A DNA stretch of 61,604 nucleotides, counting the filler, from an uncultured bacterium (GTDB lineage: Bacteria; CAYJOG01), in NCBI GenBank assembly GCA_964371695.1. It is 8 parts of 8 records of this genome, joined end to end, with 100 filler letters (N's around TTAATTAATTAA, not from the genome) between each part and the next. Parts side by side here need not be neighbours in the genome. Positions count along the whole stretch, not along the records: positions 30,968 to 38,566 come from CAYJOG010000122.1; 7 more parts are not named here. One strand, given 5' to 3'. Shown piece by piece: positions 1-61,604 of this stretch. The position numbers were made by a program, and so were the translations under genes. Every line of letters starts with the position of its first letter. The stretch's first letter is position 1. Below the pieces are notes generated by a model. The model made no database searches. It saw nothing but the letters and a program-made list of their open reading frames with translations, and was not told the origin of the DNA.

Positions 1-1
1 G

Positions 2-3000
2 GTGATCCTGCGAAACGACGACGGCGTGGGGGGCCTCACCAACACCGACATCGTCAACGCCACCCCCGCCGTGGCGGACAGCGACATCACCGAGTGTTAC
101 GCCCTGGCGGGCAGCGTGGTGAACTTTGCAGCCAGCCAGATGGTGGTGATCCCCAACGGCCACTCGGTGATCATGAACGCCAACATGAGCACCAATAACA
201 GCGCCGGCGCGGGCGTGAACGTGCAGACCGGCGGCACGCTGGACCTCGGTGGCGCGTTCACCTTCACCAGTCGCCGCCCGGCCACCATCGCGGGCACGCT
301 CAAGATTCCCAACGGAGCCACCTTCAACAACGCCACCGCCAGCGCCACCTTTGACGCCACCGGCGGCGCCATTGATTTCACCGGCACGGGCAACCAGGGG
401 GTGCTGCATTTTGAGGTCAACCCCATCAGCTTGGGCACGCTGGACAGCGCGGCGGGCATTGTGCAATACGGCCAGAACACCGGCGGCAGCATTCTGGCCG
501 ACGACTATTACCGCCTCACGGTGAACGACGGTGTGGCGGGGGTGCAGGTGTATACCCTGGCGGGAACCACCACCGCCAACAACGTGTACGCCAACGCCGG
601 TGAGGTCAACCTCAACGGCCAGTCTCTTACGGTGTGGGGCACGGCGGCCAACAGCATTCTGACGGATGCCGGTGAAATCCTGAACATCGCGGGGGGCACG
701 CTCACCCACACCCAGAGTGCGGGCACCGTGGTGAACAACGGCACCATCACCATCGGCGCGGGCACGTTCACCGCAGGCGGGGCCACCTGGACAGGCAACA
801 CCACCGGCGCGCTCACCTTCACCGGCGCGGGCACACTCAACATCAACAGCGTCGCCATCACGGGCAACGTGCTGGCCACCACCTTCACCCAGGGCACGGG
901 CACGGTGGCGTTTGGTTACAGCGGCGGCAACACCAATGTGCCCGCCCACACCTATTACAACCTGTCGGTGAGTGTGACCAGTGCGCGCACCGCCAGTCTC
1001 ATCGGCACCACCACGGTGCAGAACAACCTCACGCTCAATTCCGGCACCTTCGACCTCAACGCCCAGATTCTGCAATTCACCGCCACCGCCGGGGCCAACC
1101 TGAACGGCGGCACCTTCAAGAGCACCCTGGGGGGCGGCACGGTGCAGAACTCCGGCGGCGCGGGGTATTACTTCACCGTGAACGGCTCCACGCTGAACGT
1201 GACCTCGCTGACCTTTACGGGGGCGGGCGCGAACGGTTTTGACATCAACGGCACCACCAGCCCGGTCACGGCGCTCAACAACATCACGTGGTCAGGCGGC
1301 ACGACCACCTATCTGCGGCTGTCGGGGGCCATGGGCACGCAGACCTTCAGCGGGCATGTGTTCCCGGCGGGCGTCACCAACGTCACCTCGGTGGGCGGCA
1401 GCACGGGCACCGTGAGCATGGCCAGCGCCACCGGCACAGGGGTGGGCGACGCCAACGAATCCGAAGGCGGTACGGTCATCAACTGGCCCGTCACCTATAC
1501 CATTTCGGGGACCTACGACAACGTGACGCCCGTGAGCATCGCCATCAACGGCAGCAAGGTGTCCACCTACAACAGCGGCGGCGGCACTTATTCCTTTGGC
1601 ATCACGGCCAACACAGGGGACATCCTCACCCTGTGGTATGACAACAACGCGGCGGGCAGCAACGGCTGCCGTCTGGCCAAGTTCACCGGGGCCAACATGA
1701 CCACCGGCATGGACATGACACAGGGCGAGTTCATTCTGGGTCAGGATGGCGCAGGCAGCACCACCACCAGCGACGCCATCACCGGGTTTGTCACCGGCGA
1801 GGCCAACGACATCTGCTACAGCTATCTGCTGCTGGCCATCACCACCAACAACGACGTGGCGGTGCGGGTGCCCACAGGGGCCGCTTTTACGCTGGCAGGC
1901 ACCCTGACGGTGAATCAGGTGGCGACGGGCATGATTGTGGGCGGCACGTTCAGCCAGAACACCAACACCCTCACCGATCTGGGGGGCCTGAACATCGCCA
2001 CGGGCGGCGTGTACACCGTGAGCACCGGCGGCGGCTCTGTGGCGGGTGTCACCACCATCAGCGGTTCCTTCACCAAAAACGACTCCGGGGGCACCTTCAC
2101 CTTCACCGGAAACCTCGACGCCACCGGCGGCGTGGTGAATGTCTCCAACAGCGGTGTCATCCAGTTGCGGGGCGTGAGCAATCCCTCGCTCGGCACCTTC
2201 ACCAGCGACACCACCGGCATTGTGCAATACAACTGCACCGCCAACTGCACCGTTCCGGCGGGAGCCTATGGCCGGTTGCAGGTTTTTGGCCCTGCCTTCA
2301 CCCACACCCTGCTTGGGAACAGCTCGGCCAACAACCTCACCAACCAGGCGCTGTTTGTGTACAACAACGGCACCATTTTTGATCTGGCGGGTTACACCTT
2401 TGCCGCCACCGGCCAGGTGCGCGTGGGCAACGCGGCGGCGAACACCTCGCGCCTGAACCTGTCGGGCGGCACGCTCAGCAGCACCACCTCGGGGCTGGTG
2501 GTGGACGCCGCCACGCTGGATGTGGGCAGCGGCAACGCCACCTTCACCACCACCTACACCCAGAACCCGGCGGGCGACCTGCTCATCAGCACCGGCACCA
2601 TGCGGGTAGACGGCAACTTCAACATGACCGGCGGCAACCTCACCTTCAGCGGCGCGGGCAACCTCATCCTCAAGGGGGCCACCCTCACCTCACTGGGCAC
2701 CTTCACGCCCGCCACGGGCACGGTAGAGCTTTCCGGCTCCAACACCCAGACCATTCCGCTCAACACCTACAACAACCTCACCATCAACAAAACCGCGTCT
2801 CTCGCCAGTCTGGCGGTGGGCAGCACCACGGTAAACAGCACCCTGAGCGTCACGGGCGGCACACTCAACATCAACGGCCAGACGCTGCAATTCGCCGCCG
2901 GGGCCACCGCCAGCCTCACTGCGGGCACCCTGCAAAGCACCACCATCGGCGGCAACATCACCCGCACCGGTGTGGGTGCGTTTTCCTTTACCGTGAACGG

Positions 3001-6000
3001 AGCCGCCCTGAACGTGAGTGAACTTTCCTTCAGCTATGCCGACGCCAACGGTTTCAACTGGCAGTCGGGCGCACTCACGGCCTTTAACGGCGTGAACTTC
3101 ACCAACGGCACCACCACCCACATGACCATCGCCGATGTGCTCACCGGCACCTTCAGCAACCTCACGTTCGACGGTGGCGGCGGTGTGCCCTTCAACATCA
3201 CCAAGCAGGGCACCACCGGGGCCATCACGGTGAACAACCACAGCGGCGCCGGCACCGGCGAGAGCAACGACGTGGACCCCAACCTGCTGGTGACGTGGTC
3301 GGGCACCGTCACCTACACCGGCACGTTCGACGGCGTGACCGACGTGGGCATCGCCATCAACGGCACGGTGGTGGACGTGTGGACGGCGGACTCTTCGCCC
3401 TACACCTTCACCGTGGGGGCCACCACGGGAGACAAAGTGGTGGTTTATTACAACAGCACCGTCACGCGGGGGGCCGTGGCCACCGTGGCCACCAACGGCA
3501 ACATCACGGGCATGGACCTGACGGTGAACCGTCTGGTGATCCGCAGCGACGGCGACCCGACGGGCATGCTCACCAGCGACATCATCACCGCCTGCCCGGC
3601 CACCTCCGGTTGTTACACCAACCTGCCCTATACCATCGCGGGGGGCGCGGTGAACCCCCGCGCCGCCACCACGGTGCAGATTCCCGTGGGGCACATCTAT
3701 AACATGGACGGCGCCAACACCCACGCCGCCAGCCCCACCGGCACACTGATCATTGACGGCAACCTGACGCTGGTGAACTTCACCTACAACACCAACACTG
3801 CGGCTTGTGACATCAACGGCTCCGTCACCATCAACGGTTCGGGATTGCTGGACTGCGGCAACTTTGACGCCACCGGGGCCACCATCACCATGGGGGGCGC
3901 GGCCACCAACATTCAAATCAGCGGCAACGTCACCAGCATGGGCACCATCACCACCACCATGGGCACGGTGATTCTCGACGGCACCGGTGCGCAGAACTTC
4001 CCCGCCGCATCACTCTTCAACCTCACGCTGAACAACGGCGGCGGCTGCGGCACACCCAAAAACCTCACGGGCAATATCACAGTGGCGGGCACACTCACAC
4101 CCAACAGCGGTTGTCTGCAAACCGACGGCTTCAACATCACCGGGGCCATCCTCACCGTCACCAACAACGCCAATGCCCGGCTGGAGGTCAACGGCGGGGC
4201 CAGCACCTTCACCGGCAACGCCGCCATCGGGGCCGCCGGGCAAATCCTGATGACCAGCGGCACGCTCACGGCGGCGGCCAACACCACCGGCGCGGGCACG
4301 CTGCAAATCGTTGCGGGTTCCTATGTGAGTTCCGGCACCATGAACATGACCGGGGCCATCAACTTCACCGGCGCGGGCACGCTGGATCTCGCCGGCACCG
4401 TCACCAACCTGGGCGTGCTCATGACCACGGCGGGCACGGTGCGTTATACCGGCAGTGTCAACCAGGCCTTTCGGGCCGACACCTATTTCAATCTGGTCAT
4501 CAGCAGTTCCGCCACGGTCACGCTGGGGGCGGGCACCAACCAGGTTGACGGCACCCTTACCCTGCAGGCGGGCACCCTGGACATCAGCAGCCGCACCCTC
4601 ACCATGGGCAGCGGGGCCATCGGCAGTCTGACTGGCGGCATCTTCAAGGCCACCACCGTGGGCGGCACGGTGACCGGCGCGGGGCCAACCCGTTTTGCCT
4701 GGACAGTGAACGGCAGCGCCATGAATGTCAGCAACATGGCCTTTAACGGGGCCGACGCGAGCGGCTGGAAATGGCAGTCTGGCACGGTGAGCAACTTTGC
4801 GGGCATCACCTTCACCAATGGCCTCACCACCCACATGACGGTGGACGGCGCGGTGGGCACCTTCCCCGCCAGTTCGCTGAACTTCGACGGCGCGCCGGGG
4901 GTGCTCAACGTCACCTCCACCGCCGGAGCCAGCGGCACACTCATCATTGTCGGGGCGGTCTGCACGGCGGGCACCGGCATCTGCGAAGACTACGACGTGG
5001 ACAGCGGGGCCACCATCACCTGGAACACCACACTCACCTATGAAGGCACCTGCGACCAGAACGGCGCGACCATTTCGCTTTCCGTGGCTGGCGCGGCCCC
5101 GGTGCTCACCACCGCCTGCAACACGGCGGGTGTGCCCAACTGGCAGATGACCCCCACGGCGCTTCAGGTGCCGCTCAACAGCGTGAACACCCTTTATTAC
5201 GACGGGGCGGCGTCAAAGGGCGTCATCCTCACCAAGTCCAACGGGTCTCCCCACACTGATCTGAACCTCGCCATCGGCGAGCTGCGCCTGCGCGATGAAA
5301 CTGCAAACGGCCTCACCAACACCGACCTGAACACCGGCAACAACGCCGACGCTGTGGATATTCCCTATGTCACCGCCGGTGGCGCGGGGGGCAGCAACAT
5401 GACGGGCACGGGCGGCCTGAACGTGCGCGTGGTGACCGGCCACATCTGGGCTCCCGGCAACAACGACAACACCACCGCCGCCAACCTGAACGTAGACGGC
5501 AAAATCATCATGAACACAGCCGCCCGGTTTGTACGGGCAGACGGCACCACCACCATTCCCGGCACGGTGCAGTTTGACGCCACGGGTTATCTGGACATCA
5601 ACGGGCCGTTCAACGCCACAGGCGGCACGCTGGACTTCAACGCGGCGGGTTATCTGCAAATGGCCACCACCGGCGCGGGCATCACGTCCTTTGGCAACGT
5701 CACGCCCATCAACCTCACCACCGGTCAGGTGCGGCTTGACGGCAACGCCAACGTGAACATTCCCGCGCTCACCATTCCCAACTTCCTGGTGGCGCTCACC
5801 GGCGGTGGCATGGCCATGGCCACGGGCACGCTTTCGTTCAGCAACCAGTTGGTCATCACCACCGGTGGCCTGGACACCAACGGCCAGTCCGTGACGGTAA
5901 ACGGCACCGCAGGCAACACGGTGCAGATCAACGGCGGCAACATCACGGTGTCCACCGGCTCACTCACCTCGGCGGCGGGCGGCACGTTTCTTAACCCCGC

Positions 6001-7659
6001 CACACTCAACATCGCGGGCGGCACGGTGGACATCAACGGGCCGTTCAACGGCACCGGCGGCACCATCAACATGACGGGCGCCAGCGGACGCCTGCAACTG
6101 GGCGGCACCATCACGCCTGCGGCCCTGGGCACAACAACCACCTTCACCAACGGCACCCTGGTGGTGGACTACACCGCAGGCGGCACCAACATCGCCGTGC
6201 CCACCTATTACAATTTCGAGAGCAGTACCGGTGCGAACATCGTGAACCTCACCTCCGCCTCTGGGGTGACCTTTAACGGCAACGTCACGGTGCTGGGGGG
6301 CACACTCAACCCCGGCGCTTACACCCACACCGTGCATGGCAACTGGAATGATTCGGCGGGCAGTTTCAACCCCGCCAGCGGCACGGTGCAGTTCGCCAAA
6401 ACCAGCAGCAGCCAGGGCATTACCCAGGGGGCGGCCAACCGCTTCAACAACCTGAGCAAAACGGCGGCGGGCGCGCTGGTGCTGTCGTCGGGGGTTTATG
6501 TCAAAACAGCGCTGGCGTCCTCCAGCGGCACATTTGACATGAACGGTCAGATCCTGCGCATCGGCAACACCGGCAGCGCCACTTTCACTGGCGGCACATT
6601 CCAGAGCCTGCTCACCGGCAGCACTGTCACCAGCATCAGCGGCACGGGCTTCTCGTTCGCGCTCAACTCAGGCAGCACCATGAACGTCGCCAACCTGGCC
6701 TTCAGCAACGCGGGCAGCGGCGGATTCACCATCAACAACGGCGTCACCATCACCGACTTTGACAACGCCAGCTTCACCAACGGCAACACGCGCCACGTGC
6801 GGTTCCTGGGCACCGACTATCTCGCCACCTGGGCCAACCACTATTACGACGCCACTGCCATCAACATCAGCAGCACCGGCTCTACCTGCAACGGCGCACC
6901 CAGCACCTGCATCATCACCGTCAACCCCTATGGCGGCGCGGGCGGCGGCGACGCCAACGAGCAGGAAGGCGCGCACACCATCAGTTGGGGCAATCCGCCC
7001 ATTGACCATTACGCCGTGGCGCCCGACACCACCACCGAAACGGTGGACAACACCATCATCCTTACCATCACCGCGCAGGACGCCGTGAACGCCACCGTCA
7101 CCAGTTATGCTTCGGGGACAGACCTCACCATCACCAGCCCCGCCGCGCCGGGGGGCACGTGTACCTTCAGCGGCACCGGCGTCACCGACAACGGCAACTG
7201 CACCGCCACACTGGCGGCGGGGGCCTGGACCCTGGGCGTGGCCACTGTCACGGCGGGTTACACCAAAACCGGTGAAACCGACATGGTGTTCAAAGCCGCC
7301 GACACCGGCACCCCCACCTTCAGCGGCAGCAGCACAACGATCACATGGCAGCCTGGCGTGGCCACAGAGTTCGCCATCGCCACGCAAAACGCAGGCACCG
7401 AAAATGCGGACACCACGTTTAGCCTCACGCTCACGGCGCTGGATCAATACGACAACACCGTCAGCTTTGGTCCCAACAATTATGCGGGGGCAAAAACTGT
7501 CAGCTTCGCCAGCACGGCGGGCACCACGGTGAGCTGTTCTCCCACGGTTCCGGCGAGCGAGTCCATCACCTTCGCCGCAGGTGTGGGCACCAGCGCCGCC
7601 GGGGGTTTCCGCCTGGTGAGTGCGTCGCAGACGCCGACGATCACGGCGACAGAGGCGGC
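2..7659 (+). CDS. Giant Gly/Thr/Asn-rich extracellular beta-helix-like repeat protein (adhesin/S-layer-like), with Ig-like domains at the distal end; truncated at both contig ends
   Basis: Open frame across the whole contig with host-like GC3-rich codons. G/T/N/A-rich beta-strand repeats (e.g. GTLTL.AGTL, GTV.Y.G), four ~600 aa super-repeats, and terminal Ig-like motifs ITAQDAVNATV / LTALDQYDNTV. Confidence 0.8.
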
Positions 7660-7759
7660 NNNNNNNNNNNNNNNNNNNNNNNNNNNNNNNNNNNNNNNNN
7701 NNNTTAATTAATTAANNNNNNNNNNNNNNNNNNNNNNNNNNNNNNNNNNNNNNNNNNNN
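7660..7759. other. Artificial contig linker (N44-TTAATTAATTAA-N44)
   Basis: 100-nt spacer with an all-frame stop motif; identical at seven positions. Confidence 0.98.
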
Positions 7760-8255
7760 GCACCTGACCCACACTCAGGGCCGAGGCGTAGCGGCGGATG
7801 GGGTTTTCCTTGAGCACACCCGACTTCAGCAGCCGCGCCACCGCCAGACCCACCGCCATGCTGGCTCCGTTGATGGCCGCCGTGCGGGTGCCGCCATCGG
7901 CCTGCAACACGTCGCAGTCCACCATCAGCGTGTTTTCACCCAGGCGGTTCATGTCCACCATGGCCCTGAGGGCGCGGCCCACCAAGCGGCTGATTTCGGC
8001 GGTGCGTCCGCTGATTTTGCCCTTCACGCTTTCGCGCTGGTTGCGGGTGTTGGTGGCCTGGGGCAGCATGGCGTATTCGGCGGTGAGCCAGCCCTGGCCT
8101 TTGTCTTTGAGCCAGCGGGGAACCCCCTGCTCAAACGCCACGTTGCACAACACGCGGGTGTGTCCCATGCTCACCAGCACGCTGCCGGTGGGGTGGCTCA
8201 CAAAGTGGGGGACGAACGAAATGGGGCGGATGCGCTGGGGGCTGCGGCGGGACAT
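7760..8255 (-). CDS. rph: Ribonuclease PH (3' truncated by contig end)
   Basis: Motifs GSVLVSMGHTRVLC, GWLTAEYAMLP, GRTAEISRLVGRALR, DCDVLQADGGTRTAAING; ATG at 8255. Confidence 0.95.
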
Positions 8256-8280
8256 GGCGCGCAGTGTAATGGGTGTCGAA

Positions 8281-9357
8281 TCAAAAAACCCCCGTGTCGG
8301 GCGGCAGCACGCGGCCCAGGGCCTGATCGGCAAAATTGATGGCGATGCGGGCCTCTTGCGGACTCACTGGCTGGGGTGTGGGCCGGGCGATGACAATGGG
8401 CATGGCCGGGGGCCGGGGGGCCGGGCCATCCTGATAACGCAAAAAAGGTTTGCCGCCAAAAAAGGTCTCCAGGCCGTTCACCACACCCGCCGCCAGATTG
8501 TGCAGGTGCTGGGGGTTTTTCAGACGGGCCAGATCGCCGCTGTTGGTGACAAAACCGGTCTCCAGCAACACCCCCGGCATGGCCGTGTTGCGAATGACAA
8601 AAAACCGGGCCTGACGGGAACCCCGGTCCAACTGTGGCGTGGCGGCGATGACCTGCTGCTGAATCGCCTGGGCCAGGGGTTTGGATTTCTCCGAAAAATA
8701 ATAGGTTTCGGTGCCCTGCACCTCTGGTTTCCAGGGCATGGAGTTGGCGTGGACGCTGACAAAGGCGTGCGGCGCGGAGGTGTTGGCCAGGGCGGCGCGT
8801 TCCTTGAGTTCCAGAAAAAGATCGGTGCCCCGCGTGAGAATCACCCGCGTCCCGGCGGCTTCCAGTTGTTCCTTGAGCGCCAGCGAGGCGTTCAGCACCA
8901 GGGTTTTTTCGTTGTCGTCTCCTGACAGGGCCAGTGCGCCGGGGTCGTGACCGCCGTGGCCGGGGTCCACCACAATGGTTTTACCCATCAGCAGGGGTTT
9001 CTGGATGAACACCTTGAGCGCGCCGTCTTCCACCGCCGTGTGATGATTGAACAGGGTGGGCATCACCAGCGTTACCGAAACACCCTCTGCCTCCTGGGTG
9101 ATCTTGAGCTGTGACACTGGTTTGCCCATGGCCCCGCTGAAGGCGCTGGCCCGGCCGCCGGGCAGAAAAAATACCAGCCTGGGCGGGGACCATTTTTCGG
9201 TGGGGGTGACGGGGGTCTGGGGGGCCTGGGCCAGGGGCACGCTCAGCAGCCAGCCGCCGGGTGTGCCGGACAGCATAGGGGTCGCCGCCAGCGCCCTGGC
9301 CGAAGACGCCAGAAGGGCCAAAGCGGCCACGAAACATCCCACCCTTGCCAGGTGCAT
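8281..9357 (-). CDS. N-acetylmuramoyl-L-alanine amidase (Amidase_3) with signal peptide
   Basis: IVVDPGHGGHDPGA, EK..L, VILTR, LKERAALAN, FVSVHANS, VLLETGFVTN; hydrophobic N-terminus ending in ALA. Confidence 0.92.
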   Translation of the reverse strand: MHLARVGCFVAALALLASSARALAATPMLSGTPGGWLLSVPLAQAPQTPVTPTEKWSPPRLVFFLPGGRASAFSGAMGKPVSQLKITQEAEGVSVTLVMPTLFNHHTAVEDGALKVFIQKPLLMGKTIVVDPGHGGHDPGALALSGDDNEKTLVLNASLALKEQLEAAGTRVILTRGTDLFLELKERAALANTSAPHAFVSVHANSMPWKPEVQGTETYYFSEKSKPLAQAIQQQVIAATPQLDRGSRQARFFVIRNTAMPGVLLETGFVTNSGDLARLKNPQHLHNLAAGVVNGLETFFGGKPFLRYQDGPAPRPPAMPIVIARPTPQPVSPQEARIAINFADQALGRVLPPDTGVF

Positions 9358-9405
9358 ATCTTTAATATCCGGGCTGGTGCGGGGATTTGACCGATGGGGG
9401 CGAAA

Positions 9406-10368
9406 TTACCGCTGCATCCGGGCCTGGGCCAGTCGGTCGCGCTGGGCGGATTCCTGAATCATTTTGGCCTGCACAATGGCGTTGCCCACCTGCAGGGCCA
9501 CGCCTTCTACCAGGTTACGGTGGTTCCAGGTAAAGGGTGTGCCGCTGAGCGTATCGCTGAACCACAGCAGGCCCATCATGCCGTGCTGATTGCTGATGAG
9601 GGGCGCCAGCACCATGGTGTTGCCATAGTGGGGGAACTGTTGCAGCCGCGCCGGGCCGATGTTCCACAGGGTGGCGTGCTCCACCAGGTGGGCGCGGGGG
9701 TCCATGGTGAGAAAATGCACCATGGGGTCGGAATAATTCAGGGCCAGGTCCTGGGCGATGGCGTGGTCAATGCCCCGGTAGGCCGTCAGTTCAAAATCGC
9801 CGGAGAATTCGTTGTACAGCGCGATGAACCCCCTGGCCGCCCCCAGCACACCCTGCAACTGGTCCAGAATGTGGAAACACATGGCGTCCACTTCCGAACC
9901 TTCGCCCAGAATGCGCCCGGTCTCATATACCGTCACCAGTTCCTGGTTGGTTTTGCGCAGGCGGGCGCTGAGATAACCCAGCAGGGACTTCATGAGTTTT
10001 GTGGCGGTGTTGATGTCGTGTTTGAGCAGCTCTTCAAACGCCGATTTGGTGAGGCGCATGGTGTGGACTTCGCCCAGGGCCATGGCCGTGGCGCTGCGGG
10101 GCTGGGCGTCGAACAGGCTCATTTCGCCCACGATTTCACCGGCACGCAGGGTGGCCAACACCTTTTGGCTGCCGGTGTGGGGGTCAATGAGTTTGCTCAC
10201 CTGCACAGCGCCCTGCTCAATGGCATAAAGCGCGTCGCCGTCGGTCCCTTCAAAAAAAAGGTAATCGCCGTTGCAAAAGGTCAGGCCCTCCACAAAAGGG
10301 GCCACCTCGCCCAGCACGTCTTCTTCAAGGCCAGCGAACAGGGCGATTTGTCTGAGCCGGTTTTTCAT
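9406..10368 (-). CDS. Cyclic-nucleotide-binding domain + GAF domain protein
   Basis: N-terminal cNMP motif (GDYLFFEG, LYAIEQG, GEIVGEMSLFDAQPRSATA); C-terminal GAF-like region (MVLAPLISNQHGMMGLL...FT...LVEGVALQVGNAI). Confidence 0.85.
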   Translation of the reverse strand: MKNRLRQIALFAGLEEDVLGEVAPFVEGLTFCNGDYLFFEGTDGDALYAIEQGAVQVSKLIDPHTGSQKVLATLRAGEIVGEMSLFDAQPRSATAMALGEVHTMRLTKSAFEELLKHDINTATKLMKSLLGYLSARLRKTNQELVTVYETGRILGEGSEVDAMCFHILDQLQGVLGAARGFIALYNEFSGDFELTAYRGIDHAIAQDLALNYSDPMVHFLTMDPRAHLVEHATLWNIGPARLQQFPHYGNTMVLAPLISNQHGMMGLLWFSDTLSGTPFTWNHRNLVEGVALQVGNAIVQAKMIQESAQRDRLAQARMQR

Positions 10369-10423
10369 GGGGCGATTTCAAGTGTAGCAAATCATGCAGA
10401 CTTGCCCTCAAAACAGCGTGTTT

Positions 10424-13258
10424 TCAGAACCGCTCTACGCCCGAATCCAGCATGAAGATAAAAGGCTGGTTCACCCGCTCGGCGTTGGTGGTTTCGGGCA
10501 GGGCCAGGGGCAGGCTGGACTGGACTTTTTCCTGGCGGATTTCTTCGAGTTGTTCGGCGGAAAGGGCGTAATCGCTGGTGGCCGGGCGCAGGGGCTGGGC
10601 CGGGGCCATCACCAGCGCGTGCACCGGATAACGGGATTTTTCATATTTTTTGGCCAGATCAAACGCTGCGCCCTTGGCCAGATGCCGGGCCAGTTCCACC
10701 GTATAAACATGGCGGCTGCCCACCCATTCGCGGGTTACGCGGGCTTCGATGCCCTGATAATCCTTGAAATATTCGGCGATGTCCTCGGCGTAATCCCGGC
10801 TGATGAAATGTCCCGCCGTGAGGCGATAAAGCGCCCCGCCCGCCGTGCCCGCCAGCATCAGGGGCAACTGGGCCAGCACGTCCATGGGGCGGTAATCCAC
10901 CGGGTCGGCCTGCAACAGGCGGTAGATCATCACGATGCCCTGGGCGCGGGTGACAAAATCCTGTCCCGTGGGGTTTTGGCCAGAGAGGGCGTCCAGCAGT
11001 CCCTTGCGGGTGCGCTCGGTGATGGGCTGGGCCGCCAGGGTGAGAATCAGGCGGTTGAGGGATTCCTCCAGGCCAGGGGTTTTCACGGGTGAGCGGGCCA
11101 CAAAGGCGGCCACGTCGTCTTCGCTGATCTGGATGCCCAGCGACTTGAGCATGGCCTTGGCGGCCTGCAGGCGCGAAATGGTGTGTGTTCCGTCGGCCAG
11201 TGTGAGCAGGAAGGTGGCGTCCATGCCGCCCTGGCCATACACCGCCACCAGCTTGTTCAGGCCGTCTTTGTAATCCAGTCCCTTGTCTTCAAAAAAGCCG
11301 GGGGAAAGGTCTACCAGCGAGCCGAGCAGCTTCACCGGCTTCATGTCCATGTCCGGCTCGCCGCCGCCTTTTTTGACCTGCAGCACGAGGTCGTAATCTC
11401 CGGCGGGCAGGTGAAAGGAATCCAGAAAATCCCGTTCCAGCGACAGGGTGTATTCGCCTTTTTCTTCAAACTTCTGGTCCAGCAGAAAAATGCCTTCTTC
11501 GCTTGCCTGGGGCACCAGAAAAACTTCCACCGTGCTGCCTGCGGCCACTTCCATTTTCAGCGAGATGGGCGCGAGGAAACGTTTGTAAATCTGGGCCAGC
11601 ACCAGCAGCTCATAAAACCGGCGCTCGTCCATGGGCCGGTCGGGATAAAGAAACGGCCCCGGCAGGTTGCTGAGCAGGCCCGCCGCCTTCATGAAGTCGA
11701 TGTCCTTTTCGGCCCAGTGGCCGGTGAGGTCTTCAAAGGGGGCGGAATCGTCGGTATTGACGAGCAGGGTGTCGTTGAGCAGTTTGTAAGAAAGCAGGAG
11801 TTTTTCTTTGGTGGGTCCTTCTTTTTCTTTTTTCTCAACCGGCACGCGGGTGATGTTGCTCTCCTGGCTCAGATAGGGTTGGCCTGCGGTGTCTTCATAA
11901 CCCGCCTCCGAGAAAAACTCCAGCGCGTCGAGAGAGAAATCTTCATGCACCGCCAGTTTGAGGTTCAGTTCGCCGTAACTGCCCTGGGGCAGGGTGTCCA
12001 GCTCCCACAGCAACTTGTGGCCCAGGTCGGTGAAGCGCACTTTTTCGGTGTCCAGGCCAATGGCCTTTTGGGAGAGGAAATCGGTGCCCTCTGGCCGGTT
12101 GGTGAACAGTTGCACGTGGCGGGCCTCGGTTTTGCCCAGGTTTTCAAACACCACGGTCAGTTCCAGTGTGTCGCCAGCCTTGGTCTTGTCTGGCCCCCAG
12201 GTGCGCACCGACACAAAGGGGGCCAGTTGGTTGGCGATGGGCGAGCCGGTTTCGTCGCTGATGTAGGCCACCCGCTGGCCGCCAGTTTCGGTCACGTTCA
12301 GCGCCACGCGGATGGGTTCGGGCTTGAAGGGCGGCGCCTGGGCCTGAGCCACGGTGGCAGGGGCTGCCTCTGTTTTGACGGTGGATTTACCCTCAAAGGC
12401 GGTGGCCACGTCCAGCCGGTGAAAGGTGCCCAGGGTGTCGTCTTTGAGCACGGCGGCGTAGTTCAGCGAAAGCCCCCGCTGGGTTTTGTAGCCCACGCCA
12501 AAGGTCAGGGCCTGATCAGGGCTGTGCGTGAAGACGTTTTTGTTCTGATAGCCCCCCAGCAGGCTGATGCGTTCGCTTAGGCGATATTCGCCCCCCAGGG
12601 TGTATTGGGCGAAGCTGTCGCCCGCTCGCTGAAAGTTTTTGGTGAGGCCGCCCTTGAGCGACCACTTCGCCCCCAGGGGCCGCCACGCCACACCGGCGGT
12701 GAACAGGGCCGGGGCCTCTACCCCTGCTGCGCCAGTGGTGGCCAGCAGGTTGCGAAAACCAACCCCGTAACTGAAACCGTCGTCGTTCACCAGCAGCGAG
12801 GTGATGTCCAGGCCATAACCGTTGCGGTCGCTGCCGGGGGTGGATTCCCCCAGCATGTGCAGACGCACTCCCACGGGATAACGCCCCGCCACGGGTTTGG
12901 CATAACCCACGCCAAAATCAGAGGTGGAGAATTTGTCGCCCAGGCTCAGGGATTGATACCCCACCGACCAACCCGACTGGGGCAGGGCATAAAAAAACGA
13001 GAAATTATTCCCCTCGCCGCTTTTGCCCAGGGACATCATGAGGCTTTTCTTTTTCAGCCCCAGCACGGCGGCGGGGTTCAGCACCGCCCCCTCCGGGTCC
13101 AGTTCTGCCAGCGTGGGGCCGCCAGCACCCAGCAACCGGGCGGGGCCCAGCAGCGGCAACAGGGTAAAGGCGTCGTCAAAGGCCGCCCGCACCGGCGTGA
13201 AACACCCCAGCGCCAGCAGGCCAGTGAGGCCGCACAAAACCCTTCGCTTCGAAAGCAC
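10424..13258 (-). CDS. Exported multidomain envelope protein: PorV/PorQ-like outer-membrane beta-barrel, DUF11-like Ig domain, SLH-like domain, C-terminal SPOR-like segment
   Basis: Signal peptide (VRA|A). Barrel region starts GPARLLGAGG...LNPAAV and has alternating strands (VGYAK, YGVGFRNL, GGEYRL, FGVGYK, LNYAAV, FHRLDVATAF). GDTLELTVVFENLG is DUF11-like; PFEDLTGHWAEKDIDFMKAAGLL...YPDRPM is SLH-like; YRLTAGHFISRDYAEDIA is SPOR-like. Confidence 0.6.
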   Translation of the reverse strand: MLSKRRVLCGLTGLLALGCFTPVRAAFDDAFTLLPLLGPARLLGAGGPTLAELDPEGAVLNPAAVLGLKKKSLMMSLGKSGEGNNFSFFYALPQSGWSVGYQSLSLGDKFSTSDFGVGYAKPVAGRYPVGVRLHMLGESTPGSDRNGYGLDITSLLVNDDGFSYGVGFRNLLATTGAAGVEAPALFTAGVAWRPLGAKWSLKGGLTKNFQRAGDSFAQYTLGGEYRLSERISLLGGYQNKNVFTHSPDQALTFGVGYKTQRGLSLNYAAVLKDDTLGTFHRLDVATAFEGKSTVKTEAAPATVAQAQAPPFKPEPIRVALNVTETGGQRVAYISDETGSPIANQLAPFVSVRTWGPDKTKAGDTLELTVVFENLGKTEARHVQLFTNRPEGTDFLSQKAIGLDTEKVRFTDLGHKLLWELDTLPQGSYGELNLKLAVHEDFSLDALEFFSEAGYEDTAGQPYLSQESNITRVPVEKKEKEGPTKEKLLLSYKLLNDTLLVNTDDSAPFEDLTGHWAEKDIDFMKAAGLLSNLPGPFLYPDRPMDERRFYELLVLAQIYKRFLAPISLKMEVAAGSTVEVFLVPQASEEGIFLLDQKFEEKGEYTLSLERDFLDSFHLPAGDYDLVLQVKKGGGEPDMDMKPVKLLGSLVDLSPGFFEDKGLDYKDGLNKLVAVYGQGGMDATFLLTLADGTHTISRLQAAKAMLKSLGIQISEDDVAAFVARSPVKTPGLEESLNRLILTLAAQPITERTRKGLLDALSGQNPTGQDFVTRAQGIVMIYRLLQADPVDYRPMDVLAQLPLMLAGTAGGALYRLTAGHFISRDYAEDIAEYFKDYQGIEARVTREWVGSRHVYTVELARHLAKGAAFDLAKKYEKSRYPVHALVMAPAQPLRPATSDYALSAEQLEEIRQEKVQSSLPLALPETTNAERVNQPFIFMLDSGVERF

Positions 13259-13365
13259 GAAACAATTTTACACATCCGGCTGGCGCAGAAAGCAAAAAAG
13301 CCCCCATGTTCTTCTTGTGGCGGCTGCCACCAGCAAAAACTCATCGACACGGCATAATGCGGCCC

Positions 13366-15297
13366 ATGCAAAAACCATGGCGCGCGGACATGTTTCCTTT
13401 TCTGTTGCTGGCTGTGTTGTGCCTGCTGGGTTCTGCTCACCCGGCGCGGGCCGATGCTTTTGCGGATCTGCAATACGCCGTCATTTATGGCACACCGGAG
13501 CGGATTCTGGCGGCGCTCTCGGCGGGCGCGCCCATCAATGGCCGGGACTACAACAACGAAACCGCCCTGGTCAACGCCATTCAGGCCGGGCATGTGGAAA
13601 ACGCCCGTGTGTTGCTGGAAAAGGGGGCGGACAAGGCGGTGACCTCCGCCATCGGCGAACCCCTCATGCACCTGTCGCCCACGGGCAACGCCCCCATGGT
13701 TCAGTTGTTGCTGGATTATGGCCTGGACCCCAACAGCCGCTTCGGCACCTACAACGAAACCCTTTTGTTCAAGGTGGTCATGGCAGAGCACCGGTTTGTT
13801 TCGGCCTCGATTGACGTGTTGCTGAAGGGTGGGGCAGACCTGGAAGCCCGCCGCGACAACGGCAACACGCCGCTGATGGAGGCCATGAAGTTTGGCTCAG
13901 TGGAAACGCTGGACCATCTGGTTGCCAAAGGCGCTGATCTGAAGGTGAGAAACCATGGGGGCCAAAGCCTGATTTTTTTCGCGGTGGACAGGGGCCTGGC
14001 GTCTCACGTGGCGTGGGCGCTGAAACATGGCGGGGATGTGAAAGACAGGGACAAAGATGGCAAAACACTGGTCCATCAGGCGGTGTTCACTTATGACAGC
14101 GGCATGTTGAAGGATTCCATGTTGAGGTGGGTCATCGACAAAAAGGTGAACCTGAACACACCGAACAACAGCGGCGTCACGCCCCTGATGATGGCGGTGT
14201 ATGCCGACTATCTCGACAAGGTGAACCTGCTGCTGGAGAACGGCGCGCTGGTAAAGGCGGTGGACAAAGAGGGAAAAACCGCCATGCACCGGGCGCTGGA
14301 CAAGGGGAGCGCGATGATGGCGATGGCGCTGCTGCGCAAGGGGGCCGCCCCGGCCAGCCAGTCGAAATACAGCGAATCCGCCATGCTCATCGCCGCCCGC
14401 AACAAGGCCATGACCTCACTGGATCTAACCGAACTGGCCAAGCTGGGTGTGCCGGTGAATCTTCCCGACCAGAAAGGCAACACACCCCTGATTGAAGTCA
14501 TCCGGCGTGGCGCGTGGGAGGCGCCGCCGCTGGTCACGACGCTGCTGGGCCTGGGGGTAAACGTCAATGCGGTGAACAAGGAGGGCCAGTCGCCTCTCAC
14601 GCTGGCCCTGATGAGTACCTTGCCCCTGTCGTCTGATCCTAAAAGACCACTCTTTGACGCGATGTTGCTGGAACTGCTGGACAAGGGAGCCAACCCGAAC
14701 ACGGCTGCGCCCGACAGCAACACGCCCCTGCTTTACGCCATTGACAAGGAATTGCCGGGTGTGTTGAAGAAACTGCTGGAAAAAGGCGCGTTGGTGACCC
14801 AGGCCAACAAGGAGGGCATGACACCTTTGCACCTGGCGGCGGGCAAGTGTGTGTCAGGCTCGGTGGCGCTGTTGCTGGCGCACAATGCGCCGCTGGACGT
14901 GGTGGACAGCGGCGGCGGCACGCCCCTGTGGCTGGCTGTGCGGCAAAAACAGGCGGCCTGCGTAAAGATGCTCAAAGGCTCGCCCCTGGAAACGCCCAAC
15001 AAAGAAGGCTTCACGCCGCTGATGGCGGCGGTTTTTCAGGCCGATCAACCCACGGTGGTGGCGTTGATTGACATGGGGGCGTCGCTTGTCACCAAAAACA
15101 GCCGGGGCGAAAACGTGTTGCACGCCGCAGCAGCGGGGGGAGACGCCCAAATCGTCAAATACCTGATAGAAAAAGGAGCGCCGCTCAACGAAAAAACCAC
15201 CGAGGGCAAAACGCCACTGGATATCGCCAATGTCTGGAAAAAAGCCATGGCGGCCCAGGCCATTGAAGAGGCCGGGGGTGTGGCCGGTTCGCCATGA
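13366..15297 (+). CDS. Secreted ankyrin-repeat protein (roughly 15 or more repeats)
   Basis: Repeated G.TPL..A...LL..GA..N motifs; signal peptide MFPFLLLAVLCLLGSAHPARA (alternative ATG at 13390). Confidence 0.92.
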   Translation: MQKPWRADMFPFLLLAVLCLLGSAHPARADAFADLQYAVIYGTPERILAALSAGAPINGRDYNNETALVNAIQAGHVENARVLLEKGADKAVTSAIGEPLMHLSPTGNAPMVQLLLDYGLDPNSRFGTYNETLLFKVVMAEHRFVSASIDVLLKGGADLEARRDNGNTPLMEAMKFGSVETLDHLVAKGADLKVRNHGGQSLIFFAVDRGLASHVAWALKHGGDVKDRDKDGKTLVHQAVFTYDSGMLKDSMLRWVIDKKVNLNTPNNSGVTPLMMAVYADYLDKVNLLLENGALVKAVDKEGKTAMHRALDKGSAMMAMALLRKGAAPASQSKYSESAMLIAARNKAMTSLDLTELAKLGVPVNLPDQKGNTPLIEVIRRGAWEAPPLVTTLLGLGVNVNAVNKEGQSPLTLALMSTLPLSSDPKRPLFDAMLLELLDKGANPNTAAPDSNTPLLYAIDKELPGVLKKLLEKGALVTQANKEGMTPLHLAAGKCVSGSVALLLAHNAPLDVVDSGGGTPLWLAVRQKQAACVKMLKGSPLETPNKEGFTPLMAAVFQADQPTVVALIDMGASLVTKNSRGENVLHAAAAGGDAQIVKYLIEKGAPLNEKTTEGKTPLDIANVWKKAMAAQAIEEAGGVAGSP

Positions 15298-15335
15298 ACT
15301 GAAAACCTGGACTTTCGCAAACTTCGGGATTGCTT

Positions 15336-15391
15336 AGATCCCCTAACAAAACTGGTTTTGTTTGGGGATCTGCGGACCTGGATGGTCCGCA
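15336..15391. terminator. Two tandem hairpins downstream of the ankyrin gene (possible terminator or repeat element)
   Basis: AGATCCCC-T-AACAAAAC/GTTTTGTT-T-GGGGATCT stem at 15336-15371, then TGCGGACC/GGTCCGCA at 15371-15391. Confidence 0.45.
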
Positions 15392-15418
15392 TCCGAAACC
15401 CGGAGGATTAAAAACCTG

Positions 15419-15518
15419 NNNNNNNNNNNNNNNNNNNNNNNNNNNNNNNNNNNNNNNNNNNNTTAATTAATTAANNNNNNNNNNNNNNNNNNNNNNNNNN
15501 NNNNNNNNNNNNNNNNNN
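15419..15518. other. Artificial contig linker
   Basis: N44-TTAATTAATTAA-N44. Confidence 0.98.
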
Positions 15519-16349
15519 GTGCTGGAGAGCGCCCTGTTGCCCAGTGTGTTGTCTCTAAGCGCTTTGGGCGCCACGGACTATGCGTCGGGTTATTACACCC
15601 CCTATGGTGTGACATTTGATCTGGACGGGGCAGAGACTTATTTCAGCGGCACCAGTTGCACGGCCAGTTTCGACCCCAGGCCAGAAGACAGTTATCACTG
15701 CACGGGCACCGGGGCCGGCCAGGAATCGGGCTTGGCGGGTTATGTGGTGTCGTGGATCAGATATCAACCCCCGAGCGCGATTTCCACTTACTTCAGTGGC
15801 CTGATCTCTGGCAGTCAGGGGATTTACAACACCGGCACGGTGTCCATGTCCGATTCGGTGGATTATCTGGATGATTTCCTCTCACCCGCACTGGGCACGG
15901 CCAAATGGTTCCCGGCAGCCACCACCACCACCATCTCGTTTGATGCATGCACCAGCGACAGTTGTCCGGGTGGCCAAGGCGACGCGCAGGGCCGCACCTA
16001 TTGTGTGCTGGCGCGGGCAGTGGACTGGGCGGGCAACGTGCAGTCCCTCAGCAACTACCTTGGTTTGGGCGACCACTCCACGGCTCCCACCAACCTGACC
16101 GGCAACTTTGCGAGAACTGGCCCGGACTACAGCTGGCGTGAGCACTGCGTGACATTGGGTGCGCCGGGTGTGGTGGTGGACAACTTGGCCATCAGCGTGG
16201 ACGGTTTGTGGACGGCCGAGATTGACGACTGCGCCAGCGCGGGCAACAACTGTGCTTATTCCGTGGAGCGTATTGGCCCACGCCAGCGGGGCATCCTGGC
16301 CCAGAGCTGGTCGGTGTCGCGCTTCAAGGGCGGCTCACCAGGGTTCTGA
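15519..16349 (+). CDS. C-terminal fragment of a Cys-containing extracellular protein (5' truncated)
   Basis: Open from the contig start; S/T/G-rich, several Cys pairs, Ig/FN3-like strand YCVLARAVDWAGNVQ. Confidence 0.65.
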   Translation: MLESALLPSVLSLSALGATDYASGYYTPYGVTFDLDGAETYFSGTSCTASFDPRPEDSYHCTGTGAGQESGLAGYVVSWIRYQPPSAISTYFSGLISGSQGIYNTGTVSMSDSVDYLDDFLSPALGTAKWFPAATTTTISFDACTSDSCPGGQGDAQGRTYCVLARAVDWAGNVQSLSNYLGLGDHSTAPTNLTGNFARTGPDYSWREHCVTLGAPGVVVDNLAISVDGLWTAEIDDCASAGNNCAYSVERIGPRQRGILAQSWSVSRFKGGSPGF

Positions 16350-16533
16350 TATTTCAATCGGGATTGAAGTGAAGGGCAAGGCTGCGGGCTTTTACGGTTA
16401 TTCCAGCGGAAGCGGGAAACCGGCAAGACAAAGGCAAAAAACCATTTTCATTGTCTTTTGGTGGCGCGAGTTGTAGTTCATTTTGAATAAATTGATGCAC
16501 GCCAAAACTCTCTCTTCTCTCGTGCTTTGGCAT

Positions 16534-16780
16534 GGGAGAGGGTGGCGCGAAGCGCCGGGTAATGGGCGCGGGTGGTCTTTTGGGGCTGCGGCAGCATATT
16601 GATGCTGCCGGGCGCGCCCAGCGGCACGACGCAGTAGGGTGGGCGTCTCGCCTGCCTGAGCGCGAAGCGCGAAACAGCCGGGGTTCAAACAAGAAAACAA
16701 AAACCTTGTTCGGTTTTTTTGTTTTTCGATAAACCCCTCACCCCAACCCTCTCCCTCAAGGGGAGAGGGGGTGGCCTACC
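16534..16780. repeat. Cluster of REP-like palindromes
   Basis: GGGAGAGGGTGGCGCGAAGCGCCGGGT (near copy at ~52710), GTAGGGTGGGCGTCTCGCCTGCC, and CCCCTCACCCCAACCCTCTCCCTCAAGGGGAGAGGGG. Confidence 0.7.
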
Positions 16781-16824
16781 TTGAATCCGCTTCGGATTTG
16801 TGATCCAGCAATTCCGAAAATGCT

Positions 16825-17883
16825 CTAAAGAGTTGTTGAAGCGGTCTTGGGCGTGCTGTTGGGGGTGGCGGAGCGTTTTTCGTTCAGCACACCCAGCAGC
16901 CGCTGGCTGGTGACGGAGAGGCGGTCGTCCGCCGTGGGGGTGCGGGTGGTGGTGAGCGTCAGGTCCGCGATTTTGGCGGCTTCAGAAAGGCCCGGCTGGG
17001 TTTTGTACAAAAACGTGATTTGCACTGTATTGCCCTCTAGGGGATCACTGTTCTGCACCAGCATGTTGGCGCTGGCGCTCAGGGCTTGCAGGCTAAACCC
17101 AGAGGGCAGTTGCACCACCGCATGACCCGCCCCCACGGTGGCCTCGGAAGAAAGCGAGTTGCCAGAGTCGGTGCGGTCGCGGCGCAGGAGCAGGCGGCTG
17201 GTGTAAGTATTTGTATCGGTGGCCGAAACCTCCAACTTACCCATTACCAGACACCATTCCTGGCCGGTGAGGCAGTCTTTCGTGGTGGTTTGTTCACCGA
17301 GAATCAATTGGGTGGATGTTTGGGCAATGGTGGCTTGGTCGGGCACAGGGGGTCGGTTTTCGAGAAAGGCGTGGGCCACCTCTGTCAAAAGTTGCGACGT
17401 TTCACCAATACGCACTTGTTCTTCCATCGCTTCAATGTTCACATCTCCAAAGGATTGATCTCGAAGCGCCAGTTCAACCACCGTGCTTTCAAGATTTACA
17501 TTGCGGGTGATTTGTCTGGCTGGCTGGTCGCCGGGCACCACAAGGGCGCTGAGTTGACGGTTATTTTTTTTAACAACGATGCGGCCCTTCAGGCCCGCCC
17601 GCAGGGTTACGGCCAGGGTATAAGCCCCTTGGTCGTTTGTGGTGGTTTGCGCCCTGGGGGCGGCGTTGCCTTCTTCGTAGAAGGCGACGGTAGCGCTCTT
17701 CACCAATTCACTTTGTTCAGAGGCCCCACGGGCATTCAGCAAACTGGTGCGCACGCTGGCAACGCCCTGCAATTTGGTGCCCGGAATGGGGGGGGTGCTG
17801 AACCGGCCACCGCCGCAACCAGAAAAGCTGAACAGAATGACCAGGAAGCCGCAAAAGGTTGCAAAAAAGGATTGGCGGTTCAT
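16825..17883 (-). CDS. Lipoprotein of unknown function
   Basis: Lipobox FSGC followed by GGG; GAAGGAGG RBS; ATG overlaps the upstream stop (ATGA). Confidence 0.8.
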   Translation of the reverse strand: MNRQSFFATFCGFLVILFSFSGCGGGRFSTPPIPGTKLQGVASVRTSLLNARGASEQSELVKSATVAFYEEGNAAPRAQTTTNDQGAYTLAVTLRAGLKGRIVVKKNNRQLSALVVPGDQPARQITRNVNLESTVVELALRDQSFGDVNIEAMEEQVRIGETSQLLTEVAHAFLENRPPVPDQATIAQTSTQLILGEQTTTKDCLTGQEWCLVMGKLEVSATDTNTYTSRLLLRRDRTDSGNSLSSEATVGAGHAVVQLPSGFSLQALSASANMLVQNSDPLEGNTVQITFLYKTQPGLSEAAKIADLTLTTTRTPTADDRLSVTSQRLLGVLNEKRSATPNSTPKTASTTL

Positions 17884-20681
17884 GGCGCACCTCCTTCATT
17901 CACTTGCGCGCCCAAGGCCGCCGCACCTCTTACCGCCGCGTTACACCAGGGGTACTGGGGGTTTCCAAGCACATGGTCGTTGGCGCATCGAAGGATGAGA
18001 TTGGCGTCCTCGATGGTGATTTTTCCGTCATAGGGTTCCTGAAGATCACCAATCGTCACCTGAAAGGCGCTGGGGGTCACCTGGCCCACCGCCATGCGGT
18101 GCGCCAGGTCCACGTCGTCCATGTCCACATCGCCATCCTTGTCCACATCGCCGCCCCGGGTGTTGATCAACAACCCATCGCTGCTGGCGACGGTGCTCAG
18201 GTTTCCCGCCGCGTCCACGGCCCGCACATTCACGTAATAGGTTTCACCGATCCTCAAGGTGAGTTCCGTGGCGTTCACAGAAGTCTCGAGCAACACGCTG
18301 GTCCAGTCCTTCAGGTCTGTCGCCCCCGCGCTGGCGCCGATGCTGTAGTCATACCGCACAATGCCGCTGTGCGCATCGGCAAATCCCGTCCAGGAAGCCG
18401 ACATCTGATTTTTGATTTTGGTGCTTTCGCCCGCATCGGTGACAGTGCCTGGGGTGGGGAGGGTGGTGTCCACCGTGATGCCGTCGGTGCTGGCAGCGGG
18501 GCTGGTGTTGCCAGAGGCATCCTTGGCCCGAACGTTGATGAAATACACCCCGCTGCTCAGGCTAAGCCCGGTGGCGGTGAATTGGGTGACGTTTCCGGCG
18601 CTGGTCCAGCCCCGCACGCTCACGTCCCCGGCGCTGGCGCCGATGCTGTATTCATATTCCGCCACAAACCGGTTGTCGGCAAAACCTGTCCACGAGGCCG
18701 TCAGTGATGAAGGGCTGTTGGACAAAAGGCCATCGTCGCTCACCGTTCCCGCCGTGGGAGCCACGGGGTCAATAAACACAATGCCGTCGGTACTCACCGC
18801 CGCGCTTTTGTTCTGGGCGCGGTCCACCGTCCGCACGTTGATGACATAACTCACCGTCATCTCTTGCAGATTCAGGCCGGCGGCGGTGAGGGAGGTGGTA
18901 TTGCCCGCGCTGGTCCAGTCCCGCACGCTGGTGTCTCCGGCGCTGGCGCCGATGCTGTATTCATATTTTTCAACGCCGCTGAGTTGGTCGGTGGCGGCGG
19001 TCCAGGTGGCGGTGAGTTCCGCGCCATTGGTGGTTTGGGTTCCCGCATCCGCCACGTTCCCCGGTGTGGTGGGGATTTCATCATCCAAAGAGATGCCGTC
19101 GCTGCTGGCTTCCTCGCTAAACAGGCCATGAGAAGAAGATGACCATGCGTTGTTTTGAGCCTTGACGTTAAAGAAGTAGGTTACCCCAGGCATCAGGCTC
19201 AGCCCCGTCACCGTCACGCTGGTGGCGGTTCCGGCGTCGGTCCAGTCCCGCACGTTGGTACTGCCCACGCTGGTGCCAAGGCTATAGCTGTACCCCCAAA
19301 TATTGCTATCGGGATCACTAAACCCAGACCAGGAGGCGCTGAGCGTGGTGGTGGAGAAGGTGAAGGCCCCCTCATCGGTGACCGTGCCAGGAACCGGCGC
19401 TGTGTTGTCCGCCTTAAGACCGTCCGACGCCACCACCGGTGAATAGTTTCCTGACGGGTCTCTTGCCTGGGCATAGATATAAACGGTTTGGCCATTCGCA
19501 ATATCGTCTTGGGTAACGGTATCATAGGGGTAGTCAGAAATGTGATTAACATCGGTGCTTTTTGATATTTCACCACCGAATTCAACCTGATGGTCAGATG
19601 GTCTTATCCACGCGCTGTAGCTATAAGCGGCGATACCCATGTTGTCCGTAAATCCATCGAATGAAGCAGAAAGATTAGTTGGATCCACAACAGCGACGGC
19701 TACATCCACCACCGACCCCGCCGTGGGGACAATTCGGTCTATTTCATAGGCAAAAAACAAATTATTACCGCCGCTTCTTACCAAACCATAAAGCAGATCG
19801 CCGCTGCCAGGATAAACCAGCGCACCATCATCCATGGCGGCTGGCGCATCAGCCAGATCCGACCAATTTTGGTAGAGATGGTTGTACGATCTAAAACGGG
19901 CGGAGGGGGTCGCGGACGGTTGTCCGGCAAATGTAAATAGTAGCTGCCCACTGCCAGGATAAACCAACCCTGAGCCATTCCCAAGGACGACTATGGAATG
20001 GGGAAGACCTTCCCAGGCATTGTTGGTGAGGCTGTAGCGATAGAATTTAAAATTTGAAAAGTACCCAAATAGATAATCGCCGCTTCCAGGGTAAACCAAT
20101 GAAGCGAATCCGGATGGTTGATATGGCGCATCGGTCTTAGACTCCCAGGAGTCACTGGAAATGTCGTAGCGGAAAAATGCTTTTTGATTCACAGAGAAAC
20201 TGCCCGATGGGAGAACATAAATGGAATCGCCGTCTCCGGTGGAAACCATGGCGTTGCTATTGTGTGTGCCTTGCGCCATGACCGACGTGTTGGTGTCCCA
20301 TGCCTGGGTGGTGAGGTTGTACCGCCATAAATGATTCATGCCGATGCTGCCCAGGGCATAAATGTAGTTTCCGCTGCCGGGATAGACCAATTGCCCCTTG
20401 CCGTTCACCGTGGCGGGGGTATCGGCCTTTCGTTCCCAACTGTCACCACTGATGCTGTATCGCCAAAACTCTTTGGTAGAACCTCCCGCCAGGGCGTAGA
20501 TGAAGTCGCCGCTCCCGGGGTAGACCAATGCTTTGCCATAGTCTGTCGTCACCCCGGCAAAAGGGGGAGCGGTTTTGGTGGTCCAGGTGTTGGGTGTTGC
20601 CCTGGCGGCCCCAAACGAGAAGCAGGCAAAAAAACTGGCGATAAAAACAAGGCTTTTGGTGGTGAGTTGGCGTGATTTCAC
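17880..20681 (-). CDS. Secreted Kelch beta-propeller + five FN3-like repeats + C-terminal dockerin-like domain
   Basis: GTG at 20681 after AAAGGA; signal peptide ending ARA. Repeated LVYPGSGD.IY / W...AD.P Kelch blades. Repeats PGTV.D.G...LSASW.GF.D...YEYSIG...WTSAG...Y..NVRA.D.AGN.S....DG. Dockerin-type duplicated loop GDVDKDGDVDMDDV...GDLQEPYDGKITIEDANLILR. Confidence 0.8.
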   Translation of the reverse strand: MKSRQLTTKSLVFIASFFACFSFGAARATPNTWTTKTAPPFAGVTTDYGKALVYPGSGDFIYALAGGSTKEFWRYSISGDSWERKADTPATVNGKGQLVYPGSGNYIYALGSIGMNHLWRYNLTTQAWDTNTSVMAQGTHNSNAMVSTGDGDSIYVLPSGSFSVNQKAFFRYDISSDSWESKTDAPYQPSGFASLVYPGSGDYLFGYFSNFKFYRYSLTNNAWEGLPHSIVVLGNGSGLVYPGSGQLLFTFAGQPSATPSARFRSYNHLYQNWSDLADAPAAMDDGALVYPGSGDLLYGLVRSGGNNLFFAYEIDRIVPTAGSVVDVAVAVVDPTNLSASFDGFTDNMGIAAYSYSAWIRPSDHQVEFGGEISKSTDVNHISDYPYDTVTQDDIANGQTVYIYAQARDPSGNYSPVVASDGLKADNTAPVPGTVTDEGAFTFSTTTLSASWSGFSDPDSNIWGYSYSLGTSVGSTNVRDWTDAGTATSVTVTGLSLMPGVTYFFNVKAQNNAWSSSSHGLFSEEASSDGISLDDEIPTTPGNVADAGTQTTNGAELTATWTAATDQLSGVEKYEYSIGASAGDTSVRDWTSAGNTTSLTAAGLNLQEMTVSYVINVRTVDRAQNKSAAVSTDGIVFIDPVAPTAGTVSDDGLLSNSPSSLTASWTGFADNRFVAEYEYSIGASAGDVSVRGWTSAGNVTQFTATGLSLSSGVYFINVRAKDASGNTSPAASTDGITVDTTLPTPGTVTDAGESTKIKNQMSASWTGFADAHSGIVRYDYSIGASAGATDLKDWTSVLLETSVNATELTLRIGETYYVNVRAVDAAGNLSTVASSDGLLINTRGGDVDKDGDVDMDDVDLAHRMAVGQVTPSAFQVTIGDLQEPYDGKITIEDANLILRCANDHVLGNPQYPWCNAAVRGAAALGAQVNEGGAP

Positions 20682-20911
20682 GGGAAAAGTTCCTTTTTTT
20701 TGATTTGTGGGAGCCGATAGCCCCCAAAGGTGGCCCTGCCGAAGCTGATTTCGACGGTCTTTTACCACCCCTGCGCAAAAAAACTAAAGGAAAAAACAGG
20801 AAGCAGACTTCCAAGTCGAAGTCACATTTCTGGAGGAAATATTCGGAAAATGCTCAAATTGGGTACTTTTTTGGCATTTAACCAGCCCTAATGGTTCATT
20901 TGTCTTAAAAT

Positions 20912-20970
20912 CGGTGGCTCAGGCATCTTGCCTGAGCTTTTTAAAACGCAGGCTGGAAGCCTGCGCTACC
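20912..20970. repeat. Inverted pair of REP-like palindromes (GGTGGCTCAGGCATCTTGCCTGAG / CGCAGGCTGGAAGCCTGCGCTACC)
   Basis: Two hairpins in inverted orientation with GTGG/GTAG heads; related copy CGCAGGCAAGATGCCTGCGCCACC at ~52821. Confidence 0.7.
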
Positions 20971-21064
20971 ACTTTTTTTAAAACAAACGAACCACTACTG
21001 TCCCAAAAAGTCATCCGTGCAGGTTCGTTCGTGTTCCGCCCGGTAAAAATTTGGGGAGGCAGGC

Positions 21065-21098
21065 CGTTGGCAGGGTGTTGATAAACCCCCTGCCAGCG
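21065..21098 (-). terminator. Hairpin just downstream of the hypothetical gene
   Basis: CGTTGGCAGGG...CCCTGCCAGCG stem a few nt after the stop codon; no clear U-tract. Confidence 0.35.
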
Positions 21099-21105
21099 CT
21101 GGTGG

Positions 21106-21618
21106 TTATGGAATCCAGCTCAGCACCTTGAAGGCCCGGTCAATTTTGTTGTCCAGCGCCCAGGTGTGAAAGGCCTCCAGGTTGTCCAGCAGCTCCAGAA
21201 AGTCTTCTTCTTCGCCGCGCCAATGTTCGCGCAGCAGGTCGTCTTCCAGTTCGTGCAGCACCTCGGTGAGGCGAAAGAAACCATAAAGCGCCCCCACCAT
21301 GTCGTTGAAATAGGCCGTGGGGCCCACAAACCAACTGACCGGCGTGCTCAGCAGGCGGCTGACGATGCGTGCCGGTCCCCACAGGGCCGTGTTCAGCGTG
21401 AGCAGCGTGAGCTGCACCTTGGGTTTGGCGTCCACCCGTCCGTCCGCCGCCAGCCCCACCACCATCAGGCCCGCGTGGGGCGTGTTGCCCAGAAACGCCG
21501 AAGCCTCGAGGATTTTTTGTGTGGCTTCTTCTTCGTCCAGGCCGGGGCGCACGGTTTTAAGGGCGTCCAGCAAGGCCTGCTCGACGTTGTTGAGGGGGCG
21601 GTGGGCGGGGGGCTGCAT
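21106..21618 (-). CDS. Hypothetical protein
   Basis: 170 aa ORF with host-like codon usage and globular composition; no recognised motif. Confidence 0.7.
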   Translation of the reverse strand: MQPPAHRPLNNVEQALLDALKTVRPGLDEEEATQKILEASAFLGNTPHAGLMVVGLAADGRVDAKPKVQLTLLTLNTALWGPARIVSRLLSTPVSWFVGPTAYFNDMVGALYGFFRLTEVLHELEDDLLREHWRGEEEDFLELLDNLEAFHTWALDNKIDRAFKVLSWIP

Positions 21619-21632
21619 GGGGGGATTGTACT

Positions 21633-21778
21633 GCGCGCTGGGGACACCGCGCCTACTCCAAATGGTTGTGACGGGACGGGGGCGTCGCGCTACGCCATTT
21701 TCGGAAATGATGGGTCAGACATCGCCTGAAAGCCCCGCCCTGGATGCCGTCATTCCCGCTTCCTGGGGGATGACGGCA
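21633..21778. repeat. REP-like palindromes (GTAG family and GTCATTCCC family)
   Basis: CGCGCTGGGGACACCGCGCCTACTCC, GACGGGGGCGTCGCGCTAC, and hairpin TGCCGTCATTCCC...GGGATGACGGCA. Confidence 0.65.
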
Positions 21779-21828
21779 GACGGGGGGGCTGATTGCCGGG
21801 GCGAAGGGGTCAAAGTCTTTTCTTTTTC

Positions 21829-21863
21829 CAGCCTCCGAGTTCCACCCTCCAACTTCCAGTCTC
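21829..21863. repeat. Degenerate 7-nt tandem array (consensus CAACTTC)
   Basis: CAGCCTC CGAGTTC CACCCTC CAACTTC CAGTCTC directly after the nagA stop. Confidence 0.6.
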
Positions 21864-23073
21864 AGTCCAGCCGCACCCGCTCAATCAGCGCGCTGTCATT
21901 CACCACCAGCAAGTGGGCCGCCGCGCCGGGGGCCAGCACCCCCAGGCGGCCTTCCAGTCCCAACCAGCGGGCGGGTGTGGTGCTGGCCAGCGCCAGCACA
22001 CCCAGCAGATCGGCGGGGGACAATCTGGCGGCGTCCCCTGTTTCATCAAAACGATCCCGCCACGGTGATTTCAACGCCAGGGCCATGTTTTTAAGCCCCG
22101 ACCACAGGGGCGTGGCGCTGCCCGCCAGTGTGCCGTCGTCATAAAAACAGGCCCCGCTCCGCGCCGTGGCCCTGCGACCCGACAGGTCAAACGTACCTGC
22201 GCCCTCGGCCCCCAGCGGCGGCATGGCGTCGCTCACCAGCGCCAGATGCCCCGCCCCCTTGGCGTGAAAAGCCGCCGCCAGCGCCGCCGGAAACACATGC
22301 ACCCCGTCGGTTATCAGCGTTGCGTTCAAATCACACAGGGCCAGCGCCGCCCCCACCGTGCCCGGCTCGCGGCTTTGCAGGGGCGACATGGCGTTATAAA
22401 GGTGGGTCACGGCCCTCAGGCCGTGGTCCATGGCGCGGCGCAGTGTGTCCGGCCCCGCCAGCGTGTGGCCCGCACACACCAGCACGCCCTGTGCGCTGGC
22501 GTGTTGGATGAGTTCCATGGCTCCCGGCAGTTCCGGGGCCAGCGTGAGCTGACGGATGCCGCCCCCCGCCGCTTTCTGAAAATCCTCAAAAGCCGCCACG
22601 CTGGGGGCCAGCAGGTGCGCCGCCGGGTGACAACCCGCTTTGGCCGGGTTCAGAAACGGCCCCTCCAGATGAATGCCCAGGGGAACCGCGCCACCGGCGG
22701 GCGGGTTTTTCACCACTTCGCCCAGCACGGCCAGCGCCCGCTGCATGGGGGCGGGTGGGTGCGTGAACACCGTGGGCAGACAGGCCCCCACACCCGTCGC
22801 GCCAATGGCCTCCAGCGCCCGCGCGGCCTCGGCGGCGTTTTTCACCGTGCTGAACAAAACACCCGCCGCGCCGTTCACCTGCAAATCCACCAAAGCCGGA
22901 AAAATCCAGCGGCCTTTCATGTCTTCGGCGGCGGCACTGGCTTTCAGCACTTCCGGCGGCGGCGTGCCCTCGCCCATTTCGGCAATCCGCCCCGCCCGCG
23001 CCAGCAGCCAGCCGGTGTGGCCCGCGCCATCCGCCACAGCGAGGCGGGCGTTGTGAAACAGCGTCTCAGACAT
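21862..23073 (-). CDS. nagA: N-acetylglucosamine-6-phosphate deacetylase
   Basis: PALVDLQVNGAAG, GIHLEGPFLNP.KAGCH, TLAPE, AGHT, THLYNAM, ITDGVHV, LVSDAM, GTLAGS. Confidence 0.93.
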   Translation of the reverse strand: MSETLFHNARLAVADGAGHTGWLLARAGRIAEMGEGTPPPEVLKASAAAEDMKGRWIFPALVDLQVNGAAGVLFSTVKNAAEAARALEAIGATGVGACLPTVFTHPPAPMQRALAVLGEVVKNPPAGGAVPLGIHLEGPFLNPAKAGCHPAAHLLAPSVAAFEDFQKAAGGGIRQLTLAPELPGAMELIQHASAQGVLVCAGHTLAGPDTLRRAMDHGLRAVTHLYNAMSPLQSREPGTVGAALALCDLNATLITDGVHVFPAALAAAFHAKGAGHLALVSDAMPPLGAEGAGTFDLSGRRATARSGACFYDDGTLAGSATPLWSGLKNMALALKSPWRDRFDETGDAARLSPADLLGVLALASTTPARWLGLEGRLGVLAPGAAAHLLVVNDSALIERVRLD

Positions 23074-23092
23074 GGTGCAACGCCATTCTCCT

Positions 23093-23130
23093 ACCAATGA
23101 ACATTCAAAACAGCATGAATGTTCATTGGT
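23093..23130. promoter_or_regulatory. Perfect 15-bp inverted repeat upstream of nagA (operator or REP-like)
   Basis: ACCAATGAACATTCA-N8-TGAATGTTCATTGGT about 20 nt upstream of the ATG. Confidence 0.45.
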
Positions 23131-23163
23131 TTAATTGGCCTTGCCATTCGTCGTGAATGGCTG

Positions 23164-23263
23164 NNNNNNNNNNNNNNNNNNNNNNNNNNNNNNNNNNNNN
23201 NNNNNNNTTAATTAATTAANNNNNNNNNNNNNNNNNNNNNNNNNNNNNNNNNNNNNNNNNNNN
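23164..23263. other. Artificial contig linker
   Basis: N44-TTAATTAATTAA-N44. Confidence 0.98.
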
Positions 23264-23359
23264 GCCTTTGGCGCGGTTGACACTCCCGGCGAGACGCCGG
23301 GGCTACCTCAAAAAACCCTTAGTAATCCGGGACTTTTCGCACAAACCTAACAGCAATGT

Positions 23360-24148
23360 TTACTCCGCCAGCGCCCACAGCAGCACCGCCGTGGCGGCGC
23401 TTACGTTCAGGCTGTCCACCACACCGGCCAGGGGAATGGACAACACCTCGTTTGCCTGGGCCAGCAGGCGCGCGGGCAGCCCCTCGCCCTCGGCCCCCAC
23501 CAGCAGCAGCGTGGGCGCGGTGATGCTGCGGCGGGTGAGCGCCGCGCCCGAGGTGTCCGCCGCCAACACCACACCGCCCCGGTCACGAAAACGGCTCACC
23601 GCACCGGGGAGGTCTTCGAGTACCGTCACGTTCAGCGACAGCAGGCCCCCCCGGCTCACGTTCAGCACCGTCTGGTTCAGGGGCGCGCCCCCCTTGGCGG
23701 GCAGCCACAGGTGGCCATGACCAAAAGCCGCCACGCTGCGGCACACGGCCCCCAGGTTTTGCGGATCCTGCACACCCGCCGGGCACACCACCAGAAAAGG
23801 CCGTTTGAAATCCGCCCCCTCAAAAAAATCCTTTTCGGTGTGGGCCAGCACGGGCCGCACCGAGACGACAAGGGCGCGGGGGCGACCCTCTACGGTGACG
23901 CCGCCCGCTACGCGGCGCACCGGCGCGCCAGGGTTTTTCAGAAACTGCAACACGGCGGCGGAAAACTTCACGCGGCGGTCAGAGTCCACCAGCACTTCTT
24001 TGATCAGGCCCCGCCGGGCGGCTTCCAGCACCGGCCCTTCACCGTGCAGCAGCCAGAAATCCGCCGGCGGTGCGGCGGGTTTGCGGGGTTTGCCGGCATA
24101 CCCCGCGTGTCTGTCGCCGCCACGCCCCGGTGGTCCGGGCCGCGTCAC
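23360..24148 (-). CDS. TrmH/SpoU-family RNA 2'-O-methyltransferase
   Basis: GVQDPQNLGAVCRS, LLVGAEGEGL, IPLAGVVDSLNVSAATAVLL; GTG start overlaps the HAD stop (GTGA). Confidence 0.88.
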   Translation of the reverse strand: MTRPGPPGRGGDRHAGYAGKPRKPAAPPADFWLLHGEGPVLEAARRGLIKEVLVDSDRRVKFSAAVLQFLKNPGAPVRRVAGGVTVEGRPRALVVSVRPVLAHTEKDFFEGADFKRPFLVVCPAGVQDPQNLGAVCRSVAAFGHGHLWLPAKGGAPLNQTVLNVSRGGLLSLNVTVLEDLPGAVSRFRDRGGVVLAADTSGAALTRRSITAPTLLLVGAEGEGLPARLLAQANEVLSIPLAGVVDSLNVSAATAVLLWALAE

Positions 24149-24831
24149 TGCGAAATCGTCTCGTGAAAGTCGCGGATGCGCCAGCCGCTCTGTCGGGCCA
24201 GTTCCCGCAGTTTGGGGTCTGGGCACACGGCCACGGGGTTGCCCACCGTCTGCAAAAACGGCGAGTCGTCGATGCTGTCGGAATAAAAATAACTCTCCGA
24301 CAGGTCATAACCCTCCTGTTTCGCCAGGGATTCGCCAATGATTTTTTTGCCGCCGCCAAACACCACGGGTTCTTCCACGGCGTTGGTGATGAGGCCGTTT
24401 TCGTAAACGGGCCGTGTCGCGTACCAGTGGTCAAAACCCAGCCACTCGGCCATGGGCTCCACAATCCAGGCCAGGTTGGCGGTCATCAGCACCAGCTTGT
24501 GGCCCTTGCGCTGGTGCATGCGCACGCGCCGCATCGCACCCCGGAAAACGTTGGGCTTCACATATTCCCGAAACGCCTCGCGGCCCATTTCCGAAAGCTC
24601 CTCGCGGCTGAAACCCACAAAGGGTGTGAGGCTTGCCTCCAGCAGTTTGCGGTAGTCCAGCGTCATGTTTTTATAGGCCACGTATTGCTCGATGAGGCCG
24701 GTGAGGCTCTCGATGGTGACGTTGGGCAGCAGGCGCTGATAACGCCCGCTGAATATCAGGTATTTGGCCATCATGGAGCCGCCGTTGCCCCGGAGGAGGG
24801 TGTCGTCCATGTCGAAATAAGCCGCAATCAC
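24145..24831 (-). CDS. HAD-IB family hydrolase (SerB-like)
   Basis: AYFDMDDTL (motif I), LVLMTA, K, YFYSDSIDDSPFL...VGNPVAVCPD. Confidence 0.9.
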   Translation of the reverse strand: MIAAYFDMDDTLLRGNGGSMMAKYLIFSGRYQRLLPNVTIESLTGLIEQYVAYKNMTLDYRKLLEASLTPFVGFSREELSEMGREAFREYVKPNVFRGAMRRVRMHQRKGHKLVLMTANLAWIVEPMAEWLGFDHWYATRPVYENGLITNAVEEPVVFGGGKKIIGESLAKQEGYDLSESYFYSDSIDDSPFLQTVGNPVAVCPDPKLRELARQSGWRIRDFHETISQ

Positions 24832-24859
24832 GGGATTTGAAGTCTAGCGGCCCGGCCTG

Positions 24860-24908
24860 CAACTTCCAACCACCAACTTCCAACCTCAAACCTCCAACTT
24901 CCACCTTT
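24860..24908. repeat. 7-nt tandem array (CAACTTC consensus, 7 units)
   Basis: CAACTTC CAACCAC CAACTTC CAACCTC AAACCTC CAACTTC CACCTTT. Confidence 0.75.
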
Positions 24909-25034
24909 CTGCTTTTATATGACCCAGACCAGCGAAAAACGGACTTTTTTTTCTTAAATTGACTTCGGGCCGTACACTCGAAATCAAAGCAGCCCAAAGG
25001 ACTTTTCTGAGCCAGGGAGCAACCGGAGCGCGCC

Positions 25035-25949
25035 ATGAACCGTCTGGATTTGAAAGTGGGATTTCAGTGCAACAACCGTTGCGTGTTCTGTGTGCAGGGC
25101 GACAAACGTCACGAGGTGGACCCCCTGAACACAGAAGAACTCCTGGCGCGCATGACCGAGGCCCGGCCCCGCAACGAAGGCATCGTGCTCACCGGCGGCG
25201 AGGTCACCATCCGCAAGGATTTTTTTACACTGGTGCGGGCCGCCCAAAAACTGGGTTACCGCAGCATCCAGATTCAGAGCAATGGCCGCATGTTTGCCAA
25301 CCGGGCTTTTTGCGAAAAGGCCGTGGAAGCCGGGGCCAACGAGTTTGCCCTGGCCCTGCACGGCAGTTTCGCCGAGGTGCATGACAGCCTCACACAGGCC
25401 GAGAGTTTTCGGCAAACTTTGCAGGGCATCGCGCACCTCACCGAAATGGGACAGACGGTGATCACCAACACCGTGGTGGTGCGGGGCAACCTGTTTGACC
25501 TGGGCAACATCATCCGCCTGCTGCACCGCATTGGTGTGGCGCAGGCCCAACTGGCCATGGTGCATCCCCTGGGCACCGCCGAAAAAATGTTCGACGAAGT
25601 CACGCCCCGGCTGGATGAAGCCGCGCCCTTTGTGCTGCGCGCCGTGCGGGCGGGCCTGGGGGCGGGCCTGCCCACCCACACCGAGGCCATGCCCCTGTGC
25701 CTGCTGGAAGACCTCACCGGCGCGGCCAGCGAATCGCAGATTCCCTTCACCGAGATTTTTGACGCCGACGTGCATCTGGCCGATTACGGGGCCTATCGCC
25801 GCAACGAAGGCAAGGCCAAGGGCCAGCGGTGTGGCGACTGCGCGCTGGATGAACGCTGCGAAGGCCCATGGCGCGAATATCTGGAGCATTTTGGCGAAGA
25901 CGCCCTGCGGCCTGTAAATAAAGGAGACGTGGATTGTCGACTGCACTGA
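25035..25949 (+). CDS. Radical SAM protein (HxsC-like) with C-terminal Cys cluster
   Basis: CNNRCVFC (CX3CX2C), LTGGEVT, IQSNGR, C-terminal CGDCALDERCEGPWREY. Confidence 0.85.
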   Translation: MNRLDLKVGFQCNNRCVFCVQGDKRHEVDPLNTEELLARMTEARPRNEGIVLTGGEVTIRKDFFTLVRAAQKLGYRSIQIQSNGRMFANRAFCEKAVEAGANEFALALHGSFAEVHDSLTQAESFRQTLQGIAHLTEMGQTVITNTVVVRGNLFDLGNIIRLLHRIGVAQAQLAMVHPLGTAEKMFDEVTPRLDEAAPFVLRAVRAGLGAGLPTHTEAMPLCLLEDLTGAASESQIPFTEIFDADVHLADYGAYRRNEGKAKGQRCGDCALDERCEGPWREYLEHFGEDALRPVNKGDVDCRLH

Positions 25950-27712
25950 AAATGCCAGCCGCCCGCGCTGCCCGCTGTGGCCGCGCCGCCGCCAGCGAGC
26001 CCACCACCACCGAGCGCCGCTGGGCGCGGTGGTTGTATCGCACCGCGTTCATCTGCGGCGCAACGGGGGTGTTGCTGGGCACGTTGATGTGGCTGGCGGC
26101 CATGGTGGGGGCGGCCCATTCTCCGGCCATGCTGGGGCGGGTTTTTCTACCCCAGACGCTCTATTTCCACAGCCGGGTTTTTCTCTCCTGTTTTTTCGCC
26201 TTGTTCATGCTGGGGTTTGGTTATCAGGCGTTTCCGCGTTTCAAGGGCCGCCTGCTGCCCAACCCGGCCCCGGCGCTCGCGGGCCTGTTTCTGGCGCTGG
26301 CGGGGGCGGTGATGTATCTGTCGGGCCTGCTGATGCTGCTGCTGGGGCGCGGCCCGCTTGCCGCCGCCTGGGCTCAGGCCGCTGCGGTGCTGGTGCTGGT
26401 GGGCGTGCTGCCTTTTCCGTGGCAGCTCAGCAAGATCATGCTGGCGCGCACCGCCGAAGACAAAACGCCCTATGACCTGCTGCTGTGGATGGGCAGTGTG
26501 GGTCTGGTGCTGGCGGCTTTGGCCGACGCCCTGGCCCAGTTCGGCCTGTGGCCCACACTGCGGGCGCACGGCACGTGGTTTCTGCTGGCGGTGGCCCCCC
26601 TGGTGCTGGGGGTGTGCCAGCGTTTCATGGGGGGCATTCACGGCCTGAAACCCGCGCCGGTGTGGCGCAACCTGTCCGCTGGCGGGGTGCTGCTGCTGGG
26701 GGCGGCGGCCTGGACGGTTTTTCACGATACCGATGCCAACACCGCTGCGGGACTGGGGGCGGTGGCGCTGCTTGTGGCGGGGCTTTTGACGGGTGCGCCC
26801 GCCTGGGTGCTGCGGCCCGCCCCCAAAGATGACGCCAGCGCGCCGTTTTTCCGCGCCGCCGCCCTGTGGTGGCTGCTGGGGCAGGGGCTGGCGCTTGGGG
26901 CGTGGTGCTCTGGCGTGGTCGGCTCAACACTGCTCAGCACCACCGTGGCGATCTCGGAACATTCCTTTGCCCTGGGTGTCGGGGCCATGTCGGTGCTGGG
27001 CACCAGCCTGCGGGTGGCCCCCAACCTCACCAGCCGCAAGGCGCCTTGGCTGGGCCGGGCGGCGCGGGTGATTTTGTGGCTTTTGAACGGCGCGGTGCTG
27101 CTGCGGCTGCTGGTGCCGCTGCTGGGGGCAATGGGCAAAAACGCCGCCCACCCGCTGGAAGCCAGCGGCCTGCTGCTGTTTGTCGCCACGGTGGTGTGGG
27201 CTGTGGTGGTGCTGAACATGATGCTGTTCCCGGCGTGGCCCGATGTGCAGGCGGCGAGGGCGGGGATTTCCGCCACGACTGCCGCCACGGCGCTGCCGCT
27301 GAAAGACAACACGGTGGAGCAGGCGCTGGCCCGTTATCCCCACGCGCTGGAGATTCTGATTCAGGCCGGTTTCACGCCGCTCAAAAACCCGGCGGTGCGC
27401 GCCGTGATGGCCCCCACCATCACCATCGAGGGGGCCGCCCAGCGCCGGGGGCTGAATCTGGACGCCCTTGTTCACGCCATCGAAACCAACACCCCCTATA
27501 CCCAGCCGGGGCCAACCGCCCCGCCGCCGCCGGGCACGGAAATCCACCCCGACATGACGCTGCTGGTGATTGCAGAGATCAAGGGCAGCAAGGCCGGTGA
27601 GGTGTATGCCCGTTATGGCCTGGACGCCTGCTGTGGCGGCGGCAAAACCCTGCGCGAGGCCGCCACCGCCCACAACCACCCGCTGGAAGAACTGATGCAG
27701 GCGTTGCAGTGA
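25934..27712 (+). CDS. NnrS-like polytopic membrane protein fused to DUF1858-like and ScdA_N (DUF542)-like domains
   Basis: TTG start after AAGGAG. About 12 TM helices with H..F...FMLGFGYQAFPRF and H..ALG...M. TVEQALARYPHALEILIQAGF..LKNP is DUF1858-like; YGLDACCGGGKTLREA is ScdA_N-like. Confidence 0.72.
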   Translation: MSTALKMPAARAARCGRAAASEPTTTERRWARWLYRTAFICGATGVLLGTLMWLAAMVGAAHSPAMLGRVFLPQTLYFHSRVFLSCFFALFMLGFGYQAFPRFKGRLLPNPAPALAGLFLALAGAVMYLSGLLMLLLGRGPLAAAWAQAAAVLVLVGVLPFPWQLSKIMLARTAEDKTPYDLLLWMGSVGLVLAALADALAQFGLWPTLRAHGTWFLLAVAPLVLGVCQRFMGGIHGLKPAPVWRNLSAGGVLLLGAAAWTVFHDTDANTAAGLGAVALLVAGLLTGAPAWVLRPAPKDDASAPFFRAAALWWLLGQGLALGAWCSGVVGSTLLSTTVAISEHSFALGVGAMSVLGTSLRVAPNLTSRKAPWLGRAARVILWLLNGAVLLRLLVPLLGAMGKNAAHPLEASGLLLFVATVVWAVVVLNMMLFPAWPDVQAARAGISATTAATALPLKDNTVEQALARYPHALEILIQAGFTPLKNPAVRAVMAPTITIEGAAQRRGLNLDALVHAIETNTPYTQPGPTAPPPPGTEIHPDMTLLVIAEIKGSKAGEVYARYGLDACCGGGKTLREAATAHNHPLEELMQALQ

Positions 27713-27915
27713 AACCAGCCGGGATGTTTCCAATTTTGCCCTGATAGCGTGATGGGGGTAAAGAAGTTGTTCCAGGGGCAAGGTGGTTCCCCTTCATGCA
27801 ACATAAATCCGCTGTTGTGGCACTTGCCCAGTACCAGAGGCTTTAGTACACTCTGTTTCTTCCATAAACAAATGGCTTCAAAAACAGAATCCCGTATCGT
27901 GGGAGGAGTGCAAAG

Positions 27916-29034
27916 ATGACTGAGGAAACTTCTGCCAAATCCGAAACGCCTACATCCCGAAAAAGGGTGACCAAAGATGATTTGCTTGCAGAGCAAGCCG
28001 ATCTGTTGTTGAAAAAGTCAAATCTTTTGGAAAAACAGGGTGAAAAAATCATAGATTTAGAAAAAAAAATAGAAACTCTTTGTGCGCAAGCCGCGAAAAA
28101 TTCCGTATTAATTAACACTTCTGCCACTGACGCAAGGGCTGCTGTGAGAGATTCGATTGAAGCCAGAAGGAGGACACCGTTAGAGTTCTTAACAAACTTC
28201 AACTCTCAAATTCTTGCGGTTTTAGTGGGCGTATTTGTGATAGTTCTTCTTGGCCTGATTTATGGGTTTAAATTTTCCGGAGATGCCGATACATTAAAAG
28301 AGGACATATCTGCGGCACGGCGTTACTTAGAGGTGGAGAGGGAAAGATTTGAAAAAACTTCAGGAGATGCAAAATCTATTGCAGACAACCTCGATATCTC
28401 AACAAAAGCTACAACTACTCAGCTTGACGCTGCAACTACTCAGCTTAACGCGACATCTGCTGGGCTTCAACAAGCGAACAGTCTGATAAATCAAGTACAG
28501 GAACACGCAAATATAGCAAGAGATAGAGCTGCAGAAGCGAGAGAAAAGGCTGATGAATTGGATAAAAACCTCACAGGAAATATCGAGAAAGTGCAAATTG
28601 GCCTTGATAGAAAGCAAAAAAGCATTGATGAGAAGCTAACAAAATTCCTCAAAAATGATTTAGTGCGATTAAATAACGAGTACTTATCTATGAGCAGAAA
28701 AATAAAAGGTGTAAGAAAAATGATAAACGAATTGGAGAGTGATAAGTTATCTAAAATCAGTGCCAATATAGAACAAAATAAAAATGCGCTATCGCTTCTT
28801 AATGCCAGGGTTTATAAAAAGAAAGAAATAGACGAAAAGTTAATAAAAACCAATGGGGAAATTAAAAATTATGTCGGCTCCGAAATAAAGCGCCTGGATA
28901 TTGATGGCATTGTCGATAGAATATCTCAACTGGAAACAGCTATCGACACCATAAACAGCGACATCGACATGCTTGTGGCTAAAAGAAAAAAGAAACCCTG
29001 CGCAACGAAAGGCGTCAATTCCTGCAATCGATAA
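27916..29034 (+). CDS. AT-rich single-TM coiled-coil protein of unknown function
   Basis: GGAGGAG RBS; one hydrophobic helix (ILAVLVGVFVIVLLGLIYGF) followed by long K/E/L heptads; codon usage unlike its neighbours. Confidence 0.8.
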   Translation: MTEETSAKSETPTSRKRVTKDDLLAEQADLLLKKSNLLEKQGEKIIDLEKKIETLCAQAAKNSVLINTSATDARAAVRDSIEARRRTPLEFLTNFNSQILAVLVGVFVIVLLGLIYGFKFSGDADTLKEDISAARRYLEVERERFEKTSGDAKSIADNLDISTKATTTQLDAATTQLNATSAGLQQANSLINQVQEHANIARDRAAEAREKADELDKNLTGNIEKVQIGLDRKQKSIDEKLTKFLKNDLVRLNNEYLSMSRKIKGVRKMINELESDKLSKISANIEQNKNALSLLNARVYKKKEIDEKLIKTNGEIKNYVGSEIKRLDIDGIVDRISQLETAIDTINSDIDMLVAKRKKKPCATKGVNSCNR

Positions 29035-29334
29035 GTCACCTCCTTATGTTGTAGGCATGACGGCGGAAAAAACCCCAGCTTCAAAAACCACCGGCCCTGC
29101 CCCGAAAACCAGCCAAAACCACCGGCGGCGGCAAACCTCGTGCCAAGGGCGGCAAGGAGCAGCCCCGCCATCCTGCGCCGCTTTTGGGCGTGCTGGAAAA
29201 ACACGAACGCAAACAGGCCCTGTCGGGTCAGCACCGTGTGCTTTGCCCCACCGCCAAAACATGACGCAAATCATAAAACGAGCGGTTTTGGCTGTTTGAC
29301 TCCTTGCAATCGGGTTTTGCATGGCGCAAATTAA

Positions 29335-29357
29335 AAAAGTGAACACTATTCACTTTT
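29335..29357. promoter_or_regulatory. Operator-like palindrome abutting an RBS
   Basis: AAAAGTGAA-CACTA-TTCACTTTT directly before AAGGAG and the ATG at 29370. Confidence 0.55.
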
Positions 29358-29369
29358 AAGGAGCCCACC

Positions 29370-30677
29370 ATGACACAAACCACACCCCCCCCTCCGCCCG
29401 CCGCCACCCAGGGCCAAATCCCCACCGGCGGACTGAAGTTCAAGCATTACACCCCCGCGCCGGGGCATCCGTTCTGGCCAGAGGTCCAGGCCGAGGCCAT
29501 GGCCCTGGTGAAAGAGGCCGAGGCCGTGCTGGACCTCTCCCCGCCCACCGCCGCCGAGGTAGCCAAAGACGCCCTGCGCAAGTTCGACGCGCTCAAGACC
29601 ACCACCCTCACCATGGCCGACAATCGCCGCCGCCAAAAACAGGGCGAGGGCGATCTGGTGCCGGCGTTTTTCATCTGGACCATGCACAACACCTGCAACT
29701 TCCGTTGCGACTATTGCGACAACCACCAGGGCGAAAAATATTTTCACCTCTCCAACCAGGGGCGGCTGGACACCGAAAAATGCAAGGCGCTGCTGGACGT
29801 GATGAAGCCCACCACGCGGGGCATCTATTTTTGCGGCGGTGAACCCACCCTGCGCAAAGACCTGGCCGAACTCACCACCTACGCCCATGAGCAGAACTTT
29901 TACCCCCTCCTCATCAACACCAACGGCAGCCGCCTGCACAAAATGTTCACCGACCCGGCTTTTGCCAAATGGCTCAAACAGATGGACGTGATCATCGTGA
30001 GCCTGGATGGCCTGAGCCTGCCCATGCTGGAAAAACTCTGGGGCGTGAAGCAGGACGCCGTGCGGCAGGTATTCGTGAATCTGCTGGCGCTGCGGGAGCT
30101 GGCGACGCGCACCGGCACCAAGGTGATCGTGAACACCGTGATAACACCGGACACGCTGGACGAAGCCGAAGCGGTGATGAACTTTGCGGATGACCTGGGC
30201 CTGTGGTTTTCGCCCGTGCCGGTAAACCACGGCCCCACGGTGGAAGACAGCCTGATGCACCACCCCGGTTATCAGGCGCTGGCCCGCAGCATCCTTCAGC
30301 GCAAAAAAGACGGCCACAAGGTGCTGGGGTCTTACAAGCTGCTCAAAAAACTGCTGTGGGCCGAGCCGCTGGTGTGCCACCCCACCCTCAAGCCCCACGT
30401 GGACATCGACGGCCAGCTCTATTGGCCCTGCAAAACCGCCTCGGCCATCGCGCCGGAGAAAATCAACCTGCTGGAATATGACAGCCTCAAATCCGCCTAT
30501 GCCGCCGCCAACAAAATGCGCAATGTCGCCAACATTCATGGCCCGGGGCCAGAGCAGTGTCAGGCCCAGTGCAACTGGATGCAGAACTATGTGAGCGACC
30601 GCATTGCCGCTGGCCTGGCGCAACCCCTTCGCAGCGGCCTGTTGGGCGAAGCCCTGGAATTTGCGGGGGTGCGGTGA
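29370..30677 (+). CDS. Radical SAM protein with twitch/SPASM-like C-terminus
   Basis: CNFRCDYC, FCGGEPTLR, INTNGS, VSLDG, C-terminal VCHP...DGQLYWPC...CQAQC. Confidence 0.88.
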   Translation: MTQTTPPPPPAATQGQIPTGGLKFKHYTPAPGHPFWPEVQAEAMALVKEAEAVLDLSPPTAAEVAKDALRKFDALKTTTLTMADNRRRQKQGEGDLVPAFFIWTMHNTCNFRCDYCDNHQGEKYFHLSNQGRLDTEKCKALLDVMKPTTRGIYFCGGEPTLRKDLAELTTYAHEQNFYPLLINTNGSRLHKMFTDPAFAKWLKQMDVIIVSLDGLSLPMLEKLWGVKQDAVRQVFVNLLALRELATRTGTKVIVNTVITPDTLDEAEAVMNFADDLGLWFSPVPVNHGPTVEDSLMHHPGYQALARSILQRKKDGHKVLGSYKLLKKLLWAEPLVCHPTLKPHVDIDGQLYWPCKTASAIAPEKINLLEYDSLKSAYAAANKMRNVANIHGPGPEQCQAQCNWMQNYVSDRIAAGLAQPLRSGLLGEALEFAGVR

Positions 30678-30867
30678 TGACACGTCTCATTGACTGGCAA
30701 AAACAAAACGAGCTTTTTCGTCAGGTGCTGGGGGAGTGTTTCTTCCTCTGCCTGCAAGCCCTGGCGGTGAAGGGTTTTGCCCAGGACACACGGGTGATGA
30801 CGGCGCTGGTGAGCGCCATTGTGCTGGCCCGGTTTGTGGTGATGGGGCAGAAACACGACTGGGTGTT
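30677..30867 (+). CDS. Probable membrane protein, 5' fragment (truncated)
   Basis: ATG overlaps the rSAM stop (TGATG); MTRLIDWQKQ... with hydrophobic segments; runs off the contig. Confidence 0.55.
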
Positions 30868-30967
30868 NNNNNNNNNNNNNNNNNNNNNNNNNNNNNNNNN
30901 NNNNNNNNNNNTTAATTAATTAANNNNNNNNNNNNNNNNNNNNNNNNNNNNNNNNNNNNNNNNNNNN
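30868..30967. other. Artificial contig linker
   Basis: N44-TTAATTAATTAA-N44. Confidence 0.98.
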
Positions 30968-30969
30968 TG

Positions 30970-33900
30970 CTTCAACTGAAAAAAACAGGCGTGGACAAGT
31001 TTGTGGTGCAGAACAACGGCGCCGTGAGCATGAGCGCGGGCCTGAGCGTGTCGGGCGACATCACCGGTAACGTGATTTATGGCGATGGTTCCCAACTCAC
31101 AGGTGTGTTGCCTTTGGCCGGTGGCCTGCTGAGCGGCAACACGGCGGGGCCACAGGGTGTTCTGGATGTGGATCAGAGCGGCGGTGGCCCCATCGTGCGT
31201 TTCCGTCAGGGCGCGGCGGACAAGTTTGTGGTGAGCAACAACGGTGGTGTCAGCGCCAGCGGCGTTGTTACCGCCAGCGCTTTTGTGGGCGACGGCTCGG
31301 CCCTCACCAGCCTGCCTGCTGACCCCAACAAGGTGAACAAAGCAGGCGACACCATGACCGGTGCGCTTACGGTGAGTGTGAACGTCAACGAGGCGGCCCT
31401 GCTGGTGAATCAGAACGGTCTTGGCAATGTCGTGCAATTTAATGTGTCGGGTTTTCCCAGGTTGCAGATGGACAGCCTCGGTAACCTGCATCTTTCAAAT
31501 TCGCTGAACGTGACCAGCGGCAATATCACCGCTCAAAGCCTCCTCACCACCTCATATCTCTCGGCCTCCGCCACGAGCGGTGCGTGGCCCTCGCTGTTTG
31601 TCAACCAGAACGGCCCGGGTGACAGCGCCAGGGTGATTGCATCGAGCACCGGCAAGGCGTTGAAAGTAGAGGTGCTGAACGGCGGCAACAGCGCCGACCT
31701 GATCTATGGCAATCACGATGGCTCAGGCAATCTCATGGTGTTGAAGCAGGCTGCGGCAGACAAGTTTGTGGTGAGCAACAACGGCGGCGTCAGCGCCAGC
31801 GGTGTCGTCACCGCCAGCGCTTTTGCGGGTGACGGCTCGGCCCTCACCAACGTGGCGGCTGACCCGAACAAGGTGAATATAAACGGTGACACCATGACCG
31901 GCACGCTTACCATCAGCGCCAACGTGGGCGGGCTGGATTCGCCGCTGGTGGTGAACAACGCAGGCGCGGGCAGTCTTATTACGCTGGCCCAGGGTGGTGC
32001 GGGCAAGTTTTCTGTAGGTAATAACGGCGACATCATTTTGATGGGGGATATCAACCGAAACCTCACGGGTGATGCCCTGGTGGTGCGTAACAACGACGCC
32101 ACCACCGGCGGCGGCTTGGCGGTGTTGCTGAACGGGGCCACTTCCGGTGCGCTTTTGGGTGGCAACCACATGGGCACGGGCCTGTTGATGCAACTCAAAA
32201 AAGGCAGTGCAGACCGCTTTGTGGTGGAAAACGATGGCAATTTGTCCCTCAGCGCGGTTTCGGCGGCAGTGCCTGCCCTGCGGGTTGACCAGATGAGCAC
32301 CGGCCCGCTCATGGCCCTCAAACAATCCGGGGCGGACAAGTTTGTGGTGAGCAACGTGGGGGGCGTGAGTGTGAGCGCGGGCTTGAGCGCCAGCGGAGAC
32401 ATTCAGGCGGCTTATTTCATTGGTGATGGCTCGCAACTGGTCAATGTGGTGGATTCCGGTCGTGTGAAAAAGACCGGCGACACCATGACAGGTCAGTTGA
32501 GCGTGAGCGTGAACACGGCGCAACCGGCCCTTGTTTTGCGCCAGGATGGCGGGGGCAACCTGCTGGCGCTGGAAAACAACGCCCAGCCCAGGATGGTTGT
32601 TGGCGGCACCGGCACGCTCAGCATTTCCACCGATGCCACCGGCGACGTGCCCATCCAGGTCAACCAGCCTGCGGGCCAGACCGGTAACCTCATGGAACTG
32701 AAAGTCAATGGCACGCCCCTGTTTACGGTGGACAGCGCCGGTGTGCCCTTTGCCAAACGCTTTGCCGCCAGCGGCAGCGCGGCCACGCCGGTTTTCGAGG
32801 CCAACCAGACCGGTGGCGGCCAGTTGGTGAACCTGCGCAACAACAGCCAGGACAGGTTTGTGGTGAGCAATGTGGGTGCTCTCAGTATTTCCACCGGCGG
32901 CACGGGAGACATTCCCCTTCAGGTGAATCAACCCGTTGGCCAAGCGGCCAATCTGCTGGACCTGAAAGTGGACGGCGTGACCATGATGGCGGTGTCCGCC
33001 GCCGGCAACCAGATTATTTCAACCAGCAACGCGGCTGCGATTCCCATGACGCTGGATGCCCCGGTGGGCCAGTCGGCCAACCTGTTGAGGGCGCGTGTAG
33101 GCGGGGGACTTGTGTTTGCCGTGGGGCCGAACGGCAGCATTCCCACGGTGGCGGATATCAGCTCTTCTGGCACCATCACCGCCAGCGCCTTTGTGGGCAG
33201 CGGTGTGGGGCTGACCGGCATTAACGACGCCAGCAAGGTGTCCAAAACCGGCGACACGATGACGGGAACCCTGTCCGTGAGCGTCGGTGCGGGACACGGT
33301 TTGTTTGTCGACCAGGGCGGGACTCTCCCGGGGCTCCGGGTGGAAGTCTCTTCCGGCAACGGGGAAGCCATCTCCGCGTGGATGAACTCAGGCGGGACGT
33401 CCTCGGTCCTGAATCTGGACCAGTATGGCAACGGCCCCGGAATCTTCCTCAACAACAACGGAGTCGGCCCCCAGATTCGGATGAACGTGAACTACGCGGC
33501 GGTGGCGGCGTTCGACAGCCGCGGCCAGTTGAGCATTTCCACTGGCGTTGTCGGCGATGTCCCCATTAGGGTCAACCAGCCCGCTGGCCAGACCGCCAAC
33601 CTGATGCAACTTCAACTCAACGGGGTGGACAAGCTCGTGGTGGACAACAACGGGGGCATCAGCACACCCAGCACCATCACCGCAAGCGCCTTTGTGGGCA
33701 GCGGCGCGGGACTCACTGGCGTCAACGACGCGGGCAAAGTGTCCAAAACCGGTGACACCATGACGGGTACGCTCACTGTGAGCGCCACAGTGGGCCAGCC
33801 GCTGGTGGCGCTGGTGCAGTCGGGTGGTGGGGGCGGCGTGTCTGCCGAAGTGCAGGGAAGCGGTGCCGTGGGCGTGTATGGCAAGAACATCGGGGGACTG

Positions 33901-36900
33901 AATGGCATCGGTGTCCAGGGTGAGTCCAACAGCGGCAACGGCATGGGTGTTTATGGTTTGGCCGATGGTGCGGGGGGCGTGGCGGTGCAGGCATTTGTCA
34001 GCGGCAGCGCCCAGGCGGGGGTTTGGTCCAAGGTAAGCCCAGGTTCCGATGGCTTTGCGGCCCTGTTGCAAAACCTCAACGCTGGCGCCATCACCGAAGT
34101 GGTAAAGGTTTCCAGCGCCGGTGGCGGGCAGGATCTCATCAAAGGGGACCACGCTGGAACGGGCGCGCTGCTGCGGTTGCAAAAAAGCAGTGCCGACCGG
34201 TTGGTGGTGGACAACTCAGGCGGTGTCAGTTCCAGCGGCACCATCACCGCAAGCGCCTTTGTGGGCAGCGGCGCGGGACTCACTGGCGTCAACGCAGTCG
34301 ACCCCGGCAAGGTGGCCAAGGGGGGCGACGCCATGACCGGTTCGCTTTTCATCAGCGCCAGCGCCACACCGCTCATGATTGAAAACACGGGGGCCGGAGA
34401 CCTGCTGAACGTATTCCAGGCAGGCGCGAAAACCCTGACGGTGGATAACCAGGGGGCGCTTTCCGTTTCCAATACAAACACGGCAAGCATTCCATTTAAT
34501 GTCAATGCACCGGCAGGTCAGGCCACCAACATTATTCAGGCACAGGTGGGTGGAGGAACCCGTTTCTCGGTGGGCAACAGCGGCGCGGTGACGGTCAACT
34601 CCCTCGCATCAGGCACGGTGCCCCTCAACATCTCCGCGCCGGCTGGCCAATCCGCCGACATGGCCCAGTGGGCACGGGGCGGCGTCAATCGGGTTGTCCT
34701 CAACAACGCGGGCGCACTCAGCATTTCCACCGACACCACCGCCGACACGCCCATTTTGGTGAACCAGCCTGCCGGGCAGACGGCCGACCTGTTGAGCTTG
34801 CAGGTGAACGGCGCAGACGCCCTGCGGGTGCGCAACACTGGCCAGATAGATCCGGCGGGGCTTTCCAGCAGTGGCGCCCTCTCCGTGAGCGCCAACGTGG
34901 GGGCGGGTGCCTCGGCACTGATTTTTGGCGACAACACCGGCACAGGCAACCTGCTGCGGTTGCAGGCCAGTGGTGTCACCCGGTTCACTGTCAGCAACGA
35001 TGGCCGCATTTCGCTCAACACCAACAACACGGGCACCGAGCCAATTCTGGTTTCTGCCCCGCCCGGCCAAACGGCAAACCTCATGCGCCTCGTGGCCAAC
35101 GCGGCAGACAAATTCACCGTTTCGCCGGTGGGGGGTGTTTCGGCCAGTGCCAACATCAGCGCCAGCGGCGACGTGCAGGCGGCTTATTTCATCGGCGACG
35201 GCAGTCAACTCACCAACCTGCCGCCCGGCGCGGCTGACCCCAACAAAGTCACACGCGCAGGCGACAACATGACCGGCCAACTCAGCATCAGCGCCAGCGT
35301 GGGGCCGGGCGCGCCGCTGGACGTAAACCAGACCGGCGCGGGCAAATTGCTGGAAGTCCGCAAAAACGGCGACACCCGTTTTGAGGTCAGCAACGATGGT
35401 GCGCTTTCCATCTCCATGATCAACGGGGGCGCCACGCCGCTCATTGTGGCGGGCACGGCTGCGCCCGGCGCGCCGCTGTTCCAGGCCAAATATGGCGCCA
35501 CCACGGCTTTTTCGGTGCAGCCCTATGGCGATGTCGAGATGTATCCGGGCAACACGGGGGCCAACGCATTCACCATCAACGCCCCGGCAGGCATGACGCA
35601 AAACATCGTGCGGTTGCAGCGCAACGCCCAGAACGTGATGTTGGTGAACAACGACGGGGCCATCAGCGTGAGCGCCTACACCACCGGTGCGGTACCGTTC
35701 ACCATCAACCAGCCCTCCGGCCACGTCGGGGACCTCATGAAACTGCAAATCAACGGCACCGACCTTTTTGCGGTGGACGCCGCAGGCAGCGCGTGGGTCA
35801 ACAGCGGCAACACGTCTGCCGCACCCCTTACGGTTAACGCTCCCACCGGTCAAACCGCCGACCTGCTGCGGCTGCGTGTCAACGGCGTGAATGCCATGTT
35901 GGTGGACAGCATGGGCGGCGTGAGCAGCAGCGCCACAGTCACTGCCAGCAAATTTGTGGGCAGCGGCACGGGGCTTACCGGCGTGATGACGCTGTCGGGC
36001 GGTCAGGTGGTGGCGGAGACCTATGGCCCCGGCAGCCCCGGCACGGTGATGGACCAGAACGGCACCGGGCCGGTGTTGGTGATTAGAAACGCTGGTTCCG
36101 ACGCCCTGACGGTGACCAACCTGGGCGGCGTGAGTATTTCCACGGCTTTGAGTGTATCGGGTCAGTTGTCGGCGGGCAGTTATTACGGCGATGGCAAAAC
36201 GCTGGGCGGCGTGATGACGCTGTCGGGCGGTCAGGTGGTGGCGGAGACCTATGGCCCCGGCNNNNNNNNNNNNNNNNNNNNNNNNNNNNNNNNNNNNNNN
36301 NNNNNNNNNNNNNNNNNNNNNNNNNNNNNNNNNNNNNNNNNNNNNNNNNNNNNNNNNNNNNCCGACGCCCTGACGGTGACCAACCTGGGCGGCGTGAGTA
36401 TTTCCACGGCTTTGAGCGTATCGGGTCAGTTGTCGGCGGCGAACTTCTTTGGTGACGGCTCTGGCCTCACGAACATCAATGCCACGGACAACACCAAAGT
36501 GGCCAAAATCGGCGATAACATGACCGGCCAACTCAGCGTCAGCGCCAGCACACCCAGTGAGGCCCCGCTCATGGTGAACAACATGAACACCGGCGACCTG
36601 CTGCGCATCATGCGCAACAACATCAACGCGGTGGTGGTGACCAATGGCGGCACGCTGAGCATTTCCAACCCCCTCACCGGCGCGGAGTCGCTGCGGGTGG
36701 ATGCCCCCACGGGCCAGACAGGCAATCTGCTGCGCCTGCGCATGGGTGGTGTGGACAAGTTTATTGTGGACAACAACGGCAATGTGCCCACCATGGGCAC
36801 CCTCAGCACCAGCGGCGCCATCAGCGCCAGCAGCAACATCGGTAACGGGGTATATGCCGAGGTCAGCGGTGGGCCGGGGGCGGCTGTGCAGGGTGTTTCG

Positions 36901-38343
36901 TTCACCAACGGCGCGCCTGCCGGCAAGTTCAGCCTCAATGCACCGGGCGCAACGGTCAACGCCCTGCAGGTAGACGTCGACGGCAGCGGCGCTGCCTTTT
37001 ACGCCAATCACAAGGGCTCTGGCAATCTCATCAAGCTGGAAAGAAACAACGTGGCCAAGCTGGTGGTGGACAACGACGGCGGCCTGTCCCTCAGCAATCA
37101 GGTCAACACCACCATTCCCATCCAGGTCGCCGCCGTCAACGGCCAGACAGCCGCTCTCGTCAAATTGGCGGTGAACGGTCTGGACAAGTTCAAGGTGCTC
37201 GCCAGTGGCGGTGTCACCATCACCCAGAGCGTGAACACCGAGCCGATGCTGAAGATGGACCGTAGTGTCCCAGGTGGCACACCAGTGCTGCTGATTCAGG
37301 ATGGCAGTATTGACCGCCTGCTTTATTCAGCTCCTGGGGAATTATTACTGAAGCCCGCTACTTCAACCATGGCTTACCGGGCCAACGCGCAGCCGGGATA
37401 CACCGGCAAGTACCTGGAATTTTCAAAAGGGGCGGGGAATCTGACCGAAATACTCGCCAGCGGCGCGCTCAGCATGAGCACCGACGTGAACGGCGACATT
37501 CCCATCAAGGTGATAGCCTCTGCGGGCCTCACCGCCAACATGCTCACGCTCAAAAAAGGTGCAAGCAACCTGCTGAACATTTCCAGCAACGGCCAGTTGA
37601 GCATCAGCACCGACAACGGCACGGCGGTGCCTCTGTCCATCGCCACGCCCGGCGGTTCCACGGCCAAGTTCATTGAAATCCGCAAAGGCCCTGGCGTCAT
37701 TCTGGAAGTTGGCCCCAGCGGTGCGCTGAGCCTCAGTACCGACGCCACCGGCGTTGTCCCGCTTTATGCCAACGCTCCGGCGGGCCAATCGGCCAACCTG
37801 CTGGAGTTGGGTGTGAACGGGGTGCAGAAACTGAAGGTGGACAACCTCGGCGGGCTTTCCAGCTCTGGCATTGTTTCGGCCAGTGCCTTTGTGGCAGATA
37901 TGGGTGGTATCAAGCTCAGGTCTGTCGGCCCTGGCAGCATGCCGCTGGATTTTTATGACAGCAACACCTGGACCTGCGCACTGGAAGGGACAACGGTGGC
38001 TGGCTCACCCACCTGGAGTTTCAGTCCGGCGTGCCGCTATGTGAGGGTGGGCTCCCTGGTGACCGTGACGGGACATTTGGACTGGACTTCGCACACCGGC
38101 ACCGGGAACCTGGTGATCAACGGCCTTCCCTTCGCCAGCAAGAACGTGACCGACCTTCGTGCCACCTGTTCTTTCCACTATCAAAACCTGACCGTTGGGG
38201 CTTCCCGGCAACTGGCGGGCCTGATCCTCCCCAATACCACACAAATTGTGCTCGAAGGCGTGGCGGATGCCGTTGCCGCTGCCGCAGTTGCGATGGACGG
38301 CAACGGAACAATTGTTTTCACCTGTAGCTACGAAGCGAACTAA
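30970..38343 (+). CDS. Giant phage-tail-fibre-like repeat protein (5' truncated, internal gap) with a receptor-binding-head-like C-terminus
   Basis: Eight KV.K.GD[TAN]MTG motifs preceded by TASAF.G.GS.LT; many P.GQTANL..L.VNG..F.V...G.LSIS repeats; C-terminal RYVRVGSLVTVTGHL...INGLPFASKN...IVFTCSYEAN. Confidence 0.75.
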   Translation, partial: LQLKKTGVDKFVVQNNGAVSMSAGLSVSGDITGNVIYGDGSQLTGVLPLAGGLLSGNTAGPQGVLDVDQSGGGPIVRFRQGAADKFVVSNNGGVSASGVVTASAFVGDGSALTSLPADPNKVNKAGDTMTGALTVSVNVNEAALLVNQNGLGNVVQFNVSGFPRLQMDSLGNLHLSNSLNVTSGNITAQSLLTTSYLSASATSGAWPSLFVNQNGPGDSARVIASSTGKALKVEVLNGGNSADLIYGNHDGSGNLMVLKQAAADKFVVSNNGGVSASGVVTASAFAGDGSALTNVAADPNKVNINGDTMTGTLTISANVGGLDSPLVVNNAGAGSLITLAQGGAGKFSVGNNGDIILMGDINRNLTGDALVVRNNDATTGGGLAVLLNGATSGALLGGNHMGTGLLMQLKKGSADRFVVENDGNLSLSAVSAAVPALRVDQMSTGPLMALKQSGADKFVVSNVGGVSVSAGLSASGDIQAAYFIGDGSQLVNVVDSGRVKKTGDTMTGQLSVSVNTAQPALVLRQDGGGNLLALENNAQPRMVVGGTGTLSISTDATGDVPIQVNQPAGQTGNLMELKVNGTPLFTVDSAGVPFAKRFAASGSAATPVFEANQTGGGQLVNLRNNSQDRFVVSNVGALSISTGGTGDIPLQVNQPVGQAANLLDLKVDGVTMMAVSAAGNQIISTSNAAAIPMTLDAPVGQSANLLRARVGGGLVFAVGPNGSIPTVADISSSGTITASAFVGSGVGLTGINDASKVSKTGDTMTGTLSVSVGAGHGLFVDQGGTLPGLRVEVSSGNGEAISAWMNSGGTSSVLNLDQYGNGPGIFLNNNGVGPQIRMNVNYAAVAAFDSRGQLSISTGVVGDVPIRVNQPAGQTANLMQLQLNGVDKLVVDNNGGISTPSTITASAFVGSGAGLTGVNDAGKVSKTGDTMTGTLTVSATVGQPLVALVQSGGGGGVSAEVQGSGAVGVYGKNIGGLNGIGVQGESNSGNGMGVYGLADGAGGVAVQAFVSGSAQAGVWSKVSPGSDGFAALLQNLNAGAITEVVKVSSAGGGQDLIKGDHAGTGALLRLQKSSADRLVVDNSGGVSSSGTITASAFVGSGAGLTGVNAVDPGKVAKGGDAMTGSLFISASATPLMIENTGAGDLLNVFQAGAKTLTVDNQGALSVSNTNTASIPFNVNAPAGQATNIIQAQVGGGTRFSVGNSGAVTVNSLASGTVPLNISAPAGQSADMAQWARGGVNRVVLNNAGALSISTDTTADTPILVNQPAGQTADLLSLQVNGADALRVRNTGQIDPAGLSSSGALSVSANVGAGASALIFGDNTGTGNLLRLQASGVTRFTVSNDGRISLNTNNTGTEPILVSAPPGQTANLMRLVANAADKFTVSPVGGVSASANISASGDVQAAYFIGDGSQLTNLPPGAADPNKVTRAGDNMTGQLSISASVGPGAPLDVNQTGAGKLLEVRKNGDTRFEVSNDGALSISMINGGATPLIVAGTAAPGAPLFQAKYGATTAFSVQPYGDVEMYPGNTGANAFTINAPAGMTQNIVRLQRNAQNVMLVNNDGAISVSAYTTGAVPFTINQPSGHVGDLMKLQINGTDLFAVDAAGSAWVNSGNTSAAPLTVNAPTGQTADLLRLRVNGVNAMLVDSMGGVSSSATVTASKFVGSGTGLTGVMTLSGGQVVAETYGPGSPGTVMDQNGTGPVLVIRNAGSDALTVTNLGGVSISTALSVSGQLSAGSYYGDGKTLGGVMTLSGGQVVAETYGPGXXXXXXXXXXXXXXXXXXXXXXXXXXXXXXXXXXDALTVTNLGGVSISTALSVSGQLSAANFFGDGSGLTNINATDNTKVAKIGDNMTGQLSVSASTPSEAPLMVNNMNTGDLLRIMRNNINAVVVTNGGTLSISNPLTGAESLRVDAPTGQTGNLLRLRMGGVDKFIVDNNGNVPTMGTLSTSGAISASSNIGNGVYAEVSGGPGAAVQGVSFTNGAPAGKFSLNAPGATVNALQVDVDGSGAAFYANHKGSGNLIKLERNNVAKLVVDNDGGLSLSNQVNTTIPIQVAAVNGQTAALVKLAVNGLDKFKVLASGGVTITQSVNTEPMLKMDRSVPGGTPVLLIQDGSIDRLLYSAPGELLLKPATSTMAYRANAQPGYTGKYLEFSKGAGNLTEILASGALSMSTDVNGDIPIKVIASAGLTANMLTLKKGASNLLNISSNGQLSISTDNGTAVPLSIATPGGSTAKFIEIRKGPGVILEVGPSGALSLSTDATGVVPLYANAPAGQSANLLELGVNGVQKLKVDNLGGLSSSGIVSASAFVADMGGIKLRSVGPGSMPLDFYDSNTWTCALEGTTVAGSPTWSFSPACRYVRVGSLVTVTGHLDWTSHTGTGNLVINGLPFASKNVTDLRATCSFHYQNLTVGASRQLAGLILPNTTQIVLEGVADAVAAAAVAMDGNGTIVFTCSYEAN
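35983..36438 (+). repeat. 228-nt intragenic tandem repeat collapsed at a 100-N gap (36262-36361)
   Basis: 35983-36033 is identical to 36211-36261; the sequence from 36098 is repeated from 36362. Confidence 0.85.
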
Positions 38344-38420
38344 GAGCCTGTCTAGAGCGTTTTCGGAATCGGTGGAGCTTTTTGCTGAGTTTTTCAGATC
38401 AAAACCCTGGCGACCCCGGC

Positions 38421-38545
38421 GTCATTCCCGCGAAAGCGGGAATCCAGTAGAAATATAGACAACAAACCTCTTTTTTGAGTGGGGCAGGCGTCCCGCCCAT
38501 AACGGCTAACTTTTCCAGAGTAGCGGCGGTGTCGCTATCGCCTTT
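38421..38545. repeat. REP-like cluster at contig end
   Basis: GTCATTCCCGCGAAAGCGGGAATCCAG (38421-38447), GTGGGGCAGGCGTCCCGCCC, GAGTAGCGGCGGTGTC. Confidence 0.75.
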
Positions 38546-38566
38546 GCTCGGCCAGATGCCCCAATG

Positions 38567-38666
38567 NNNNNNNNNNNNNNNNNNNNNNNNNNNNNNNNNN
38601 NNNNNNNNNNTTAATTAATTAANNNNNNNNNNNNNNNNNNNNNNNNNNNNNNNNNNNNNNNNNNNN
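38567..38666. other. Artificial contig linker
   Basis: N44-TTAATTAATTAA-N44. Confidence 0.98.
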
Positions 38667-38681
38667 TTTTTGTTTTAACCA

Positions 38682-38720
38682 CAGGGTTTTTTACGGCGGT
38701 GGGGACACCGCCGCTACTCC
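38682..38720 (-). repeat. GAGTAGCGGCG-family REP-like element
   Basis: Reverse complement GGAGTAGCGGCGGTGTCCCCACCGCCGTAAAAAACCCTG; matches copies at 46599 and 53833. Confidence 0.75.
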
Positions 38721-38834
38721 AAGAGGGGGCGATATTTCCAGATTTCGCACACACCCTAAACATCCACTCCAAGCGAGACGAAAAACGCCACATAGCCTCA
38801 CACCAGTTTTCCAATCCCACACAAAGGACCAACC

Positions 38835-39599
38835 ATGAAGGGCGTCATTCTCGCCGGAGGCAAAGGTACCCGCCTGCATCCGCTCACCAAAATCACCAAC
38901 AAACACCTGCTGCCGGTTTATGACAAACCCATGGTGTATTACCCCATCGAGACGCTGCAACTGGCGGGTATAGATGACCTGCTGATTGTCACGGGCGGCA
39001 ACAACGCGGGGGACTTTCTGAAGCTCATCGGCAACGGCAAAGACTTTGGCCTGAAAAACGTGAGCTACGCCTATCAGCAGGGCGAGGGCGGCATTGCCGA
39101 CGCGCTGAAACTGGCCGAGCACCACGCAGACGGCGGCCCCGTGGCGGTGATGCTGGGGGACAACCTCATCCAGGGCAACGTCATCGAGGCGGTGCGGGCG
39201 TTTCGCAAAAATCCTGTGGGGGCGCACATTCTGCTCAAGCGTGTGCCCGACCCCCACCGCTTTGGCGTGCCCCGGTTCGACACCAAGGGCCGCATTGTGG
39301 AAATCATCGAGAAACCCAAAAACCCGCCGTCTTCCATGGCGGTGATTGGGGTGTATCTGTATGACCACACGGTGTTCAGGGTGGCCAAAACCCTGAAACC
39401 TTCGTCGCGGGGCGAACTGGAAATCACCGACGTGAACAACCACTACCTGCGCAAAAAACAGATGCAGGCCACGGAAATTCAGGGCTGGTGGACCGATGCT
39501 GGCACCTTCGACAGCCTGCTGCGCGCCAGCAATCTGGTGGCCCGCACCGGCGCGAACCTCAAAAAAATCCCGCCCCATCAGTTGAACGAAGAGCCGTGA
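38835..39599 (+). CDS. Glucose-1-phosphate thymidylyltransferase-like sugar nucleotidyltransferase (RfbA/SpsI type)
   Basis: MKGVILAGGKGTRLHPLT, KHLLPVYDKPMVYYP, LGDN, EKP, RGELEITDVN, WTDAGT. Confidence 0.92.
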   Translation: MKGVILAGGKGTRLHPLTKITNKHLLPVYDKPMVYYPIETLQLAGIDDLLIVTGGNNAGDFLKLIGNGKDFGLKNVSYAYQQGEGGIADALKLAEHHADGGPVAVMLGDNLIQGNVIEAVRAFRKNPVGAHILLKRVPDPHRFGVPRFDTKGRIVEIIEKPKNPPSSMAVIGVYLYDHTVFRVAKTLKPSSRGELEITDVNNHYLRKKQMQATEIQGWWTDAGTFDSLLRASNLVARTGANLKKIPPHQLNEEP

Positions 39600-39605
39600 G
39601 GGCGG

Positions 39606-39640
39606 GAAGCAGGAAGTCGGAGATTGGAAGTCAGTAGTCG
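39606..39640. repeat. 7-nt tandem array (GAAGTTG-like, reverse complement of CAACTTC)
   Basis: GAAGCAG GAAGTCG GAGATTG GAAGTCA GTAGTCG just after the stop codon. Confidence 0.6.
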
Positions 39641-39669
39641 GGAAGATAAAAAGACTCAGCGCCCCCGCC

Positions 39670-39948
39670 GTCATTCCCGCGAAAGCGGGAATCCAGTTGA
39701 AACAAAAAACAACACACCTTTTTCTGAATTCTTTTTCTGTGCTCTTTCAGTGGGGCGGGCGTCCCCGCCCGCCATTTAAAGAAAAAGGATTTTTGTCCTT
39801 TTTGTTCAGGCGGGCGGGGACNNNNNNNNNNTTTTTTTTTGGGCGGGGGGGCGGCCCCCCCCCCCCCCCCCCACTGTCGCCTGCCCCACCACCAAAAGAA
39901 AAAAGGGGTGCTTTTGTCGGACTGGACTGCCGCTTTTGCGGGAATGAC
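39670..39948. repeat. Composite inverted REP element (GTCATTCCCGC...GGAATCCAG pair enclosing GTGGGGCGGGCG palindromes); contains a low-quality gap
   Basis: Forward copy at 39670-39696, reverse copy at 39922-39948; N10 gap and homopolymer runs at 39822-39872. Confidence 0.75.
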
Positions 39949-40004
39949 GCCTGATTATCAGCGGTTTGACGGGGTATTCGCCAACACCCTGCTAATCTTG
40001 GGCC

Positions 40005-41114
40005 ATGAATGAACCACGGCGCATAGTGGTGGCGCTTTCGGGCGGTGTGGACAGCTCGGTGGCGGCGGCGCTGCTCAGGCAGCAGGGTCACACGCTGCTG
40101 GGCCTCACGCTCAAGCTGGCCCCGGACGGCGCAAGCGGCCAGTGTTGCGGGCTGGATGGCGTGGCCCGCGCCCGTCAGGTGTGCGCCAGGCTGGACATTC
40201 CCTTTTCGGTGGTGGACGCCTCGGACCTGTTCCGCAAAACGGTCATTGACCCTTTTGTGCAGGACTACGCCCACGGCTTCACCCCCAACCCCTGCGTGAG
40301 CTGCAACCGCCACGTCAAGTTTGACTACCTGTTTGAACTGGCCCGGTCTTTTGGCTTCACCGACGTGGCCACGGGCCACTACGCCCGCATCACCCCCCAG
40401 GCCGAGCTGCGGCGGGGCCGCGACACCCACAAAGACCAGAGCTACGCCCTTTATATGCTGCGGCACGCACAACTGGCCCGCCTGCATTTCCCCCTGGGAG
40501 ACCTGCAAAAATCGGAAACCCGCGCCCTGGCGGCCAGTCTGGGCTTGGCCACACAAAATACACCCGAAAGCCAGGACATCTGTTTTGTGGGCCACAGCCA
40601 CATTGATTATCTGGAAAAAGAACAACCGGGCATTGGCCGGGTCGGCGAACTGGTGGATGAACAGGGTCGCGTGCTGGGGCAGCATCAGGGCCTGCACCGC
40701 TACACCGTGGGCCAGCGCCATGGCCTGGGCATTGGCGGGGGCCATGGTCAGGAAGGCGCGTGGTATGTGCTGCATCTCGACCCGGCCCACAACCGCGTGG
40801 TGGTGGGGCCGCAGGAGCATCTGGGTTCCACCGCCCTGCTGGTGCGGCACGTGAGCACCACGCTGCCGGGCAACGACCCGGCTGATCTGCCCGACCGCCT
40901 GCGGGTGCAGGTGCGTTATGGCCGCGCCAGCACACCGGCCACCTGGGCTGCTGCGGAGGAGCCCGGCAGCCTGTGGGTTCACACGTCCGCGCCTGTGGTG
41001 GCCGCCCCCGGTCAGGCCATGGTGCTTTATGACGAAGACGACGACCGCGTGCTGGGCGGCGGCACGCTGGTGAAGGCCGAAACGGCAAACAGCCTTGTTT
41101 CAGTCGGAAACTGA
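40005..41114 (+). CDS. mnmA: tRNA 2-thiouridine(34) synthase
   Basis: VALSGGVDSSV, QCCG, TPNPCVSCNRHVKF, ATGHYA, KDQSYAL, ESQDICF, HRYTVGQR, APGQAMVLY. Confidence 0.95.
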   Translation: MNEPRRIVVALSGGVDSSVAAALLRQQGHTLLGLTLKLAPDGASGQCCGLDGVARARQVCARLDIPFSVVDASDLFRKTVIDPFVQDYAHGFTPNPCVSCNRHVKFDYLFELARSFGFTDVATGHYARITPQAELRRGRDTHKDQSYALYMLRHAQLARLHFPLGDLQKSETRALAASLGLATQNTPESQDICFVGHSHIDYLEKEQPGIGRVGELVDEQGRVLGQHQGLHRYTVGQRHGLGIGGGHGQEGAWYVLHLDPAHNRVVVGPQEHLGSTALLVRHVSTTLPGNDPADLPDRLRVQVRYGRASTPATWAAAEEPGSLWVHTSAPVVAAPGQAMVLYDEDDDRVLGGGTLVKAETANSLVSVGN

Positions 41115-41115
41115 C

Positions 41116-41637
41116 TCATTCCGGCAATCGGTCTCTCCAGTCACTTTTGCAAAGGGTTTTCAAAGAGGGTGGAGCGTCTTTGGGCAAAGAATTGGCCTGA
41201 CAGTGTTCAGCCAATTTTTTGGCAGCGTCTTTAATTTTGTCTTTGATTTTTCGATCTTCAGGACATTTGATTGATTCGTCTACAGTTTGGCCAGACAAGA
41301 ATAAAACCCATGTTTCTATTTCCCATTTTGGAATTACGATCAACACCTTATCGCTTGAAGTTATTGGTTCGTTCCCAAGCGTGGCAAGCAGGACTTTTCT
41401 GTCTTGGTCAATCGTGTGATTGTCGGCATCAAGAATCGCGACAAGGGCCCTGCTCCTGAGACCCTTTTTCCTGAGTTCCTTGACGTTTTTGGGGAAGTTC
41501 CGAATGACATGATCCTTGCCGCATTTCGTTGGAAATGGAATTTGATAAATGCCACGCGCATAACCCATCTTTTTGAGAAACGTGTTCACAAAAGAGAAAT
41601 GGGCCCTGTCTTCACAAAGAATGTCAATGCGTTTCAT
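41116..41637 (-). CDS. TOPRIM-like protein (DUF4276/RloB-like partner of ABC ATPase)
   Basis: N-terminal ILCED, central AILDAD (DxD), KWEIETW; AT-rich; starts 3 nt after the ATPase stop. Confidence 0.6.
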   Translation of the reverse strand: MKRIDILCEDRAHFSFVNTFLKKMGYARGIYQIPFPTKCGKDHVIRNFPKNVKELRKKGLRSRALVAILDADNHTIDQDRKVLLATLGNEPITSSDKVLIVIPKWEIETWVLFLSGQTVDESIKCPEDRKIKDKIKDAAKKLAEHCQANSLPKDAPPSLKTLCKSDWRDRLPE

Positions 41638-41640
41638 GGC

Positions 41641-42744
41641 TCAAACCAGATCTCTCGCCACCAATTCGCTTGGTGTTAATTCAGAATCATGAAACACATT
41701 TTTTCTGAACCGGGTGGGCCCTTCCGCCTCCCGCTCAAACCAAACCATATCTCTGACACCCAGATAGTCAAGAGCCTCTGGATGGTGTGAGATGAACGTC
41801 GCCTGACTTAAAAAACCGTCTTCCACAAATTCTTCAACCAGGGAAAACCACGGCTGGATTTCTTTTGCGGAGAGAAAGTTGTCTGGTTCATCCAGGAAGA
41901 TTGAATAACCAAGCCCCTTCAGCCCTGCGAGTATCACATAGAGTACAGAAAGAACTTTTTGCCCTTCGGATAAATCATGAAACCAGTATGGCTCTTCAGT
42001 CCCCTTGAACTTTGCCTTGAGCACACTTTGGGTTTCACCTGTCTGGACAACGTTAAAGCCTTCAAACCCAGGAATTGCCTCTTCAAGATACGGCATGACT
42101 TTATAAAATGTAGCGGCATGTTGATGGCTTAAGAAACTGTACCAGGAAACAAAATTAGAAAAATCTGCTGATGGATGACTCGATTTTTTTTCAGAGAAAA
42201 AACTCATGTTCCATGGATTGATGAATCCAATCAGCCACTTGGCAATTTCTGTCTTGAAGTGGGTCAGTTTTTTGTTTGACTCGCCAGGAACAATAAATCC
42301 GAGCCCAGAATTCCTCCAGTTAAACGGGAAACTTGGCCCCTTCTGTCCGCTGTCTTTATATAAGTGCCCTTCTCCTTTTTCATCTAATTCAAACAGTGGT
42401 TTGCCATCTACGGAAAGCTTTTCTGTAACGACGCGAGACTCTTTCGGCTGATCAGGATTGCATATTGTCAAACTATAGAGATAGTTGCTTCCGTCACTAC
42501 ATTCTGTTTCTAGCTCAAATCGCTGAAAATCGCTTTTTTTCCAGCGCGTTCGCGTAAATGGGGAAAAAAGGGCTTTGACTGAATTGTCCTGCAGCCAAAC
42601 AAATGCTTGTAGTTTTGCCAAGACATCAAAGACAGCCGTTTTTCCAGACCCGTTTGCTCCGCTGAACAACGAAAGCGAATCAAAATGCATCTCGAAGTTT
42701 TCCAGGCAACGGTAGTTATCTACATACAGTCTCTTGAGGCGCAT
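41641..42744 (-). CDS. ABC-type (AAA_21-like) ATPase
   Basis: LKRLYVDNYRCL, Walker A GANGSGKT, signature LSEGQ, Walker B/D-loop IFLDEPDNFL, H-loop FISHHP; no TM helices. Confidence 0.9.
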   Translation of the reverse strand: MRLKRLYVDNYRCLENFEMHFDSLSLFSGANGSGKTAVFDVLAKLQAFVWLQDNSVKALFSPFTRTRWKKSDFQRFELETECSDGSNYLYSLTICNPDQPKESRVVTEKLSVDGKPLFELDEKGEGHLYKDSGQKGPSFPFNWRNSGLGFIVPGESNKKLTHFKTEIAKWLIGFINPWNMSFFSEKKSSHPSADFSNFVSWYSFLSHQHAATFYKVMPYLEEAIPGFEGFNVVQTGETQSVLKAKFKGTEEPYWFHDLSEGQKVLSVLYVILAGLKGLGYSIFLDEPDNFLSAKEIQPWFSLVEEFVEDGFLSQATFISHHPEALDYLGVRDMVWFEREAEGPTRFRKNVFHDSELTPSELVARDLV

Positions 42745-42882
42745 GACTTTATGCAGAAATCATAAGGCATTTTCAGCAAAAGCGCAGCTTACTGCCATTG
42801 CCCAACCGTTTCGGGTCAAAAAAGCCGCCACCACCTGATCGCCGTGTCCCCTGCTCTGGGCAATACCTATACTGTGTCGGTC

Positions 42883-44007
42883 ATGTCTGTGTTGCGAGGG
42901 GGAGGACTTGGCCTGCTGGCCGGGCTGCTGTTTTTGCTGGCCACCCAGGGCGCGGCCGTGGGCCGGATGGAGCCGGGGCTGGACGCCTCGCTGCGCCCCG
43001 TGCGCACCACGCCCCGGCGCACGCTCAACCCCTCCGGCGCGGTGCAGGTGATGGCCACCCTCACCCGCTGCGGCGAAGAAAACAGCCTGTGCGCCGCCGT
43101 GAGCCGGTGTTTTGAGGGCATCCATCGGGTGCCCTGCGGCTGTGACCAGCGCAGTCTCTCGCCCGACAAACTCACGGAACTCATGGCCCGTTTATCGCCC
43201 CAGGGTGTGGATGGCGAAGCGCCGCCGCCTCCAGAGCGCCCGCTGTTGCTGCGGGCCAGCGCAGCGGTGGCGGTGCGGGAACTTTTTGCGGCCTGTCCGC
43301 TGCGCCGCCAGCAGGAGCTGAGTCTGCTGCTGGATGGCCGCCTGGCGGGCGTGGCCACGGTGGAAGAACCCATGCCCCACCTGTTGCCCGGCTCGGACAG
43401 GGCGGCGGGCGTGGGACTGTTGCACCGCCTGAGCCTGCGTCTGCACCCTGAAAAATCAGACGCGGTGCGGGCGCTGCTGGCAGAGGGCCGGTTTGACCGC
43501 CTGCGTCTGGACAACGTCTCCACCGGCGTCGGCCCCCTGATGGTGGATCAGACCGAAGAGGAACTGCGCACGCTGGAGGACGAAGTGCTGCGGGCGCTCG
43601 CCAAAACCGATCCTTCACCCCTGCTGCAAAACGTGCCGCTGGAAGACCAGCGTCGGGTGTGCCAGTTTCTGCCGGTGCGTGAGTCGCTCAAGAGCAGCGC
43701 CTGGACACTGTGGGTGCGCGTGGCCCACGGCACGGATTGCGTGTTGCCCCGGCAGGGACTGTTCGCCGCCCTGCGCCGCAAGGGCAGGGGGCTGAAACTG
43801 CTTTCCACACTGCCCGCCGGTGTGGACGAGGACTTTGGCCTTTATCCTTTTGCCGAAGTGGTGGACCTGATGGGCGACGGCAGGCCCGACGTGGTGCTTG
43901 GCCCCCCCAGCCCCCACGCGCCGGTGAGCCAGGGCCAGGGTGTGCTGGTGAACACGGGCCGCTGGCGCTGGAAGTTTGTGCTCTGGGAGCCTGAGTCGGA
44001 CAGGTGA
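42883..44007 (+). CDS. Exported hypothetical protein
   Basis: N-terminal hydrophobic signal, Cys cluster, and a single DLMGDGRPDVV (FG-GAP/Ca-loop-like) motif near the C-terminus. Confidence 0.65.
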   Translation: MSVLRGGGLGLLAGLLFLLATQGAAVGRMEPGLDASLRPVRTTPRRTLNPSGAVQVMATLTRCGEENSLCAAVSRCFEGIHRVPCGCDQRSLSPDKLTELMARLSPQGVDGEAPPPPERPLLLRASAAVAVRELFAACPLRRQQELSLLLDGRLAGVATVEEPMPHLLPGSDRAAGVGLLHRLSLRLHPEKSDAVRALLAEGRFDRLRLDNVSTGVGPLMVDQTEEELRTLEDEVLRALAKTDPSPLLQNVPLEDQRRVCQFLPVRESLKSSAWTLWVRVAHGTDCVLPRQGLFAALRRKGRGLKLLSTLPAGVDEDFGLYPFAEVVDLMGDGRPDVVLGPPSPHAPVSQGQGVLVNTGRWRWKFVLWEPESDR

Positions 44008-44008
44008 A

Positions 44009-45031
44009 TCAAATCATCCCCCGCTCGTGATACCACGCGTGCGCGTCCTCCAGCGAGTCGCGCCAGGGGCGGGTGGTGTAGCCCAGCTCCCGCACCGCCT
44101 TATCGTTTCTGATGCGGAACTTGAGGCTCCCCTGCTGGGCCATTTCGGTGGTGAAGAGCGGTTCCTCGCCGGTCAGATCGCCCACGGCGTCCATCAGTCG
44201 CCCCAGGCCCAGCAGCACGCCGGTGGGCAGGGTGAAAAATGGCTTCATGCCGCCGGTGAGTTCGGCGCAGGCGGCGTAAAACTCCCGTGCGGGCACGGCG
44301 TGGGCGGTGAGGATGTAATGCTCACCCACCCCGCCTTTTTGCGCCGCCAGAATGTGGCCCTGCGCCACGTCGCGCACGTCGCACAGGTTGGTCCAGGAAT
44401 CCGGCGCGAGCACCATGCGGTTTTTCTTGGCTTCCATCAGATACCGTCCGATGTTCACGTTCACGTCGCCCGGCCCCACAATCATGCTGGGGTGGATGAT
44501 GACGGCGGCCAGGCCCTGGGCCAGTCCCGCTTTCACCTCCAACTCGGCCAGCCACTTGGTGTGGGGATAGGTCATGGAAAATTCTTCGAGGTTGTAGGTG
44601 GTGTCTTCGTCCACCTCCACCACGTCGTCGTCGCTGCTGCCAAGGGGTTTGCCGATGGTGCTCACCGTGCTGGTATGCACAAACCGCTTCACGCCGCTTT
44701 TCAGCGCCGCCTGCACCATGGCGCGGGTGCCCAGCACGTTCACGCGGTGGCTCATGGCCCAGCGGTTTTTCCACATGTTCACGCTGGCGGCCACGTGAAA
44801 AACCCAGTCTGCGCCCACCATGCCTTTGGCCAAAGCGGCTTCGTCTTCCAGCCCTCCTTCTATCACCGTCACGTCCACGCCTTCCAGCGCGTCCATTTTT
44901 GCGCCGGGGCGCGCCAGCACCCGCACGTCCACACCCGCCTCGGCCAGTTGACGCGCCACGTGCGAACCCAGAAAACCCGTCGCACCCGTGACAAAAGCGG
45001 CTTCAGGAAAAACCTGATTTTTGGCAGACAT
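44009..45031 (-). CDS. NAD-dependent epimerase/dehydratase (extended SDR, dihydroflavonol-reductase/HpnA-like)
   Basis: AGGAGG RBS; FVTGATGFLGS, VFHVAA, NVLGT, VHTST, YPHTK, DVRDVAQGH. Confidence 0.9.
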   Translation of the reverse strand: MSAKNQVFPEAAFVTGATGFLGSHVARQLAEAGVDVRVLARPGAKMDALEGVDVTVIEGGLEDEAALAKGMVGADWVFHVAASVNMWKNRWAMSHRVNVLGTRAMVQAALKSGVKRFVHTSTVSTIGKPLGSSDDDVVEVDEDTTYNLEEFSMTYPHTKWLAELEVKAGLAQGLAAVIIHPSMIVGPGDVNVNIGRYLMEAKKNRMVLAPDSWTNLCDVRDVAQGHILAAQKGGVGEHYILTAHAVPAREFYAACAELTGGMKPFFTLPTGVLLGLGRLMDAVGDLTGEEPLFTTEMAQQGSLKFRIRNDKAVRELGYTTRPWRDSLEDAHAWYHERGMI

Positions 45032-45123
45032 GTTGAACCTCCTGTGGAAGGGGCATTGTAAAAGCCAGTCCGTGGGACTTTGAAACGAACGGCAAAAATT
45101 TGCATGGCGTAAACTAAAATCCC

Positions 45124-45561
45124 ATGACCACGCCGCCCTTGCCACCGCCGCCCCTGGCCGAAGACACCCCCGGCATGGGGGAGTCGTTTTATGCGCCCGA
45201 CAGCAACGCCCGCAACTGGGCCATGGCCATTCACCTGAGCGCGCTGTTGGGCTGGCTGGGCAACGGTGTGTTGTGGGTGGCGGCCCCGCTGGTGCTGTGG
45301 TTGCTCAAACGCAACGAAAGCCCCTTTATTGACGACCAGGGCAAAGAGGCCGTGAACTTTCACCTCTCGCTGATCATTTGGGGGGCGCTGGGTTTTGTGG
45401 TGTGCCTGCCGCTGTTTTTCATCGTGGTGGGGGTTTTCATTTTTGTGCTGCTGGTGGGGGTGCTGTTTGTGGTGCAGGTGGTGTTTTCGGTGTTGGCGGC
45501 CATTTCGGCGTCTTCGGGCCAGCCCTATCGTTACCCCCTCACGTTGCGGTTGGTTAAATAG
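45124..45561 (+). CDS. DUF4870-like membrane protein
   Basis: WAMAIHLS, PLVLWLLK, QGKEAVNF, GQPYRYPLTLRLVK. Confidence 0.85.
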   Translation: MTTPPLPPPPLAEDTPGMGESFYAPDSNARNWAMAIHLSALLGWLGNGVLWVAAPLVLWLLKRNESPFIDDQGKEAVNFHLSLIIWGALGFVVCLPLFFIVVGVFIFVLLVGVLFVVQVVFSVLAAISASSGQPYRYPLTLRLVK

Positions 45562-45691
45562 GAGCCTGTTGGGAAAGTAGTCAAAAACCAGCCAACAGGC
45601 TCTTGCGCTCATGGATGAGCGCATTCGAAAACCGGAGCTTTGCAAAAGCGCAGGTTTTCGCGCTCGTGACGGAAATTCATTTTTCGTCACG
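45562..45691. repeat. Hairpin cluster starting with an 11-bp inverted repeat GAGCCTGTTGG...CCAACAGGCTC
   Basis: Inverted repeat at 45562-45602, then GCGCTCAT/ATGAGCGC and CGTGACG/CGTCACG stems. Confidence 0.5.
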
Positions 45692-45761
45692 GCGTGAACA
45701 AAAAGCCAGGGACGGCTTTTTGTTAGGGATTTTTAGAAGCGGCGATAATGGGCCGGTTCCC

Positions 45762-46252
45762 GTGACCGTCCCCGCCTCGCCGCCACAAGAGAAGCCACGC
45801 CACTGGGCGGCTGTGCATCTGGCGCTGTGGGGCGTGGCGCTTTTCATGATGCTGCCTGCGCTCGTGGCGGGCCAGCCCATGCATTCGCTGGATGGCCACT
45901 GGGGCTGGCGGGCCATGCGGTTCGCCCTGGAAAACCGGCCCGAAGGGGCGGTGTGGACCCCCCAGATGGGCGGGGCCTGGCCCTCAGCCCCTATTACCCC
46001 TTGGCAGACCTGTGGCTGGCGGCGGGTTATGACCGGTTTTTTGGCCTGTTTGTGGCGGCGCACCTGTGGCTGGCGGGCTGGGGAGTGTTCCGCTGGCTCA
46101 GGCTTTTTGGCGTGCGGGATGACCTGTCTCTGGCGGCGGCGGCGGCCTTCATGCTCAGCCCGCTGCTCACGGGGCGTCTGGTGCTGGACACGCACCTGGG
46201 TGTGGTGGCCGCCGCCAGGATGGCCCACCTGTTTGGTTCGGCCCCCCGCAGG
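45762..46252 (+). pseudogene. YfhO-like polytopic membrane glycosyltransferase, 5' part, apparent frameshift at G4 (45972-45975), truncated by contig end
   Basis: The first frame gives a TM helix then WTPQMGG; the other frame continues LALSPYYP...AHLWLAGWGVFRWLRLFG...AAAAAFMLS. One extra G would join them. Confidence 0.55.
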
Positions 46253-46352
46253 NNNNNNNNNNNNNNNNNNNNNNNNNNNNNNNNNNNNNNNNNNNNTTAA
46301 TTAATTAANNNNNNNNNNNNNNNNNNNNNNNNNNNNNNNNNNNNNNNNNNNN
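46253..46352. other. Artificial contig linker
   Basis: N44-TTAATTAATTAA-N44. Confidence 0.98.
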
Positions 46353-46547
46353 GTCTATGCCTTCGTGGTGGGCGTGATGGGCTCTGACGTGGGCATGGGG
46401 GCCATGGCCAAACAGATGAAGGCCATGATTGTGTCTCTGGGGTTGTTCAGCGGAGGGTTCTTTTTTGCCCGCGCCGGGTCGGTGGCGGACCCTGACGCAC
46501 CGTTGCCAGGAGAAAAAACGCCCAGCCCGAAAAAGGATCAGCCATGA
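46353..46547 (+). CDS. C-terminal fragment of a membrane protein
   Basis: Open from the contig start, hydrophobic; stop overlaps the next ATG (ATGA). Confidence 0.5.
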   Translation, partial: VYAFVVGVMGSDVGMGAMAKQMKAMIVSLGLFSGGFFFARAGSVADPDAPLPGEKTPSPKKDQP

Positions 46548-49500
46548 AAGCCCTCTGGCGCAAAAGATGGTTGGCGCGCCTGGCGGTTAACCTAACCGGA
46601 GTAGCGGCGACGCCCCCGTCGCCGCAAAGGGCAAAAATCCCTGGTTTCGTTCTGCATGTGGCGCGGCAGGGGTTGGGGCTGGTTGTTCTGGCGGGTCTGT
46701 TGGGGCTGAACGCCGGTTGTGGCGGTGGCGGCGGCGGGGGGCTGAAGGTGCCGCCGGGTGCCGCGCCCATCACCAGCGGTGGTGGATCGGGTGGTCTGGT
46801 CACCCCCTCTGTTCCCGACGTAGCCACGGTGTATCTCGACGCCACCAGCCTGGGGGCTGGGCGCAGCGCCCAGGCCGCAGCCGCCTGCGATGGCCTCACC
46901 AGTCCCTTCAAGCTGCACTCAGGCGCGCTGGCGCATTGTCAGGACACCCCCACCGGCATCACCACACCCCTCACCCTCACCGTCACCCTGAGCAGCAGCA
47001 CCCAGACCCAGACCCTCACCGGCGCGGCAGGGGTGAGCCTCAAGAATCTGCCCACCGGCCGCACCACCCTCAAGGTGAGCGGCCTGGGGCCGGAACGCAC
47101 CCTGACGGTGGAACTGGTGGCGGGCCTGACCATGCACCTGCGGGCGGTGGCCCAGGGGCAGGCCATGGCGCTGATGGGGGCCTATTCAGCTTCGGTGAAT
47201 CCGGCGCGGTTCCGGGAGTTTGATCAGGTGGGGTTCAACTGGCCCGTGGGTGAAGACCCGGTGTGGCACACTGACAACGGCGTGGCGTATGTGGACAAAA
47301 ACGCCGACGGTGTTTTGGGCCCCGGTGATGAAAGCACCTATGACCAGGACTTTGACGGCGTGGATGACGCCACCGACACCGACGACGACAACGACGCCAC
47401 CGCCGACAGCCAGGACACCGACAGCGACAACGACGGCTCCCTGGACAATCAGGACACCCAGGACACCGACGACGACAACGACGGCAAGCCGGACCTGACC
47501 GACACGGGCGATGGCGACCGGGACAACGACGGCATCCCCGACACCAGCGACACCACGGTGGACCCCTTCCTGAGAAGTTTTGCCCTCATGGCGGGGGCCG
47601 CTCCCCTGTCCACCGCCACGGTGGGCGCGGTGGTGGACCTGCTGGCGGTGACCGAGCCGTCCGGCGCGGCGGTGAGTTATCGCGTGAGCGGCGGCATGGT
47701 GTCCGGCAATGTGTGGACACTGCCCGTCACGCTCGGCGTGTTCAGCGTCACCGCCATTCTCACCAGCGCCAGTGTGCCGGGCCGCCGCACGCTGCACCTG
47801 TCGGTGGGTGTGGGCGGTCCCGCCCAGGTGGTGCATGATCCCGTGGCCTTTACCCTGCTGGTGGGCCAGACCCGCACGCTGGATTTCCGTGTGCTGGACG
47901 CCCAGGGCAACCTGCTCACCGCCACCCCCGCGCTCGTGCTTTCGGGCGGTGCGGTGACACTTCAGAACACCACCGTGCAGGCGGTCAAGCCCGGTCAGGC
48001 CACCGTCACCGCCACCCTGGGGGGCTTGTCGGCCAGTGTGCTGGTGAACGTGCCCGACACCACCGGCCCCGGCATCACGCTCAACGACACCGTGCCCGCC
48101 AGCACCATCAGCCCCTCGGTGGTGGTGGCCGGTTTTGTGAGCGACCCCGCCGTGACGCAGGTGAGCGTGACGGGCGGCGCTCTGCCGGTGACACTGAACG
48201 TGGGCAGCGGGTTTTTTGCGGGCGAGGTGCGACTGCCCCTGGGGGCCGTCACCCTCACCCTCAGCGCCACCGATGGCGCAGGCAACACCAGCACGGCCAC
48301 GGTTTCCACCACCCGTTTGCAGGACGTGTTGCCCACCCTCGCGCTTACACCCATTCCCCCGCTCACCATCGGCACAGACGTGCTGCTGAGCGGCCAGCTC
48401 ACCGACAACAACACCACACAGGTCACCGTGACCGCCGAGGGGGGATACCTCAACCTGCTGGAACTTTCCGCAGGCGGGGCCTTCAGTCTGGTGGTGCCAC
48501 TGAGCGTGGGGCTGAACACCCTCACCGTAAGCGCCATGGACGCCGTGGAAAACGCCGTGAGCCAGTCGCTCACCATCACGCGCCTGGAAAACAGCCTGCG
48601 CTCCCTCACCAGTCCCCAGTCGGGCCAGACGATTCTGCCGGGCCAGAGCGCCACGGTGGTGCTGGACGCGGGCAACATTCTGGGGGCGAGCGCCAGTGTG
48701 TGGATAGGCACGCTCAACGTGGGCGTGGCCCTGCGCGATGACGGCCAGTCGCCGGACCTGCTGTTGGGCGACGGCCTTTATACCGGTGTGCTCACCGCCC
48801 CGGCGGTGGGGCCGGTGGGGGCGGTGAACGGTCTGGCCACGCTCACCGATCAGCAGGGGGTGTCGGGCAGCATCGAGGGGCAGAACCTGTTTGTCTTCGA
48901 CGCCCGGCCCATTGTGGGCAACGTCTCCTGCGATTGCGCGGGCGTGACCAAACACAACGGCGACGTGGTCACCTTCACGCTTTCGGCCAGTGCCTATCCC
49001 GCCACCGGCACGGCCACGCTGGTGCTGGACGCGGACCTGGGCACGGTGGCCCTCACCGACACCGACGGCAACGGCCAGTACACCGGCCAGTTCACCGTGC
49101 CTGCGGCGGGCACCGGCACTTTTGGCGGCACGTTCACCTTCACCGACGCCCTGGGCAATGTGCGCACCGGCACCGGCACGGCCCTGCTGAGCATGGACAA
49201 CACCCCCGTCTGCACCTCCATCACTCACAACGCCACCGGCACACTGGTGGGTGGCAACGTGGTGCATGTGCGGGTGGATTGCGGTGCGGGCCTGGGGGTG
49301 TCGCTGCAATTCACCAACGGCAGCCAATTCCTCTACCAGGGTTTGCAGGTGCGCGACGATGGCCTGAACGGCGACGTCACGGCGGGCGACAACCTGTTTG
49401 AAACCGACCTCACCATTCCCAGTTGCACCGAGGTGCCCAACGGCGTCATCAGCCTCACCTTTACCGACCTGTTTGGCAACGGCGTCAACACCCAGGTGGG

Positions 49501-52500
49501 CAACCCGGTGGTGGTGCTGGCCGAGCCGGGCATCGGCACCTTCACCACCTCCATCAGCGCCGGGGCCACGGTGCGGGGCGGCACGCCGGTCACCTTCACC
49601 ATCACCGCGCCGGAAACCGGCGGCACGGCCACGGTGAACGCACTGGCCCTCAGCCAGACCTACACCCTCACCGAGCAGGGCGGGGGAACCTATTCCAGCA
49701 CCGTGAACATGCCGCTCTCCGGCTCGTTCACCGACGTGGACATGCAGGCGTTCTTTGCCAACGCCACCTGTCCCAATGTACAGAGCGACCCCATTGTGCT
49801 GGCGGATTATTTCGACCTCGACAACACACCCATCCTCAGCAACTTCGCCCACGCAGGCACAGGCGGCACGGTGTTCACCGGCGGTCAGGGTTGGACAGTG
49901 AGTGTGCAGGGGCCAGAAAACGCCCAGAGCGTGACGGTGCAGATCATTGGCCTGGGAGATGTCTATACATTGCCCCAAGTGGCGGCGCTGGGGGGCGGCG
50001 AGGCCAGTTACAGCGCGTCTCTGGTGGTGACGGGCACGGGCAGCGTAGACGCCGCCGACGTGAAGGTGACTTTTGTAGACGCCCTGGGCAACACGGGCTA
50101 CACCACGCTCACCACCAGCATGACGCTGGACAACACCGCTCCGCCCATGGTCACGGGTTTCAGCGCCCAGGCCAGCGGCACCTTTGCGCGCCTCACTTTT
50201 ACCCGCCCCAGCAGCGACACCACGGGTTATCTCATCCAGCGCAGCGCCGAGAACCTGAGCGACTTCACCAACAGTTTCCCCCTGTCTTCCTCTGCCGCCA
50301 GCCTGACTTATGACGACACGGCGGTGAGCGCGGGGGGAACCTATACCTATCGTGTGGTGGCGGTGGACCGTGTGGGTTTGATGTCCCCCGCGAGCGCCAC
50401 ACAGACCGTGGCGGTGGGCACGCCCCAGGCCCCCACGCTGAGCCGCCCCGTGCCCCGTGGCACGGCAGACGGCGGCGGCCTGCAACTGCGCTGGCCGACG
50501 TATCTGGGCGGGGCCACGGTGAACACGGTGAAGATTTACCGGGGCTTCAGCGACGCCGTGGGCAGCGCCGACCCAGGCTCCACCGAGTTGTTGAGCCAGA
50601 GTCTGGTGGTGTTCCAGGCGGCCACCACCTTCAACGACACCCTCACCAGCAGCGAGGGGGTGTATTACTACCGCAGCGAAATATGGACTGACTTTGGCGA
50701 ACATGTCACGGGGCAAGTCATCAGCCAGAGCATCAGCGCCCTGTGGCAGCTTTATTACGACCCCGGCGACGTGGCGAACGCCGGACTTGTGCGGCGGCTG
50801 ACGGGGGGCGACGACGGCAACGTGAGCGGCGGCGACGACAACACATTGGCGGGTTCGCTGCACTACAGCGTCACCAGCGGCCTCACGGGCCTGAGCGAAA
50901 AAAGCCGCCTCAAGGCCGACGCCAACCTGGGGGTGCTGCTGGTGACCCGCCCCGGTGCGGGGGCGGTGTCGGTGCTGGACTTGGCGGGCAACACGGTGGG
51001 CGAAGTCACTGGGCTTTCCAACCCCACGCACATCGAGCTGGACACCGCGCGGGGCTGGGCCTATGTCGTCACGGGCAGCGGCCCCTATGGCGTCACCCGC
51101 ATCGACTACACCACGCCCTCGGCCCCCATGTCCACGCCCTTTGGCACAGACGTGCTGGGGGCGAGCCTTTCCACCCCCAACGAACCCAGGGCCATCACGG
51201 TGGACAGCGGCTCTGGCCGGGTGTTTCTGGAAGGCGTGGACAGTCGCCCCCAGGCCAATGACTACAACGCCTCTTCGGCGCTCAGCATCACCTTCACCGA
51301 AACCGGCGGCTTGGCGGGCAACGGCGACATCACCGCCAGTGCAGATCTTGGCTCACTCAACGACGGGGCTTTTCCGGACGTGGAAAACAATGTGGACCTC
51401 ACCATGCTGCTCACCATCAACATCGGTGGGGCCACCATCGGAGCCAGTGATCCGCTCATCCTTTCGATCTCGGTCAACAGCAAGCCGGTCAAAACCATCA
51501 AGTGGTCTGGGGCCACCAACGATCTGAACGTGGTGCCGCCGCTCAAGTTCGCCCTGCCCCGGTCCATCTTCAAGTTCCAGACCGGCAGCCCCGACACCAT
51601 CGAGGTGCAGAACATCAGCCACCATCAATACAAGGGCCGCATCGCTTCGGGCGCGGTGTGTCCCGCTCCCGACAGCGGCGCCACCAGTTGGTGTTATGTG
51701 CGCAACACCAGTAACAGAATTGACCTGCGCATTGCACTGTTGACGAATCCTGTCGCCGCCGTCCGCAGCATTGGTGTGTATGACACGAACGGCACGGAAC
51801 TGGGGTGGATCACCGATTCGTTGTCTTCCAGCGACATGGTGGCCACGGCCGACGGCAACTTTTTTGTGGCCGAAGACTGGCGGGACATGGGGTATTCCAG
51901 CAGTTCCAACAAGTCTTTTTCGCTGATGCAGAGCACAGCTTTTTCGGACTTCGCGAGCAACCCGGTGTATGACGGCACCAACAACCCCATCGGCAACCGC
52001 CAGTTTTACAGCCTTGGCTCGCGCAATGATCTTTCGTTCCGTCGCCGGGGCGTGGCCGATGGCGGCAATCCCAAAATCGGCTGGATCGCTCCCAACCGGG
52101 TGCATGCTTCTACCAACGACAGCGGGGCCACCTATGACCTGTGGCTGAGCGCGCCGCTTTACCGCTACGCCACCAACACCTCGCTGCCCAGCCGCAGTGG
52201 CCCCAGCGCCGAGACCATGCCCATGTCCGTGGCACGGTGTTCCAATGCGGGGGGCGGCGTGGGTTGTTTCACCCCCGGCACGCCGTCGTGGTTTTATGTG
52301 GGTTTCACCAACCCCACCGCCATGGCCGAAGACACCCCCAACAACCGGCTTTATGTGTGCGACCCCGGCGCGGCCAAGGTGTATGTGTTCCACGACACCA
52401 GCCAGTCCATTCCCGCCACCTGTCTGGATGGCCCCGACGCCAACGGCCTGGGACTGGACGACGACGTTTACAGCGCCTGCAACACCGTGACCACGCCCGG

Positions 52501-52567
52501 CAGCCTTTTCAAAGAAGAAACCGCCCAGGTGGGCGGGGCCTGTGAACTGGTCGTGGCCCGGCCGTGA
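46544..52567 (+). CDS. 2007 aa surface lipoprotein: Asp-rich Ca-binding repeats, multiple Ig-like domains, FN3, NHL/YVTN-like propeller
   Basis: Lipobox LNAGC + G7; DxDxDG repeats; SATDGAGN / SAMDAVEN Ig strands; two (L/V)RDDG..D...GD..(Y/F) motifs; YTYRVVAVDRVG (FN3); NPTHIELD / PRAITVD / NPTAMAED blades. Alternative GTG start at 46658. Confidence 0.82.
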   Translation: MKALWRKRWLARLAVNLTGVAATPPSPQRAKIPGFVLHVARQGLGLVVLAGLLGLNAGCGGGGGGGLKVPPGAAPITSGGGSGGLVTPSVPDVATVYLDATSLGAGRSAQAAAACDGLTSPFKLHSGALAHCQDTPTGITTPLTLTVTLSSSTQTQTLTGAAGVSLKNLPTGRTTLKVSGLGPERTLTVELVAGLTMHLRAVAQGQAMALMGAYSASVNPARFREFDQVGFNWPVGEDPVWHTDNGVAYVDKNADGVLGPGDESTYDQDFDGVDDATDTDDDNDATADSQDTDSDNDGSLDNQDTQDTDDDNDGKPDLTDTGDGDRDNDGIPDTSDTTVDPFLRSFALMAGAAPLSTATVGAVVDLLAVTEPSGAAVSYRVSGGMVSGNVWTLPVTLGVFSVTAILTSASVPGRRTLHLSVGVGGPAQVVHDPVAFTLLVGQTRTLDFRVLDAQGNLLTATPALVLSGGAVTLQNTTVQAVKPGQATVTATLGGLSASVLVNVPDTTGPGITLNDTVPASTISPSVVVAGFVSDPAVTQVSVTGGALPVTLNVGSGFFAGEVRLPLGAVTLTLSATDGAGNTSTATVSTTRLQDVLPTLALTPIPPLTIGTDVLLSGQLTDNNTTQVTVTAEGGYLNLLELSAGGAFSLVVPLSVGLNTLTVSAMDAVENAVSQSLTITRLENSLRSLTSPQSGQTILPGQSATVVLDAGNILGASASVWIGTLNVGVALRDDGQSPDLLLGDGLYTGVLTAPAVGPVGAVNGLATLTDQQGVSGSIEGQNLFVFDARPIVGNVSCDCAGVTKHNGDVVTFTLSASAYPATGTATLVLDADLGTVALTDTDGNGQYTGQFTVPAAGTGTFGGTFTFTDALGNVRTGTGTALLSMDNTPVCTSITHNATGTLVGGNVVHVRVDCGAGLGVSLQFTNGSQFLYQGLQVRDDGLNGDVTAGDNLFETDLTIPSCTEVPNGVISLTFTDLFGNGVNTQVGNPVVVLAEPGIGTFTTSISAGATVRGGTPVTFTITAPETGGTATVNALALSQTYTLTEQGGGTYSSTVNMPLSGSFTDVDMQAFFANATCPNVQSDPIVLADYFDLDNTPILSNFAHAGTGGTVFTGGQGWTVSVQGPENAQSVTVQIIGLGDVYTLPQVAALGGGEASYSASLVVTGTGSVDAADVKVTFVDALGNTGYTTLTTSMTLDNTAPPMVTGFSAQASGTFARLTFTRPSSDTTGYLIQRSAENLSDFTNSFPLSSSAASLTYDDTAVSAGGTYTYRVVAVDRVGLMSPASATQTVAVGTPQAPTLSRPVPRGTADGGGLQLRWPTYLGGATVNTVKIYRGFSDAVGSADPGSTELLSQSLVVFQAATTFNDTLTSSEGVYYYRSEIWTDFGEHVTGQVISQSISALWQLYYDPGDVANAGLVRRLTGGDDGNVSGGDDNTLAGSLHYSVTSGLTGLSEKSRLKADANLGVLLVTRPGAGAVSVLDLAGNTVGEVTGLSNPTHIELDTARGWAYVVTGSGPYGVTRIDYTTPSAPMSTPFGTDVLGASLSTPNEPRAITVDSGSGRVFLEGVDSRPQANDYNASSALSITFTETGGLAGNGDITASADLGSLNDGAFPDVENNVDLTMLLTINIGGATIGASDPLILSISVNSKPVKTIKWSGATNDLNVVPPLKFALPRSIFKFQTGSPDTIEVQNISHHQYKGRIASGAVCPAPDSGATSWCYVRNTSNRIDLRIALLTNPVAAVRSIGVYDTNGTELGWITDSLSSSDMVATADGNFFVAEDWRDMGYSSSSNKSFSLMQSTAFSDFASNPVYDGTNNPIGNRQFYSLGSRNDLSFRRRGVADGGNPKIGWIAPNRVHASTNDSGATYDLWLSAPLYRYATNTSLPSRSGPSAETMPMSVARCSNAGGGVGCFTPGTPSWFYVGFTNPTAMAEDTPNNRLYVCDPGAAKVYVFHDTSQSIPATCLDGPDANGLGLDDDVYSACNTVTTPGSLFKEETAQVGGACELVVARP
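46599..46648 (+). repeat. GAGTAGCGGCG-family REP-like element inside the 5' end of the lipoprotein ORF
   Basis: GAGTAGCGGCGACGCCCCCGTCGCCGCAAAGGGCAAAAATCCCTG, nearly identical to the intergenic copy at 53833. Confidence 0.85.
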
Positions 52568-52642
52568 CGGCTTACTTTTTGTCCGAACAAGCCGAATGTT
52601 CCCTCTCCTCATAAAGGGGCTTGTCCTTACCCACAAGTTGGC

Positions 52643-52887
52643 GTCATTCCCGCGAAAGCGGAAATCCAGTCCAATATAAACAGCACCGACTCCCCTCTCC
52701 CCTTTACGGGGAGAGGGTGGCGCGGAGCGCCGGGTGAGGGGTTTATTCAAAAGCAAAAACCGCTGTCCCTTCTCCCGCCCGAAAGATGGGAGAAGGAAAA
52801 AGGTGGGGCTTTTTGCTTTACGCAGGCAAGATGCCTGCGCCACCAGTTTTTTGTTTTGATCTGGATTCCCGCCTTCGCGGGAATGAC
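52643..52887. repeat. Composite inverted REP element with nested palindromes
   Basis: GTCATTCCCGCGAAAGCGGAAATCCAG at 52643 and reverse copy at 52861-52887, enclosing CCCCTCTCCCC...GGGGAGAGGG and GCAGGCAAGATGCCTGC hairpins. Confidence 0.8.
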
Positions 52888-53027
52888 GGCGGAGTCCCCC
52901 CTGTTTCTGCTGGTATTGCCGTCTGGCCCCGCCCAAGTCCAAAAAGATGTGGGTAATGACAAGCCGCTGGGAAAAGGGTCATGTGGCTACAACCCCACCA
53001 AAATCAAAAACACCATAAACTACCGCC

Positions 53028-53810
53028 ATGAGCAAAGCAGACGACGGCATCAAGGTGTTGCAGGACGGCCCCGCGACCTCCTATCACGAAAAGGCCCCGG
53101 CCATTGACTTCAAGGAGTTTGAAAAGGTGGTGACAAGCCGCCGCAGCGTGCGCAAGTTTTTGCCTGAGCCGGTGCCGGGCGACGTGCTCAACCACTGCAT
53201 CGATCTGGCGCTGCTTTCGCCCAACTCCAGCAATTTGCAGATGTGGGAGTTTGTGGTGGTGAAGTCGCCAGAGGCCCGCGAAAAACTGGCGAAGGCCTGC
53301 ATGAGCCAGATGGCGGCGCGCACCGCCCCCACGCTGGTGGTGGCCCTGGCCCACACGGCGCGGTGGAAGGACATCAACCACCGCATGATCACCGAGCTGA
53401 AAAAACACGGCGAGTCTGCCAAGGCGGGCCTGCTCTATTACCAGAAAATCGTGCCCCTGGCCTATGACATGGGGCCTTTGGGCGTGATGGGTCCGGTGAA
53501 GTGGGCGCTGCTGAATGGCCGGGGGCTGTTTGAGCCGACACCCCGTGGGCCGGTAAACGAAGCCGACCTGCGGGTGTGGGCGCACAAAAGCGTGGCGCTG
53601 GCGTGCCAGACACTCATGCTCGCGCTACGGGCCGCCGGTTATGACTCCTGCCCCATGGAGGGCTTCGACGAAAAACTGGTGCAAAAAGTGGTGGGCAAAC
53701 ACCCCGGCCAGGAAGTCTGCATGGTGGTGGCGGCGGGCAAGCGCGACAAGGGCGGCATCTGGGGCGAACGCCTGCGATTTGAACGGGAACTGTTTGTGCG
53801 GGAGGTGTGA
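53028..53810 (+). CDS. Nitroreductase family protein
   Basis: SRRSVRKF, LSPNSSNLQMWEFVVV, LMLALRAAGYDSCPMEGFD. Confidence 0.92.
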   Translation: MSKADDGIKVLQDGPATSYHEKAPAIDFKEFEKVVTSRRSVRKFLPEPVPGDVLNHCIDLALLSPNSSNLQMWEFVVVKSPEAREKLAKACMSQMAARTAPTLVVALAHTARWKDINHRMITELKKHGESAKAGLLYYQKIVPLAYDMGPLGVMGPVKWALLNGRGLFEPTPRGPVNEADLRVWAHKSVALACQTLMLALRAAGYDSCPMEGFDEKLVQKVVGKHPGQEVCMVVAAGKRDKGGIWGERLRFERELFVREV

Positions 53811-53832
53811 GGGTTCAAAAAGCCCTCAATCA

Positions 53833-53912
53833 GAGTAGCGGCGACGTCCCCGTCGCCGTGAAGGGCAAAAACCCCTGATTTTTCACCAATTTCTGGAGTA
53901 GGCGCGACGCCC
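53833..53912 (+). repeat. GAGTAG-family REP-like elements at contig end
   Basis: GAGTAGCGGCGACGTCCCCGTCGCCGTGAAGGGCAAAAACCCCTG and GGAGTAGGCGCGACGCCC. Confidence 0.8.
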
Positions 53913-53932
53913 ATTTCTGTCAGGTTTTTGGT

Positions 53933-54032
53933 NNNNNNNNNNNNNNNNNNNNNNNNNNNNNNNNNNNNNNNNNNNNTTAATTAATTAANNNNNNNNNNNN
54001 NNNNNNNNNNNNNNNNNNNNNNNNNNNNNNNN
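53933..54032. other. Artificial contig linker
   Basis: N44-TTAATTAATTAA-N44. Confidence 0.98.
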
Positions 54033-54033
54033 C

Positions 54034-55566
54034 CTGCTGAAAGGGGCGCGGGTGTTCATGATTTTCCGCGAACTGGAAGCCCTGGGCGACGTGCTGAAAA
54101 GCATGCCGCCGGTCTCGGACCTGGAACAGGAAAACTTTGAGAACACGTTCACGGTCCTGCTCATCACCGGAGCAGACGCCGACACGGTGCAGAGCAACCT
54201 CAGCAGCATCGCCGAAGTGTCCACCGTCATCGTCAAACCCTTCCACACCCTGGCCGCGCCCGCAGCCGCCAAGGCCGCCGCCCCCACCGAAAAAGGCCCC
54301 AGCCCCTCTGCCACCGTAACCGCCCCTGCCGCTGGCGCTGGCGAGGCCGACGCGAAGAAAGACATCAAGGCCCAGGCCTCGCGCATGCCCCAGACCGTGC
54401 GGGTGGACATCACCCGCCTGGACGTGCTCATGAACCTCGTGGGGGAACTGGTCATCAACCGCACCCGGCTGGACCAGATTTCAGACCGCCACAAAATCGA
54501 GGAACTCAACGACGCCATCGAGGACATTGGCCGGGTCACCACCGAGTTGCAAAACCTGGTGATGAAGGTGCGCATGGTGCCTATGGAGCACGTTTTCCAG
54601 CGGTTCCCGCGCATGTTGCGCGACATGGCCAAGGAGCTGAACAAGGAAATCAAGCTGGTGATGAAGGGCCAGGAAACTGAACTGGACCGCACCGTGATTG
54701 ACGAAATTGGCGACCCTCTGGTGCATATTTTGCGCAACAGCGCCGATCACGGCATCGAAACCCCCAACGACCGCGTGGCGGCGGGCAAACCCCGCTTTGG
54801 CACCATCGAGCTTTCGGCCTATCACGAGGGCAACCACGTGTTCATCCGCATCAAGGACGACGGCAAGGGCATCAACCCCGAAGTCATCCGCGCCAAGGTC
54901 ATTGAAAAGGGCCTGCTGGACGACGACACCGCCCGGCGCAAAACCGACGAAGAAATCATCGCCTACATTTTCGCCCCCGGCTTCAGCACCGCCCAGCAGG
55001 TCACCGACATCAGCGGCCGAGGCGTGGGCATGGACGTGGTGCGCACCAAAATCGAAGGGCTTTCCGGCAACGTGGAAATCAAGAGCGTGGTGGGTCAGGG
55101 CACGGAACTGCTCATCAAGCTACCGCTCACGCTCGCCATCATCCAGGCGCTGCTGGTGCGCGCCGGTCACGAAACCTACGCCGTGCCCCTTGCCGCCATC
55201 GAAGAAACCCTCAATGTCATGCCTTCGGAAATCCGCACCATCCAGGGCGGCGAGGTCATCAACCTGCGGGGCAACGTGCTGAAACTGGTGCGGATGAAGG
55301 AGTTTCTGGAAGTCCCCGCCCACGAGGACGAATCGGAACAGGACGATGAGTTCATTGTGGTGGTGAAGGTGGGCGACCGCCGGGTGGGCATGGTGGTGGA
55401 CGAAACCATTGGCCAGCAGGAAATCGTGATCAAGTCCATGGGCGGCAAACTCAGCGAACTGGCGTTCATCTCCGGCGCCATGATTCTGGGTGACGGTCGC
55501 GTGGCCCTGATTCTGGACGTGGGCTCTCTGGTGGAAACCAAGCGGGGAGTGAGCGCCCTTGTCTGA
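54034..55566 (+). CDS. cheA: Chemotaxis histidine kinase (5' truncated; P2-P5 domains)
   Basis: TVRVDITRLDVLMNLVGELVI, HILRNSADHGIE, DDGKG, FAPGFST, SGRGVGMDVV, LPLTLAI, C-terminal CheW-like domain. Confidence 0.96.
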   Translation: MLKGARVFMIFRELEALGDVLKSMPPVSDLEQENFENTFTVLLITGADADTVQSNLSSIAEVSTVIVKPFHTLAAPAAAKAAAPTEKGPSPSATVTAPAAGAGEADAKKDIKAQASRMPQTVRVDITRLDVLMNLVGELVINRTRLDQISDRHKIEELNDAIEDIGRVTTELQNLVMKVRMVPMEHVFQRFPRMLRDMAKELNKEIKLVMKGQETELDRTVIDEIGDPLVHILRNSADHGIETPNDRVAAGKPRFGTIELSAYHEGNHVFIRIKDDGKGINPEVIRAKVIEKGLLDDDTARRKTDEEIIAYIFAPGFSTAQQVTDISGRGVGMDVVRTKIEGLSGNVEIKSVVGQGTELLIKLPLTLAIIQALLVRAGHETYAVPLAAIEETLNVMPSEIRTIQGGEVINLRGNVLKLVRMKEFLEVPAHEDESEQDDEFIVVVKVGDRRVGMVVDETIGQQEIVIKSMGGKLSELAFISGAMILGDGRVALILDVGSLVETKRGVSALV

Positions 55567-56014
55567 GAGCACCCAGCGCGCCACCACCCTTCAGGCCTAC
55601 AAGGGTGTCATTTTCAGCATTCACCAGGAGGAATACTCCGTTCCCATCCAGTACGTGCAGAGCATCATCCAGCTTTCGCACGTCACGCGGGTGCCCCGCA
55701 CGCCGCCCTATTACCGGGGCGTCATCAACCTGCGCGGCTCGGTGATTCCGGTGGTGGACCTGGGCCACAAGCTGGGCCTGGGGCCCTCGGCCATTGACGA
55801 ACGCAGCCGCATCATCGTGGTGCAGGTGAATTATGAACTGATGGGCCTGCAGGTGATGAGCGTAGAGGAAGTGCTGACATTTGCAGATAACCAGCTTGAA
55901 ATAGGCAACCACGTGGGCGCCAAGATTGACGAGCGTTTTGTAGAGGGTGTGGGCAAATCAGGCGACCGGCTCATCACCCTGCTGGACATCGCCGCCCTTT
56001 ACGAAGACTTGTAA
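55559..56014 (+). CDS. cheW: Chemotaxis coupling protein
   Basis: TRVPRTP..YRGVINLRGSVIPVVDL; TTG start after GGGGAG. Confidence 0.93.
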   Translation: MSESTQRATTLQAYKGVIFSIHQEEYSVPIQYVQSIIQLSHVTRVPRTPPYYRGVINLRGSVIPVVDLGHKLGLGPSAIDERSRIIVVQVNYELMGLQVMSVEEVLTFADNQLEIGNHVGAKIDERFVEGVGKSGDRLITLLDIAALYEDL

Positions 56015-56055
56015 GCCCTGCTGCCAGCGGGTAGTTTATTGGCGGCAGCGACCCA

Positions 56056-56676
56056 ATGCTTCTTCACGAACTTTCACCCTATCAACGTGACGCCATCAAA
56101 GAGGTGGGCAACATCGGCGCAGGGAACGCGGCGGGCGCGCTGTGCCAGATGGTGAACAAGCCCGTCAAGATGAAGGTGCCCAATGTGGACACCGTGGCGT
56201 TCAACCAGTTGCCAGAGGCCATCGGCCCCGCCGAAAGCCCTGTGGCGGCGGTGTTCACTCGGGTCACGGGCGAGGCCCCCGGCAACATGCTGTTCATTCT
56301 CGAACTCAGCCAGTGCCGCGACCTGCTCAAGGCGCTGGTGGACGTGGACCTGGACCTGACCGACGGGCTCCAGCTAAACGCGATACAGCAGAGCGCCGTG
56401 GAGGAAATCGGCAACATCCTGGCCTCCAGCTATATCAACAGCCTGTCGCAGTTCACCCATATCCCCATGAAAGCCCAGCCCCCCGCATTTGCCGTGGACA
56501 TGCTGGGCGCGGTGCTGAACCTGCCCATTCAAGAGGCCGTGCGCTCGCAAGATTACGTGCTGCTCATCGAAACTCTGCTGCTGGTTGAAAACAGCCATAT
56601 TCGGGGCACCCATCTTTATCTGCCCGAGGCAGGCAGTCTCGCCAAAATCCTGAACGCCATCGGGGTAAAAGCGTGA
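56056..56676 (+). CDS. cheC: CheY-P phosphatase
   Basis: DAIKEVGNIGAGNAA and SAVEEIGNILAS (two ExxN motifs), DMLGAVL. Confidence 0.93.
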   Translation: MLLHELSPYQRDAIKEVGNIGAGNAAGALCQMVNKPVKMKVPNVDTVAFNQLPEAIGPAESPVAAVFTRVTGEAPGNMLFILELSQCRDLLKALVDVDLDLTDGLQLNAIQQSAVEEIGNILASSYINSLSQFTHIPMKAQPPAFAVDMLGAVLNLPIQEAVRSQDYVLLIETLLLVENSHIRGTHLYLPEAGSLAKILNAIGVKA

Positions 56677-57163
56677 GCGGCCACAAGATATGGCGGGCGG
56701 GCATGGGCGAGTGGCACGTGGCCCACGCACCGGACATTCTGCAGGCGCTGGGCCTTGGCTCCTGCGTGGGCGTATTTCTTTACGACCAAAAAAAAAAGTA
56801 GGCGGCTTGGCCCATGTGCTGCTGCCTGCCCAGATGCGCGCCGAAGAAGGCGGCAACATTTATAAATACGCCAACATGGCGGTGCCTGCGGTGCTGGAAT
56901 CCATGCTCAAGGCGGGGGCAGGTCGGGAGCGCGTGACGGCCAAAATCGCCGGGGGCAGTCAGATGTTCCGGGCCGTGTTTTCCGAAGGTCAGGCCACCGT
57001 GGGCCAAAAAAACATCGAAGCCGTGAAAATGGTTCTGGAAATCCTTAAAATCCCCCTTATCGCAGAAGACACCGGCGGAGAACATGGGAGAACCATGACG
57101 GCCGACCTGCATGAAGGAGTCGTGATATTAAAAATCCTGGGAAAAGAAATGCGGACCCTGTGA
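56673..57163 (+). pseudogene. cheD: Chemoreceptor glutamine deamidase, split by a -1 frameshift at A10 (56788-56797)
   Basis: The frame from GTG 56673 reads MSGHKIWRAGMGEWHVAHAPDILQALGLGSCVGVFLYDQKKK*; the -1 frame continues VGGLAHVLLP...KYA...AKIAGGSQMF...EDTGGEHGRT. Confidence 0.9.
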
Positions 57164-57498
57164 TCCTCTCCCTTCAGCGGGAACGCCTGCGGCAAACCCA
57201 GTTTGTGCGCCGAGGCGCGTTGATCTCCTCGTTTTACGGCGGCGTGATTCTGATTGCCGTGGGCGGGGCAGCGTTTGAGTTGTGGCCCCCCACCCTGTTC
57301 CGTCTGGTGGGTGTGGGTTATCTGCTCACCCTCACTTTTGCCTGGGCCATGTGCCTGTTCTTTTTTCCGCACCTCGAGCCTCGTCGTTTTCTTTCCAGCG
57401 ACACCTTGCTTGACGCCAACGGATACGCCACCATAACCACCGGCGCACCCGGTGAAGAACCCGGCGCAGCACCCCTTCCTGAGGCAATCTCCGCATGA
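57160..57498 (+). CDS. Small two-TM hypothetical protein
   Basis: GTGA overlap with the cheD stop and ATGA overlap with the next gene; two hydrophobic helices. Confidence 0.65.
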   Translation: MILSLQRERLRQTQFVRRGALISSFYGGVILIAVGGAAFELWPPTLFRLVGVGYLLTLTFAWAMCLFFFPHLEPRRFLSSDTLLDANGYATITTGAPGEEPGAAPLPEAISA

Positions 57499-58589
57499 GC
57501 ACCGCCACCGATATCGCCAGGGACCTGGGCCTGCATCCCTTCACCGTTTCATCCCTGTCTGAAAAACTGGGTGTTGGCGTAACGGAAGTGCCCCATGCCG
57601 TGGCCACCATGCGCCCCACCACGCTGGTGCTGCTGGGCAACTTCCGGGGGCCGCAAGGTTATTACCTGTTCCATTTCGCCATCGAAGAAGCCTGCCAGCA
57701 GATCAAGCCAGTGCTGGTGTATGAACTGGAAGACGAACCGCAGAATCTTTATCTCTCACCGGAACTGGCCGACATCACCGGGCGCTTTCTGGCGCACATC
57801 AAGCCCCAGTCCCAGGTGGGCGAAGACCGTCTGGAACTCCTGGGCCGTTACTTCCCCCCCACGCGGCTGGAGATCATTTACAGCCGGTTCAAGGAACATC
57901 AGCCCGACTCGGTGGAGAACATTTTTCAGGCCGTACTCACCGACATGTTCGGCGACTGCGAAGACCTGACCCTGCTGGGAGATTTTGTCACCCAGGCCCA
58001 GGCGCTGGATCTGGCCATTCGTCTGGGTCTGGCCAACAATCCCCCCACCGAAACCGCCAGCCTGTCCGAATCCGCCACACCGGGAGACGAACCGGACCTG
58101 ATTCAGTTTGACGAGCCGGTGGAAGTGCCCCACGAGACGGGCACCGTGTATCTGGCCTGCGACGTGGTGGTGGACCCTTCCCTGGGCCAGCCCGCCAAAG
58201 ACCTCAAAATCGGTGACCACCTGATTGTCAAAATCGTGGACAACTCCGAGCAAGGACTTTTTCTGGCGCACCTGATGGGCGCGGTGCATCAGCGGGAGGT
58301 CCGCCCCATGGCAGCCCCCATCGAGCGCGCCTATCCCGGCAACGAAGCCCACCCCGAAACCACCTTTCTGGTGCGCTTTGGCCCCGGCGCCATGGGTGAG
58401 GTGAAAGTGCTGCCGGAAATGCTGATCGCGGCGGTCAAACAGGGCCAGATGCCCGTGGTGCAAGACCCGGAGGAATACCGCGAGGTTTACACCTACCGGC
58501 AATATCAGGCCATTCTCATGTGCCTGGGCGGCGTGGCCAGCGTGTTGCTGCTGCTGCTGGCTTATTATCTAGTGGGCACGCCCGCCTGA
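57495..58589 (+). CDS. Hypothetical protein with C-terminal membrane anchor (possibly DUF4899-like C-terminal domain)
   Basis: Host-like codons; VVDPSLGQPAKDLKIGDHLIVKIVD...VRFGPG beta-domain; terminal TM helix. Confidence 0.7.
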   Translation: MSTATDIARDLGLHPFTVSSLSEKLGVGVTEVPHAVATMRPTTLVLLGNFRGPQGYYLFHFAIEEACQQIKPVLVYELEDEPQNLYLSPELADITGRFLAHIKPQSQVGEDRLELLGRYFPPTRLEIIYSRFKEHQPDSVENIFQAVLTDMFGDCEDLTLLGDFVTQAQALDLAIRLGLANNPPTETASLSESATPGDEPDLIQFDEPVEVPHETGTVYLACDVVVDPSLGQPAKDLKIGDHLIVKIVDNSEQGLFLAHLMGAVHQREVRPMAAPIERAYPGNEAHPETTFLVRFGPGAMGEVKVLPEMLIAAVKQGQMPVVQDPEEYREVYTYRQYQAILMCLGGVASVLLLLLAYYLVGTPA

Positions 58590-58595
58590 GTTTTT

Positions 58596-59765
58596 TCACC
58601 GCAGGTAAGCCAGCGGGTTGATGACGTGGCCGTTGGAGTGGACCTCGTAATGCAGGTGGGGGCCGGTGGAATAGCCCGTGCTGCCCACCGCGCCGATGAC
58701 CTCGCCACGCCGCACCACCTGCTGGGGCCGCACATAAATGCGCGAGAGGTGTCCATATAACGTGGAAAGCCCCCCGGCATGCACCAGAATCACGGCGTTG
58801 CCATAGCCCCCCTTGCGCGCCGCCCAGAACACCCGGCCCGTGCTGGCGGCCCGCACCGGCGTGCCAGTGGCGCAGGCCAGGTCCACACCCGTGTGCATGC
58901 GCCGCCGCCCGCTGATGGGGTGGACCCGCGAACCAAAACCACTCCGCATGGAGCAGAACATGGGCACCGGATGCATGAAGCCGTCTCGCGAAAGCCCGCG
59001 GCTGTACACTGCGCTCTGGCGGGCAATTTCCGCCGCAATGCTGTTGCTGATGGCTTCCAACTCTCCCATCATGCGATCCAGGGTCTCAATGTCCCGGCTT
59101 AGCTGGGTCATCACGTTGCGTTTTTCGTTCTGTTCGCGGGTCAGGCGCACCTGGGCGCGGCGCTCTTCTTCTTCAAGGTTGTGAATCTTCTGGATTTCCT
59201 CATCCATCACCTGGATGTTGTCCTGGATTTCCTCATACAGGTTCCGCACCCGTTGCAGCACGGCGCGGTCGTGCGCGGCAATGGCCCGCATGTAATCCGT
59301 GCGCACGGCCATGTCGGTGTAGTTGCTGGCGCCAAACAGCAGGCTGCTCATGGCCGAGGGGCCAGCCTTGTAATAGGTCACCAGCCGTCTTTTGAAGGTT
59401 TCGCGGTTGGCCTTGTATTCATCCACTTTTTTGTCGCGCTCTTTTTCGAGAAACCCATGGTGGCTGCGCAGTTTGACCAGCTTGATGTCGAGGTTTTCAA
59501 GTGACCGCTGGGTTTGCGAAAGCTGGTTGTCCAGGTGTTCGATGCGTCCCTTGACCTGACTCAGACGCTGTTTTTTCGCCCGTTTTTCCGCCTCCAGTTT
59601 TCTGCGGCGCGCATCGATGGAACGCTTCTTGTCTTTCAGTTTTCCGGCGGAGCTTTTTGCCGCCTGCTGCCGAACCCGGCGGGCCATGGGCGAAGAGGGA
59701 ATGGCAAAACCCACGGCAATCGCCAGTCCCCAGGCCAGCCACCGTTTTGCGACTGCGGATCTCAC
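58596..59765 (-). CDS. Coiled-coil + M23 peptidase (EnvC/CwlO-position murein hydrolase)
   Basis: Signal peptide, long coiled coil, MHTGVDLA, GGYGNAV, TLYGHLS, GYSTGPHLHYEV; downstream of ftsEX. Confidence 0.92.
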   Translation of the reverse strand: MRSAVAKRWLAWGLAIAVGFAIPSSPMARRVRQQAAKSSAGKLKDKKRSIDARRRKLEAEKRAKKQRLSQVKGRIEHLDNQLSQTQRSLENLDIKLVKLRSHHGFLEKERDKKVDEYKANRETFKRRLVTYYKAGPSAMSSLLFGASNYTDMAVRTDYMRAIAAHDRAVLQRVRNLYEEIQDNIQVMDEEIQKIHNLEEEERRAQVRLTREQNEKRNVMTQLSRDIETLDRMMGELEAISNSIAAEIARQSAVYSRGLSRDGFMHPVPMFCSMRSGFGSRVHPISGRRRMHTGVDLACATGTPVRAASTGRVFWAARKGGYGNAVILVHAGGLSTLYGHLSRIYVRPQQVVRRGEVIGAVGSTGYSTGPHLHYEVHSNGHVINPLAYLR

Positions 59766-60643
59766 GTAGACTCCCGCAAGGCATTTTTCATGGAGCTGAG
59801 GCTGCCCAGCAGGCCCACCGACGCCCCCACCAGAGGCACCAGCAGCAGGTTGGCGTTAAACACCTCAGGGCTGAGCAGTGGGAACACAAAAGGAAAGTTC
59901 CTCTGCGCCAGACCATAAAATCCGTAATAGGCCAGCCCCACCACCGTGGCCCCCAAACACGCCCCCACCAGTCCATAAAAAACACCTTCCAGCATGAACG
60001 GCAGGCGGATATACCAGTCGGTGGCCCCCACCAGTTGCATGATGCGGATTTCTTTTTTGCGGGCGTCCACCGTGAGCTGAATGGTGTTGGCCACAATGAG
60101 ATAGGTGGCCCCCAGCATCACCAGAATCAGCGACCAGCCCAAAAATCCGAACACGATACTCACCACGCTCACCCGCTTGACGTCTTCCTTGCCGTAGCGG
60201 ATTTCATCCACACCCGACAGGGGCTTGATGAACTGCACCACCTGCTCTACCCAAAGCGGATCCTTGACCTTTACCGTGAGGCGGCCCGGCAAAGGATTTT
60301 CGCCTTCCAGAATGTCGTCCACCAGTTCCTCGCCCATGGACTTTTTCATTTCGGCCAAGCCTTCTTCGGGCGTGACATAAATCACGCTGCCGACTTCCTT
60401 GTATCCCCGTATGCGGTTCTGGATTTCCACCGCTTTTTCGTGGGGTGTACCCGGCACCAGAAAGAGATTGATCTCCACCTTTTCGGCCATGCCCCTGGCG
60501 ATGTTGACCAGGGTGAGCTGAATGGCCAGAAACAGGCCAAAGGTGACCAGCGAGATGGAGCAGGTGCTGATGGCCGCCAGCGCCATGACAGGGTTGCGCG
60601 AAAGACTGTTCCACACCTCCCGAAGCGCCGTGACCAGCCTCAT
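59762..60643 (-). CDS. ftsX: Cell division permease
   Basis: N-terminal TM, extracellular loop with NPLP, IVANTIQLTVDARKKEIRIMQLVGATDWYIRLPFMLEG. Confidence 0.95.
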   Translation of the reverse strand: MRLVTALREVWNSLSRNPVMALAAISTCSISLVTFGLFLAIQLTLVNIARGMAEKVEINLFLVPGTPHEKAVEIQNRIRGYKEVGSVIYVTPEEGLAEMKKSMGEELVDDILEGENPLPGRLTVKVKDPLWVEQVVQFIKPLSGVDEIRYGKEDVKRVSVVSIVFGFLGWSLILVMLGATYLIVANTIQLTVDARKKEIRIMQLVGATDWYIRLPFMLEGVFYGLVGACLGATVVGLAYYGFYGLAQRNFPFVFPLLSPEVFNANLLLVPLVGASVGLLGSLSSMKNALREST

Positions 60644-61344
60644 GCGCCCTCCAACATCCGCACCAGTTCCTCGCGGCTGGTGGTTTCCTGGTCTTTGACA
60701 ATGCCGCCGGACTTCATCTGCACCACGCGGCGGTCACGGTATCCGACAATGGCGTGGTCGTGGGTGGCGACGATCACTGTGGTGCCGCCCTGATGGATTC
60801 TCAGCAGCAGGTCCAGGATTTCCCGGCTAGTGGCCGGGTCCAGGTTGCCGGTGGGTTCATCGGCCAGCAAAATCTTGGGACGGTTCACGATGGCCCGTGC
60901 AAGGCTTACCCGCTGGCGCTCGCCGCCAGAGAGTTCATCGGTGTGTTCCCGCGCCTTGTGTTCCAGCCCCACCAGACTCAGCACGTGGGGCACGCGGGTG
61001 CGGATTTCTTCAGGCCGGGTGCCCGTCACCTCCAGGGCAAAAGCCACGTTTTCATATACGTTTTTGTCCTTGAGTAATTTGAAATCCTGAAAAATCACGC
61101 CGATTCGCCGCCGCCAGAAGGGGATTTTGTGGTGAGGCACGTCCAGCACATTCTGGCCCGCCACCACCACCCGACCCCGGCTGGGGGGTTCTTCAAAACT
61201 CACCAGCTTGAGCAGGCTGCTTTTGCCGCAGCCCGTTGGCCCCACCAGAAAAACAAATTCCCCCTTGTTGACGTGAAGGTTTATCTCCTCAAGGGCGGTG
61301 ACACCATTGCGGTACACCAGCCATGCGCGGCGCATCAGGATCAT
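60640..61344 (-). CDS. ftsE: Cell division ATP-binding protein
   Basis: GEFVFLVGPTGCGKS, RRIGVIFQDFKLL, LSGGERQRV, LADEPTGNLDP; upstream of ftsX. Confidence 0.95.
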   Translation of the reverse strand: MILMRRAWLVYRNGVTALEEINLHVNKGEFVFLVGPTGCGKSSLLKLVSFEEPPSRGRVVVAGQNVLDVPHHKIPFWRRRIGVIFQDFKLLKDKNVYENVAFALEVTGTRPEEIRTRVPHVLSLVGLEHKAREHTDELSGGERQRVSLARAIVNRPKILLADEPTGNLDPATSREILDLLLRIHQGGTTVIVATHDHAIVGYRDRRVVQMKSGGIVKDQETTSREELVRMLEGA

Positions 61345-61490
61345 GGCGGGATGTTATACGATTTGTTCGCCCTGCCAAGGGATGAAATGCATAACAGCAG
61401 GCTCAAAACATGCGCCTCGGATGAAGAAGGCATCTCATACCGCTTCCAATTTCAGAAAGCAGGACTTTGGTATAAGGCCCCGACTTTTTG

Positions 61491-61604
61491 CTAAAAATGC
61501 AGGGTGCCGCCGAACTTGTGGCTGTCCTGGTTGCTGCCGCTGATATTGTTGTCGTTGAGGTAGGCGTAGTTGAGTTCCCACTGGTCTTGCTTCACGCCCA
61601 AGCC
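61491..61604 (-). CDS. C-terminal fragment of an outer-membrane beta-barrel-like protein
   Basis: Translates GLGVKQDQWELNYAYLNDNNISGSNQDSHKFGGTLHF*: alternating strands with terminal Phe. Not in the supplied ORF track. Confidence 0.6.
   Translation of the reverse strand, partial: GLGVKQDQWELNYAYLNDNNISGSNQDSHKFGGTLHF

Follow-up and report, generated by a model that had tools for sequence, protein, structure and literature searches.

The question raised by this locus is whether a giant repeat protein with a phage-like tip, encoded on a short draft contig of an uncultured bacterium, belongs to a phage or to the surface of the cell. The initial annotation, made from the window alone (the window is the whole stretch of DNA analysed, 61,604 nucleotides with filler included), had described a chromosomal fibre gene with no phage context. 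The window turns out to be a pseudomolecule in which draft contigs are ordered by size, from 7,659 down to 7,572 bp, and separated by seven identical linkers (N44-TTAATTAATTAA-N44). Because size-sorted contigs were joined in this way, the window neighbours of the contig that carries the gene (C122) are unrelated contigs. C122 truncates the gene on its 5′ side and leaves 223 bp past the stop, and a gap of 100 N lies within the frame; owing to the break and the gap, the length of 2,457 codons is a lower bound. Neither "chromosomal" nor "no phage context" can be read from the window, and the argument built on them rested on an assembly artefact. C122 holds only the fibre gene. The features are collected in the table.

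Table. Features of the fibre contig, in window coordinates.
Feature	Position	Strand	Remark
Artificial contig joint, N44 + TTAATTAATTAA + N44	30868..30967		DNA upstream is an unrelated contig
Draft contig G000:C122, 7,599 bp	30968..38566	+	Carries the fibre gene alone; ends map to C122:1 and C122:7334-7599
Fibre gene, 5′-truncated	30970..38343	+	2,457 codons including 34 X, plus stop; frame open throughout
GDxMTG motif starts	31345, 31885, 32476, 33250, 33751, 34324, 35260, 36511	+	Interleaved with 43-aa β units
Strong 43-aa units, first to last	32596..37833	+	16 units at ≥21 bits
Scaffold gap, 100 N	36262..36361		Within a tandem duplication; flanks repeat GVMTLSGGQVVAETYGPG...DALTVTNLGGVSISTALSVSGQLSA
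Neck, last β unit to head	37834..37953	+	Monomer confidence low; lies inside the interface of the trimer model
Fibre-head β-sandwich, ~129 aa	37954..38340	+	C-terminal; holds all 4 cysteines of the protein
REP-like hairpin, CGTC-ATTCCCGC-GAAA-GCGGGAAT-CCAGT	38420..38448	+	Genome-wide repeat of the assembly, 3′ of the fibre gene

The bin to which C122 is assigned is a fragmented, metagenomic one with a sediment label (672 contigs, 83% complete, 2.2% contamination), and no 16S gene was found in it; its FtsA, looked up in the Atlas, gave mixed phyla. Logan contigs from four runs of one study, labelled as sediment metagenome and possibly the source sample, contain the gene at 100% identity in pieces of at most 1,331 bases; no contig from these runs spans the ends of C122 or the 100-N gap. 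A joint that "goes back 228" (36206 to 35979) is present in contigs from two of the four runs. Depth across the four is 498–939 in the last interval, that of the REP-like hairpin, as against 0–18 elsewhere. The 3′ part of the same gene is also found in other public assemblies (P0002 and P0166), on contigs of 27,787 and 27,558 bases.

The frame itself bears out the description of a giant repeat fibre, since it stays open for 2,457 codons (ORF call: 30991..38343, GTG start, 2,450 aa; stop codon: 38341–38343) and consists of two kinds of repeat followed by a head of about 130 residues. A pattern search locates eight G[DN]x[MI][TS]G modules in the shaft, every one of them after TASAFVG.G..LT. The other repeat is a 43-residue unit with the approximate consensus VV.N.G.LSIST...G..P..VN.P.GQ.ANL..L.VNG...F. 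Its P.GQ..NL core gives 12 regular-expression matches; an HMM built from these seeds recovers at least 16 units (16 at ≥21 bits, 12 being its own seeds, and five more at 7–14 bits), and adjacent units abut exactly. As had also been stated, there is no recognisable S74 chaperone: Peptidase_S74 (PF13884) has no match at E ≤ 0.1, and the SDxxxK motif that accompanies the C-terminal domain of S74 fibres is absent. Searches for other known domains found no NCBIfam match for this protein or for the C372 and C2 fragments described below, and no virion- or baseplate-attachment domain in the 2,457 residues present, which lack the 5′ end. A PDB sequence search with both halves of the protein returned chance rows only. 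With the last 659 residues, a word-indexed homologue search gave just two foreign matches, both weak, and no orthologue was found in the five genomes with the best matches to the N-terminal domain discussed below. A scan of metagenome contigs gave one weak locus.

The last ~130 residues fold separately in the predicted structure as a β-sandwich head (pLDDT of the model 82.6, and >90 across its residues 61–184). A profile from 32 heads matches residues 402–511 of the Det7 tailspike gp208 (6f7d/6f7k) with E 6.4e-5, and Foldseek also ranks 6f7k at the top (E 8.6e-6, probability 1.0, TMq 0.55), followed by the Noumeavirus fibre head NMV_189 and then by the heads of reovirus sigma1 and lactococcal phage RBP. 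The head has 103 matches among the viral models of BFVD at E ≤ 1e-3, and at the same threshold 3,076 representatives were recovered when HMMER was run exhaustively. Among the matches listed, it is present in 136 of 149 other proteins and always ends no more than two residues from the C-terminus. By profile and by predicted fold, the domain is a viral-type fibre-head β-sandwich, a receptor-binding head of phage type, and here the initial annotation is supported. The fold is a receptor-binding domain wherever studied, according to a preprint (10.1101/2023.01.23.525297). The confinement of all four cysteines to the head would fit an oxidising, extracytoplasmic site.

Modelled as a homotrimer, the last 300 residues reached an ipSAE of 0.89 (0.89, 0.87 and 0.89 in the individual runs), compared to 0.00 for the best of three controls. 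Among proteins of solved structure, 20 of 30 one-chain pairs and 1 of 23 single chains reach the ipSAE mark, a benchmark that holds only roughly here because three copies and an own alignment were used. The runs share at least 96% of their contacts, which span residues 5–298, with a partner pLDDT of at least 92. Structures of trimeric fibre heads have already been solved, and the model may therefore pass by virtue of its likeness to them. The last 300 residues are thus predicted to form an intertwined homotrimer, in agreement with the trimeric fibre originally proposed.

How such a chain begins is seen in its relatives. Eight of the 13 matches listed that share the shaft and lack the head start with a signal peptide and a domain that we call the N-domain. 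P0097 has the N-domain and a head of the target type in one protein; P0100 has the N-domain joined to shaft repeats with 47% identity to residues 1–194 of the fibre gene, and its last 32 residues are identical to the first 32 of the gene at 27 positions. A hydrophobic leader directly precedes the N-domain in all 12 aligned relatives. The domain is modelled as six β-strands (residues 1–100), and fold searches return generic Ig/FnIII-like matches only (lowest Foldseek E 0.02, highest VIA Z 6.5). The Atlas, queried with the N-domain, gives unnamed clusters at 0.91.

The bin contains a single N-domain, on contig C2 (366–848, E 1.6e-54), at the head of a protein whose signal-peptide-like start ends AQA↓A (judged by eye) and whose neighbours are a ClpP/SDH-type protease, glycogen synthase, phosphoglucomutase, FtsA and Ddl. 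A word-indexed homologue search with this N-terminus gave 12 unnamed matches. Shaft repeats occur in the bin on C122, C372 and C2 only; those of C2 are at most 66% identical to those of C122, and C372 is a paralogue with the same head at 45% identity, so that the count of paralogues stands at two as far as the bin extends. No overlap of contig ends was found between C2 and either C122 or C372. Since the 5′ end is missing, the contigs are unlinked, and there are two C-termini (C122 and C372) to one N-terminus (C2), we infer rather than observe a signal peptide on the C122 gene. Omp85 is present in the bin, and the host is a diderm bacterium. Contig C9 encodes a 250-residue homologue of the head (33% identity over 118 residues, E 1e-8) inside a phage-like structural cluster, and the codon usage of this cluster is just as host-like as that of the fibre gene.

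The initial annotation had relied on host REP elements and host-like codon usage, and both observations hold, the former as one REP-like hairpin, which may resemble the dRS3-type repeats of proteobacteria. Its 20-mer core (≤2 mismatches) has 103 copies on 91 of the 672 contigs, including three on C2 and one or more on C9, and ties C122 to the other contigs of the bin. The RSCU of the fibre gene correlates at 0.93 with that of the long ORFs of the genome (median of 428 long ORFs, 0.90), and its GC3 is 0.76–0.77 against a median of 0.75. If C122 had been mis-binned and came from another organism, the N-terminus on C2 and the REP argument would not apply to it. The poor quality of the bin and the lack of overlaps between its contigs would permit this, but the gene is directly followed by a repeat typical of the bin itself, codon usage and GC3 agree with the bin, and C2 carries the same type of shaft repeat at up to 66% identity. 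We regard mis-binning as most improbable.

A profile from a three-row alignment finds the N-domain in 52 of 300 sampled genomes (269 genera), frequently in many copies; these genomes, and 40 others in which a search for the head gave 0 of 40, are kin to the host at domain level only. Of 39 bearers scanned, 11 have a terminal Peptidase_S74, and among other bearers C1q, collagen, Laminin_G_3, YadA_head or Gp10_C are present. The head profile has no match in the 40 longest ORFs from the N-domain loci fetched (38 of these ORFs hold the N-domain), and this head is therefore a rare tip in the family. Two of three bearers tested match solved mosaic adhesive trimer (MAT) fibres of Bdellovibrio by sequence (L052: 8oml, 8ond and 8ol4, E 1.6e-7 to 5e-4; L083: 8ojn, E 1.2e-3), these entries being assigned to MAT fragments in PMC10769870; the shaft relative P0008 matches no solved MAT fragment. 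When 2.9 million viral contigs were scanned, 39 candidate N-domain stretches came up, none of which was confirmed. Phage-structural Pfam families occur in none of the 24 ORFs that neighbour eight family members (32 ORFs scanned), and one giant relative, P0007 (2,851 aa), lies on a contig of 1.04 Mb. Judged from these sequences, the shaft relatives have a signal peptide and a conserved N-domain and lie in cellular, not phage, surroundings.

We suggest, with a probability of about 0.7, that the product of the gene makes up the shaft and tip of a homotrimeric, Sec-exported surface fibre of the MAT design, in its non-S74 form. The signal peptide, observed on C2 and the shaft relatives, would take the chain over the inner membrane, and the Ig-like N-domain of ~100 residues that follows it would hold the fibre at the envelope. 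Three chains would intertwine along the GDxMTG/43-residue shaft, as predicted for the last 300 residues. Scaled from Bd3182 (922 aa and about 550 Å; PMC10769870), this shaft may be some 150–200 nm long. The phage-derived head would bind a ligand that homology suggests is most likely a glycan or protein on the surface of another cell or particle.

Two other explanations deserve to be weighed against this one. C122 could have come from a viral structural module, its product a true tail fibre of a phage, prophage or tailocin that assembles in the cytoplasm onto a baseplate. Such an origin would account for a head that is a common tip of phage tail fibres, for short stretches of the GDxMTG region that match 14 loci in viral contigs, and for weak PHROG matches to phage hyaluronidase and tail-fibre groups; C122 offers no gene context, and the C9 cluster, with its own head homologue, is equally host-like in codon usage. 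It is at odds with the signal peptide and N-domain at the start of eight of the 13 shaft-matching relatives listed, with P0100, where the N-domain is joined to a shaft like that of the target, with the failure to confirm any of the 39 viral candidates, with the 1.04-Mb contig of P0007, with the 24 neighbouring ORFs devoid of phage-structural families, with the host REP element 3′ of the gene and with the presence of disulfide-capable cysteines in the head only. We consider a viral fibre very unlikely. The protein could also be an exported fibre of the same family with a role other than binding cells, such as a coat or spacer, attachment to biofilm matrix or particles, or a decoy for phage ligands. 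Its extreme length and the sediment label fit attachment to particles or matrix, the family is common in apparently ordinary genomes, and no ligand is known. Against this, heads of the same fold bind receptors wherever studied (10.1101/2023.01.23.525297), and just two paralogues are seen, with tips at 45% identity; so few paralogues with such diverged tips suggest specific recognition over bulk structure. A role of this other kind seems to us unlikely, and we retain the exported recognition fibre as our reading.

The earlier idea of a domesticated recognition fibre thus keeps the phage-type head and gains relatives that carry export signals and lie in cellular surroundings, and it loses the argument from context, which is now corrected. 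The proposal that the fibre marks a predatory or epibiotic lifestyle fails: the N-domain occurs across 52 of 300 genomes from 269 genera, and the Discussion of the MAT paper also attributes such fibres to other strains, predatory or not (PMC10769870). We found no link between this fibre and predation, and the evidence says little about lifestyle. The MAT-type exported fibre family is widespread in bacteria and best known from the predator Bdellovibrio; because it extends so far beyond predators in the genomes sampled here, its members should not be taken as lifestyle markers. The target can be placed in this known kind of fibre, among the longest members seen. One might go further and see MAT-type fibres as a general, phage-fed surface organelle of diderms (about one-sixth of the sampled genomes), with the target as an extreme case of ~2,900 residues, perhaps 150–200 nm long, bearing a head from the phage pool; we put this forward tentatively and think it rather doubtful as a whole. 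If it were true, a fibre of ~2,900 residues could reach far past the envelope, to capture specific partner cells or particles, or could compete with phages for the ligand of same-type heads.

The closest known design is that of the MAT fibres of Bdellovibrio bacteriovorus HD100, in particular the NS74 subgroup (for example Bd2133, Bd1334 and Bd2439; Caulton et al. 2024, PMC10769870). The shared elements would be a signal peptide with a conserved β-rich N-domain next to it, seen here on C2 and in the shaft relatives, a long intertwined trimeric β shaft, and an exchangeable, self-folding C-terminal tip; in the target, the intertwining is predicted for the last 300 residues and the tip is a separate fibre head without S74. 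The N-domain family also resembles the MATs in having S74 and non-S74 forms and both C1q/TNF-like and lectin-like tips. The likeness of the ~130-residue MAT N-domain to ours is one of design, not of sequence comparison; like ours, the MAT N-domain has no specific relative in the PDB, according to its own paper. The target differs in being about 2.5–3 times longer (at least 2,457 aa compared to about 1,000 aa for the Bdellovibrio MATs; PMC10769870), in its shaft of 43-residue P.GQ..NL units, and in its Det7-gp208-type tip, a kind that none of the six solved MAT tips represents. Two paralogues were seen in its bin, as against 21 reported for HD100. Even with E values as high as 1 admitted, its sequence matches none of the solved MAT fragments, and the capping-loop motif V-G-G/N-pi-x-x-P-x-x-x-L has no match in it, even in a looser form; in PMC10769870, this motif is derived from Bdellovibrio MATs and is not given as a definition of the family.

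Among phage proteins, the streptococcal prophage HylP shares a weak local match to a triple-stranded-helix-like segment (phrog_2332, E 4e-11; PF07212, 20 bits). This covers ~40–60 residues, lies below the Pfam cut-off of 27 bits and includes no catalytic region; the target is not a member, and we rejected an HylP-type hyaluronidase, as its matches are local and sub-threshold only. A head of the same family is found at the extreme C-terminus of phage tail fibres that have a T7-type N-terminal domain or a PHROG tail-fibre shaft (for example P0096, P0022 and P0119), and the connector motif TASAF.G.G..LT...GDxMTG is common to such fibres and the target. Fibres of the P0096, P0022 and P0119 type are 138–1,163 residues long and start with virion attachment, without the N-domain, whereas the shaft relatives of the target start with export signals. 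For the head, the best fold match, and a homologue by profile, is Salmonella phage Det7 gp208 ("Dettilon TSP", PDB 6F7D/6F7K). Identity is 17–18% of aligned residues, the target has four cysteines, and its head caps a non-enzymatic repeat shaft, whereas that of gp208 caps a β-helix depolymerase. As in phage tail fibres and tailspikes generally, the receptor-binding head is C-terminal, and in gp208 and the wider viral fibre-head fold, as predicted for the target, it is trimeric and distal on the fibre or spike. By joining such a phage-typical head to a cellular export-and-anchor end, the target would provide a concrete case of tip exchange between the fibres of phages and those of cells.

The window is a pseudomolecule and not one continuous genome segment: its pieces of 7,659, 7,659, 7,645, 7,604, 7,599, 7,586, 7,580 and 7,572 bases are draft contigs in size order, and they are separated by seven identical joints that are six-frame stop linkers (table), so gene-neighbourhood findings across the joints are void. 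The flanks of the fibre gene in the window are unrelated DNA; the initial annotation's statement that the gene has no phage context therefore has no basis there, and neither this point nor recovery of the 5′ end can be decided within the window. The gene runs off the 5′ end of its contig, C122, and stops 223 bp before the 3′ end. In public contigs from four runs of a single study (labelled sediment metagenome and possibly the source sample), it is found in short pieces at 100% identity, and the same contigs show a 228-base joint that goes back at the scaffold gap, which indicates a tandem duplication whose copy number they do not fix.

Features of the window (positions along the whole stretch)
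Feature	Position	Remarks
Fibre gene	30970-38343 (+)	5′-truncated
C122	30968-38566	Contig carrying the fibre gene
100-N scaffold gap	36262-36361	Inside the fibre gene
REP-like hairpin	38420-38448	CGTCATTCCCGCGAAAGCGGGAATCCAGT, ATTCCC-N8-GGGAAT type
Second GC hairpin	38481-38499	GGGGCAGGCGTCCCGCCC
Joints	7660-7759, 15419-15518, 23164-23263, 30868-30967, 38567-38666, 46253-46352, 53933-54032	N44-TTAATTAATTAA-N44

The sequence features first described for the gene, namely an open frame, two repeat types and a head, are real. The single frame has 2,457 codons, including 34 X, and contains eight TASAFVG.G..LT...KV.K.GDxMTG modules along with 12 matches to the expression P.GQ..NL. With an HMM of the 43-residue unit, 16 units score 21 bits or more (12 being its own seeds) and five score lower; neighbouring units abut exactly. 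Gly, Ala, Val, Ser, Asn and Thr are abundant, and all four cysteines lie within the last 122 residues. Pfam gave sub-threshold matches to HylP and the Chlorovirus glycoprotein repeat and found no S74 domain, which agrees with the original view that a recognisable S74 chaperone is missing; in PHROGs, a local stretch matches hyaluronidase (4e-11), and a match to tail fibres is marginal.

When the last 184 residues were modelled with 31 homologues, a confident β-sandwich was obtained from about residue 56 on. A profile of 32 heads matches residues 402-511 of the Det7 tailspike gp208 (6F7D and 6F7K; E 6.4e-5). Foldseek also places these entries at the top (E 8.6e-6, probability 1.0), followed by the Noumeavirus NMV_189 fibre head, reovirus sigma1 heads and lactococcal phage receptor-binding protein heads; the available text of two preprints assigns 6F7K and 6F7D to Det7 gp208 and describes the C-terminal β-sandwich of gp208 as a fibre-head-like domain. 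Against viral models there were 103 matches at E ≤ 1e-3, and an exhaustive HMMER search returned 3,076 cluster representatives at the same threshold. Among the matches listed, the head is present in 136 of 149 other proteins, always no more than two residues from the C-terminus, and its bearers are 138 to 1,163 aa long. Many of the 49 HMMER matches scanned carry phage tail-fibre PHROGs, with single cases of a T7 tail-fibre N-domain, pectate lyase and collagen. We conclude that the protein ends in a standard receptor-binding tip of phage type.

The C-terminal 300 residues, modelled in three copies with their own 40-row alignment, gave ipSAE values of 0.89, 0.87 and 0.89 in three runs versus 0.00 for the best of three controls. 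Of 30 proteins whose solved structures are one-chain pairs, 20 reach the ipSAE mark, as does 1 of the 23 with single-chain structures; these figures are only rough for a three-copy model with its own alignment. At least 96% of contacts are common to the runs, partner pLDDT is at least 92, and contacts extend from residue 5 to residue 298, across β units, neck and head. Since trimeric fibre heads are solved structures, part of this pass may reflect that likeness. The proposal of a trimeric fibre gains from the last 300 residues, which pass the predicted-trimer controls; the model supports a homotrimeric C-terminus but does not demonstrate it.

Evidence on the front end comes from 13 proteins, among the matches listed, that match the shaft instead of the head. 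In eight of these (P0005, P0007, P0008, P0009, P0010, P0018, P0041 and P0100), a signal peptide is immediately followed by a conserved N-domain with the pattern ..P..INYQG.LK..G.PV.....F.LYD......V.V..G.F...IG....YLEI.V.....PRE; the other five lack it, two of them having no Met start. P0097 (503 aa) holds both the N-domain and a head of the present type. P0100, a 480-aa fragment (contig of 2.4 kb), carries the N-domain in front of shaft repeats that share 47% identity with the first 194 residues of our protein, and its final 32 residues equal our first 32 at 27 positions. If the missing front is P0100-like, the full protein would have about 2,900 residues.

The source genome holds one N-domain (E 1.6e-54), on contig C2, directly preceded by MVRFNLCARALPRVLCLWVLAFFATIGLAQA|A, a Sec signal peptide as read by the -3/-1 rule rather than by a predictor, and followed by GDxMTG-type repeats running off the contig end. 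Its neighbours encode a ClpP/SDH-type protease, glycogen synthase, phosphoglucomutase, a GH35-like protein, FtsA and Ddl. The D-Ala-D-Ala ligase ORF (532 aa; 11406-13004 of locus L011) has its Ddl domains at residues 278-520 only, leaving a long unexplained N-terminal extension. C122, C2 and C372 are the only contigs with shaft repeats; C372 encodes a second, 5′-truncated paralogue (at least 891 aa) that shares 56% identity with our protein across the last 426 residues and 45% in the head. Contig-end overlaps assigned neither C-terminus to the C2 start.

At E ≤ 1e-5, an N-domain profile has matches in 52 of the 300 other genomes sampled (269 genera in all, each kin to the source at domain level only), a spread that does not support the predatory or epibiotic lifestyle first suggested. 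Matched genomes often hold at least 10 copies, with open frames up to 2,477 aa, and P0007 reaches 2,851 aa on a 1.04-Mb contig. A scan of species-representative genomes gave eight N-domain loci from MAGs, three labelled Chloroflexota, Burkholderiales and Omnitrophota. Among 39 N-domain proteins retrieved from the 300 genomes, Pfam placed Peptidase_S74 near the C-terminus in 11; single cases had C1q, collagen with Laminin_G_3, collagen with TIG, YadA_head, UspA1 repeats, Gp10_C, or a β-helix with pectinesterase, and 20 had no Pfam family. A search of the 40 longest ORFs at the loci retrieved, 38 of them with an N-domain, found no head of the present type.

Individual loci vary. The fibre gene of L062 (G068:C1:744400-752500; open frame 2,257 aa in the retrieved stretch and 2,477 aa in the genome search), with a T4 Gp34 trimerisation domain and an S74 domain, takes up nearly 1% of a complete-looking 0.8-Mb single-contig genome. 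L025 (2073-7922; MAG labelled Omnitrophota) has three N-domain proteins of 417-426 aa in 6 kb, two of them adjacent, and L024 (5929-7491; labelled Burkholderiales) combines the N-domain with a collagen triple helix and a phage tail collar domain, so that the domain is also paired with a collagen-type trimeric stalk. In two unrelated MAGs (L018, 1986-5763; L019, 2276-5955), the fibre gene lies directly downstream of genes for a FecR and Glucodextranase_B/Ig-domain protein and a protein of about 640 aa that ends in Phe, weakly matches an autotransporter β-domain and is probably an outer-membrane barrel. They are a candidate pair for export or anchoring; nothing similar adjoins the C2 gene.

We suggest, with a probability of about 0.7, that the gene product is a homotrimeric fibre that is exported, is anchored at the envelope and bears a binding head derived from phages. 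Export, seen in the relatives and in the C2 fragment, would apply to this protein as well, and the N-domain would hold it at the envelope; as Omp85 is present in the host, the fibre must also traverse the outer membrane or be lodged in it. The head, judged by its homologues, would bind a ligand. We regard the same exported fibre in a role other than recognition as unlikely. A true phage or tailocin fibre is distinctly improbable: the tip is of phage type, but of 39 candidates for the N-domain from a pattern scan across 2.9 million viral contigs, none was confirmed, and phage-structural Pfam families were found in none of the 24 ORFs adjoining family members at six loci (L019-L021, L023-L025). 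Codon usage, host-like as first claimed, is typical of the bin, and so is GC3, but the phage-like genes on contig C9 are equally typical, and codon usage cannot separate host from prophage. That C122 is mis-binned, in an assembly of 672 contigs (3.43 Mb, largest 22 kb, GC 61%; 83% complete, 2.2% contamination), is very improbable indeed. The hairpin after the gene, described at the outset as a host REP element, is a genome-wide repeat, with CGTCATTCCCGCGAAAGCGGGAATCCAGT in 103 copies on 91 contigs (up to two mismatches in a 20-mer core), usually with an A-rich stretch 3′ of it, and this ties C122 to the bin. The second GC hairpin recurs beside a hairpin copy on C2.

The phage-like structural cluster on C9 (L017, 6118-18057) encodes a scaffold protein, an SU10-type major capsid protein, a minor tail protein and a BR0599/phiJL001-Gp84-type tail protein, and directly adjoins cellular genes (two TldD/PmbA and a PilZ response regulator). 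Neither a terminase nor a portal was seen in it, and it may therefore be what is left of a prophage, or a GTA-like element. A 250-aa ORF in the cluster (15328-16080) has a head homologous to our tip (33% over 118 aa).

In its layout, the N-domain family fits the mosaic adhesive trimer (MAT) picture of Caulton et al. 2024 (PMC10769870). The available text of that paper gives MAT fibres a signal peptide, a conserved β-rich N-domain (about 130 aa), a trimeric shaft and tips that are either S74 or non-S74, TNF-like and lectin folds among them. Our N-domain model (pLDDT 71; six strands within the first 100 residues) retrieved only generic Ig/FnIII-like folds. Among other N-domain bearers, two of those compared with solved structures match Bdellovibrio MAT fragments: L052 matches 8oml (Bd1334), 8ond (Bd2133) and 8ol4 (Bd2439) with E 1.6e-7 to 5e-4, and L083 matches 8ojn (Bd3182; E 1.2e-3), the protein names being those in the same text. 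In contrast, neither our protein nor its relative P0008 has a sequence match to the solved MAT fragments, and the capping-loop motif of Bdellovibrio MATs is absent from our protein. The fibre design itself was already known in 2024, and that text, which speaks of MAT-like fibres in strains "predatory and otherwise", hints at a spread beyond predators. Particular to the present fibre are its great length, its 43-residue shaft unit and the pairing of a cellular front end with a Det7-type head.
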